From assembly GCA_048938385.1 (NCBI GenBank), contig JBHLMG010000019.1, forward strand, positions 1-45,434: a DNA stretch of 45,434 nt, read 5' to 3'. The notes below the pieces were generated by a model, which had not been told where the DNA came from, did not search any database, and saw only the letters and a program-made list of their open reading frames with translations. Numbering within the stretch: the first letter of the stretch is position 1; each line of letters starts with the position of its first letter. The position numbers and the translations under genes were made by a program. This document shows positions 1 through 45,434 of the stretch, piece by piece. The stretch is from Promethearchaeota archaeon (GTDB lineage Archaea > Asgardarchaeota > Hermodarchaeia > Hermodarchaeales > Hermodarchaeaceae).

Positions 1-1870
1 TCGAGGGTGGAACCGGCGATGCTCGTGACGCCTGTAATCCCTGAGCCGTCAATTGGGCTTTCTATGTCGTTGACCACGTAGTAGAAGGTGATGACCACAT
101 CTTCTCCATAGGGCACCTGGGGAATGGGGTCGAAGGAGATGGAAGTGAGGAGGGTGCGAACCGTGAAACCAATGGTTTGGTCCGCGTCTTCGTGTTGAGC
201 GTCTGGAGAGATGACATGAAGCTGAAGTGTATACGCTTTGATGGAGTTGAGTTTGCCGCTACTATAGAGAATTGTGAGGGTGTATTGACCCCCGCCATTA
301 TCAACGAGGGTGTAGTCGGTGCCGGTGAGGGCGACGGCGTCGAGGGTGGAGCCCGCGATGCTGGTGACGCCTGTAATGCCGGTGCCATCCAAGGAACTTG
401 TAGGATCGTTTACGGTATAGTAGAAGGTGATGACTACATCTTCTGCCCATGGGGTGATAGAGACTGCATCATAAGTAATGAATGTTCGTAATTGCCGCAC
501 ATTAAAGGTAATTGATTGAGTTGCGTCGTTATGTTGAGCATCGGGTGAGCTTACATACAAGGAAAGGGTGTATAATTTGATGCTGTTAATTTTTCCACTG
601 GAGTATAAGATTGTGAGGGTGTATTCGCCACCACCAACTTCCGCGAGGGTGTAATCAGTAAGTAGGAGGGCAATGGCGTCAAGGGTTGACCCTGCAATTG
701 AAGTGACACCAGTAATACCTGTCCCGTCTTGTGAGCTTGCAGGATCATTAACTGTATAGTAAAATGTAATAACTACATTCTCACTCCAGGGTACTGGAAT
801 TACCGGAACATATGTTATTTGAGTAGTCAGCTTTCTTACGGTGAAATTAGTTGATTGACTCGCATCGTCATGCTGGCTATCCGGACTGTTTACATAAAGG
901 TATAAAGTATAGGTTTTTATCGAGCTGAGTTTGCCACTTGAATAGAGGAGGGTGAGGGTGTATTGCCCCCCACTATTATCAACCAGTGTATAATCTCCTC
1001 CGAGTAGCCCCGTACCATCAAGAGTGGAGCCGGCAATACTCGTGACCCCTTCAATTCCAGATCCATGTTGACTGCTGGCTGTATCACTAACTCGATAATA
1101 AAAGACGATGATTATGTCATCGCCCCATGGGGTTGTCGAAATTGGATCAAAGGTTATCTGCATAATAAGTTCTCGAACAGCGAATGTGATTTGGCGGCTG
1201 CTATTTTGGTATGTTGAAGACGGTGAACTGACCACAAGCTGAAGAGTATAGCTCTTTATGCTGTTTATTCGTCCGCTGGAATAGAGAATTGTCAGCGTGT
1301 ATTCTCCGCTGCCAATTTCAACAAATGTGTATTGACCTCCCAGAAGGGCACTCCCATCAAGTGTAGTTCCTGCAATGCTAGTCACACCGGTTATGCCTTC
1401 TCCATCATGAGTACTCTCAGGATCATCTATTAAGTAGGTGAAGTTAATGACGACATCTTCGCCGAATGGAGTAGGTAGGAGTGGGGTGTAGATGATGGCA
1501 GTTTCAAGCGCTCGGACAGTGAAGGTAATGGTTCGGGTAGCATCGCTATATTTTGAATCGGCTGGAGCTAAATTCAAAACAAGTGTATAAGATTTTACAG
1601 TACTAATTTTGCCACTTGTTGATAGAATAATAAAGCGGTATTGTCCACCACCAAGGTCGGTGAAGGTAAAATCGCTTGGTGTACTTAAGGGGGCCCCGTC
1701 GAGTTGAGCTGAAGTGATGCTGGCACTTGTTAAGCCATTTCCATCATATTGACTATCCGGATCGTCAACGACGAAATTAAAGTCAATGACCACATCTTCA
1801 TCCCAAGCGACTGATCCAGGCGGGGTATAATCAATGGTCGTAGAGATTTCTCGTACGACGATAGTGAGCT
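1..1870 (-). repeat. Intragenic tandem repeat, period 339 nt (113 aa), about 5.5 copies visible
   Basis: The anchor motif (+ strand TCRAG.GT.G, encoding (G)STLD-like) starts at 1, 340, 679, 1018, 1357 and 1699, with spacings 339, 339, 339, 339, 342. Unit consensus ~P(Y/W)GEDVVITFYY.V.D..S..DG.GITGVTSIAGSTLD.......Y...D.GGG.YTLTILYSSGKL...K.YTL. Confidence 0.9.
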
Positions 1871-4211
1871 TAAGGGTTCGAGTGGTGTAATAGTTTAGTT
1901 GAGCTTGAATTGTGAGTATGTAAGTGCCGGGTGAAGGCTGATCAGAGGTATCAATAGTGATATCATACCAACCGGGGGTTCCATTACCAGCACCCGTGGG
2001 ACCTGTGGGCCAATCCGTGGTGACAGTAGCTCCAGCAATTCCTGAGCCAAGTTCGTCTTCATAGAAAACTTGGACAGTTGTGGCTTCATCATAGGCTAGG
2101 GTTAATCCGGGCGATTCTGGCGAGGAAAGTGTAGCATCGCTTCGAACCTGCAATGTGATAATGGTTTGGGCCGGTTCATAGAAGTCCGCATCGGCGTCAA
2201 CTGTTAAAGTGTAATCTTGGGGAGTAAGTAAGGCATTTGATACTTTGGCTTCATACCAACTTCCCGCTTGATAGAAATCAATAGTGTGTAGGTCAACTGA
2301 TCCTGTAACAGTCACAGTTCCACTAGTGTTTCCAATGAAAATTGAACGATCCGTGTTATTGTAGAAGACCCGTGGATAAAAGAATCCGGCGCCATATGTT
2401 ACCACTAAAGGTGATTGTTCTGGTGTTAGACTCGTGTCGTGAATGATATCGAATTGGGTTGAGTAAAAGCCAGCAGCAGTCTGGGTTGGAGTGACTCCAT
2501 TATCGTAACTCACGCAGAGGGTGTAGCGACCAGGTGTATAGGTTGTTCCGCTGTTGAAATCAACATTAAAGCCTACAGTGGTTGTTGCTGAGAATGTAGT
2601 ACTTTGTTCATGGGCGATGGAACCATCCGGTCTGTAGAGTGTGATATTCGTTTGTCCGGCATTCTTGAGGTGTGTGACGGTGATGGAAAGCTGGGAGGGC
2701 GTGCGTGGACTGATGTAGTAGGTGTGCTGGATTGGTGTAACGGATGAAATCACATTCAGTGATGAAAAGGTGAAGTTCCACCATCCAAATACCTCGCTTA
2801 TCGCTAAATTGTTGAGTCTAAATTGTGTCGATGTGGTCGTTACAAAACTTGTCCGATCTCTAAAGAGAGCATCCCACGCCTTATGTAGAGTCCACGTTTC
2901 GGTGGTTGGGCGAGTAATGGTAAGATTGTATAATTCAAAGTAAAAGGGCTGATAGGCATACATCCACGTCGTCCAATACACTAAGGAATCATTTTTTGCC
3001 ACAAATCGGGAACCTTCGGCCCCGACTTGCTGTTCGGTCGTTGCGGTTCGCGTTATATACAAGGTTAAATCGTAGGAAAATTGCACCGATCGAGCTTCTG
3101 AATCAAAGCATTGCCATAGTGCTCGCACTCTTTTATGAACCTCGGTTGGATTGGTCCACGTTCCGGTGACCGAGTAGGTACCGTATCCATAGCCATATGT
3201 GCCGGCAACCGGAGTTGTAGAGTTCATGTTTAATTCTAGCCATGATGAATCCGTTGGATCAACTAATCCCCGAACTTCCAAGGCGACATTATCAAAATCA
3301 ATCCCCCAGGCGGTATACTCCCAGGCTTGCTGGTAGCTGGTCCAGGAGAGCCCTAACCGGATAACAATATCTCCAGGAACCAGCCAATTAATTACCTCAT
3401 CATAAGGAATGGAGATGGTCAACGGATACCATACATCATTACTCGGACAATTACTTTCGAGAAGTAATCTGTGTTCATACCCGGCAACTTGGGCATAAAT
3501 CACCATGCGTCCTCGGGAACCAGCACTGGCGCTAAGCTGGGTTACGCGGGCTTGAAAGGTCAAGCGAGCATAGACCGGATCATCCCGTGGAATGTTGATA
3601 GTATTGCGCCAGGCTATGTAGTAATTGTCGTCCCAATACCAGGGATTATTACATTCATACCAGACTCTAACTCCCTTGGTCCCGGAATTCCCATAATTTG
3701 TGCCGTATTTATACCCAAAATAGGGTTCACTTGGGTAGGTGGTATTTGAACCCATGCCACTGGAAATGAAGTTCCATTGGTCTGGCAGGGTTGTTCCGGA
3801 TTCAAAATTGCCATTTTCTCGGCTGCCAGTCATAAAATACGGTTGGTCATACAGATTGTAGACATCAGCATCAAGTTGGTACCCAGTCCATCCCGCAGGA
3901 AGCCGCATTTGGCCATACTGGCTTTCACCCGAATCAAGACCTGTAACTGAAAGCGAATGGTTCGTACCTTGGGCATATTCTTGCGTAGCAAGCGTGGTTC
4001 CTAATCCTTCATATTGGTATTGTCCATCGGAATATATTGGTCCTGCAGGAAGTGGAGGAAGAAATGATGAACTGGCAGGATCTTGGTTATTTTCACTATT
4101 TGGAAGAATTATCTTATTGTTGGTAATGCCTTCATATGGTGTGAGTGCAAGAAAGGGTGTAATTACAAATAAGGCTAACAGAGAGAGGTACAACAGAGTT
4201 TGATGCCTCAT
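1..4211 (-). CDS. Giant secreted/surface protein with 113-aa tandem Ig-like repeats (3'-truncated by the window edge, >=1403 aa)
   Basis: ATG at 4211-4209 gives the signal peptide MRHQTLLYLSLLALFVITPFLALTPYEG. Hand translation at 3781-4020 and 1-360 is open in the same frame (...PIDGSGITGVTSIAGSTLD at the edge). The ORF track lists no ORF in this frame, which fits the absence of a stop inside the window. Thr/Tyr/Val-rich beta-sandwich-like sequence. Confidence 0.92.
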   Translation of the reverse strand, partial: MRHQTLLYLSLLALFVITPFLALTPYEGITNNKIILPNSENNQDPASSSFLPPLPAGPIYSDGQYQYEGLGTTLATQEYAQGTNHSLSVTGLDSGESQYGQMRLPAGWTGYQLDADVYNLYDQPYFMTGSRENGNFESGTTLPDQWNFISSGMGSNTTYPSEPYFGYKYGTNYGNSGTKGVRVWYECNNPWYWDDNYYIAWRNTINIPRDDPVYARLTFQARVTQLSASAGSRGRMVIYAQVAGYEHRLLLESNCPSNDVWYPLTISIPYDEVINWLVPGDIVIRLGLSWTSYQQAWEYTAWGIDFDNVALEVRGLVDPTDSSWLELNMNSTTPVAGTYGYGYGTYSVTGTWTNPTEVHKRVRALWQCFDSEARSVQFSYDLTLYITRTATTEQQVGAEGSRFVAKNDSLVYWTTWMYAYQPFYFELYNLTITRPTTETWTLHKAWDALFRDRTSFVTTTSTQFRLNNLAISEVFGWWNFTFSSLNVISSVTPIQHTYYISPRTPSQLSITVTHLKNAGQTNITLYRPDGSIAHEQSTTFSATTTVGFNVDFNSGTTYTPGRYTLCVSYDNGVTPTQTAAGFYSTQFDIIHDTSLTPEQSPLVVTYGAGFFYPRVFYNNTDRSIFIGNTSGTVTVTGSVDLHTIDFYQAGSWYEAKVSNALLTPQDYTLTVDADADFYEPAQTIITLQVRSDATLSSPESPGLTLAYDEATTVQVFYEDELGSGIAGATVTTDWPTGPTGAGNGTPGWYDITIDTSDQPSPGTYILTIQAQLNYYTTRTLKLTIVVREISTTIDYTPPGSVAWDEDVVIDFNFVVDDPDSQYDGNGLTSASITSAQLDGAPLSTPSDFTFTDLGGGQYRFIILSTSGKISTVKSYTLVLNLAPADSKYSDATRTITFTVRALETAIIYTPLLPTPFGEDVVINFTYLIDDPESTHDGEGITGVTSIAGTTLDGSALLGGQYTFVEIGSGEYTLTILYSSGRINSIKSYTLQLVVSSPSSTYQNSSRQITFAVRELIMQITFDPISTTPWGDDIIIVFYYRVSDTASSQHGSGIEGVTSIAGSTLDGTGLLGGDYTLVDNSGGQYTLTLLYSSGKLSSIKTYTLYLYVNSPDSQHDDASQSTNFTVRKLTTQITYVPVIPVPWSENVVITFYYTVNDPASSQDGTGITGVTSIAGSTLDAIALLLTDYTLAEVGGGEYTLTILYSSGKINSIKLYTLSLYVSSPDAQHNDATQSITFNVRQLRTFITYDAVSITPWAEDVVITFYYTVNDPTSSLDGTGITGVTSIAGSTLDAVALTGTDYTLVDNGGGQYTLTILYSSGKLNSIKAYTLQLHVISPDAQHEDADQTIGFTVRTLLTSISFDPIPQVPYGEDVVITFYYVVNDIESPIDGSGITGVTSIAGSTL

Positions 4212-4712
4212 ATTAGACTGTCCCCAATTGGAAGGCGGCAGAGGAAAGCAAATTAGATACAACCTATCATCATTTCAGGCTCTTGTCCCCTTAATGAGAA
4301 GAAATCTACGAAATGTATTCCAATCTATCGCCATACCTTGTTAAAACGGGCGGGTTGACGATTTAAAAACATTTAGCTGCACGAGTTTTTATACAAATAA
4401 AGAAAAGACCTGAAGGTTCTCCGTGTTTCCAAGTCAGCGAAGAGAACCTTCTTTGGTTACTTCGATTTGTTCCTAAGTATTTATTTTTGAGCGAGCGGAA
4501 CAGTTGAAAGTGGTATCGTGGGTTGAACTCGAAATGTTGTATCGGCTTTTGATATAAGAACTCGGTATCTTCAGAGTGCAGGTGTACGGTGACACCGGTT
4601 TTGATGAACTCAAAGTGGGTGTTAACACCTTGACTTTTTTGTCCATCGTCTGTTCTAAAGCTATCAATATCTATCCATGTCGTGTAGTGTCTCAATTACT
4701 GATCGTTCTAGG

Positions 4713-5948
4713 CTATAGTTGCCCAAACGGTCCTTTTACCAAAGCCCAAAGTATACGGAGAAGTAGCTCAAACACATTGATATCTCCACCATAAGCTTGC
4801 TTTGGACCCTGAGTTGGGGCTTTTGCGATGAATTGCCGGATTCCTTGATCACGCTCGCCAATTCGAATGAACAGGTTGCACCATCGTGTAAGGAAGGCTC
4901 GTTGAATAATGAGTTCAGTTTTGAAGCGTCCAATGTGTTGCTCCCAACGATGTTGATATCGACTCAGAAAAGTATCGTCAAAGCGTTGCTGCGAAAATGC
5001 TTCAGTTAGAGTCTGGGCTGCCAGCTTTCCACTTACCATACCCCACACGATACCAGCACCTGATAAAGGTGAGACGAATCCTGCTGCATCTCCAACTAGT
5101 AGGACTTGTCGACCTTGGGTAGATTTGATTGGGCCAACAGTGGGACAAATTCCAGCCTCAACACCTTTTGTTGACACTTCTACAGGAAGCATTCCTTTTT
5201 GTTGTAGTAGCTTTGAAAAGATGTTAAAGTAATCAATTAACCGGATAGGTGTGTTAGCGAAACAACCCAGACCTATGTTTACTGTAAATGCTTTGGGGAA
5301 CACCCAGGCATAACCAGGAATTTGGTTAAATTGTAAGAATAGATGAATTGGTCGTTTCAAACCGTATCGGTCTTGAATGAAACTGGGTTCCACTGGGATT
5401 TCTTTCACGACTGTTTTACAGATCTCATTTGGTTTCCATCCGGGGTGCAATCCCGAGCGTCGAGCAACTACACTAACAACCCCATCAGCACCAACTACTG
5501 TTTTTGAAGTTAAACTACGACCATCCTGTAGTTGCACCCGAACATGCTGAGCTTCAGATCTTACATCAATCACCCGACTTCGCATCCCTATTTGTGCTCC
5601 AGCTTGTTGGGCGATCCCAACAAGGAATGCATCAAAAGTTTCCCTCAGAACACCGAGCATTCGTGTTCGACCTCCTACTTGGTAGCGTAAGTCAGGAGAA
5701 TGGAGGATTCCCTCATAGCTCTCACTTTGCACGAAATGCTCTTCTTGCCCCTTAAGGTATGGAAAGTATTCGAAGATTTCTGGGCCTACATAACCACCAC
5801 AAGGTTTTGCCCGTGGTAGTTGTGGAGCTTTGTCTAAAATCAGAACTCTTGTCTCAGGTCGTAGGTCAAGAAGGCATTTTGCTGTCGTGGCACCAGCTGG
5901 TCCTGCGCCAACAATGATCACATCGTAATCCGGTTGTACTACTTTCAT
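4713..5948 (-). CDS. Geranylgeranyl reductase family FAD-dependent oxidoreductase (DGGGPL reductase-like)
   Basis: DVIIVGAGPAG FAD motif, KPCGG, VGADG, GYAWVFP (the YxWxFP GGR signature), LVGDAAGFVSPLSGAGI. Confidence 0.88.
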   Translation of the reverse strand: MKVVQPDYDVIIVGAGPAGATTAKCLLDLRPETRVLILDKAPQLPRAKPCGGYVGPEIFEYFPYLKGQEEHFVQSESYEGILHSPDLRYQVGGRTRMLGVLRETFDAFLVGIAQQAGAQIGMRSRVIDVRSEAQHVRVQLQDGRSLTSKTVVGADGVVSVVARRSGLHPGWKPNEICKTVVKEIPVEPSFIQDRYGLKRPIHLFLQFNQIPGYAWVFPKAFTVNIGLGCFANTPIRLIDYFNIFSKLLQQKGMLPVEVSTKGVEAGICPTVGPIKSTQGRQVLLVGDAAGFVSPLSGAGIVWGMVSGKLAAQTLTEAFSQQRFDDTFLSRYQHRWEQHIGRFKTELIIQRAFLTRWCNLFIRIGERDQGIRQFIAKAPTQGPKQAYGGDINVFELLLRILWALVKGPFGQL

Positions 5949-6060
5949 TCTTATCTTCTCAGCATCATATGCCCTTCGTGGAGCTTTCTTATAGCTTTAC
6001 ACTTCTAGCAGTTAAGCAGTTTTTACCCTAACATTCTCTTTAGCTTTGTAGGGGGGACCT

Positions 6061-7011
6061 CTATGCGAACCCAATGCTGAGGAGGGAAAGGTAGAGGAGC
6101 ATTGCAGCTATGGCACCTAGCAAGCCTGAAACAAGATTTACTGCATTGTTGTCAAAGAAGCGGTTGCCTCGAAGGTATTCAGCAGGTTCCTGGCAATGAA
6201 CCTTCTTTTCGGTTTTCTTACTACAGACAGTACATCGCCACATCCCCTGAATAGTGGCCCCAAAGATGCTGTCTGTTGTACACCCGACGAATCCACCGAC
6301 GAGTGCGACAATGATCATGGTTACGGGAGCAAAACTCATCAGTTCTGGCATAAGGGTCGTACCGAAGATAGCGATCCAGAAGGGCGCAGCCAGGAAGGCA
6401 GAGACTCCACCAATAAGAAGGCTTCCCATGAAGGTAGCTAGTTCACCCATCAACGAAACACCACCTGATGTCCCAGCAGGTACATGTTTCCAGGGTTTGG
6501 TTATCAATCGGGGCGGTGAGGGATTTAATAAGCCGATTTCAGTGGCGAGGGTGTCGGCAGTATGCGTAGCAATGGCACCAAGAAATGCAGCAAAGGCTAC
6601 ACCAAGTACCGGAAATGGTAGATAGACCAAACCCCACCCCACATCAGTTCGACCAAAAGCGTCCCAACCACCACCAAGGGTTACGATTATGAACCCGATC
6701 AGTACAAAGCCTAAAGGGAGTATGCCATTGGTAATGACATTAGTCCATGCCCGAGCTCCACTTTTGTCCTGCGCAGCGCCTAAGGCTCGTTTCTTTTGGT
6801 ATTTGTAATGTGTGAATTGGGCGGTTACCAGAAAGAAGATCAGAAGAATAAAGAACCACGCCCAGGAAGCAAGCAGCCAAATGCCAAGGCCGAGAAAGAA
6901 GGCAGCAAAGAGTCCTGATTTCGTGACGATTCGTTTCTTAAAAGAAAAAATAGCAAGCACTCCAAGGACGAGGATTGCGATGAGTATATTCAGGATATCG
7001 AGTGACGCCAT
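6061..7011 (-). CDS. DUF92 (TIGR00297/VTE6-like) integral membrane protein with a C-terminal Cys/His metal-binding motif
   Basis: Multiple TM helices; motifs R.W.NV..NG, ADTLATEIG, VPAGTSGGVS..G, DSIFGATIQ, DNNAVN; C-terminal CTVC...HC. Confidence 0.88.
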   Translation of the reverse strand: MASLDILNILIAILVLGVLAIFSFKKRIVTKSGLFAAFFLGLGIWLLASWAWFFILLIFFLVTAQFTHYKYQKKRALGAAQDKSGARAWTNVITNGILPLGFVLIGFIIVTLGGGWDAFGRTDVGWGLVYLPFPVLGVAFAAFLGAIATHTADTLATEIGLLNPSPPRLITKPWKHVPAGTSGGVSLMGELATFMGSLLIGGVSAFLAAPFWIAIFGTTLMPELMSFAPVTMIIVALVGGFVGCTTDSIFGATIQGMWRCTVCSKKTEKKVHCQEPAEYLRGNRFFDNNAVNLVSGLLGAIAAMLLYLSLLSIGFA

Positions 7012-7479
7012 GATCGAAGCTTCCGTTGCATCTATGATTCGGATTTCTTTGAGATTGCAAACGGTCAGAATAATTTAGATAGATTGAAACGAGACACCTG
7101 GGAATCGTCCTTGCTGTTCGTGCTCCTAGTGTTACATAAAAGCCTTGGGGTTCTGACGAAAAAGTAATCGACAATTGTAGAAGACTATGTTGGGGTTCGT
7201 TAGAATGCGTACCTCGAAATTTCACCCTTGAGCCTAGATCAACCCCTTTCTCTACATCAAAGAGGTGTCTTCACAGATAGAGAAGGACTCGGAGAAAAAA
7301 AAGACTTGGTCACCTTACACGAAACATTAGTGCGTTTATTAAACTTCCAGATTCTTCAACTAGTGTTATATTTGTACATTTTTTGAATTTTACCTTACAA
7401 TGAGTGATGCCGAATATCTATCCATTTTGCAAGTACTACTATGAAAGGTATTTTTGGGTTGTTAACTTAGCAGTTTATT

Positions 7480-8163
7480 GTGGTGATAAAAATGTGGCAT
7501 GATTTAAAAGTATGGCAGGAAGTAAGGGACTGGTATTGGAAAAAGAAGGTTCACAGAACCTTAAATGCACTGAAAAAAAATGACTTTGATGCGATGTATT
7601 TTCCTACAAGAACTGAAGTTGTGGCTAAGGTCTTACAGCTTATTCCTCCAAATGCCTTAGTAGGTGTTGGAGGATCCGTCACTATAAGGGAAATTGGCCT
7701 TGTAGATTCCCTTGAACAGCGAGGTAATACAATTATCAGTCATTGGGAGGCACAAAAGAAAAGACAAAAACCCGAAGAAGTGATGAAAGCAAGAAAACTC
7801 CTGGCAAGCGCTGATATATTTTTGACAAGCACTAACGCAATCACAGAGGAAGGCCATCTCGTTAACATTGATCACGCGGGTCAACGCGTCGCTGCAATGA
7901 TCTTTGGTCCACAGAAGGTTATCATCATTGCAGGAGTAAATAAGATAGTCCGGAGTGTGGTCCACGCCATGGACAGAATCAGAGATGTAGCGGCTCCAAT
8001 GAACGCCAAACGCCTAAATTTACAGGTTCCATGTGCAGAAACTGGTAGCTGCTCAGATTGTGTATCAACGAATAGGATCTGCAATGTAACGACGATAATT
8101 GAACGCCGACCTGTCCACACAGATTCAACAATTATCTTACTTGGAGAAACCGTTGGATTCTAA
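7480..8163 (+). CDS. LUD-domain (lactate utilisation, LutC/YkgG-like) protein
   Basis: GVGGSVT, ADIFLTSTNAITEEGHLVNID..G.RVAAMIFGP.KVIIIAGVNKIV, and a C-terminal PC..TG.C.DC....RICN cysteine cluster. The start may be ATG 7492. Confidence 0.88.
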   Translation: MVIKMWHDLKVWQEVRDWYWKKKVHRTLNALKKNDFDAMYFPTRTEVVAKVLQLIPPNALVGVGGSVTIREIGLVDSLEQRGNTIISHWEAQKKRQKPEEVMKARKLLASADIFLTSTNAITEEGHLVNIDHAGQRVAAMIFGPQKVIIIAGVNKIVRSVVHAMDRIRDVAAPMNAKRLNLQVPCAETGSCSDCVSTNRICNVTTIIERRPVHTDSTIILLGETVGF

Positions 8164-8424
8164 AAGCAATTCAAGCCTTAACTGGCTACAAGACAATACT
8201 TCCACTTGCTAGGGGCAGCACACATGCAAAGACAGTGCCTTCCGTATCAGACAAAAACGAGATCCACGCCTTAAGACTAATCCGTGTCAATCACATCTAG
8301 AAAAATGTCATAATAGGTTCGTCCAGAAATTGCTTATCTTATCAAGAAAGCAGAAAATACCTTAAGACTTAATTAACTAAAGGAGAAGAACCCTTCAAGA
8401 TCTTCTATTAGTGGATGGGATTTA

Positions 8425-9093
8425 ATGGTTCGAATCCAATGGATTGAAAAAACTGACAATCAGTATCAAGAAGGTCCCACTGTTGATGAAACACCACCAC
8501 TGAGTGGTCTGACCCAATACGAAAAACCAAAGGGATTAGGCGATTCCTTGCTCTACACGATTGGAGCAATTGGTTTGTTCATCTGGGCCTTCGCTTTATG
8601 GGCTTATGAAATCTACCAATGGGTAGTAATACCGAGTAGCTTTTCTAGTTGGATAACTGGAATGGCACTGATCTCTTTTACCATCGGACTCGGAGCAACT
8701 CTTGCAGGACTCACCGGATATGCCTACTGGCAGGATTCAAATGAAAGTATAGGGCTCTACGGATTTCTCCTCGGAATCCTTCTAGGATGGATATTGTTTG
8801 CTTCTGACTTGCTAGATTTCCTCCAGGGAAGCGCGACGCTACTTGGTGGACTTGTTTGGATTGTAGGATATATCGTCATGGGTATCCTGCTCTTCGTGTG
8901 GGCATTACTTGGAGAGAAAATGCTCAAAGAAATTGAAACCAGTCAAGGCAGAACAAGTGCTGGTCGGTGGATCACTATTATTGGTGGCTTTGCATACATC
9001 GGTTGGATTTTCTTCGATTTGTTAGCATTAGTTCTATTCATTGCTCCTGTTGGACTAATCATCTTTGCGATTGCACTTTGGGGTATGAAATAA
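8425..9093 (+). CDS. Hypothetical integral membrane protein (~6 TM)
   Basis: 222-aa ORF with several hydrophobic segments, a GGGA-type RBS and a CTTAAG box upstream. Confidence 0.75.
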   Translation: MVRIQWIEKTDNQYQEGPTVDETPPLSGLTQYEKPKGLGDSLLYTIGAIGLFIWAFALWAYEIYQWVVIPSSFSSWITGMALISFTIGLGATLAGLTGYAYWQDSNESIGLYGFLLGILLGWILFASDLLDFLQGSATLLGGLVWIVGYIVMGILLFVWALLGEKMLKEIETSQGRTSAGRWITIIGGFAYIGWIFFDLLALVLFIAPVGLIIFAIALWGMK

Positions 9094-9128
9094 AAAGAGG
9101 GACTGGTCGCTTTGGCTAGATTCTCTCT

Positions 9129-11531
9129 TTATTCTTCACCGAGAAGTCGTGCCATGAACTCTGGTACGACGGCTTTACGTTCAAGTGTACGAAGGTGTTC
9201 ACGAAGTTGAGGCATAATTGACTGCCACTCCGGGTATATCCTGGCCTTGAATGCTTCGAGGGTTGGAGGTTCTGCGGCAATGTCACGGCCTTCTTCTATC
9301 TTACGCTTACGAATGCCCAAGATGGTTTCGTATTCAAGGTTCTTGGGGAGGACCTGGAATTTCTCAAACTGGTAACCAAAGATTGCCCGCCCAGAGGTGG
9401 CGCTACGGAGTTCGTCAGCAATGCCGCGTGAAGCCTCTGAAGCGGGGAGTTCACCACTTAGGAAAGCATTACCTCCCTTGGTTTCGGTGCCAGTGATTTT
9501 ACCGCGATGTTGGGTGACATAGCTAATTACACTGCCCATAGTATCTTCCGGAGTCTTTACATCGATTCGAAGGACGGGTTCGTAAAGGCCTGGATTAGCG
9601 CTCAGAAAGCTAATGTTGAGGGCTGAGGCTGTCATGATCATGATCTGTCCGCCTTTCGTGTGGGCGGGATCTTCGTGTACAGTAGCATCATACATACTGA
9701 CCTTCATTGCCATAATAGGTTCTCGAGCTAGCACGCTAGCATCGCAGAAATCTCGGAATGCTTGAATGACATAGGGTTTGATTCGGTCCAAGCGTTGGAC
9801 ACCACGCGAGAGATTCATTAGTATATTCGAACCTTCAATTGCCCAGATATTCCGTCCTTCTTTACGGTCCCAGCTGGCTTCTTCAGCTAGGATTTTGGCT
9901 TGGTCACGTTCGTCCATATATTCGTCAATTTTACCTTCACGTAGTAGTTGGACGACTTCGGGTTGAAGAGGTTCTATGAGAAGTTCTATCCGGTTTAAGG
10001 ATTCAGGGCATTTGGTGCGGATGCGAAAACCTTCAGACATTGGTGACTCGTGGTATACAGTGATTGGAATACCGATTTTGATGTTGATTTCTTCGGCAAT
10101 TCGTTTGGTGAGAATTTCAATTTGTAGTGGGTCGATTCCGCTGAGAATGAATTCACCACTATCTTCGTCTTTTCGGAATACAGCAGTGGGGTCTGCCAGT
10201 ACCCATTTACGTACGACATCACCGAGTTTGGAAAGATCTTGGGGGTTTTCAGGCTTTATGCTTCGACTGACAACGGGATCCGAAACATAGCGGATTTTTT
10301 CAAAGGGTGGAAAATCTTTGTTCTCTATGTGGACAAAAGTTTCCCCGGCGGGTTGAATTTCGGGGAGTTCCAAAGCGAAGAGGTTACCTGCTGGTACAAC
10401 TCCAACTGGCAGGAGGCTATCTAGTTCTTGAACGCCTAGTCGTCGAATGCGGAGGCTACGCCGTGCATTGAGTAGATAGATTTCATCGCCCTCTTTGAGA
10501 GTTCCACTGAATACACGACCAATTAGAGTAGGTCGTTTAGTTCGAGGATGAATGAAAATCTTAGTGATCATTCCAACTAGCGGAGCATCTCTATCTACAT
10601 GTAGCATACCATATGCCGCTTGTTTTATAGGATCTTCTCCGACATCTGAAATGTTCTTTGCTGCTTTAACTTCGCTGATTCTATCGCCCCAAAGCCGTTT
10701 CATTCGATAAGGTGCGGCTTCATCGGGGCTTGGTAAGTGTGTAATAATCACTTCAAGAAGGGCATCATCCAGCGGGAAGTTTTCTCGCAGCCATTTAATT
10801 GGCTCATCAGTGTCTTTACGAACGGCTTCATCGTATTTTTCAATAATGAAGCGGGCATTTTCTACGCCTTTGGCCTGAAGCATCGGAATAGTGAAAGCCC
10901 AGCCATCCTTTGCGGAACCAAAAATTACTCGTCCATCACCAGGGTTTACTTGCCAACTTTTTTTGAATTCTTTTGGAGCTACAGCTTCGATTTGCTCATT
11001 TACCTCTTTGATAATTTGTCCAAATCGTTCGATTATCTTGTCTGGTTTGAGTTTGAGTTCTTTGGTAAGTCGATCAACTTTATTGATGAAAAGGACCGGT
11101 TTGGTCCATTCGTTACCTACCGCAAGGTGAATGTTTGTTACGGTTTGGGTCATGACGCCTTCAAGGGCATCGACAAGGAGTACTGCACCGTCACTTCCTC
11201 GAAGAGCTCGACTCACTTCACCTGTGAAGCTGATGTGACCTGGTGTGTCGTTCAATTCTAGGAGGTAATCTTTGTCATTGAACTTGTAGTTGAGGAGCGC
11301 AACGCTCGTGAAGATAGTGATGCCTCGGGCTTGCTCTTCCTCATCTGTATCAGTTTTACGAGCTTGCCCAGCATAACTATCGCTGAGTAGGCCCGCACGG
11401 CGCATTAGATAATCACAGGCTGTACTTTTTCCGTGATCAATGTGTGCAGTTATGCTGAATATGCGTCGTAAGTGCATTGGGTGCTCTTGAACCATGCGTT
11501 GTATTTCTTCAGGGCTTTTAACGCGTACCAT
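9129..11531 (-). CDS. fusA: Translation elongation factor 2 paralogue (aEF-2p-like)
   Basis: G1 AHIDHGKS, RGITI, DTPGH, NKVD, FGSAK; domains II-V recognisable (GRVFSG, LRSATSGRA). The diphthamide loop reads HEDPAHTKGGQ. No flanking rpsL/rpsG genes. Confidence 0.93.
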   Translation of the reverse strand: MVRVKSPEEIQRMVQEHPMHLRRIFSITAHIDHGKSTACDYLMRRAGLLSDSYAGQARKTDTDEEEQARGITIFTSVALLNYKFNDKDYLLELNDTPGHISFTGEVSRALRGSDGAVLLVDALEGVMTQTVTNIHLAVGNEWTKPVLFINKVDRLTKELKLKPDKIIERFGQIIKEVNEQIEAVAPKEFKKSWQVNPGDGRVIFGSAKDGWAFTIPMLQAKGVENARFIIEKYDEAVRKDTDEPIKWLRENFPLDDALLEVIITHLPSPDEAAPYRMKRLWGDRISEVKAAKNISDVGEDPIKQAAYGMLHVDRDAPLVGMITKIFIHPRTKRPTLIGRVFSGTLKEGDEIYLLNARRSLRIRRLGVQELDSLLPVGVVPAGNLFALELPEIQPAGETFVHIENKDFPPFEKIRYVSDPVVSRSIKPENPQDLSKLGDVVRKWVLADPTAVFRKDEDSGEFILSGIDPLQIEILTKRIAEEINIKIGIPITVYHESPMSEGFRIRTKCPESLNRIELLIEPLQPEVVQLLREGKIDEYMDERDQAKILAEEASWDRKEGRNIWAIEGSNILMNLSRGVQRLDRIKPYVIQAFRDFCDASVLAREPIMAMKVSMYDATVHEDPAHTKGGQIMIMTASALNISFLSANPGLYEPVLRIDVKTPEDTMGSVISYVTQHRGKITGTETKGGNAFLSGELPASEASRGIADELRSATSGRAIFGYQFEKFQVLPKNLEYETILGIRKRKIEEGRDIAAEPPTLEAFKARIYPEWQSIMPQLREHLRTLERKAVVPEFMARLLGEE

Positions 11532-11722
11532 CGGGGTTCATTCCTTTAGTGTTGAATTATAATGCATTCTCAATCAGTTGTTATGGCAAAAGCCTGTAAG
11601 ACCGCATTCGCGGGTACAGTAGTCTCTCGCTCTCAGGGCAAGCAGAACTTAAGATTGCCCTAAAAGATTTGCGGTGGACCCACCTGAGAAAATAAATCTT
11701 CACTAAGTTTGTGGGCGAGGTG

Positions 11723-13048
11723 CTAGTCCTGCTTGAATGGATTTAAACCAATTCCTCTCAAGGCTATTTCGCCCATTGTTGTTAGTTCGTACTCGACACC
11801 TTCCGGTGTCATTCGTGCAACGATCCAGCCTCTAGCAATACAGTGAGTGATGAATTCTTGTCCGAGTGCATCTAAGTTAATTGCTTCCTTTTTTGTCTTA
11901 GTGGGCTGACTGGCAAGTGTTTGAGGTTCTAGGTCAGAAATAATCGAAGAACCAATATCTTGGGGTTTATACCAGGTTATTTCGGAAATTCGCTGTTGGA
12001 AGGAGGTAGGAGTGTGTTTCCATAGTGCAGCTTGTAAGCGTTGTTCAGCGGCGAGTTGAACATTGGCGTCGATGAAAAAATTAAAATCGTGTTGACCTTT
12101 GAGGATGGGGGAAATATCTAAGCGAGAAAGCTGATTGTCTTTAAGATTCAAGGACCTTAACTGGCTAGCGTGCCAAAGGGGGCTGAGTTCAAGCGTGGTA
12201 AGTTGGTTTCCAGCTAACCATAAAGTTTCAAGTTCTCGGCAGTGCCAGAGTGGCTTCAAGTCCACATTAGTTATTCGGTTTTTGCTAAGGTCTAGTTCTT
12301 GTAGTGCTTGGCAATGGTATAGTGGCCGTAGATCTAAATTTTGGATTCGGTTTCCTTGTAGATTTAGCGTGCGAAGGTTATGGCATTTCCATAAGGGTGA
12401 GAGGTCAAGGGCTTCTAGATAGTTGTTAGAGAGATCTAGATCTTGAAGCTTGGTGCAGTAAAAGAGGGCAGTGAGATCGAGTTTGATAAATTGGTTTTCA
12501 GCTAAATCTAGTTCTTGAAGATTAACGCAGTGCCAAAGAGGTCGAAGATCCAGTTTTGCGAGATTGTTGTAGGATATATCAAGGCGTTTTAGCCCGGTAC
12601 AGTGCATAAGGGGTGTCAGATCTAGGGATTCCAGTTGGTTTTGGTGTAACTCTAAAATGGTTAAATTGGTACACTTTTTGAGGGGGGATAGGTCCAAAAC
12701 AGTAAGGGTGTTCTCACTGATGTAGAGCTCCTGCAGATTCGGGCAATACTGAAGGGGCTGTAGGTCGATGCGTTTAAGATGATTGTAATAGAGGTTAAGA
12801 ACTTCTAGACTGGGTGCCTGTTGAAGGGGTGTAAGATCAATTGAAGCGATTTCTAGTTCTGTCAAATCAAGTGTGCGCTGCATTTTAGAAACTTCGACAT
12901 CAACAGTTTCGCCAGATTGATTGAGGTATTGAAGGCAAATCATTGGCATCAAAGCATTAACGAGTCTTCGCCTTCGTAGAGTTTTGTAATTTAAAGGATT
13001 ATCGGTACTTCTTTCAGGCAATTCTTCTACGAACTTGAAGAGTGACAT
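11723..13048 (-). CDS. Leucine-rich repeat protein (~11 x 22-aa LRR) with a C-terminal winged-helix-like tail
   Basis: Repeated LDL.PL..C..L..L.L..N.L units; C-terminus ...RGWIVARMTPEGVEYELTTMGEIAL. Confidence 0.9.
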   Translation of the reverse strand: MSLFKFVEELPERSTDNPLNYKTLRRRRLVNALMPMICLQYLNQSGETVDVEVSKMQRTLDLTELEIASIDLTPLQQAPSLEVLNLYYNHLKRIDLQPLQYCPNLQELYISENTLTVLDLSPLKKCTNLTILELHQNQLESLDLTPLMHCTGLKRLDISYNNLAKLDLRPLWHCVNLQELDLAENQFIKLDLTALFYCTKLQDLDLSNNYLEALDLSPLWKCHNLRTLNLQGNRIQNLDLRPLYHCQALQELDLSKNRITNVDLKPLWHCRELETLWLAGNQLTTLELSPLWHASQLRSLNLKDNQLSRLDISPILKGQHDFNFFIDANVQLAAEQRLQAALWKHTPTSFQQRISEITWYKPQDIGSSIISDLEPQTLASQPTKTKKEAINLDALGQEFITHCIARGWIVARMTPEGVEYELTTMGEIALRGIGLNPFKQD

Positions 13049-13128
13049 AATATCAGAAAAAAGTAAAATCTTTAAAGTGGTCCAATAAGGACATAGACAT
13101 CATTCACTTAATGGGATGTTCGAACCCA

Positions 13129-13347
13129 ATGACTGTGAAAACTTACAAGAACGAAGAAGGCGATTTCACTCTCGAGATCGATTACGAAAAATGTACGGGT
13201 GCAGCCGTCTGCAAAGATGTATGTCCATCGGATGTATTTGAAATTGTGGATGGAAAAGCCACAGCACCTAACATTGATGCATGTGTGGAGTGCTGTGCGT
13301 GTGTACAGAACTGCCCTGAAAGTGCCATCACGCATTCTAGTTGCTAG
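13129..13347 (+). CDS. Dicluster-type ferredoxin
   Basis: CTGAAVCKDVCP and CVECCACVQNCP motifs. Alternative start at 13111. Confidence 0.9.
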   Translation: MTVKTYKNEEGDFTLEIDYEKCTGAAVCKDVCPSDVFEIVDGKATAPNIDACVECCACVQNCPESAITHSSC

Positions 13348-13558
13348 TCTTGAATTGCTATTAGACAAGTCATCAAGACATTGCATCATTGGAGGTTAGA
13401 TTTAGCTTCAAAGCCTAAGTCTCATAATAGGAAGAATCGTTGTTTGCACTCTTCTAAATTCTACATTGAAAGATATGAATCGCTACAAAATACTATAAAG
13501 GGAACAGCTCCTGTTCTATATTCGCTTCCTAGACACGATATTAGCCACGAGGGATTCA

Positions 13559-14857
13559 ATGTTTTCCAAGAGAGGCAAAAAATCAAAGAAATCAAAGAAA
13601 GAGGGAGCAAAGCCTGAAACAACGGTCCCTGAAACTCCAGAAGAGTACGCTCGAGAAATTCTTCAAGAATCCAGCGAATTAGCTCAAAAGTTAGATAAAG
13701 AAGATCAGGAACTCGCAAAGGCAGATATTTGCTCTGCTCATGCCTCAATGGAGCTTTGTGATGAAGCCCTCATTTTAGCAAAGGCAGTGCGACCGGGAAA
13801 TCCTCGCTGGCGGGCACTGACCATAGTCGGTAAATCCCTTGGACGATGTTGGGATTTCAAAGAAGCAGTTAATATTACATCTGAATTCAAGGACAAAGAA
13901 GACCAGGATTACCTCCTCGATGGTATTGCACGATCCCTGGCCCAGCTAGGGAAAGTCGATGAGGCATTAGAAGTTGTAAGTAAAATTGACAGTAAGACTC
14001 GTCGTCTTCAATCCCAAGCAGCAGTTGCTGAAATCTTGGCGATAAAAGGCTATGTAACCGCTGCAGCAGAGGTTGCTGAAAAGTTGGATGATCCTGAAAA
14101 GGCAGGACGCGTCTTAAGTAGCGCTATTGTGACCCTGGCTCGTGAAAACCGGATTACTGATGCATTAAACCTATTGGATAAAATTGAAGATGAAGGGTGG
14201 AGACCTGAAGCCTTAGGTGAAGTATGTGCTAGCCTAGTCCGAATGCGGGATCTCCCCAAAGCCTTAGGGATGTTTGGTGAAGTAACTGATGAAGATCATC
14301 AGACCGTGATTCTTGCTCCTTTCATTGGAGCTCTCGTTGATGCCGGAAAAGAGTCTACGGCCTTGGCCCTTATCGGGAACATTGAAAACCCCTATGCTCG
14401 GGCGATTCTTGTGGCGAAGGTTGTTGGTGAACTCGTAGAGACTAATGAAATTAAGAAGGCAATTTCTGTTACGGAGAGAATGGATGATGATATTCCACCA
14501 GACGCCTTGATTGAAGTTGCCCGAGGATTTGCGGAATTAGGAGAAGTGAAACACGCTCTTCAGATGGCAAAGCGTTTGGAAGTCAAAGGGTCACGAATAG
14601 CTGCAATTACACTAATTGCTCGAGTGCTCACAAAGGCTGAAAGATTTAACGATGCATTAATCGTAACAAAGGAATTGGAGCGTCAAAAAGCGCGTAGTGT
14701 TGAGCAGTTAGAGATTGTGAAGGCTATGGCGGCTAATGGCAACGCAGAGGAAGCACGCATAATTTCAAAAGCGATCGAGAGTGAGCTATATCGGGTTTTT
14801 GGTTTAAATCGAGTTGCAGTTGCACTAACTGGTCATGTTTTTGAAGAATATGTATAA
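13559..14857 (+). CDS. Alpha-helical (TPR-like) repeat protein with a lysine-rich N-terminus
   Basis: Recurring ~37-40-aa units (L..IA..LA..G...EAL.....I); N-terminus MFSKRGKKSKKSKK. Confidence 0.8.
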   Translation: MFSKRGKKSKKSKKEGAKPETTVPETPEEYAREILQESSELAQKLDKEDQELAKADICSAHASMELCDEALILAKAVRPGNPRWRALTIVGKSLGRCWDFKEAVNITSEFKDKEDQDYLLDGIARSLAQLGKVDEALEVVSKIDSKTRRLQSQAAVAEILAIKGYVTAAAEVAEKLDDPEKAGRVLSSAIVTLARENRITDALNLLDKIEDEGWRPEALGEVCASLVRMRDLPKALGMFGEVTDEDHQTVILAPFIGALVDAGKESTALALIGNIENPYARAILVAKVVGELVETNEIKKAISVTERMDDDIPPDALIEVARGFAELGEVKHALQMAKRLEVKGSRIAAITLIARVLTKAERFNDALIVTKELERQKARSVEQLEIVKAMAANGNAEEARIISKAIESELYRVFGLNRVAVALTGHVFEEYV

Positions 14858-14870
14858 CTGGTAAATGTTA

Positions 14871-16124
14871 CTATCCCTCGACTTGCATTTCATTTTGTGT
14901 TCTTTTTTTCTTGAGCTGATAGTGCAGTTGATTGCGTAGTTGTATTAGAGCGTTCAACCATTGGGGTTCGTAGCGATTCCAGATCATTAGCCGCTTTTGG
15001 TAAATTTCTTCATATAACTTGATTGAAGGACTTTGCAAAAAGTTACCAAGCTCACCAAGAGTTGTTTTGACGCTAGGGATTTGGGGAAGTAAACGATTTT
15101 CCAAATCCTCAAGAAGAGCAAGGCTATGCGTAACACCGATTAAGAGCTGATGTGGATCTAACTGGTTGGGAATAATATGGACTATCTGCTCAGGAGAAGC
15201 TTCTATGAATGTGATCCACCATGATTCAGCTCTTCCTTCGTAAGTAAGCATCATTCGTATGATAGAAAGTTCAGCTTGGCGTACAAAATAATCTGCTAAA
15301 TTCCGCGCGTTTATGAAACCTTCAAAAGCTTTGGTGAGTTCAATCATAGTATTGACTACAGTCCGGGTATTTTCAATGAATGTAGACATAGCTTCTGGGG
15401 AATCGAGTTCTGGATCATCAAGCCGTAACATTTGACGCCATCCCCCAAAAATATGAAGGAGCTTTGAGAGGTTACGGAGGAAGTCCTCGTGACCTGGAGC
15501 GTTATAAGTAGCTGCGATTAACTGCTGCATTTGGTTGAGCAGTTCAGGATATTTAACATCCTTTAATCGATCTAATCTATCTTCCACAATCTGAAGAACA
15601 GGGCTTTGTAATTCCTGAATAAAAGAGTGCAAAGCGACTAATTGATCAAGAAGTTTGCGAGTTTCTGTAATTAACTCTAAGAAATCTGAGGTACCGTTGT
15701 TGACAATTAGACGAACATATCCTTTGTCTAATTTGTGACTTCGTAACTCTTCTAAAACTAAATCAGGTCCCTTTGTGAGTTTCTGGATGTTTTGTTCAGT
15801 GAACTCAAGGTTCTCCATGAGGTCTAAGAACCAAGTCCTCCAGTTCTCAAGGTTAGTCATGGTTTGTCCAATTACATTTAGGCAAGAAAATAATTCGTTG
15901 AGCCATTCTTTTTCTGTACGAGCTAATCTGACTATAAGGGGTTCTTGACTGGAGCTAATAGGTGATTGAGGAAAAAAAGCTTCCATCTTACCGATAATCG
16001 CAGGGCTGTAAAGTTTGGAGTGAAATTCTTTCACAACTAGCAAGTACTTGATGAGTGCTGTGCGAACGCCAGCTTCTTCGCTTGGTATTTCCACATGTAT
16101 TCCCCGCTGGAAATGGCTCACCAA
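14871..16124 (-). CDS. Hypothetical alpha-helical/coiled-coil protein
   Basis: 417-aa ORF rich in L/E/Q with amphipathic helices; no recognisable motif. Confidence 0.75.
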   Translation of the reverse strand: MVSHFQRGIHVEIPSEEAGVRTALIKYLLVVKEFHSKLYSPAIIGKMEAFFPQSPISSSQEPLIVRLARTEKEWLNELFSCLNVIGQTMTNLENWRTWFLDLMENLEFTEQNIQKLTKGPDLVLEELRSHKLDKGYVRLIVNNGTSDFLELITETRKLLDQLVALHSFIQELQSPVLQIVEDRLDRLKDVKYPELLNQMQQLIAATYNAPGHEDFLRNLSKLLHIFGGWRQMLRLDDPELDSPEAMSTFIENTRTVVNTMIELTKAFEGFINARNLADYFVRQAELSIIRMMLTYEGRAESWWITFIEASPEQIVHIIPNQLDPHQLLIGVTHSLALLEDLENRLLPQIPSVKTTLGELGNFLQSPSIKLYEEIYQKRLMIWNRYEPQWLNALIQLRNQLHYQLKKKRTQNEMQVEG

Positions 16125-16302
16125 TACATGCTTACACCTGAATAAGACTGTTTCTTCTTACTTCGACGAAATTCAGGTTTTTCTGGTTTTCATTATTTTC
16201 AAATTACAATGCGCAGATGCTAATTTTGTATTCTTACTGTTCGGGATAATTAAGTATGGTACATGAGGATACTTACAGACAACAATGTGTCTGTTAGAAA
16301 AT

Positions 16303-16887
16303 CTACATGTTAGATAGAGATTCCTTAAGGATATCTGTAACAAGGTTCTGGAGTGCTTGTTCGAACAGAGGATCGGATTCCATCCCCACTTCGAAATAGG
16401 GGGCTTTGAGGTGCTTTGCAAGTTCCTTGGCCTCATATTTTGTCACTTTACGGCGTTTTCTAGTTTCACGCCGAGTACCCACTAAAATTGCTGGAACATT
16501 TCCAATTACCTGACGAACCTCTTCGACCCAGTTAGGAATGTTGTCAAAGCTACTTCGATCTGAAAGGCTGAATACATAGATAACGGCAGCTCCTCCACGG
16601 TAAAGCTTCTGGCGTAATTCTTTGAAGCGTTCAGCATGCGTTAGGTTCCATATTTGGAGTTGGACACGGTCAGGATCCAGATGAAATCGTTTGGTGCCAA
16701 AGGAGCTTCCTAGTTTCGTTCGAAAACCGTCGATGTAAACTCCATCAGATATACTACACATCAAATCAGTTTTTCCTGCCCCTTCATCACCAACAAAAAG
16801 CACCTTTAATGCCCACTTTGCACTAGATGGGTGCGTGGGGACCAAAGGTTTTAACCGCTCCATAATGTGAACACTCCATTGATGCAT
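16303..16887 (-). CDS. Rab/Ras-like small GTPase with degenerate G2-G5 motifs
   Basis: KVLFVGDEGAGKT P-loop; Rab-like scaffold LQIW....ERF..L...YRG.....VF...DRSSF.N...W; G3 is NLTH and G4 is TRRE. Confidence 0.85.
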   Translation of the reverse strand: MHQWSVHIMERLKPLVPTHPSSAKWALKVLFVGDEGAGKTDLMCSISDGVYIDGFRTKLGSSFGTKRFHLDPDRVQLQIWNLTHAERFKELRQKLYRGGAAVIYVFSLSDRSSFDNIPNWVEEVRQVIGNVPAILVGTRRETRKRRKVTKYEAKELAKHLKAPYFEVGMESDPLFEQALQNLVTDILKESLSNM

Positions 16888-16985
16888 ACTGTTGATTCAG
16901 GGCTAAAGGGTTAGCGGGTAAAAAATGGAATAAATCTTTGGGTTTACTGATAGCACTTCAGTTCTACTACCTGGAAAACCATTAT

Positions 16986-17321
16986 TTACACTGCTTCGTA
17001 GCGATTAGGTTCAGTAAAGAAATCTACAGCTAGGGTAAAACTGTGGAAAGTGCCATGATGTGATACCTGTGAAGGGATATAGTAAGAATCTCCACCTGCT
17101 AGTTCATGGGGAGTATCACCTATTGTGAGGGTCACTGAGCCTTCAATGATGAAGCCAAATTGCGGGCCATGGCTATGCGGGGGAACACTACGACCTGCTT
17201 CAATTTCAAAGAAGACTATCTGAAAAGATTCTCCTTGAGCCAGCCATCCAGTGACACCCTCCAGATTGGTTTTGATTTTTGGTAAACTTTTGATGATTTC
17301 AGGGTAAGAACTTCGGTTCAT
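16986..17321 (-). CDS. Cupin domain protein
   Basis: PPHSHG.Q.G.IIEG and GDSYYIP..V.H cupin motifs. Confidence 0.88.
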   Translation of the reverse strand: MNRSSYPEIIKSLPKIKTNLEGVTGWLAQGESFQIVFFEIEAGRSVPPHSHGPQFGFIIEGSVTLTIGDTPHELAGGDSYYIPSQVSHHGTFHSFTLAVDFFTEPNRYEAV

Positions 17322-17400
17322 ATGATCACACCACTCGCTCTATTCTAGTAGGGGTTATCTTAGTTTTGTTACTTTTATTGCAGCTAGGAGTGAATTTGGT

Positions 17401-18090
17401 TTACTTGGTGGTTTCTAGGTCATGAAGTTTTTCTTTCAAGCCTGGGAGTTTTGGGTTGAGTTTCAAGGTGCGCTGGAAGCATTTGATTGCTTTACCTTTC
17501 CGTCCGGTTTTTTCAAATGTTAATCCTAGTTGGTAGCAGGCTTCTGCAAATTCTGGATCAATGATCAGTGCTTGTTCAAAGCTGCCGACTGCTTCATCTA
17601 AGCGACCTGAGGCTAACATTCGAAGGCCTTTATTAAACCAGGCAGTGGCAAACTCAGGGTTAAGGTGGATAGCTCGTTCGAAGCATTCTAAGGCTTCGCT
17701 ATGTCGTCCAAGCCGTGATAATTCCATACCAAAGTTGTTCCAAGCATCAGCCAGGGCAGGGTCTAAGTGTGTGGCGTTATTAAAGCAGTTTAAAGCCTCT
17801 TGTGATTTGCCGAGTCTGCTTAAGGCTTGCCCTTTACTATTCCAAGCACGAGCATAGTCTGGAGCTAGGGCAATGGCTTTATCGAAACTAGCAACGGCTG
17901 CTTGATATTTTCGAAGCTGGAAGAGTGCTACACCACGGTTGAACCATGCATTGATTCGATGTGGTTCTAATTCCAGAATTTGATCGAAACACTCAACAGC
18001 CGATGTGTACTTTCGTCTCCTAATATGGGCTACTCCTTGATGAAAAAGTTCGATTATCTGTGCTTGTTCAGGGGTTGCCCGGCTAGGCAA
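17401..18090 (-). CDS. Tetratricopeptide repeat protein (~6 TPR)
   Basis: Canonical 34-aa units AW.N.G..L..LG...EA...F..A..L.P. Confidence 0.92.
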   Translation of the reverse strand: MPSRATPEQAQIIELFHQGVAHIRRRKYTSAVECFDQILELEPHRINAWFNRGVALFQLRKYQAAVASFDKAIALAPDYARAWNSKGQALSRLGKSQEALNCFNNATHLDPALADAWNNFGMELSRLGRHSEALECFERAIHLNPEFATAWFNKGLRMLASGRLDEAVGSFEQALIIDPEFAEACYQLGLTFEKTGRKGKAIKCFQRTLKLNPKLPGLKEKLHDLETTK

Positions 18091-18176
18091 AAATAGCCCT
18101 CCCTATTGGAACTGCTATTCTGTATTTTAAGGCTAAAGGTCTTTGCATTTTCTAAGATTTATAATTTAGAATAATG

Positions 18177-19079
18177 CTATTGGAGGGACTGATGCATGAG
18201 GTTCTCGAGATCCTTTCGGGTTGCTTGTTGAAAGTAATTACATCCTACTTCACGGACATTTAAGGCTCCGGCTGCGTTACCCCATTGAGCTGCATTTTCA
18301 ATATTTCTATTTTGAAGGTAACTGGCAAGAAACGCCCCTGCAAAACTATCTCCGGCTCCGGTAGTGTCGACCTCATTCGTGGGATACCCTGCGATATGAC
18401 GGATGACACCTTGGTGATTAACCATGCATCCTTTAGGTCCCTGAGTGACGATGACTAATGGTACAAATTCACCCAGCTTTTGAATCGCAATATGAATATC
18501 CGTGGTTTGGGTAAGAAAAGATGCTTCCTTGGCATTGAGGAACATTATATCCAAAAGAGGTAGTTGAGGGAGGATTTCATCGCGAAGCCTCAAGGCTTGG
18601 TGAAAAATCGTTGTCATACTCAGGAGTTTTTCTTGGCCGTGAACACGCTTCAAAATTCGACGCTGTTGGTACGGTGGAAGAATCCCTAAATGTACCGCTT
18701 GGGTGTTCTTGACTAGCTGTGTGAATCGACGGAAAGATAGTCTATTCCCCACACCGAAGTGTAATCCGTAACTCTTCATAATACCGTCTTTTGTGAAATC
18801 TGCCCAGAAGTGTGATGATTTACCCCGTCGCTGTACAACGCCAGTTAAATCAATGCCTTTTGATTGTAAGATCGCAAGGAATTCGGCGGGAAAATCATCT
18901 CCGATAGATGAAACAATGGCAACGCGCGCCCCAACTGTTGCTGCTGCTAGGGCTACATGGGCTGCAGCACCACCTAGTACTGGGCGATGTGGTGTACCCT
19001 CAAAGGAAAGTTCATCTATTGCCAGTTTGCCTGCAACAACCAAATCAACGGTCACAAGTAAGCGAAGCGCCTGACTCAT
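18177..19079 (-). CDS. PfkB family carbohydrate/nucleoside kinase
   Basis: GGAAAHVA, NAKEA, VTQGPKG and the DTTGAGDSFAGAF signature. The start is uncertain (the ORF extends to 19124). Confidence 0.9.
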   Translation of the reverse strand: MSQALRLLVTVDLVVAGKLAIDELSFEGTPHRPVLGGAAAHVALAAATVGARVAIVSSIGDDFPAEFLAILQSKGIDLTGVVQRRGKSSHFWADFTKDGIMKSYGLHFGVGNRLSFRRFTQLVKNTQAVHLGILPPYQQRRILKRVHGQEKLLSMTTIFHQALRLRDEILPQLPLLDIMFLNAKEASFLTQTTDIHIAIQKLGEFVPLVIVTQGPKGCMVNHQGVIRHIAGYPTNEVDTTGAGDSFAGAFLASYLQNRNIENAAQWGNAAGALNVREVGCNYFQQATRKDLENLMHQSLQ

Positions 19080-19322
19080 TATAAGAGCTTTACCAATGCC
19101 TAATGCCGTTTTGACTTTGATCACATTAAGGATTTTTCCACTATTACATCTTACAACCTGTGTTTGTTTAAAGGATTAAAATGAGAGACTGGGCAATCTT
19201 TAATTAATATCTAAATTGCCTTTTGTTAATTTATTCTAATTTTCAATTTAGTTTTTGTAATGTAATAAAATTGAAAGGCATGGCGTGTCGGAAAACGAAT
19301 CAGCATATCCAATTCAATTATA

Positions 19323-19357
19323 TACTTAAATATTTGAATGCTTCAATGCGTTGAATG
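19323..19357 (+). promoter_or_regulatory. Putative TATA box overlapped by ArsR-type inverted repeats upstream of acr3
   Basis: TACTTAAATATTTGAATG followed by the TTCAA-tgcg-TTGAA palindrome. The first 18-mer matches the box upstream of arsR at 13/18 positions. Confidence 0.5.
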
Positions 19358-19372
19358 CATCGGGGTTAAAAG

Positions 19373-20434
19373 ATGACTCACGAACACGAATCAGACTCAG
19401 CCAATGCAGATGAAGAAGAATCCGTCCAGATGGGGCTCTTCGAAAAGTATCTTACTCTCTGGATTCTCTCCTTCATAGCCCTTGGACTACTATTAGGATG
19501 GCTTTTCCCTGCCTTCGCTTTGACACTTGCAGGACTCCAGTTTGCAGGATTCTCCATCCCTATCGCCGTTTGCCTTTTCTTCATGATGTTTCCCACTCTC
19601 ATCAACATCGAATACGGAGAAATCAAGAACGCCATTCGATACCCTAAACCACTCGTAATCACCCTCATCGCGAATTGGACTATTAACCCCCTCCTCGGTT
19701 TTTTCTTAGCTAGCACCATCCTTGCTGCAAATCCCGGGTATGCCATTGGCGTCATTCTTCTTGCGGTGTCACCCTGCACTGCGATGGTTCTGTTTTGGAA
19801 TAAGTTTGCTAAAGGCAACATAAACCTCGGATTAGTTATCACCTCAATAAACTCCATTTTGATTCTTCTTCTTTATGCCCCACTTGCTTCCTTCTTCATC
19901 GGCTTCTATGTCACCGTCCCTTTCATCACCCTCCTTTTCGGAACCATGTTTTTCCTCGTTCTTCCCCTCGTCACTGGCATCATTGTCAAACGCCATGTGT
20001 ACAACACCAAAGGCCAGAACTGGTACCTCAGTAATTTCAAACCAATCTTAGACAAAATCGCCATCGTCGCGCTGCTCATTACCCTTATAGTCCTCTTCTC
20101 CTTTCAAGGTCAAGTTATACTAACCCAACTTCTCGATGTTCTCTGGATCAGCAGCGTTCTTCTCCTCAATTATGCGATCATGTTTACCTCCATGTTCCTC
20201 ATCTGTTACAAACTCAACTTCACCTACAAACAAACTGTCACGACCACCATTATCGCAAGTAGCTCCCATTTTGAAATCGCTATCGCTACCGCCATTCTCC
20301 TTTTCGGACTTGGATCTGCAGCCGCATTCGCTACCGTGATTGGCGTCTTATGGGAAGTTCCTTTAATGGTCGCCTTCATCAAACTCGCCCTTCGCCTTAA
20401 ACCAAGACTCTGGTCTAACGCTACCACAAAATAA
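19373..20434 (+). CDS. acr3: Acr3 family arsenite efflux transporter
   Basis: FEKYLTLWI, SIPIAVCLFFMMFP, ANW.I.P, SPCTAMV..W, S.HFEIAIA.A, G.L.EVP.M. Confidence 0.93.
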   Translation: MTHEHESDSANADEEESVQMGLFEKYLTLWILSFIALGLLLGWLFPAFALTLAGLQFAGFSIPIAVCLFFMMFPTLINIEYGEIKNAIRYPKPLVITLIANWTINPLLGFFLASTILAANPGYAIGVILLAVSPCTAMVLFWNKFAKGNINLGLVITSINSILILLLYAPLASFFIGFYVTVPFITLLFGTMFFLVLPLVTGIIVKRHVYNTKGQNWYLSNFKPILDKIAIVALLITLIVLFSFQGQVILTQLLDVLWISSVLLLNYAIMFTSMFLICYKLNFTYKQTVTTTIIASSSHFEIAIATAILLFGLGSAAAFATVIGVLWEVPLMVAFIKLALRLKPRLWSNATTK

Positions 20435-20511
20435 TCGACCTAGTAGAACCTGGGTTTTGAATATCCAGAAGTGTTCTAAAAAATCCAGTTTGTGCTGAAC
20501 GATGACAGTTC

Positions 20512-20877
20512 TTAAAACAAGAGTTCTTGAATCTGAGTCACTAATTTCTTGACAATTTCAGGATTTGCTTTATAGTGATTAAACCGCCCTTTTCTTCGTC
20601 GCAGTAATAACCCGGTTCGTGCCAATATATTCAAATGATGTGAAATCGCGGGCTGACTCAACTCACTCACACCTACGAGTTTACAAACACAGACCTCTTC
20701 TGTTCCAATCGCGGCTAGGAGAATCAATCGTTGTGAATGTGCCAACGCTTTGGCCACAGCAACAACCTCGTTAATTTGCTTCTCACCCAGGTCAGACTTC
20801 AAGTCCTTCAACCGCTGAAGAAGCCGTTCTCTATCTTCGCCTGATTCCTCATCACAGTACTCCGACATACTTTTCAC
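20512..20877 (-). CDS. arsR: ArsR/SmtB family transcriptional regulator
   Basis: KALAH..RL.LL, E.CVC.L, SQPAISHHL..L...GL....R.G....Y; convergent with acr3. Confidence 0.88.
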   Translation of the reverse strand: MKSMSEYCDEESGEDRERLLQRLKDLKSDLGEKQINEVVAVAKALAHSQRLILLAAIGTEEVCVCKLVGVSELSQPAISHHLNILARTGLLLRRRKGRFNHYKANPEIVKKLVTQIQELLF

Positions 20878-20907
20878 ACTTCACTTTTATCTTGCAATTC
20901 TGCAACA

Positions 20908-20925
20908 CATCAACATATTTAAATG
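20908..20925 (-). promoter_or_regulatory. Putative ArsR autoregulatory operator/TATA box
   Basis: Imperfect palindrome CATTTAAATATGTTGATG (minus strand) about 30-50 nt upstream of the arsR start. Confidence 0.5.
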
Positions 20926-21189
20926 CGTCTAATTAATTTGGCAAAACAGGAATTGCTACAATAATGAATACTGGCTAATGTTCTTTAACCGTCGTTTTTG
21001 CAATCCTATTCGTTTTTAGATTCTTGTAACTGGCGATCTCAGGTTGATCGGCGTTATTGGTCAGTTTCTTTCCATAACCTGCCCCTAAATTATTGGGGGC
21101 TTCTCAGGTACGGAATTAATGGGTTGTAGTGGGAAGTAGAGGATTTTTATTAGAGCGGCATTCTTAGCTCACTATCATTGAGAAAATCA

Positions 21190-21210
21190 GAGATAACAGG
21201 GTGTTATCTC
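21190..21210. promoter_or_regulatory. Perfect inverted repeat (operator or 5'-leader hairpin) upstream of the GNAT-OB gene
   Basis: GAGATAACA-GGG-TGTTATCTC, 9-bp perfect arms. Confidence 0.45.
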
Positions 21211-21217
21211 GAAAGTC

Positions 21218-22048
21218 TTGGTGCTTATAATGAATCAACCTAATGATGTTTCTCTACAGAAGGCTGGGGTTGAAGATGTTGAAATCCTTACAGAAACATG
21301 TAGAAGGGCATTTGATTCAGACTTGGAGTTTGGTGCTCCTGGTCCTGGGGGCCCGCCAGGATATGACTCTATTGAATGGAACACCAAGATAATTCAGAAT
21401 CAGTGGCTGCAATATCATAAGATTCTGTTTGGTTCCGAAATCGTTGGAGGATTCATTGTTGGGAATAGATGTCCAGGGTATCAAGTCTGTGAGAGAATCT
21501 GGGTCGACCCTGAGTATATGAGAAAGGGCATTGCAACTAAGGCCTTCGAACTTATCTGGGAAAAATACCCGTCCGCAGATCTTTGGGTTCTAGGAACCCC
21601 TGAGTGGAATGTAAGAACGAATCCCTTCTATAAGAGTCTTGGATTTGTTCAGATTGGTAGAACCTATGACAATCCAACTTGGAACGGCATCTACTATGAA
21701 AAAAGAATTTCAACTAAATTTCCACGATCCATGTCAAAGATTACAGATATTCAGAACGGTCAGCAGAGGGTTCTGGTTGAGGGAAGAGTGGATCATATCT
21801 CAAGTCCACGCACAGTAATTTCTAAGAAGACTGGTGAGGAACTCAAGGTAGCCAATGCAGAACTTTCGGATGACACTGGTTCAATCAAACTTGTACTCTG
21901 GAATGAGCAGATTAGGCAAGTAAAAGAGAACACATCTATTCGAATCGAGGAAGGGTATGTTAAAGAATTCAGAGATGAACTCCAGCTAAGTGTCGGTCAA
22001 TGGGGAATGATAATTACCCTAATACATTCATATTATGAAAGGGATTGA
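21218..22048 (+). CDS. GNAT N-acetyltransferase fused to a C-terminal SSB/RPA-type OB fold
   Basis: N-terminal half has VDPEYMRKGIAT (acetyl-CoA motif A) and N.FYKSLGF. C-terminal half has KITDI.....V.VEGRV......R.V....G....VANAELSDDTGSIKLVLWNEQ......IRIE.GYVKEF....QLSVG..G.I, the archaeal SSB/RPA OB signature. The start may be ATG 21230. Confidence 0.88.
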   Translation: MVLIMNQPNDVSLQKAGVEDVEILTETCRRAFDSDLEFGAPGPGGPPGYDSIEWNTKIIQNQWLQYHKILFGSEIVGGFIVGNRCPGYQVCERIWVDPEYMRKGIATKAFELIWEKYPSADLWVLGTPEWNVRTNPFYKSLGFVQIGRTYDNPTWNGIYYEKRISTKFPRSMSKITDIQNGQQRVLVEGRVDHISSPRTVISKKTGEELKVANAELSDDTGSIKLVLWNEQIRQVKENTSIRIEEGYVKEFRDELQLSVGQWGMIITLIHSYYERD

Positions 22049-22073
22049 CAGGTGCTCCTGTCGCTTGTTTCTT
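22047..22073 (+). terminator. Putative terminator hairpin after the GNAT-OB gene
   Basis: GACAGG-TGCT-CCTGTC followed by the T-rich GCTTGTTTCTT. Confidence 0.4.
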
Positions 22074-22079
22074 AATTGT

Positions 22080-22123
22080 TAGTTTTTCAGGAATTGTTAC
22101 TCAACTCAGTCAATCTTAAATTT
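22080..22123 (+). repeat. Promoter-region direct repeat, copy 1
   Basis: AGTCAATCTTAAATTT (22108-22123) is identical to 22919-22934, and the upstream TTTTCA.G.ATTGTT.CT also aligns. Confidence 0.6.
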
Positions 22124-22168
22124 CTCGTTGAAGTAGTAAAGTGAAATAAAAGAATTGGAGGATTTCCT

Positions 22169-22849
22169 TTGAATATTGCATTTCTATTATCTGGTTTTCT
22201 TTTTCTGTTTATTTTTATTTTACAAATTGCTATGGCAGCATATGGTTATGTCTTAGAACCAAGGTCGAAACATTATGACTCGGACGCTATGCTTGAAAAA
22301 ATTAACAAAGAGCCAAAGAAATTTCAAATAGGCATTATTTTAGCGATTATAGAACATGGTTGTGTTATTGCACTTTCGATAATGTTGTTTATTGTTTTTG
22401 GCCCTTATTACTTAATACTTGGATTTATTTTGCTTATCTTTCGAATAGGGGAAGGATCCATCCAAGTCTATATTGAGAAGGACTACTTGAGACTTTTCGA
22501 CATAGCAAGGCAATATTCAGGTGCTAGTGGTTCTGCAAAAAATTCGTTGTTCGATTCATATCGTACTCTTCTCCAGAAAAAAAGTTTAAGATTCGCATTG
22601 GCCATGATCTGTTGGTCCATTGGTACGCTCGCTTTTTCCATCATTATTGTTACCTCTGTAGTAGTTCCACTAATTATCGGATGGGTTGGAATTTTCGCGA
22701 GCATTATAGTCTGCATGAGTAATGCGATGAAACTTGTAAAATCTAATTCTAAGGCCTATGAAGTCTTATCATCCATCGGCGGGTTATCAGCGATTCTATT
22801 TGAGGTAATCATCGGAGGATGGCTAATTTTTTACTCACTCCTCATCTAA
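22169..22849 (+). CDS. DUF4386-like integral membrane protein
   Basis: Five to six TM helices, FRIGEG motif, C-terminal FEVIIGGWLI; TTG start with a GGAGG RBS. Confidence 0.72.
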   Translation: MNIAFLLSGFLFLFIFILQIAMAAYGYVLEPRSKHYDSDAMLEKINKEPKKFQIGIILAIIEHGCVIALSIMLFIVFGPYYLILGFILLIFRIGEGSIQVYIEKDYLRLFDIARQYSGASGSAKNSLFDSYRTLLQKKSLRFALAMICWSIGTLAFSIIIVTSVVVPLIIGWVGIFASIIVCMSNAMKLVKSNSKAYEVLSSIGGLSAILFEVIIGGWLIFYSLLI

Positions 22850-22891
22850 TAGCGAACACTCCACTACTCTACTATGACCTTTTATTCCCTA

Positions 22892-22934
22892 ATTGTTTTC
22901 ATGATTGTTGCTTGTCTTAGTCAATCTTAAATTT
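22892..22934 (+). repeat. Promoter-region direct repeat, copy 2
   Basis: See copy 1; 16-bp identical core AGTCAATCTTAAATTT. Confidence 0.6.
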
Positions 22935-22983
22935 ACGAATTCCCTTCAAGTCCTTGAGATGCTTCTTGTAGAGGTGAAGACTA

Positions 22984-23613
22984 ATGTCCTTTGGTGATTG
23001 GTTCATTCCTGAAGGTAAGCTCCAAAAGAATCTCATTGACCTAATTCCCGGTGAAGACACGATTATTTACACATCAGCAGCAAATGTGCAATTGAAAGAT
23101 GATGTGCTTGGTAACATCTTGAAGGTGGGTGAGCTAGCGATCACCAATCGTGGAATTGCCTTTTTTGCAAAACGCAAGGGACTAAAAGGAGGAGTTCTCG
23201 CATTTCGTGGAGGTCCAATTAAGGAGTACATAGGCTACGATCGGATTGCCCGGATTGAGGGCAAAGGTGACCATTTGATTCTACATGTTACTCCAGATAT
23301 CGACGCTCCGGAGGAGCAAGAGCAATGGTACGAATTGACGGTTATCCAATCTGAACCTCACGAGGGAAAGGAAACTTTCGTAAGGCGCCGCAAAAGCTTC
23401 AGCGCCGTGGTGGAACAAGCCATGTACCGTTATAGGAGTGGTCAAGCAAAACCGGAAATTCGTCGAAAAGTAAGGCATCCCGCAAAGAAGTTTTCTATGA
23501 CTCTGAAGAAAGGACAAATTCGAAGGGTGCAATATTGTCCAAAGTGTGGCGCCTTCTTAGAGGATCCTGCCACTTTCTGTGAAAGTTGTGGCGAGCCGCT
23601 TCGACAGAAGTAG
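22984..23613 (+). CDS. PH-like domain protein with a C-terminal zinc ribbon
   Basis: GELAITNRGIAF...I.YDRI..IE.....L.L pattern typical of PH/GRAM-like folds; C-terminal YCPKCG........FCESCG; GAGGTGA RBS. Confidence 0.75.
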   Translation: MSFGDWFIPEGKLQKNLIDLIPGEDTIIYTSAANVQLKDDVLGNILKVGELAITNRGIAFFAKRKGLKGGVLAFRGGPIKEYIGYDRIARIEGKGDHLILHVTPDIDAPEEQEQWYELTVIQSEPHEGKETFVRRRKSFSAVVEQAMYRYRSGQAKPEIRRKVRHPAKKFSMTLKKGQIRRVQYCPKCGAFLEDPATFCESCGEPLRQK

Positions 23614-23620
23614 GTGATTT

Positions 23621-24163
23621 TTAGGTTACACGTCCGCGCACACGATCGACAGCATATCGTGCGATTCGTTCGAAGATTTGTTCAATGTTAGTTCCGTCTT
23701 TGGCGCTTGTTTCTAAAAATTCTGCACCCAGTTGTCGCCCCATTCCTTGACCTTCGTTCGTATCAACTACGCGTTGGTCCTTCAAATCAATTTTATTTCC
23801 AATAACAATTTTTAGAGCTTGGTCAGCATGTTTGTCGACCTGTCGAGACCAGGTTGGTAGATTTTCAAAACTTTCACGGTTCGTAATATCATACACCATT
23901 AAAGCACCAATGGCACCAATGAAATACCGTTCAACGAGGTTTCGGAACCGTTCTTGACCAGCTGTGTCATATACGAGAAGCGCGATTCGTCTTCCATCAA
24001 TGGTTACAATTTTCCGGAAAATATCAGTACCTATCGTTGCTTTGTAGGATGATTCGAATTTTCCAGTAACATACACTCCAGCAATAGTCGTTTTTCCAAC
24101 AGCAGGGTCACCGATTGCGATGACCTTTAACGCAACATCTGCGTCTTCAGTAGCACTTCTCAT
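23621..24163 (-). CDS. Rab-like small GTPase (intact motifs)
   Basis: GDPAVGKT, YKATIG, DTAGQERF, GNKID, ETSAK; no C-terminal Cys prenylation motif. Confidence 0.93.
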   Translation of the reverse strand: MRSATEDADVALKVIAIGDPAVGKTTIAGVYVTGKFESSYKATIGTDIFRKIVTIDGRRIALLVYDTAGQERFRNLVERYFIGAIGALMVYDITNRESFENLPTWSRQVDKHADQALKIVIGNKIDLKDQRVVDTNEGQGMGRQLGAEFLETSAKDGTNIEQIFERIARYAVDRVRGRVT

Positions 24164-24256
24164 AGTTTTTTCCCCACCGGCAGAGAATTCCAGTTTTGCC
24201 TAGGTTTTTAAGCTTTAATAATTTTTCACACCCTAAATAAAACTAAAGTTTTGTTG

Positions 24257-24802
24257 TTAGAGGTCAAGGCGATAAAGGTTGACTCCATCTGCCCCATGGA
24301 TGAAGTTGAACCTCAGTCGTTGGACAATTCGCAGCATAGGAGTATTAGAAATATTGACGAGCGCGAATAAGCGGTAAAGCCCTTCTGATTTGGCAATTTT
24401 CACTAACTGTGTCATCATTTGAGTGCCAAGGGTTTTATTTTGAAAATCATCCCGAACTAGTATCGAGACTTCGGCACTTCCCGAATTTTGCTCAAAGAAG
24501 TACCAACAATCGCCAATAACTTCAATATGGTTCTTTGAAGTTTGATGCTCAGCTACCAAGCACAGGTTTCTTGTGTCAATGCAGCCTTTAACAGAACGGA
24601 GCCATTCTCGGGCATCTGTCCATCCGAAGCGTTTCTGCAAAGATTCTTGACTACTCCGCCGGTAAAGGTCTTCGAGTTGGTCGTATTGATCGAAGTTGAG
24701 TGGACGAATTTGAACGAAGCAACCATCGCTGAGCGTTGCACTACATTCGAATTCCGGGGGATAGAGTCCACCCATTATAACATCCTCACGAAAATTTTCC
24801 AA
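24257..24802 (-). CDS. GNAT family N-acetyltransferase
   Basis: L.DG..V.IRP, S.ESL..RF, AEVSILVRDDFQNKTLGT, N.PML; resembles the stand-alone GNAT domain of Pat-type acetyltransferases. Confidence 0.82.
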   Translation of the reverse strand: MENFREDVIMGGLYPPEFECSATLSDGCFVQIRPLNFDQYDQLEDLYRRSSQESLQKRFGWTDAREWLRSVKGCIDTRNLCLVAEHQTSKNHIEVIGDCWYFFEQNSGSAEVSILVRDDFQNKTLGTQMMTQLVKIAKSEGLYRLFALVNISNTPMLRIVQRLRFNFIHGADGVNLYRLDL

Positions 24803-24939
24803 GTAGTATTATGAGTTGGGCGTTATAAAGAATACAGTTTCGATTATGTTAATAATATCTTATACCCACTTGTAGATGTTGGTTTTTAGGAACCCAAAAA
24901 ATTACTTTGAGTAAACTAAAACAGATAAGGAAACAGGTG

Positions 24940-25491
24940 ATGATTTTGGATGTAAAAGAAGCTATTACTACCCGGCGTGCCTACCGTGCTTTAGCGCCTT
25001 TCAAGATTGATGATGCTCTTATTTGGGATTTAGCTGAAAGTATCCAATTAACACCTTCATGCTTTAACAATCAGCCTTGGAGGTTCATATTTATCCGTTC
25101 ACCTTCTTTGTTAAAGAAGTTACATACGACTCTTTCTCCCAACAACCGTTGGGTCCATGCGTCTTCGCTTATTGCAGTCGTCTATTCGAAGAAAGACCTT
25201 GATTGTCTAATAAAGGAACGAGAATATTTCCTCTTTGACACAGGTATGGCCACTGCGTTTCTCATTCTACGCGCTACCGAATTGGGATTTGTGGCACACC
25301 CTATTGCTGGATATGATGAGGAGAAGGTGAAGAATATTCTTAACCTACCCGAAGAGGTTATCGTCATTACCCTTGTAATAATCGGAAAACACGCGGATAC
25401 GATAAGCGAGCTGTTAACAGAAAAACAGGCTGAAACAGAATATAAACGACCAAATAGAAAACCGGTTGATGAATTTATTTTGGTCCGTTAG
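24940..25491 (+). CDS. Nitroreductase family protein
   Basis: I..RRAYR, TPSCFNNQPWRF, DTGMA...L.L.ATELG...HPIAG. Alternative start at 24907. Confidence 0.9.
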   Translation: MILDVKEAITTRRAYRALAPFKIDDALIWDLAESIQLTPSCFNNQPWRFIFIRSPSLLKKLHTTLSPNNRWVHASSLIAVVYSKKDLDCLIKEREYFLFDTGMATAFLILRATELGFVAHPIAGYDEEKVKNILNLPEEVIVITLVIIGKHADTISELLTEKQAETEYKRPNRKPVDEFILVR

Positions 25492-26965
25492 GATATTTTA
25501 TGAGTTGATGAAAGGGAATTCGGTTTTGGGAGGTGAGCTGCTTAAGAAGTGCAGCTCCGTCTAGAAGCTCATAAGGGGCGATAACTCCTCCTTCAAATAG
25601 CACATTTTTAATTGAACGGTCAAACCCTGTTGTTGAACCAGAAGCTTGCAACATTTTGGTATTTGATGTCGTTGAAGTTTTTGAGGGGTTATGTAGTAAT
25701 GTGAAGGCTAGTAGCACAGTGGGCCACCCCGTGAGGTGTTGCATTGCTGTGAAGCCTTCGATGCTTCCTACAGGTATCTCGTCATGTAGTACAATAAGTT
25801 CAACTAGGTGTGGATCACTAGTTTGAGTTGCTTGAGCCCAAACTCGTAATAGAACCATATCAGGATAACCAGAAAGAGAAGCATCATTGATTTTATCATT
25901 CCAGACTTTGAGCATAGGTTCAAGTAGCCCCTCTGCCTTCAAGGAATTCCATGTTTGATAATGAGGGGAGAAACGCAGTGTCTTGTACTCAAGGTTCTGA
26001 ACTCCTTTCTGAAATTTGGGGTTAAAACACATTCGTGAAGTACCATCAGCGGTTGGTCTAGCTTGCAAGCCTTGTAGAAAAAACCCCTCCTCGCTTATAT
26101 TTCGATGCTTTGGGTGAATCCGGGTTTCGAGAATCCGGACAAGGCTTGCTGATTTAACGATGAACGGTTTGACCCCCAAATGTATCGGTGAGATCTCTGA
26201 TTCTTCCCAGTATTGAGGATCAGTGAAGGTTGAAGTGGTGACTAATTTTCCATTTACGAGTCCGATGGCTTGTCCTTCGTATTCATATAGGAGACCTTCA
26301 GGAGAAAAAGTCGGTCCATAATGCAGGGGTCCACCCTTGCTAGTGTGTTGAGGTAAACCACCAACTCGCATCTGTACTGAAAAAACAGTTTCAAGATCTG
26401 ATTCGACTAGTGCGTTTTTATACATACTAACAGCCAAGATGTTTGCAAAGCCTGGAGCCAACCCACTTTCTTGTACAATCCGAACCCCTTCTTGATTTTT
26501 CTTTATTTCTTCATCTGTTTGTTTAAGATGAGAAATTGATGGGAGTTGTTGTCCTAAATCGATGTAATCGCATTGAACGGCACGGGCCAAAGTAATATAC
26601 AATTGCTGCGCATGAAAGGTTGCAGCGTTGAGGAGTAAGACCGGAGAAAGTTGTTTTAAGGCGTTTAATAGAATCTTGTAAGTTTGTTGAAGCGCCTTCT
26701 GATTATCTTCTATTTGAAAGATTATCTTCTGTAGGAGGATTTGATCCTCATCGGGAATGTACTCTCTCAGCGAGTGAATTGCACCTAATTGGAGGTATTG
26801 TGTGTCTTCTTGGCATCGCGTCTCAGCTTGTTGGTATGGGTCATAAATCCATAATGAAACTGAGAGATTTTGCCGGCGTTGCTCTTGCAGTAGCATTCGA
26901 GCTATACCATGACCCATCCGGCCACAACCAATCAAAAGCACTGGAATCTTAGGCATCCATTTCAC
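25475..26965 (-). CDS. Saccharopine dehydrogenase / lysine 6-dehydrogenase-like oxidoreductase
   Basis: LIGCGRMG Rossmann motif, YIDLG, GLAPG..N, VGGLPQ, FSPEGL..EY, T.DG, LEYKTLR, TAMQ..TG.P. Confidence 0.8.
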   Translation of the reverse strand: MKWMPKIPVLLIGCGRMGHGIARMLLQEQRRQNLSVSLWIYDPYQQAETRCQEDTQYLQLGAIHSLREYIPDEDQILLQKIIFQIEDNQKALQQTYKILLNALKQLSPVLLLNAATFHAQQLYITLARAVQCDYIDLGQQLPSISHLKQTDEEIKKNQEGVRIVQESGLAPGFANILAVSMYKNALVESDLETVFSVQMRVGGLPQHTSKGGPLHYGPTFSPEGLLYEYEGQAIGLVNGKLVTTSTFTDPQYWEESEISPIHLGVKPFIVKSASLVRILETRIHPKHRNISEEGFFLQGLQARPTADGTSRMCFNPKFQKGVQNLEYKTLRFSPHYQTWNSLKAEGLLEPMLKVWNDKINDASLSGYPDMVLLRVWAQATQTSDPHLVELIVLHDEIPVGSIEGFTAMQHLTGWPTVLLAFTLLHNPSKTSTTSNTKMLQASGSTTGFDRSIKNVLFEGGVIAPYELLDGAALLKQLTSQNRIPFHQLIKYPNGPK

Positions 26966-26968
26966 AGC

Positions 26969-27703
26969 CTAAGGGATTGACGAGTCTGTAGATTCAAGTT
27001 CATAGGTAATTCGAATTATCCCCTTCCCTTTGCTCTTTCGTTTTGTGATGTGTAGACCACCAAGTTCGCCAGTGGTTCTTACATGCGTTCCTGCACATGG
27101 GTAGGCATCACGGTCGGCTATTTGAACGAGCCGAACTTGTTTGACGGAGATAGGAAGTTTTGTCAGATCCGACCGATCAGGACCCATGCGCGCCTCTAGT
27201 TGTTCACGGGGTATAGTTTCGATTATGACTGGATAATTTTGTTTGATGATCGTGTTAGCGGCTTGTTCGATATTGGGCAAGTCTGAAGACTGAAAAGTTG
27301 CAGGGGCAAAATCAATATGTGAGTAGTCTTGGCGAATCTGGTTTCCTGCAGTATGAGCGCCATACTGGTCAAAGACTACACGGCTTACAATGTGCTGAGC
27401 CGTATGCATGCGCATATGAGCGTAGCGTCTTTGCCAGTCTAAACGCATGTACACTTCATCACCGACCAAGGGCATTGGACCTTCCAAGGAATGAAGAATT
27501 CGGTTTCCGTGTTTGGTCACTTGTGTAATTTTCGCGGTTCCTTTAGGTGTATCAAGTCGCCCAGTATCAGTAGGTTGTCCTCCACCTTCTGGATAAAATA
27601 TCGTAGCTGCTAACACAACTGCTGTTTCTCGCGCTTCAATGACCGTGGTTGCTGTTTCTCGTAGATAACTATCTTCTAAGAAGAGTAATTCAGTTTTTGG
27701 CAA
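26969..27703 (-). CDS. alaXM: AlaX-M alanyl-tRNA editing protein
   Basis: TIFYPEGGGQP.D.G; MRMHTAQH (HxxxH) and CAGTH (CxxxH) zinc-editing motifs; 244 aa. Confidence 0.92.
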   Translation of the reverse strand: MPKTELLFLEDSYLRETATTVIEARETAVVLAATIFYPEGGGQPTDTGRLDTPKGTAKITQVTKHGNRILHSLEGPMPLVGDEVYMRLDWQRRYAHMRMHTAQHIVSRVVFDQYGAHTAGNQIRQDYSHIDFAPATFQSSDLPNIEQAANTIIKQNYPVIIETIPREQLEARMGPDRSDLTKLPISVKQVRLVQIADRDAYPCAGTHVRTTGELGGLHITKRKSKGKGIIRITYELESTDSSIP

Positions 27704-27725
27704 CTCTTGGTACCTCGTCGATTAG

Positions 27726-28190
27726 TTAGGAATGCGAGCGCATAAATTTGCGTCCACTTAGAGACTCTGGTGTAATAACTACAATGCGAACTGCTGCTAG
27801 TTCAGCATTACGATTGCGTCCTGGTTTATCGATATAGGATTCAAAATCCTCTGGAACGCGATACTTGTTTATGTGTAATTGTAACCAGGGAATCATCTTT
27901 GAAGGACCACTGAGAATTTGTGTAGTTCCTTGGATAATGACGCTTTTGTATAATGATGTATCGGAAATAGTTTCATCTACTTCAAAACACACTTTGGGAT
28001 TGGTTTCTAAAGCCTTCATCTTCAAACCTTTCGCACAGGTATGAAAAGCAATTTTTCCCCTATTATAGACGAATCCAAGTGGTACAATATAGGGTTGATC
28101 ATCAACAATCAATCCTAGTCGACCAACACGAGCGCAGGTAAGAAATTGGTCAATCTCAGCTGATGACATTTCTTGCTTACTTTTAGACAT
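27726..28190 (-). CDS. Pyridoxamine 5'-phosphate oxidase-like (NimA-type) flavin-binding protein
   Basis: VGRLG....QPYIVP..F....I.FH....G.K...L..NPKVCFEVD...Y.SVI..G. Confidence 0.88.
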   Translation of the reverse strand: MSKSKQEMSSAEIDQFLTCARVGRLGLIVDDQPYIVPLGFVYNRGKIAFHTCAKGLKMKALETNPKVCFEVDETISDTSLYKSVIIQGTTQILSGPSKMIPWLQLHINKYRVPEDFESYIDKPGRNRNAELAAVRIVVITPESLSGRKFMRSHS

Positions 28191-28288
28191 TAGGATGTGA
28201 AACCTCCAGAACTAGCGGATAGCGAACCAATGGTATAATCTAGGAAATAGCCCTTTAAGATATAAGTAGAAAGCGATTCCAAGAGTAA

Positions 28289-28966
28289 GTGAAAAACATG
28301 GTCTGGGTGTTAATCCTTCAGATTGTACTCATTGGGTTCTTAATTTTCCTCTTCCTTGTCTGTGTTGTGGTACGCATTATCCGCCATTACTACAAGTTTC
28401 CTATCCCATCCTTTTTGACTCAAGTTATTGATAATCCCGTGCGCCGTCGGCTCTTTCAAACCCCAAGTGTTATTGCAAGTAGGATGTATCTTGAACCTGG
28501 AATGGTGGTAGTGGAAATCGGTCCTGGAAAAGGTAGTTACACAAAAGCGATTGCTCAAGCTGTCGGTCCAGGAGGGAAAGTGTATGCTGTGGACATTCAA
28601 GAATCCGTCATTGAAAAACTGAAACATCGAATAAAAAAAGAAGGAATTCCCAACATCATTCCACAAGTTGGTAATGCCTACGCGTTCTCTTTCCCACAGG
28701 CGAGTATCGATCGGGTTTTTGCCCTAGCGTGTCTCCCTGAAATTCCTGAGCCTGTAAAGGTATTGTTAGAGGTACATCGTATTCTGAAACCTAACGGTCT
28801 CATATCGCTAGCAGAGTTTGCTCCTGATCCTGATTATCCACTTAGGCGAACTGTGAAGATGTGGGCATCTGAAACTGGATTTACACTGCGCAGTGAGTAT
28901 GGCAATTGGTTTGCCTATCAGCTTAATTTCGCCAAGCTTAAAGGCTGTTCAGGAAAGAAGACTTGA
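28289..28966 (+). CDS. Class I SAM-dependent methyltransferase with an N-terminal membrane anchor
   Basis: VVEIGPGKG, VYAVDIQ, L.EV.RILKP.G; hydrophobic N-terminal helix. Confidence 0.88.
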   Translation: MKNMVWVLILQIVLIGFLIFLFLVCVVVRIIRHYYKFPIPSFLTQVIDNPVRRRLFQTPSVIASRMYLEPGMVVVEIGPGKGSYTKAIAQAVGPGGKVYAVDIQESVIEKLKHRIKKEGIPNIIPQVGNAYAFSFPQASIDRVFALACLPEIPEPVKVLLEVHRILKPNGLISLAEFAPDPDYPLRRTVKMWASETGFTLRSEYGNWFAYQLNFAKLKGCSGKKT

Positions 28967-28976
28967 ATACATCTGG

Positions 28977-29651
28977 TCATTTAACTTGACCACTACTACC
29001 GTACCAAAGAAACTGGTGTCGAAAGGTAGCTGGTGCTCCTTTTACAGTGAGTTGTCGCTTGAATTCTTCCCATTCTTGTTCTGTCGTGGCTTTGAGTTGT
29101 AGTCTACTGTATTTGAGGACCATTTTATCAGCAGTGAGCCGTTCGACGAATTCTGGAGGAATCAGTGGATCGATATCAGCTTTCACTCCGAGTTTTTCAA
29201 AGGTTTCTTCAAAGAAGCCTCCATGGACAACAAACCAGGGTCGATGAGAATCGTCAAAGATTACGTCCTTCACATTGCCAATTTTATTGCTGTCCACATC
29301 AATGACATCAATGGTACCTAAGTCAGTCAGACGGAATTCGTTTTTACCAAGTTTTACTGGTTCAGAGAGTTTCTTGTAAGGTACTTTTAGATAGAGTGTG
29401 TCGTTTTCGTAACGATCTATCACATCTATAGCAAAAAATGGATCAATATCCTTTTTAAAACCGATAGATTCCAAGAATTCTGTAATTCGACTGTCCCCTA
29501 CAACGATTGATGTGAATTTCATTTTTCCATCAGAATAGGTGAAGTGGAAGTCGATGATTCGCCCGATTTTGCTACCTGTGCTATCAACAATGGCTTTGTT
29601 TTTCATCTCAGAAAATTTGACATTTGCAATTTGAAACATGACCAACTTCAC
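28977..29651 (-). CDS. Tandem PRC-barrel domain protein
   Basis: Two copies of the PRC signature (FSEMKNKAIVDSTGSKIGRIIDF; LTDLGTIDVIDVDSNKIGNVKDV), each followed by E..E..G.K.DIDP. Confidence 0.82.
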   Translation of the reverse strand: MKLVMFQIANVKFSEMKNKAIVDSTGSKIGRIIDFHFTYSDGKMKFTSIVVGDSRITEFLESIGFKKDIDPFFAIDVIDRYENDTLYLKVPYKKLSEPVKLGKNEFRLTDLGTIDVIDVDSNKIGNVKDVIFDDSHRPWFVVHGGFFEETFEKLGVKADIDPLIPPEFVERLTADKMVLKYSRLQLKATTEQEWEEFKRQLTVKGAPATFRHQFLWYGSSGQVK

Positions 29652-29726
29652 TCCTCCCTCTTTTGTTTCTCTTCCTGCTTTAAATCTAACTCCCTAGATA
29701 TTTTTGGGAAGTCTAAGATCGAATGT

Positions 29727-30866
29727 CTAACAAAAGCAGTTGAGAAGAGTTAAGACCCTATCAATGTCAGTGGAAGTATTGTACAAGTGGGGGGAAAAGC
29801 GTAGGAGTCCTTCCCGATAGGAAATGAAAACCTTCGCTTCTTGGAGAAGCTTGTAAATTGTCTTATTACGTTCGGGTTCAACATAGCTAATTAGGATAAT
29901 AGCGGTGCGTTGGTCTTTCTCTAAAGGGCTATGAATCTCGTATTTTGAGGCGTCCAGTCCTCGAATGAACTGGTCAACGAGTCGCAGGTTATGTCGCTTT
30001 ATCGCATTCAACCCTTGGTCAAGCAGGTACTTGATGCATTCGGTCCAAGGAATGAAATTAAATAAATTCGCTGTGCCAAAAACATCGTATTGAGCCGCAC
30101 CAAGGTTAGTGAGAAGCTGATATTCTCGAATTTTATCCAGCTCACGATCTCCTTGCATGGGAATCCAATAGGCTTGATTATAGTCTAATGACTTGGTGAG
30201 GTCTGGTTTCATCCAGCAGAATCCGGTGGCGTATGGTCCACATAGCCATTTATACCCAGTGCAAGTGATACCATCAACAGGAATTTTTGATACATCGAAA
30301 GGTTGTCCACCTAAGCCTTGGGTGAGGTTGAGCAAAAATAATACTTCCTGCTCTTGACATACTTTACTGATTGCGGGGGCATCAATCTGATATCCAGTAA
30401 AGGAATCTACCCAAGTGGGGGCTAAAACTTTGGTTTTTGAATTAATAGCTGTGATGACATCTTCGACTTGAAGAGCTGGTCTTTGAGGATTAATTTCGTG
30501 TACTATTACACCGCGGTTTCGTAGATAAAGCCAGGGAAGAATACTTGCAGGAAAATCGCCTTTAACGAGAAGTACTTCATCACCCCTTTTTAGCGGTATT
30601 CCATTAGCCCATAGGTGGATGCCATAAGAGGCGCTATTTCCTAGAATAATTTCCTCAGGTGGAGCCCCAATGAGGGCTCCCAAGAATGATTTCAGCTGTT
30701 TTGGAACTTCCATGAAAAGCGTTTCAGGTATCTGATATGGTGTAGCATTCAACTTCACAGCTTCCTGTGCTGCTCGTTGGGCTACTCGTGGCATCGGACC
30801 AATACTGGAAGCGTTAATCCACACATTATCATTGAATGGACCAAAATCAGCAACATACTCCGTCAT
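29727..30866 (-). CDS. Aminotransferase class V PLP-dependent enzyme
   Basis: N.S.GP.P, GYKWLCGP (PLP lysine), GT.N, LRFSPHLYN; no obvious catalytic-Cys loop of cysteine desulfurases. Confidence 0.88.
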   Translation of the reverse strand: MTEYVADFGPFNDNVWINASSIGPMPRVAQRAAQEAVKLNATPYQIPETLFMEVPKQLKSFLGALIGAPPEEIILGNSASYGIHLWANGIPLKRGDEVLLVKGDFPASILPWLYLRNRGVIVHEINPQRPALQVEDVITAINSKTKVLAPTWVDSFTGYQIDAPAISKVCQEQEVLFLLNLTQGLGGQPFDVSKIPVDGITCTGYKWLCGPYATGFCWMKPDLTKSLDYNQAYWIPMQGDRELDKIREYQLLTNLGAAQYDVFGTANLFNFIPWTECIKYLLDQGLNAIKRHNLRLVDQFIRGLDASKYEIHSPLEKDQRTAIILISYVEPERNKTIYKLLQEAKVFISYREGLLRFSPHLYNTSTDIDRVLTLLNCFC

Positions 30867-31011
30867 AGCAGTTCACCTATGGCTTAATCGGATAATTCTG
30901 TCTTTAAGAATTGCCGCTTGTTGGTTAAAAAAACAATAACTGTGCTCACAGGAAAGTTCCATAAAAAATTAAAAAGGCTATTTTAGATACTTCACTCGAG
31001 GGAAATTCTGA

Positions 31012-31251
31012 TTGGATGAGTCTAAGACCATGAGCCCAGAACATCCACGCGAAGGGTTCACTAAAGAGATGTGGGTGGTCCTCGTATTATTTGCGTTTCT
31101 AATGCTTTCTAATGGTATTTTCATTATTGTCCTCATCTTCTTTGGCCAAGTTTTTTTGTTTCCAATCCTCCTAGGTTACGCTATCAGTCACATCGTCTTT
31201 TTCATTTTCATAGTGTTAGCTGCCGTCTACTATACCCGTCGAAGATCATAG
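31012..31251 (+). CDS. Small membrane protein (2 TM)
   Basis: Two hydrophobic helices and a basic C-terminus (YTRRRS); the start may be ATG 31030. Confidence 0.65.
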   Translation: MDESKTMSPEHPREGFTKEMWVVLVLFAFLMLSNGIFIIVLIFFGQVFLFPILLGYAISHIVFFIFIVLAAVYYTRRRS

Positions 31252-31356
31252 CCACAGTTCAGTTATGTATTATTGATTCTTATTCGTGGTCTAATGAGTT
31301 ATGGGTGAAGATGTTGGGTACTATTGAATACCCACGCCAGTTTGAGATATCCTCAA

Positions 31357-31578
31357 TTAATCAGAATAATCTTCGAGGGGACACCAGTCAGGAATGGTGA
31401 AACCCTCTTTGATGAGGTCATCAAAACGAATGATGAACTTCGCACCTGTTACGAGACTTGGTTGTGTACAATGTAAGGCTGCTTTACCACTACCAAGCTC
31501 ACCTTGATTACGGACATAGGGGCATTCGATGCAATTCTCCACGACTATGAGTTTCTTTTTTGTCTTGCATTCAGCCAT
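31357..31578 (-). CDS. Small Cys-rich putative zinc-binding protein
   Basis: CIECPY...HC...IPDWCPL four-Cys arrangement. Confidence 0.7.
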   Translation of the reverse strand: MAECKTKKKLIVVENCIECPYVRNQGELGSGKAALHCTQPSLVTGAKFIIRFDDLIKEGFTIPDWCPLEDYSD

Positions 31579-31718
31579 TGTATTAAGTCCCTTAGAATTA
31601 TTATCGTGTAGCAGCTTTTTTCTGTTACAAAAGTGTTCAGGTGTTGCCAGCTAGGTATTTACTGATTCTAAAAGGCTTTTATCCTGAGTTGTAAGAGAAA
31701 GCAGTATTGTGATGAAAC

Positions 31719-32330
31719 ATGTCCTTTGAACAAAACGCCTTAGATATTCGCCTCACAGTTGTTGACCAACAGATCCAAGTTAAGGACACTTCTATAAAAG
31801 CCAGTGGCCACTCACCAGTTGATGAGTTTGGTCGCAACTTCATTTACCCAACGGGTTTATACCCGAATGAATTTGGCAAAGCCGTCGAAGTAGTCACATT
31901 TCCGTTCGTCTTTGCCTTCAGAATAAAAGGAGCCCCCGGGTCATGGTCTTGGAAACATGAGAAAGGACGATGTACTTGGCAAGGTCTACGCCCTGTGAAC
32001 TGGGGTGGCTGGATTCCCTTTATTCCTTTTGCAGGCCTGTATGTATGCTTATGGAATTTTGCGAAGGACACACAGATGCACCAAACCATGATTCATCACT
32101 GCCCTTCCGTGGCAACAAAGCTCAGTCGGGGCGATTGGATCACTGTGTGGTTTACCAATCCCCCTAAGGATGCAAAAAATGGATTCCTTGTCATGGGAAT
32201 GAACGATACTCGAGGAACGACGAGTTATGATGATAACCGGGGAGAACTCATCATCGATGTCTTTTGGGATCCTCAAAACCCTCCCCGTCTTTCCCCTTTA
32301 CCAAAAATGAAATTCCAAAGCCCCATCTAA
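31719..32330 (+). CDS. Hypothetical beta-sandwich protein, possibly PA-IL/LecA-like lectin fold
   Basis: 203-aa ORF with GTGA RBS; the C-terminal G.L.MGMND......DDNRGE..IDV resembles the ND...DN.G Ca/sugar-binding motif. Confidence 0.6.
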   Translation: MSFEQNALDIRLTVVDQQIQVKDTSIKASGHSPVDEFGRNFIYPTGLYPNEFGKAVEVVTFPFVFAFRIKGAPGSWSWKHEKGRCTWQGLRPVNWGGWIPFIPFAGLYVCLWNFAKDTQMHQTMIHHCPSVATKLSRGDWITVWFTNPPKDAKNGFLVMGMNDTRGTTSYDDNRGELIIDVFWDPQNPPRLSPLPKMKFQSPI

Positions 32331-32357
32331 TACTCAATCAAAAGGAGTACAACAAAT

Positions 32358-33329
32358 ATGCCAGGACTATTGGACACGCTTAGAGTAAAAGGGTACTATT
32401 TCAAGAATCGATTAGTGATGCCCCCCATGCAAGGTGACCATGCCACCATGGAAGGCGGTGTTACTGAGAAACTCATTGAGTTTTATGAGCAGCGAGCTGA
32501 AGGCCTCGGTTTGATTATCGTTGAACATAGCTATGTAAGCTTAATCGGGCAACGAGGAAAACGCCAACTTGGAATTTACGATGATCATTTAGTCCCAGGG
32601 CTCAAAGAATTGGTGAAACGCATTCAACCGTATAACACGCGACTCGTGATTCAGATAAATCATGCAGGTGCCAAAGCCGCTGAGGACTTGGGAATTGACC
32701 GCGTGGCACCATCTCCTACGGATGATGTTCGTGAGCTCAGTATCGAAGAAACCAAAATGCTCCCTTACATCTTTTCACGAGCAACTGAACGCGCAGTCAA
32801 TGCAGGATTTGATGGTATCGAAGTTCATGGAGCCCATGGGTTTCTCTTAAACCAATTTTTTTCACCTTTGACTAATCACCGAACGGATGAATACGGTGGA
32901 AACCTTCAGAACCGTATGCGTCTTCCTCTTGAAGTGGTCCGTGAAGTGCGTAAACATCTTGGAACCCGTCTTCTCCTCTATAGGATTGGTTCTGTAGACT
33001 TGGAAATGATGGGAACCCAACTTGCAGATTCTCTCAAGTTTGCTAAGGCCTTAGAACGAGCAGGTGTAGATATTTTACATGTGTCTGGCGGAATTTGTGG
33101 AAGTGCACCTACTTCGTTAAAGGATCAAGAAGGTTTCTTCATACCTCAAGCTGAAGCGATAAAAGGGGCTGTAAACATTCCTGTAATTGGAGTGGGGGGT
33201 GTAAAGACCCCACAATTTGCTAATCAAGTGGTTCGTGATGGCAAAGTGGATCTCGTTGCCGTTGGGCGTGCTCTCCGGAAGGATGCCCTGTGGGCAATCA
33301 AAGCTCTCAAATCTCTAAAAGCTCAATAA
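32358..33329 (+). CDS. NADH:flavin oxidoreductase (Old Yellow Enzyme family)
   Basis: KNRLVMPPM, QINHAG, AGFDGIEVHGAHGFLLNQFFSP.TN.RTDEYGG...NR.R, DLVAVGR. Confidence 0.93.
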   Translation: MPGLLDTLRVKGYYFKNRLVMPPMQGDHATMEGGVTEKLIEFYEQRAEGLGLIIVEHSYVSLIGQRGKRQLGIYDDHLVPGLKELVKRIQPYNTRLVIQINHAGAKAAEDLGIDRVAPSPTDDVRELSIEETKMLPYIFSRATERAVNAGFDGIEVHGAHGFLLNQFFSPLTNHRTDEYGGNLQNRMRLPLEVVREVRKHLGTRLLLYRIGSVDLEMMGTQLADSLKFAKALERAGVDILHVSGGICGSAPTSLKDQEGFFIPQAEAIKGAVNIPVIGVGGVKTPQFANQVVRDGKVDLVAVGRALRKDALWAIKALKSLKAQ

Positions 33330-33564
33330 CTAACTTTTGTTGATAACCTAACAACTCGTGTAGCTTTCAACATGGTCTTACATACAACGGGCTTATCGAC
33401 ATGTCTTCTTGGATACAGAGTATATTGCACAGAATCCAGCATTTACTACTGAGAGGCTGGGTTAAGTAACACGCCAAGTTGGGGCGTTTTTCTAGGAAGG
33501 ACTGAATCAGCTTTTTAGTCTTGATGTGAAAAAGAAAGCCCGCTTTACCTTAGCGTTGTTGGGT

Positions 33565-33600
33565 GTAAAAAAAGTAAAGAGAGGTACACTATGGTACCTC
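33565..33600 (-). terminator. Hairpin plus U-tract terminator after the OFA transporter gene
   Basis: Minus strand GAGGTAC-CATAGT-GTACCTC followed by TCTTTACTTTTTTT, 11 nt after the stop codon. Confidence 0.6.
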
Positions 33601-33611
33601 AAGTTTAGTTG

Positions 33612-34913
33612 TTACTTGGTGGGTCGATGTAGGCGATATAGTAAGAGAGCAAAGACGATGGCGATGATGGCAAGAGCTCCGGTTAGAACGAAGGCTATGA
33701 AATAACTCCCAGTAAAGTCAACAATGAGCCCTGCTGCCAATCCTCCTACTACGCCTGCGACGCCATACGATGTAAAAAGGACGCCATAGTTTGCACCAAC
33801 ATTTTTGGGTCCAAAATAATCGGCAGTAGAGGAGGGAAACAAGGCAAAGTTACCGCCAAAACAGAATCCAATAAGAGATGCGATCCCTAATACTACAACC
33901 CAACTAAAACTTCCAAGACTAAGGACAGCAAAACCAAACATACCAATCGTGAGGAATACGAACATTGTAACCATGGTAATCACACGACCGAGTCGATCAG
34001 AGAGCGCACCCCAGATGATACGACCTGCAGCATTAAAGATAGACATAATGCCTACGATGAGAGATCCGATTGGCACAATGAAAATCCAAACTGGCAAGTA
34101 ACCCCCTGCTGAAGGATCAATCGCAATTGCCGCGCTTTTCACATTACCCAGCGTCATGAGACCAGCTGTTGCTGCAAAGAGAAACATAAACCAGAGCAAC
34201 CAAAACGCTGCAGTTCTGATGATTTGACTAGGAATAAAATCCGTGCCTTTCGCTTCAGCTGTGTCACTCGTAGGTTTGTATCCTGGGGGGGTCCACCCTG
34301 TCGGTGGGTTGACGAGAATCTGAGACCCCATAACAACGAGGACTAAATAGATAATTCCAAGGGTCAAGAAGGGCGTTCCAACCAAACCTCCGGAGAATAA
34401 AAGGAGGAATTCTTCAACATACCCCATTACAAGCGCTCCAGCTCCAAATCCTGCCACTGCGACCCCTGTGATTAGTCCTTTCTTATCAGGGTACCATTTG
34501 ACTAAAGCAGCAATAGGACAGACATAAGCGAAACCGATTCCTGCTCCACCAATAATGCCGTAAGTCGTAATTAACCAGGTTGTACCGATTACTGAATTGC
34601 CAGCTGAAACCATATCCACTAAAGAAGCAAGTAGATATCCCGCCCCAAGGAGAATACCACCAAGTGTGGCTACTTTTCGTGGACCAATTCGGTCTTGCCA
34701 TCGACCTGCAAGAATCATGAATCCCGCAAAGGATGCAAGACCCGCTGCGAAGGGTAATTGTGTCCAAAACGAAGGCCACCCATATAGGCCTGCTCGTAAC
34801 GCGGTTTGAAAAATGGTCCAAGCGTAAATCGATCCAAGACAAATCTGGATGATGAGAGCTCCTACAACAACGAGGAGCCGTCGAGAACTCCTGACTTGCT
34901 TATCTTCTAACAT
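33612..34913 (-). CDS. OFA (oxalate:formate antiporter) family MFS transporter
   Basis: Q.CLG.IYAW..F, G.WQDR.GPR, G.G.G.AY.CP.....KW.PDKKGL.TG....GFG.G, N..GRI.WG..SD..GR, FG.KN.G.NYG. Confidence 0.92.
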   Translation of the reverse strand: MLEDKQVRSSRRLLVVVGALIIQICLGSIYAWTIFQTALRAGLYGWPSFWTQLPFAAGLASFAGFMILAGRWQDRIGPRKVATLGGILLGAGYLLASLVDMVSAGNSVIGTTWLITTYGIIGGAGIGFAYVCPIAALVKWYPDKKGLITGVAVAGFGAGALVMGYVEEFLLLFSGGLVGTPFLTLGIIYLVLVVMGSQILVNPPTGWTPPGYKPTSDTAEAKGTDFIPSQIIRTAAFWLLWFMFLFAATAGLMTLGNVKSAAIAIDPSAGGYLPVWIFIVPIGSLIVGIMSIFNAAGRIIWGALSDRLGRVITMVTMFVFLTIGMFGFAVLSLGSFSWVVVLGIASLIGFCFGGNFALFPSSTADYFGPKNVGANYGVLFTSYGVAGVVGGLAAGLIVDFTGSYFIAFVLTGALAIIAIVFALLLYRLHRPTK

Positions 34914-35097
34914 GGTAGTTACACCAAGTAAGTCATTTCTTCAATGGTTTAGAAGATAAAGTGAGCACGGATTGATGACGCACATAAGTGTTAGGAAGCA
35001 GCGAACTTTACGGGACCTGGCTTTATGCATTCACACTGCCGATTAAGCCATGTTTTTAAACAGACGCACTAAAGGAAGGCTCTTCGAGATGATCGAA

Positions 35098-36804
35098 ATG
35101 AATAAATCATCTTCGCTATTTCTTCTATTCGTTTTTTTACTTTGTTCTCAACCTCTAACCTTACCAGCAAGCTTCTTACTCTTACAGCAAGGAACATCAC
35201 TTACTTCGATGGGTCCTAGGTCTTTTCAAGCACCCATCCAAGCTGGTGATGTTCGTTTCGGTAGAAATGTAGATGTTATAGATGGATCATCACCTTATCC
35301 AGAGCAAGTGGAACCTACCCTTACCGTCCTCAGCACAGGACGCATCCTAATAGGATGGAAGGAGGCGAACACAGCAACTGGCCCTGGTCTTCGAGTTGGA
35401 TTTTGCTATACCAACGATGAAGGGCAATCGTTTAGCCCCAATATCCTGATGGAGCCCCTTGCAGTTGGGGGACATCAATCAGATCCCTGGCTCGTATCTG
35501 ACCATCTTGACAACGCCTACTTCGCCTTTCTCGAATACAATTTCGGTGAAGGAATGGGCGTAGCAAAAAGCATCGACGGGGGAGTTACTTGGCAATCCCC
35601 AACGCAGGCGAGCGATACTGAAGGCTACCTTGATGATAAAGAAACAGTGTGCGTGGATGGAGCGGGTAATATCTACATGATGTGGGACCACTTTTACACA
35701 TCGGACAACGCGCACCTAGTATTCACCAAGTCAACGAATGGTGGAGCTTCTTTTCAAGCAACACAAGTTCTAGGCGAGTGGGAGGATCGGGGTGGTATCC
35801 CATACATCACTTGCACACCAAACGGAACCCTCTATGCCTCAACTTGGGACTCCTTCCCAAGCGCACCAGATGCGATTTACATCACCAAATCAACTGATTA
35901 CGGTACCTCCTGGTCAAGCCCCCATCAAGTCAATATCTGGGGATACGAAGATATTGCGCTGATCACTGTATGCGCCACAGATAGCAATCATGATGTTTAC
36001 ATATGCTTTGCAGCAGGAACTTCTACAAATCGCGAAGTATATGTCACCAAATCAACTGATGGAGGAACCTCATGGTCGACCCCAGTTCAAGTGAACGAAG
36101 AAACCAATGGAATGCAACGAATGGTTGAGATGTACATTGACGACGATGATACAATTCATGTAGCTTGGCTTGACGCTCAAAACAACGAGTGGGACATCTA
36201 CTATAGCTACTCAGATGACGGTGGTGTATCATTTTCTTCTAATGTACGGATAACTAGCGAAGGCTTTCCACTGAGTTTTTCACGACCGGGAGATTATTTC
36301 ACACTCCGAGATGGACCAACTGGCAAGCTATACATCGTTTGGACAGACGGACGCAAAGAAACAGATCAAGACATCTTCTTTGCCAAACAAGATGTAGCGG
36401 CTCCAGAAATTACCCATGATCCTCCAACTAGCGCGTCTCACAACACACCTTTCACTATAGCTGCAATGGTCACTGATGACGATTACATAGATCGAGTGGA
36501 ACTAACATACCAATATGGAGAAGAACCTGACCAAATAGTGCAGATGTTAGAAGTCCCTAATGACATCTATCTGTATACAATACCGGCAAGCCACATGACT
36601 GGTAACAGCATCGCATATTGGTTTACAGCATATGATGAAGCAGGCCGTACTACGCGATTACCGGGAACAATATCAGGGAAGTTCGCGGTTCCTATCAATC
36701 CTGTGTCTCCTATGATGACGATTGTCATTGTGGCATCAATTATCGTCATAGTAATCGTTTTGGTGTTCGCAATCTGGTACCTACGACACCCTGTATCACA
36801 ATAA
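35098..36804 (+). CDS. Membrane-anchored Asp-box (BNR) beta-propeller protein (sialidase-fold) with an Ig-like domain
   Basis: Signal peptide; six Asp-boxes (TNDEGQSF, SIDGGVTW, STNGGASF, STDYGTSW, STDGGTSW, SDDGGVSF); D..APEI.H Ig-like domain; C-terminal TM helix. The ORF extends to 35050. Confidence 0.88.
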   Translation: MNKSSSLFLLFVFLLCSQPLTLPASFLLLQQGTSLTSMGPRSFQAPIQAGDVRFGRNVDVIDGSSPYPEQVEPTLTVLSTGRILIGWKEANTATGPGLRVGFCYTNDEGQSFSPNILMEPLAVGGHQSDPWLVSDHLDNAYFAFLEYNFGEGMGVAKSIDGGVTWQSPTQASDTEGYLDDKETVCVDGAGNIYMMWDHFYTSDNAHLVFTKSTNGGASFQATQVLGEWEDRGGIPYITCTPNGTLYASTWDSFPSAPDAIYITKSTDYGTSWSSPHQVNIWGYEDIALITVCATDSNHDVYICFAAGTSTNREVYVTKSTDGGTSWSTPVQVNEETNGMQRMVEMYIDDDDTIHVAWLDAQNNEWDIYYSYSDDGGVSFSSNVRITSEGFPLSFSRPGDYFTLRDGPTGKLYIVWTDGRKETDQDIFFAKQDVAAPEITHDPPTSASHNTPFTIAAMVTDDDYIDRVELTYQYGEEPDQIVQMLEVPNDIYLYTIPASHMTGNSIAYWFTAYDEAGRTTRLPGTISGKFAVPINPVSPMMTIVIVASIIVIVIVLVFAIWYLRHPVSQ

Positions 36805-36924
36805 AGAATATCCTACCTCAACTCGAAGTGTGCAAACAATACTCTTTCTTCATGATTTTCAAGTGTTCAGAAGGTTCAAATTAACACCAGAAATCAATGA
36901 AACGATTCTAACAACTGCGATATC

Positions 36925-39723
36925 TCAAATTGTATTGGAATTGGCATGCAAGGGGTAATCAACCGGAACTAAGAGTTTCTTTTCTCGTAAACGGAGAACT
37001 GCATTGAGCAGTTCAACGGGGTTTTCCTGGATGGTTTCTAGGTATCTGTTCACGATTTGCCCTAAAAATACGAATTTGCTGTTCTTTATAATTTTAAGCG
37101 CAATAAAATGGAGACGGCTTTCTTGAACTGATAAGGATATATCTGTAGTTTTAGGTTCAACCGTGTGGGGAAAAAGTAGGGAGATATGGAAGAGTTCTTC
37201 GAGCAAATCAATTGCACCACTAAACTTCTCAGGTTGATTGCCGTAGCGTACTATCTCCTCGTGGTATTGCTCTTCGAATCTTTGAGTAAATTGATTGGTG
37301 CGTTCTTTTAGAGCTTGACTAGGCGTTCCTTTATAGACAAGGGCAGTTCGAATCGAGGTTCCATCATTAATGATGATGCGGAACCCTTCATAGGAAATTT
37401 CTGACAGGTGTGTGTTGGATTTTAACTCTCGATCATCGGTTCCGTTTGCTACATCAATAGCAAAGGCTTGAATGGCGGAAAGGAAGCCACCAAAGATGGA
37501 AGCATCTATTCCTCGTCCTCGAAATGGGTCAAAAATCGGAATCCCAGAATTCTTGTGTAGAACAAGGACACGAGATAGATTAGTGACATCGTTGAACATG
37601 TCGAGTACTTCTTGTAGTTTCTTTTCATGGATTATCTGGCGAGGGACAAGCACTCGTTTATGATAGATTCGGTAAAAGAGAAAAGCCGCAGGAAATAGAA
37701 TCAGGATGAAGAGCGTAAGTAACAGGAGTCGTGTATCAATACCGAAAACTGTCTGTGGAAGTCCAGCGTTCACTATCACCGAGAACCGTAGCGATGTTGA
37801 GGTGTCAAAGGTTGCGTTTACATATCCCCTCCGATAAAATTCCACATCAAAAGTTATCGGAGTAACGGGATTGTAACTCTGAGTGGAAATTCGGATGGAA
37901 TAGGATCCGTAACCGTTAGGGGTCATTTCCGCGAATTGGATTTGATTGAATTCATCTGCGTACCTAAGAACAACTCTTGCATCAGTAATATAACTTTCAG
38001 ACATCGAATTTTGCATAGAGACATTTATTTCCACGCCGCTCCAACCTAAAACGGCATTATTTTGCGGGTGAATTAGAGTTCCTCGAGCCAGGTTTAATAT
38101 CGAAAAACTTTGGGAGCGAAAACCGCATTGTAAAGATGAATTGTAACTTACCAAGGCAGTAGAGGGGTGCCCCACAAATTCTTCACATACTGGTTCAACC
38201 TTCCATGCAGTGCTTGTTAACACATTGCTTGTTATGTTGAGTGTGGGTGAGGTATCACTATGACATAGCGTACCGTTGGGTGACAGAATTGAAATGTTGG
38301 CTGTGTTTCCAGCAATAGCACTGTGTTCAATTAGTGCGTATACGCGGACATAATCTCCGATTATAAAATAGTCGTCCGTGGAGACATTGGTCCAAGGTCC
38401 TGAGGTAGTTGAGCTTTTTTGGAAGTTAACCTCTAATACATAATTCTGACCGGAAGCGTAGATCGTAAAGGTGTCCCCTGGTGCAGCAATCCCTGCATCC
38501 AGTAAAAAGAACTGATTTGTAGCATCATAGTCATATTTGGTAATCAAGTTTCCAATTTCGTTGCGAACCACAGATAGGACCCATCCTTGTTCTAGAAATA
38601 GACCAAATTGATAACCCTGGTAACCAGGTGGAGGTCGTCCAGCTGGAACTGTATAATTGATTAGCCAATTCGGGTTCGCGTTGAGTTCTACGCTAAACTC
38701 TGTTAGTGCTGAGTCATCATTTTCACTTTTTACGTACAAGTAATACTGGAAATCAAATGTAATTTCTATCATTGAATTAAAGCAAAACACTTGGGTAGAA
38801 TTCCAAGCGTTTATCGGATCGATTCTCTCTTTTAGAAGAGCATCAGCATAAATGTCAACTTCGCCATTTGACCCGAAGGTGTCATCGACGCTGGTTTCAT
38901 TAAGGGTCAAACCAACTTCACTCGGAGGTGCATCTGACCCGATTTGGTATTCAAAGTTATCAAGAAAAATGTGACCATCCACTCGAGAATTGGATTCATC
39001 AGTTTTTTCAATTGAGACTCGCAGAGTTGCTGTTCCGTTGATGAAGAATGCCAGAAAGGTCTTGTGGTCCCAAGATGTGGGATGATAGTTTAATGTTGAT
39101 TCAACCCACAAACCCTTTGGATTTCCGAGTTCATCTAGCAGAATCACACTAACTTGTAACCAATTTGTTTGGGTTATATCGCTAGAGAAACGGATGTCGA
39201 ATGATACTATTGTGCTGCTTGGTGTCAATTGCGAAATATACTCAAAGGTGTTATCTATGTAGGAGGCCCTGTGGCCTAATTCCCTGCTATTAAGTAATTC
39301 TACATCCAGACAATAGCCAGGGTTACCTCCAGAGACATTTGTGGCAGAAACCACTGTATTTAATGCCGCATGGCTTAATGTCCAATTATTTCCGACCTCA
39401 GGATAACTTTCGAAATCGCCGTTGTCAATCGGATTCACGGTTTTTCTCAGGTTCATCACTTCTGCTCGCAGACGATAACCATAATAGGTTGCCGGATACC
39501 AATTTGAAAGGAAGGTAAAAGCCGTATCGTTGTGGGCTTCTGAAAATAGTTGGCTTTGATTACGAGCGAATTCAAACACATCAAGTCTCGAGCCCGTCCC
39601 GTAAGATGCAGGAACAATCATTTTTAGCGGTGCTGGTGAAAAGTTATTGTCGAGTGTAATAGGCAGATAGCCTAAGTTAAGCAGAAGTAGTATTATGCCT
39701 GCAATGAGGGATATTTTTCGCAA
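36925..39723 (-). CDS. Single-pass surface protein with a large beta-rich ectodomain and a cytoplasmic longin-like plus winged-helix-like domain
   Basis: Signal peptide, NGDFES carbohydrate-binding-like start, TM helix (LLLLTLFILILFPAAFLFY), then VLVLHKNSGIPIF.....IDASIFGGFLSAIQAF...F..RFEEQY (longin-like) and a C-terminal helical LREKKLLVP. Confidence 0.85.
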   Translation of the reverse strand: MRKISLIAGIILLLLNLGYLPITLDNNFSPAPLKMIVPASYGTGSRLDVFEFARNQSQLFSEAHNDTAFTFLSNWYPATYYGYRLRAEVMNLRKTVNPIDNGDFESYPEVGNNWTLSHAALNTVVSATNVSGGNPGYCLDVELLNSRELGHRASYIDNTFEYISQLTPSSTIVSFDIRFSSDITQTNWLQVSVILLDELGNPKGLWVESTLNYHPTSWDHKTFLAFFINGTATLRVSIEKTDESNSRVDGHIFLDNFEYQIGSDAPPSEVGLTLNETSVDDTFGSNGEVDIYADALLKERIDPINAWNSTQVFCFNSMIEITFDFQYYLYVKSENDDSALTEFSVELNANPNWLINYTVPAGRPPPGYQGYQFGLFLEQGWVLSVVRNEIGNLITKYDYDATNQFFLLDAGIAAPGDTFTIYASGQNYVLEVNFQKSSTTSGPWTNVSTDDYFIIGDYVRVYALIEHSAIAGNTANISILSPNGTLCHSDTSPTLNITSNVLTSTAWKVEPVCEEFVGHPSTALVSYNSSLQCGFRSQSFSILNLARGTLIHPQNNAVLGWSGVEINVSMQNSMSESYITDARVVLRYADEFNQIQFAEMTPNGYGSYSIRISTQSYNPVTPITFDVEFYRRGYVNATFDTSTSLRFSVIVNAGLPQTVFGIDTRLLLLTLFILILFPAAFLFYRIYHKRVLVPRQIIHEKKLQEVLDMFNDVTNLSRVLVLHKNSGIPIFDPFRGRGIDASIFGGFLSAIQAFAIDVANGTDDRELKSNTHLSEISYEGFRIIINDGTSIRTALVYKGTPSQALKERTNQFTQRFEEQYHEEIVRYGNQPEKFSGAIDLLEELFHISLLFPHTVEPKTTDISLSVQESRLHFIALKIIKNSKFVFLGQIVNRYLETIQENPVELLNAVLRLREKKLLVPVDYPLHANSNTI

Positions 39724-40004
39724 TGCCCACCCATCTCAAACGAGGTTTTCCCTTTGTCTTAGACCTTAGGTGATGCTTTTTATTAATTTTCTTGAAGCGT
39801 AAACAAATACCTGATATGTTCAGAACTCCGAAACCCTCTGTAACAATAGACCGAATTTAATAATATCCATTTAAGATTGAAATAACTAGATAACTGGTTC
39901 ATTTTTTGATTTTTTTCGAGAATGCTTCGGGGTCGCTCTTCCAAAATTGCGAGAATGAACGGTTAAATAGCAGAGGCACGCTGATAATGACCAGGGGAAG
40001 CACA

Positions 40005-40406
40005 ATGAGCGAAGAAGCCTATATCCTTGAGTTCTGCCGACGTTGGTTGCCCGCTTGGACGGGAAACGACCCAGATCATCTACTTCAATTCTATGCAGAC
40101 AATGTGACATATATTGATCCGGCATATCCCGAAGGGATTGAAGGGCTGGAGCAATTGAAACCGTACCTCAACAAGCTTCTTGCTGCGAATCCAAATTGGG
40201 TCTGGGAGGTTGTTGAAGTATTTCCTACGCGGCGTGGATTTAATCTGAAATGGCGTGCGACAATTCCAATTGGAAAGAAAAAACTCGTGGAATACGGAAT
40301 GGATATTGTGGAACTTGAAAATGGAAAAATCACTCGCAATGAGGTTTATTTTGATAGGTCTCGCTGGCTAGAAGCCCTTCCACCCAAGGATAAGAAAAAG
40401 AAATAG
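40005..40406 (+). CDS. SnoaL-like / NTF2 family protein
   Basis: WL.AWTGNDP..L..FY.D...Y.DP....G..G, G.DIVE...GKI.RNEVYFD. The ORF extends to 39906. Confidence 0.88.
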   Translation: MSEEAYILEFCRRWLPAWTGNDPDHLLQFYADNVTYIDPAYPEGIEGLEQLKPYLNKLLAANPNWVWEVVEVFPTRRGFNLKWRATIPIGKKKLVEYGMDIVELENGKITRNEVYFDRSRWLEALPPKDKKKK

Positions 40407-40500
40407 CATCAGGGCTTTGGATTCCTAGTTATTAGCTTTTTATAACAAAAATTACTATTCAGTTCAACCTTCCTAATCTCATCAATGTAAGGTGCTTAAC

Positions 40501-40698
40501 ATGGTTAATCCCCTCCTTGGATTTGGAATTCCTAATTGGGCGTGGGAGAGAGAGAAGCTAGCAGATGAAGCAGCCACACCAGACATTACGAACAGAATGC
40601 GGGGAAAACTGGAGGAAATTAAAGGGTTTGAACCAATTCTAAAAGCAGGGGCAATAGTAGTAATTCTTGGGTTATCAGAACCCGGAATCCTTCACTAA
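40501..40698 (+). CDS. Small hypothetical protein
   Basis: 65-aa ORF from ATG 40501, preceded by AGGTG and an upstream TTTTTATA box; no motif. Confidence 0.4.
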   Translation: MVNPLLGFGIPNWAWEREKLADEAATPDITNRMRGKLEEIKGFEPILKAGAIVVILGLSEPGILH

Positions 40699-40785
40699 TA
40701 CATGAGTGGGAAATCTAATGTCCCTTGTACACGCATCACCCTTTAAGGCAACAAGTCGTAGTTTAATCGCCAACTGGACAAAAAG

Positions 40786-40820
40786 GACTCACGAAGCAGA
40801 GGAGTGATTCGTGAGTTTTA
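40786..40820 (+). terminator. Terminator-like hairpin
   Basis: ACTCACGAA-(12 nt)-TTCGTGAGT perfect 9-bp stem followed by a short T run. Confidence 0.4.
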
Positions 40821-40931
40821 CTGGTGCCTTTCACCATCCGTATAGTTCTTTTTTCTCGAGATGCATTTTTACCTGAAAACAGGGAACGTATTATTTACTA
40901 AAACCCCCCACCTACTAACACACTAAAGCAA

Positions 40932-42188
40932 TTGATGGATGGATTACGCTTGGTTGTCCATATCACTACCTTTTTTTCACCTGTAACACCAAAACGCGAG
41001 ACCTCTGCGGTAATGGACAAACTAGGAACCACGAAGGCGCGAGTTTATTCACCTGAAAATTACTTGAATGAAGGACTCAAGCGCGATAGGACCATCAGGG
41101 ATCAACACAATTACTTGTTCGTAGGAACAGGTGGTACAGAATACGAGATTACTCAATTTTTAAGTAAAGCGAAACTCTCTCCACCTATCATCCTTCTAAG
41201 TCATGAAGGAAGCAATTCCTTATCTTCTGCAATAGAAACACGAACCCACTTGGAGTTGAAGGAAACCCCCACGCGTATTATACATGATTCACTCGACAAC
41301 CTCGTTACGCGAATTAATACTTGGTGTGATTATAGTGACATCATGAACCGCATCCAAACAAGCAAAATGGGCATCATTGGCAAACCCTCGCCCTGGCTAA
41401 TAGCCTCGAATGTTAATCGGTCAGAAGTGACGAAGAAGTGGGGAATCGAATTCAGAGATTATGAAATTAACACCATAACCGATCGGATTAATGATGACCT
41501 CTGGGAGGAATTCAGTCCGGCATTAGAAGAGTTCCTCAATCAAGCGGCTACAATCGAGTGTGAGAATAAAGATTTACAAAAAGCAGCAATCATTGCACAA
41601 GCCCTAACAGCGCTAGCGAAGAATCATGACTTAAATGCTGTGACAATGGAGTGTTTCACAATCCTGAAAGAAACAGGTGTGAGTGGATGCTTTGCCACTT
41701 CCCATTTGAACACCCTCAAGGACCATGTCGCTGGCTGTGAAGGTGATATACCCACAACATTCACTTTGTTGTTGGCAAAATACCTGACAGGTCAATCAGG
41801 TTTTATGGCCAATGTCGTCGATGTAAATCTAGACACTAACTCGGTCGTCTTCGCTCATTGCACCGTACCAACAAATATCCTCGACTCCTATGATATTACC
41901 AGCCACTATGAATCTGGAAAAAGTGTGGCGATTCGAGGTCGCTTTCCCTTCAGAGATCTCACTGTATTCAAAATCTTTGGCAAGGACCTCAGTAACTTTT
42001 GGGTATCAGAAGGATTAATCACCAAGAACCTGACAAACGACTATCAATGCCGAACGCAAATTCGTGCAACACTTACTGACCCTGTGAGCTATTTTTTAAA
42101 CAGCTCGCTAGCCAATCATCATGTAATTATTCCCGGTAAGCACAAGCACCGAATTGTAGATTTCTTTGACTTCATTCAACAAGGATAG
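40932..42188 (+). CDS. L-fucose isomerase/L-arabinose isomerase superfamily protein
   Basis: GTGGTE, NSL..A.E, G.IG.PS.WL, T.ECF, GCEGD, FAHCT.P, H.ESG, CRTQ, ANHH. Confidence 0.85.
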   Translation: MMDGLRLVVHITTFFSPVTPKRETSAVMDKLGTTKARVYSPENYLNEGLKRDRTIRDQHNYLFVGTGGTEYEITQFLSKAKLSPPIILLSHEGSNSLSSAIETRTHLELKETPTRIIHDSLDNLVTRINTWCDYSDIMNRIQTSKMGIIGKPSPWLIASNVNRSEVTKKWGIEFRDYEINTITDRINDDLWEEFSPALEEFLNQAATIECENKDLQKAAIIAQALTALAKNHDLNAVTMECFTILKETGVSGCFATSHLNTLKDHVAGCEGDIPTTFTLLLAKYLTGQSGFMANVVDVNLDTNSVVFAHCTVPTNILDSYDITSHYESGKSVAIRGRFPFRDLTVFKIFGKDLSNFWVSEGLITKNLTNDYQCRTQIRATLTDPVSYFLNSSLANHHVIIPGKHKHRIVDFFDFIQQG

Positions 42189-42199
42189 GTACACTCGAT

Positions 42200-43045
42200 T
42201 TACAAATCAGGTGGCCCCTGTTCAATTCGTCGTAGGATTTGAGATGCTGACCCCCTCCATGATGAGAGAATGTCTAACCACCAGGTAGCACCAGCTTCCG
42301 CCCATTTACGAATTGATTCACATAATTCATTTTCATCTGTCAAAGGATTCGGTGAAACAACTACATCGAATTGATCCAGGTTCGAACGATATCTTTGTAT
42401 GATTCGAAGCACCTGTTCAAGCTCGCTCGGACTAAAATCAACGCCCCACTCAGCCGTCGGAAAAACACCTTCGAATTCAGCAGCCCGTTGAAAGGGTTTT
42501 GTGTTTGGATAATATCCAGCAACCCAGATGGGAATACGAGGTTTCTGAATAGGGGGTGGAGTAAATGTCACTTCCTCTAGCTGATAGTGAGTACCCCTAA
42601 ACTGAAATGGTTTGCCGGTCCACAATCCTTTGAGAATAGTAAGAGCTTCATCGAGCTTTTCTGCTCGCACAATTGGATTCGCATCTTCCCCGAATAAAGA
42701 AAATTCCTTCGCTTCCCCCCCTAATCCAATTCCTAAAATTAATCGTCCATCTGAAAGATGATCCAGCGTAACAGTTTCTCGTGCAAGCTTCCAAGGTCTT
42801 CGGCGAGCCAAAGGGGTTACCATTGGTCCGAGTCTTACTTCGTCTGTATGACTAGCCATCCCAGCCAAAAGAATCCAAGGATCAAAGGTAGGGGATTCAC
42901 CTTCCCAATATGCCCAGATGTGATCCCAAATGAACACACCATCCCAACCACTCTCTTCAGCGAGTGAAGCACATTGGATGTAAAAATCTGGTGTCCAGCG
43001 ATCATTCAAGTTAGGAAAACAAACAAGATTAATACCAAATTTCAT
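42200..43045 (-). CDS. LLM (luciferase-like monooxygenase) class flavin/F420-dependent oxidoreductase
   Basis: AE..GWDG.FIWDH, DPW..L, LG.MVTPLARRRPWKLARE..TLD.LS.GR..LG.GLG, P.Q.PRIPIWVAG. Confidence 0.92.
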   Translation of the reverse strand: MKFGINLVCFPNLNDRWTPDFYIQCASLAEESGWDGVFIWDHIWAYWEGESPTFDPWILLAGMASHTDEVRLGPMVTPLARRRPWKLARETVTLDHLSDGRLILGIGLGGEAKEFSLFGEDANPIVRAEKLDEALTILKGLWTGKPFQFRGTHYQLEEVTFTPPPIQKPRIPIWVAGYYPNTKPFQRAAEFEGVFPTAEWGVDFSPSELEQVLRIIQRYRSNLDQFDVVVSPNPLTDENELCESIRKWAEAGATWWLDILSSWRGSASQILRRIEQGPPDL

Positions 43046-43340
43046 TGAGGCTATTTCCGCTCAAAGGAGTTGTATCCGTTATTCTCTTAATAGCATGGTA
43101 AAAAAAATGTGAGGGCGATACACAAATGGGTCGCTCTATAGGTTGCGTTATGCTACTGTTTGTGAGAAACGACGAGTTTCAACCATTAAGAGAGACTTCC
43201 GATCATTAATAGATAGACAATACAGATTACCGATAGCACCCATGGTGTACCAACATTACCATGAGTTTCTGTGTATGGATATTTACACCGTTTTTTGTGT
43301 GTTTTACATCAAAATAAAATTGGAAAATTTCTCCTAATTG

Positions 43341-43357
43341 ACTTTGTATTACAAAGT
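43341..43357. promoter_or_regulatory. Palindromic operator upstream of the membrane-protein/wHTH regulator pair
   Basis: ACTTTGTA-T-TACAAAGT perfect 8-bp arms; a second half-site CAAAGT lies at 43386-43391. Confidence 0.65.
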
Positions 43358-43415
43358 AAATGGTAGCATAAAGTTAATAAGGTGGCAAAGTACATTTCTC
43401 CTCAGGTGTAATTAA

Positions 43416-44027
43416 ATGTCGAAACCAGTTGACCTAAAAGCCCTAGAACGCCAGGCCTATTTGACCTACCACGGTGATGGTATCATTGATCTCTTCCTGG
43501 GATTTGTGATAGTGTGGCTAAGTGTTCTTGCGGTAATTCTCCCAGAATTCTTCATCTTTCTAGTTGGTTCGTTCGTAGCCCTATTTCCCAGCTACACGAG
43601 TGCTAAAAAGTCCTTCACGATTCCTCGGATGGGATATGTTGAGTTTTCAGCCACACGACAATGGAAAACAAAGCAATTGTTCGTAGTAATCAACCTTGTT
43701 ACCGTAATGGGAGTGGTTTTAGGACTGCTTGCCTGGCTAGTTCCCCTCGTATCTGCTTTCATAGTCACTTACTTTCTATTAATATTAGGAGGCGCAGGCG
43801 GAGGAGTCTTTCTGTTGATAGCATATGTAACAGGCATTAAACGGTTCTATGGTTATGGACTAGCGATTTTCAGTGGCTTTGTAATTGCATTCCTGTTTAG
43901 CCTTTCAGTTCTGATTCCCCTCTGTTCGTTAGGTGCTATCATGATTACATATGGTAGCGTTCTCCTGTATCGTTTCACTCGAAAATACCCAAAGGGAGAG
44001 AGGGACGAAGCTCAGGAGCCATATTAA
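43416..44027 (+). CDS. Integral membrane protein (DG..D / PR.GY family typically paired with wHTH regulators)
   Basis: Y..DG..DL..G, K...T.PRMGYV.F, C-terminal L.RF.RKYP; ~6 TM; AGGTG RBS. Confidence 0.8.
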   Translation: MSKPVDLKALERQAYLTYHGDGIIDLFLGFVIVWLSVLAVILPEFFIFLVGSFVALFPSYTSAKKSFTIPRMGYVEFSATRQWKTKQLFVVINLVTVMGVVLGLLAWLVPLVSAFIVTYFLLILGGAGGGVFLLIAYVTGIKRFYGYGLAIFSGFVIAFLFSLSVLIPLCSLGAIMITYGSVLLYRFTRKYPKGERDEAQEPY

Positions 44028-44135
44028 ACCCCAGATAAGTGAATTTAGGAGACACGATGAGTGTGTATGTGTTACTTTTACGATATATCCATAAATGTGC
44101 CAAGTGCCCAGTGAAAGAAGTGGAGGGGGGATCGA

Positions 44136-44462
44136 GTGTCTGAAGAAACCACCCCTCCTCAGATCCCTATTGTTGATGATATCGATCGAGTCATCCACGA
44201 GCCAGCGCGCTTGATAATCATGTCGTATCTCTTCGTGTTAAATAAGGTCGATTTCCTCTTTTTAAAGCAACAAACGAAGCTATCTTGGGGCAACCTATCT
44301 TCACACATTACAAAGCTGGAAGAAGAAGGGTATTTAGAAGTGATAAAGAAATTCGTTGACCGGAAGCCCTATACGCTCATTCAGTTGACTAAAACCGGGC
44401 GAATGGCCTTCGAGGCCTATCAGCAACAGATGAAGCACATGTTTGAAGGGTTGAACCCCTAA
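44136..44462 (+). CDS. Winged-helix transcriptional regulator (HTH_34-like, ArsR/MarR superfamily)
   Basis: D.VIHEPARL.IM..L, F.FL......WGNLSSH..KLEE.GY....K.F...KP.T...LT..GR.AF..Y. Confidence 0.9.
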   Translation: MSEETTPPQIPIVDDIDRVIHEPARLIIMSYLFVLNKVDFLFLKQQTKLSWGNLSSHITKLEEEGYLEVIKKFVDRKPYTLIQLTKTGRMAFEAYQQQMKHMFEGLNP

Positions 44463-44670
44463 CATGCTGCAATTCTATTTTTTCATATGATAAGATTGAT
44501 TCTGTTCAAGATGTGATTGTAGGCAGTGTTCGCAAGTGATAAATTGCAGTACTTGTAATAGTGACAATACGCTTCTCTGTATTGAAGTATTAGAGGAGGA
44601 ATTAAAACAATAGTGATATCACTTCCACTCCACACGAAAAATTGTCTTTACGATATGAGGTATTAACACG

Positions 44671-45030
44671 ATGAAGCGCTATCTTTTTCAGGAAATGATT
44701 GAAGCTCAAAATGTATTTGATAAAGCACATGGATGGTTTTGGGGTGACAGCCCTGAGAATCAGTCTGAATATATAGGTTATGCAATAGTTGCTTTAGTAG
44801 GTGAACTTGGTGAGCTGGCTAATGAATTCAAAAAATGGCTTAGAGAGGGTGGAAAGGGAAAGTTACCTCAGTCCCTCATTGCCCACTTCTCTGAAGAAAT
44901 GGCTGATATATTCATATATTTGATTAAAATGGCATCCTGTTTGGGTTTAGATTTGGAGAGTTTATTTTATGATAAACTTAAAAAGAACACTGAAAGGTTC
45001 CAGCAATTTCTTAAGCGAAGAAATGAATAA
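44671..45030 (+). CDS. MazG-like all-alpha NTP pyrophosphohydrolase (dCTP pyrophosphatase-like)
   Basis: GELGELANEFKK, EEMADIFIYL..MA..LG.DLE.....K..KN..RF. Confidence 0.88.
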   Translation: MKRYLFQEMIEAQNVFDKAHGWFWGDSPENQSEYIGYAIVALVGELGELANEFKKWLREGGKGKLPQSLIAHFSEEMADIFIYLIKMASCLGLDLESLFYDKLKKNTERFQQFLKRRNE

Positions 45031-45273
45031 ACCCCGTTCAATACTTTTTACTATGCAGCCGCGTATTTTTGTTTTTTAAACCTTTTTACAGAGTGATATG
45101 GTGATGATTTCATAACATCATTGAAAAAATGCCCAATATGATTCCTATATCAATTGGGACTCCTTCAAGCGATGCACTTGTCCCTTTACATCACACTCTT
45201 CTGTGTCATCAGTTTTGCTATGATGATTGCTACTCTGACAGCCAAGGACCACCGCAAACGGCACCGTTCTCAA

Positions 45274-45434
45274 TTAGAGACGACTGATAAGCCGGTCACG
45301 AATGAAAAGGTTAACAGACAACCGGAAGACCGCATAGTCAGCGATGCCAAGGATAAAAGCGACGAGGCTCAGGATTAGCCAATCGAATCCTGAACCTTGA
45401 AGGAGTCCAATGTAGGGAACGAGCATTGAGGGAA
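45274..45434 (-). CDS. C-terminal end of an ABC-2-type transporter permease (5'-truncated by the window edge)
   Basis: Hand translation from 45432 gives PSMLVPYIGLLQGSGFDWLILSLVAFILGIADYAVFRLSVNLFIRDRLISRL* (TAA at 45276-45274). A TM helix followed by F.R(D/E).L is typical of ABC-2 permease C-termini. Absent from the ORF track. Confidence 0.65.
   Translation of the reverse strand, partial: PSMLVPYIGLLQGSGFDWLILSLVAFILGIADYAVFRLSVNLFIRDRLISRL

Follow-up and report, generated by a model that had tools for sequence, protein, structure and literature searches.

An acetyltransferase domain and an SSB-type OB fold in one open reading frame

An open reading frame in the window, by which we mean the whole 45,434-nt stretch of DNA that was analyzed, raises the question of what an acetyltransferase of the GNAT family would do with an OB fold of the SSB/RPA type in the same polypeptide. 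The frame runs without interruption on the forward strand from 21218 to 22048, stop codon included, and would encode 276 aa if the TTG at 21218 were used. The likely start codon is the ATG at 21230, which gives a protein of 272 aa that matches the protein-database gene call (P0001) with 100% identity; homologues are mostly 259–266 aa long. Residues are numbered from this ATG (aa 1) throughout.

Pfam placed two GNAT models at aa 73–144, Acetyltransf_7 (PF13508, E 3.9e-8, 34 bits against a cut-off of 27) and Acetyltransf_1 (PF00583, 29.3 bits against 20.7), and two OB models at aa 185–265, Ssb-like_OB (PF21473, E 4e-9, 37 bits against 24) and PF01336 (35.8 bits against 27). All four scored above their gathering cut-offs, and Pfam showed GNAT and OB domains only. 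The features of the gene are as follows.

21245..21709, + strand: GNAT domain, aa 6–160 (Pfam, AlphaFold2 secondary structure, VIA-align and Foldseek)
21347..21370, + strand: α1-α2 loop motif GGPPGYDS, aa 40–47, a signature of the GNAT subfamily and presumed wall of the acceptor site
21518..21538, + strand: β4-α3 acetyl-CoA pyrophosphate loop, [M/H/Q]-R-K-G-I-[G/A]-T, aa 97–103
21593..21646, + strand: motif B, GTPEWNxRTxxFYxxxGF, aa 122–139, with Asn127 and the presumed catalytic Tyr134
21710..21739, + strand: short structured linker, aa 161–170, with conserved P165 and with hydrophobic M168 in the predicted interface
21740..22024, + strand: SsoSSB/RPA-type OB fold, aa 171–265, with contact equivalents R194, V196, W224, Y243 and F247
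22025..22045, + strand: lineage-specific seven-residue tail HSYYERD (alignment; pLDDT drops to ~50)

A preliminary description, made from the sequence alone, had proposed a complete GNAT domain joined to a complete SSB/RPA-type OB domain, and had suggested a structure model as a check. The Pfam scores and an AlphaFold2 (AF2) model bore this out. The model, for which an alignment of 56 fused homologues was the input, was confident across both domains (mean pLDDT 93.4, pTM 0.87), with a GNAT topology (β1-α1-α2-β2-β3-β4-α3-β5-α4-β6-β7) followed by a five-stranded barrel that has the usual helix after β3. In Foldseek and VIA-align searches the halves matched separately, one to GNATs and the other to SSB/RPA OB folds, and the OB half superimposed on SsoSSB 1o7i with an rmsd of 1.4 Å over 99 columns (Foldseek). 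In the family alignment the fused protein ends 0–7 aa past the barrel and lacks an acidic C-terminal tail of the SSB type.

Distribution and origin of the fusion

A word-indexed protein-database search returned 546 homologues, and nearly all of the best 120 of these carried the same GNAT and OB domains; existing source names in those 120 are Hermod-, Thor- and Promethearchaeota. An exhaustive search recovered the full architecture in a dozen 50%-identity clusters. Among species-representative genomes, we found the fused gene in Hermod-, Thor-, Heimdall- and Hodarchaeota, in one Theionarchaea genome and in many Bathyarchaeia, closed chromosomes included (CP070761, CP070665, CP070760, CP070640 and CP070784). 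At E ≤ 1e-20, matches came from 69 of 301 sampled Asgard genomes, about 60 being full length, with family counts of 10/18 (the window's family), 38/76, 14/21, 2/68 and 1/29, while 49 of 251 sampled Bathyarchaeia genomes matched at E ≤ 1e-40. The fusion was found in more than 100 sediment archaeal species, and the gene is widespread yet optional. The breadth of this survey and the closed chromosomes dispose of two possibilities raised in the preliminary description, that the fusion was an assembly artefact or a singleton.

One contig labelled Krumholzibacteriaceae also carries the fusion. The gene and its neighbors there resemble Bathyarchaeia loci, and the contig is probably mis-binned.

Some Thor genomes have two diverged paralogues. 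The window's genome has one fused copy, together with a separate 112-aa SSB, two stand-alone paralogous GNATs and a 581-aa RPA-like open frame with two OB matches. A search of longer proteins with the GNAT part yielded only the same fusion with extended starts, plus one protein that had extra GNAT-family matches and an OB.

For a maximum-likelihood tree, we used the GNAT parts of 56 fused, 44 stand-alone and 5 otherwise-fused sequences. With the exception of one long-branch row, the fused sequences (55/56) shared one side of a branch with an SH-aLRT of 99, and from this single GNAT clade we consider that the fusion probably arose once. The window's Hermod group was nested inside a Thorarchaeota clade. 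A second clade mixed Heimdall, Hod, Hermod, Bathyarchaeia and Theionarchaea sequences, which implies gene transfers; within the Thor and Bathy clades the gene was largely vertically coherent. One fused clade, together with 64–87% identity between the window protein and its Hermod and Thor homologues, argues for selection on the protein as a whole.

Stand-alone relatives of the GNAT part are about 160 aa long and 33–45% identical to it. Those found are from Lachnospiraceae, Clostridium, Treponema and MAGs of Acidobacteriota and Gaiellaceae, that is, from Bacillota, Spirochaetota, Acidobacteriota and Actinomycetota. They carry generic source names and none is characterized. Both GGPPGYDS and TPxWNxRTxxFYxKxGF are common to the fused proteins and to stand-alone bacterial and archaeal homologues, and in other proteins this GNAT subfamily is joined to a SWIM zinc finger, pentapeptide repeats or a transglutaminase core. 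Over 57 residues, the fused OB and the host's 112-aa SSB share 47% identity. The two stand-alone OBs nearest to the fused one (P0207 and P0234) had no GNAT neighbor, but their contigs, of 1.2–1.6 kb, are uninformative on this point.

Conservation of cofactor and contact residues

Aligned with SsoSSB by HMMER, the fused OB places R194, V196, W224, Y243 and F247 opposite R28, I30, W56, W75 and F79. We take I30, W56, W75 and F79 to be ssDNA contacts of SsoSSB, from NMR and crystal work. In an alignment of 56 fused family members, position 194 was R in 53 (and K in the other 3), position 196 was V in 55 and position 224 was W in all 56; Y or F stood at position 243 in 49/56 and at position 247 in 54/56. 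The five contact equivalents are therefore kept in 88–100% of members and are among the most conserved positions of the OB. The aromatic residues that had been singled out for base stacking (in LVLW and GY..EF) are indeed retained, since they are the ones that align with W56, W75 and F79.

The GNAT half was similarly constrained in the same alignment. In the acetyl-CoA loop, G100 was present in 53/56 and G or A at position 102 in 55/56; in motif B, N127 and Y134 were each present in 53/56 and G138 in 56/56; and in the GGPPGYDS loop, P42 was found in 55/56, Y45 in 53/56 and D46 in 51/56. Conserved acidic residues (D29, D31, D46, E125 and D93) lie around the presumed acceptor site. With both the cofactor and the contact residues conserved, acetyltransferase activity and nucleic-acid binding have probably both been retained.

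The conserved contact residues make it a well-founded prediction that the OB binds single-stranded nucleic acid. The OB is closely similar to the crenarchaeal SSB (SsoSSB; 1o7i, 2mna and 7wcg), with which it shares a single OB of the PF21473 type and the contact equivalents; the single OB of the RPA-related protein 2k50 of M. thermautotrophicus and human hSSB1/SOSS-B1 (5d8f) are of the PF21473 type as well. In sequence searches of the PDB, the OB part matched 2k50 (E 6e-9), SsoSSB 1o7i/2mna/7wcg (E 2e-6), the M. maripaludis RPA and hSSB1. The best NCBIfam matches of the C-terminal third were short archaeal SSB models (PRK06461, E 7e-20) and RPA models, all far below equivalog cut-offs; the SSB equivalog NF005049, for example, reached 71.7 bits against a cut-off of 188. 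Unlike SsoSSB-type proteins, the fusion has no flexible acidic C-terminal tail, the N-terminus of its OB is welded to the GNAT, and its post-β3 helix and last strand form a predicted docking surface.

The preliminary description had envisaged an acetyltransferase targeted to ssDNA or RNA. The conserved contact residues favor the binding part of that proposal, while the acceptor is not deducible from sequence. SisSSB, a protein of this type, not only melts dsRNA but can complement E. coli cold-shock proteins (PMC10684826); because OBs of the SsoSSB type act on RNA, the ligand of the fused OB may, by analogy, include RNA as well as ssDNA.

Predicted docking of the two domains

The pTM of 0.87 implies a fixed arrangement of the two domains in the model. 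As a check on docking, the GNAT (1–162) and the OB (168–272) were folded as separate chains, and they docked with an ipSAE of 0.84 against 0.23 for the best control. In the benchmark, 58 of 80 solved complexes and 2 of 110 mismatched pairs attained this mark, counts that apply only approximately here because the alignment that we supplied was our own. Contact agreement between docking runs was 100%, and partner pLDDT was at least 87. Neither Foldseek nor VIA-align found a solved chain spanning both a GNAT and an OB, so the docking result is not recall of a known complex. Together, the two methods support a specific, rigid GNAT-OB interface as a prediction.

On the GNAT side the predicted interface comprises residues 80–81, 84, 141–147, 149 and 155, including β6 and β7, and on the OB side residues 168, 180, 182, 226, 229–230, 238, 240–241 and 260–265. 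β6 of the GNAT (141–147) is predicted to pair with the last OB strand (260–265), and the β3-β4 turn (80–84) and residues 149 and 155 to contact OB residues 180–182, 226–230 and 238–241. R238 and E240, which lie in the interface, are conserved in the fusion; the host SSB has E and N at these positions. The five ssDNA-contact equivalents fall outside the buried set in the docked model, with W224 and Y243 flanking the interface.

The in-frame Met at position 168 was also considered as an internal start. A hydrophobic role in the interface explains it better: 41/56 members have M here and the remainder F, I or L, and the residue belongs to the predicted interface, buried in the docked model.

Docking of this kind could also mean that the OB is a structural cap or a protein-binding module and binds no nucleic acid, either covering the β6 edge that other GNATs use to dimerize or recruiting a protein partner. 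Rigid docking through β-strand pairing with GNAT β6 would suit such a role, as would the near-neutral charge of the OB (a mildly basic family median of +1; −2 for the window copy, with a pI of 5.4), the missing acidic tail and the low score with the SSB equivalog. We nevertheless regard it as decidedly unlikely. The five SsoSSB contact positions are among the most conserved of the OB, W224 without exception, and they lie away from the predicted interface, a pattern that is hard to explain if there is no nucleic-acid ligand; moreover, the host's own 112-aa SSB, which has the same motifs, is likewise not basic.

The peptide pocket of SsArd1 is bounded by the α1-α2 loop, the β6-β7 loop and β4/β5 (PMC5390088). 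Given this location and the predicted docking on β6, the OB would adjoin the wall of the acceptor pocket, and we infer from the model that its groove opens beside that pocket.

The proximity of the groove bears on whether nucleic acid could itself be the acceptor, through a base amine (e.g. N4 of cytosine), the amino group of an aminoacyl-tRNA or an amino-modified end. The position of the groove residues, flanking the docking interface by the β6-β7 pocket wall, would be consistent with this, as would the membership of anticodon-binding OB folds in the PF01336 family and the activity of SsoSSB-type OBs on RNA. TmcA and NAT10, the tRNA/RNA cytidine acetyltransferases, combine a GNAT with nucleic-acid-binding modules. 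In contrast to them, the fusion has no helicase, DUF1726 or tRNA_bind_2 domain, and its GNAT belongs to another subfamily. The acidic surroundings of the presumed acceptor site suit a cationic amine better than a polyanion, and stand-alone homologues with the same acceptor loop lack a nucleic-acid-binding module.

A GNAT toxin of the TacT, AtaT or KacT kind was considered and rejected: no small antitoxin gene was conserved next to the fusion over 60 loci, an 85-aa downstream ORF occurring in only 5 closely related Bathyarchaeia loci, and the GNAT part matched the KacT profile at merely E 4.6e-4. The readings as an aminoacyl-tRNA toxin or a TmcA-like enzyme thus fall away, as the antitoxin gene, helicase and tRNA-binding domains that mark those groups are absent. 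On balance we judge nucleic acid an improbable acceptor, and the particular version in which the OB threads ssDNA or RNA past the GNAT pocket, where groups such as N4 of (deoxy)cytidine, an aminoacyl end or an amino end would be acetylated, harder still to credit. If threading were true, the protein would be a minimal nucleic-acid acetyltransferase that works independently of a helicase and occurs mainly in Asgard archaea and Bathyarchaeia.

Candidate acceptors of the GNAT domain

The top VIA-align match of the GNAT part was the RimI-like 9mto (Z 15.3, rmsd 1.6 Å over 138 residues), followed by 8osp (Z 15.1), Ard1 4pv6 (Z 14.9) and RimI 5isv (Z 14.6). The fusion resembles the small protein N-α-acetyltransferases RimI, Ard1 and Naa10/50/60 (9mto, 5isv, 4pv6 and 4r3k) in being a GNAT with long α1-α2 and β6-β7 loops. 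It differs from them in sequence (13–19% identity), in the GGPPGYDS loop, which is restricted to its own subfamily, and in its OB fold, which none of those enzymes has. The equivalog TIGR01575 for RimI, the bS18 alanine acetyltransferase, scored 19.4 bits against a cut-off of 86.4. The best PDB profile match was instead the polyamine N-acetyltransferase PaiA (1tiq, Ta0374), with 1tiq aligned over the full length at E 3e-12, and PaiA and SpeG were among the top Foldseek matches. RimI/Ard1, PaiA-type and unassigned GNATs all fell within about 1 Z unit, and their ranks do not discriminate substrate class.

Ard1 and related enzymes point toward a protein acceptor. SsArd1 acetylates Sulfolobus SSB and Alba (PMC5390088), and p300 acetylates K94 of hSSB1 (PMC6451162). 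Because of these precedents, the RimI/Ard1-like top structural matches and the long loops, we favor a protein acetyltransferase that is held on, or gated by, single-stranded nucleic acid, at a probability of roughly 0.4. Several observations count against a protein acceptor: PaiA is the best PDB profile match, replication and repair genes are missing from the neighborhood, the gene is optional and the OB is weakly basic. In addition, the acceptor-loop motifs are common to bacterial stand-alone proteins, which argues for a substrate found across bacteria and archaea and against an archaeal chromatin protein.

A substrate as universal as that could be a small amine, either a polyamine, for instance spermidine, or some other cationic metabolite or xenobiotic. 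Nucleic acid would then be a scaffold or an allosteric signal, and cations bound to it would be acetylated and then released. The PaiA profile match fits this possibility, the polyamine acetyltransferases SpeG, SSAT2 and DpA were also among the matches, and the conserved acidic residues (D29, D31, D46, E125 and D93) surround the presumed acceptor site. Yet the NCBIfam PaiA equivalog (NF053587) reached only 13.1 bits against a cut-off of 250, and RimI and Ard1 matched structurally at equal or higher Z. The fusion is 22–23% identical to PaiA, SpeG and SSAT, and we know of no nucleic-acid-binding module in those enzymes.

Gene neighborhood

In the window, a 340-bp spacer separates the gene from a divergently oriented ArsR-type regulator. 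Nearby are an SBF/ACR3-type transporter, a DUF4386 membrane protein, a zinc-ribbon protein, a Ras-family GTPase, another GNAT and a nitroreductase. We clustered the ORFs across 60 archaeal loci, and over these loci found no partner gene conserved across lineages and no replication, repair or defense neighbors. Neighbors were lineage-local: PEMT-like methyltransferase, MFS, EutA, aldo-keto reductase, cupin and ArsR/FilR1-type HTH proteins, with PKD, dehalogenase-like and creatininase proteins in Bathyarchaeia. Stand-alone homologues in 18 bacterial loci (Lachnospiraceae, Clostridium and Treponema) were accompanied by other GNATs, MatE, ABC ATPase, LysR and DUF6075 proteins, and also by one Ham1-like protein, PNPOx and a kinase-like AAA protein. 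DNA-damage genes were not seen beside them in this bacterial sample.

Part of this context would suit acetylation of a small amine. Transporters recur nearby, with an MFS family in 15 of the 60 archaeal loci (directly adjacent in 8 Thor loci) and a MatE protein in 4 of the 18 bacterial loci, and the ArsR/ACR3, nitroreductase and DUF4386 genes of the window may be added to them. These transporter neighbors are, however, convergent or variable and not operonic, and we saw no polyamine-metabolism neighbors in the archaeal or bacterial loci. Taking the structural and genomic evidence together, we consider a small-amine acceptor unlikely.

The preliminary description had also suggested a damage-response or defense enzyme, and an antiviral or toxin module triggered by foreign ssDNA would have the logic of a sensor fused to an effector; fusion of the same GNAT subfamily to SWIM, pentapeptide-repeat and transglutaminase modules could be read in the same way. 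The genomic data speak against such a role. PADLOC defense models matched 0 families, and no copy was present in 2.9 million viral contigs; the sole PHROG match was to a generic acetyltransferase family, through the GNAT domain alone. With no conserved partner, repair gene or defense island over the 60 loci, and with a gene that is largely vertically coherent in the Thor and Bathy clades, a defense or toxin function appears highly improbable, and we do not retain the suggestion.

Discussion

The analysis describes an apparently acetyl-CoA-dependent N-acetyltransferase in which the GNAT is predicted to be rigidly docked on an SSB-type OB. That this OB tethers or gates the GNAT on single-stranded nucleic acid is likely in our view, and the claim is common to the protein-acceptor reading that we prefer and to those in which a small amine or the nucleic acid itself is acetylated. 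For the protein acetyltransferase, we infer nucleic-acid binding, a protein acceptor and a logic of localization or gating. The OB would bind ssDNA or RNA by stacking of W224, Y243 and F247, with R194 and V196 also in contact, and binding would hold the enzyme on exposed single strands or switch it on there. The acceptor amine would be a lysine side chain or the N-terminus of a protein on or beside the same strand, SSB/RPA-type or chromatin-type proteins being the candidates.

Fused sensors are known in other GNAT lysine acetyltransferases, such as the cAMP-binding Pat of mycobacteria and the ACT-GNAT enzymes. The likeness is one of design logic, in that a ligand domain packed on the GNAT gates acetylation; the difference is that the sensor here would be a putative ssDNA- or RNA-binding OB.

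Both parts of the protein are well-known families, and their fusion appears to be undescribed. The literature that we searched contained no published account of a GNAT-OB architecture, in agreement with the preliminary description, which did not know it as a characterized one, and database annotation of the fusion is generic ("GNAT family N-acetyltransferase" or "replication factor A1").

Eukaryotes and Sulfolobus are known to regulate SSB, RPA and chromatin proteins by acetylation, with an enzyme that is separate from the ssDNA binder. Here an acetyltransferase and an ssDNA-type binder are predicted to form one rigid polypeptide, in the archaea closest to eukaryotes and also in Bathyarchaeia. 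At ~265 aa the protein is small, it is confidently predicted, and its expression should be easy. With nucleic acid or nucleic-acid-bound polyamines as the acceptor, the fusion would represent a new enzyme activity; with a protein acceptor, it would offer a simple model of ssDNA-directed substrate targeting.

Gene neighbourhood of the fusion

A 340-bp spacer separates the GNAT-OB gene from a divergent ArsR-family HTH gene. Another gene in the window encodes a small GTPase that matches the Pfam Ras model (E = 1e-53); Asgard archaea typically carry this eukaryote-like signature. The GNAT beside it (Acetyltransf_3/1) is the second in the window and is unrelated to the first.

3-4262, minus strand: 1420-aa ORF that continues past the window end
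19373-20877: SBF/ACR3-type transporter (plus strand) and ArsR-family HTH (minus strand)
23621-24163 and 24257-24802, both minus strand: Ras-family small GTPase and adjoining second GNAT (Pfam)

ArsR/FilR1-type regulators lie at most a few genes from the fusion in 8 of the 60 archaeal loci surveyed, with both Thorarchaeota and Bathyarchaeia represented. An ORF of 85-101 aa follows the fused gene on the same strand in L041, L042, L054, L057 and L058, was seen in no loci other than these closely related Bathyarchaeia ones, and had no Pfam match. One of them, L054, is on a contig labelled Krumholzibacteriaceae bacterium (DATKWN010000031.1). Its fused gene is almost identical to the Bathyarchaeia copies, and its neighbour genes are those of L057 and L058. 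Mis-binning of this contig is the probable explanation, so L054 does not represent a bacterial occurrence of the fusion.

Related proteins and paralogues

The window's own genome also encodes a separate single-stranded DNA-binding protein.

Contig C29, L082:1444-1782, minus strand: stand-alone 112-aa SsoSSB-type SSB

The fused OB domain is 47% identical to this SSB over 57 aa, and the motifs DDTG..LWN..GYVKSYRGEL are common to both. Other fusion partners of the GGPPGY-type GNAT subfamily were found in metagenome proteins P0134, P0160 and P0179, namely a SWIM zinc finger, pentapeptide repeats and a transglutaminase core; the C-terminal extensions of P0164 and P0230 had no Pfam match.

Several Thorarchaeota genomes (e.g. 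G087, G120, G139, G253, G259 and G277) each harbor two diverged fused paralogues, one ∼54-69% and the other ∼40-47% identical to the window protein. These pairs suggest an old duplication or transfer, with sub-functionalisation.
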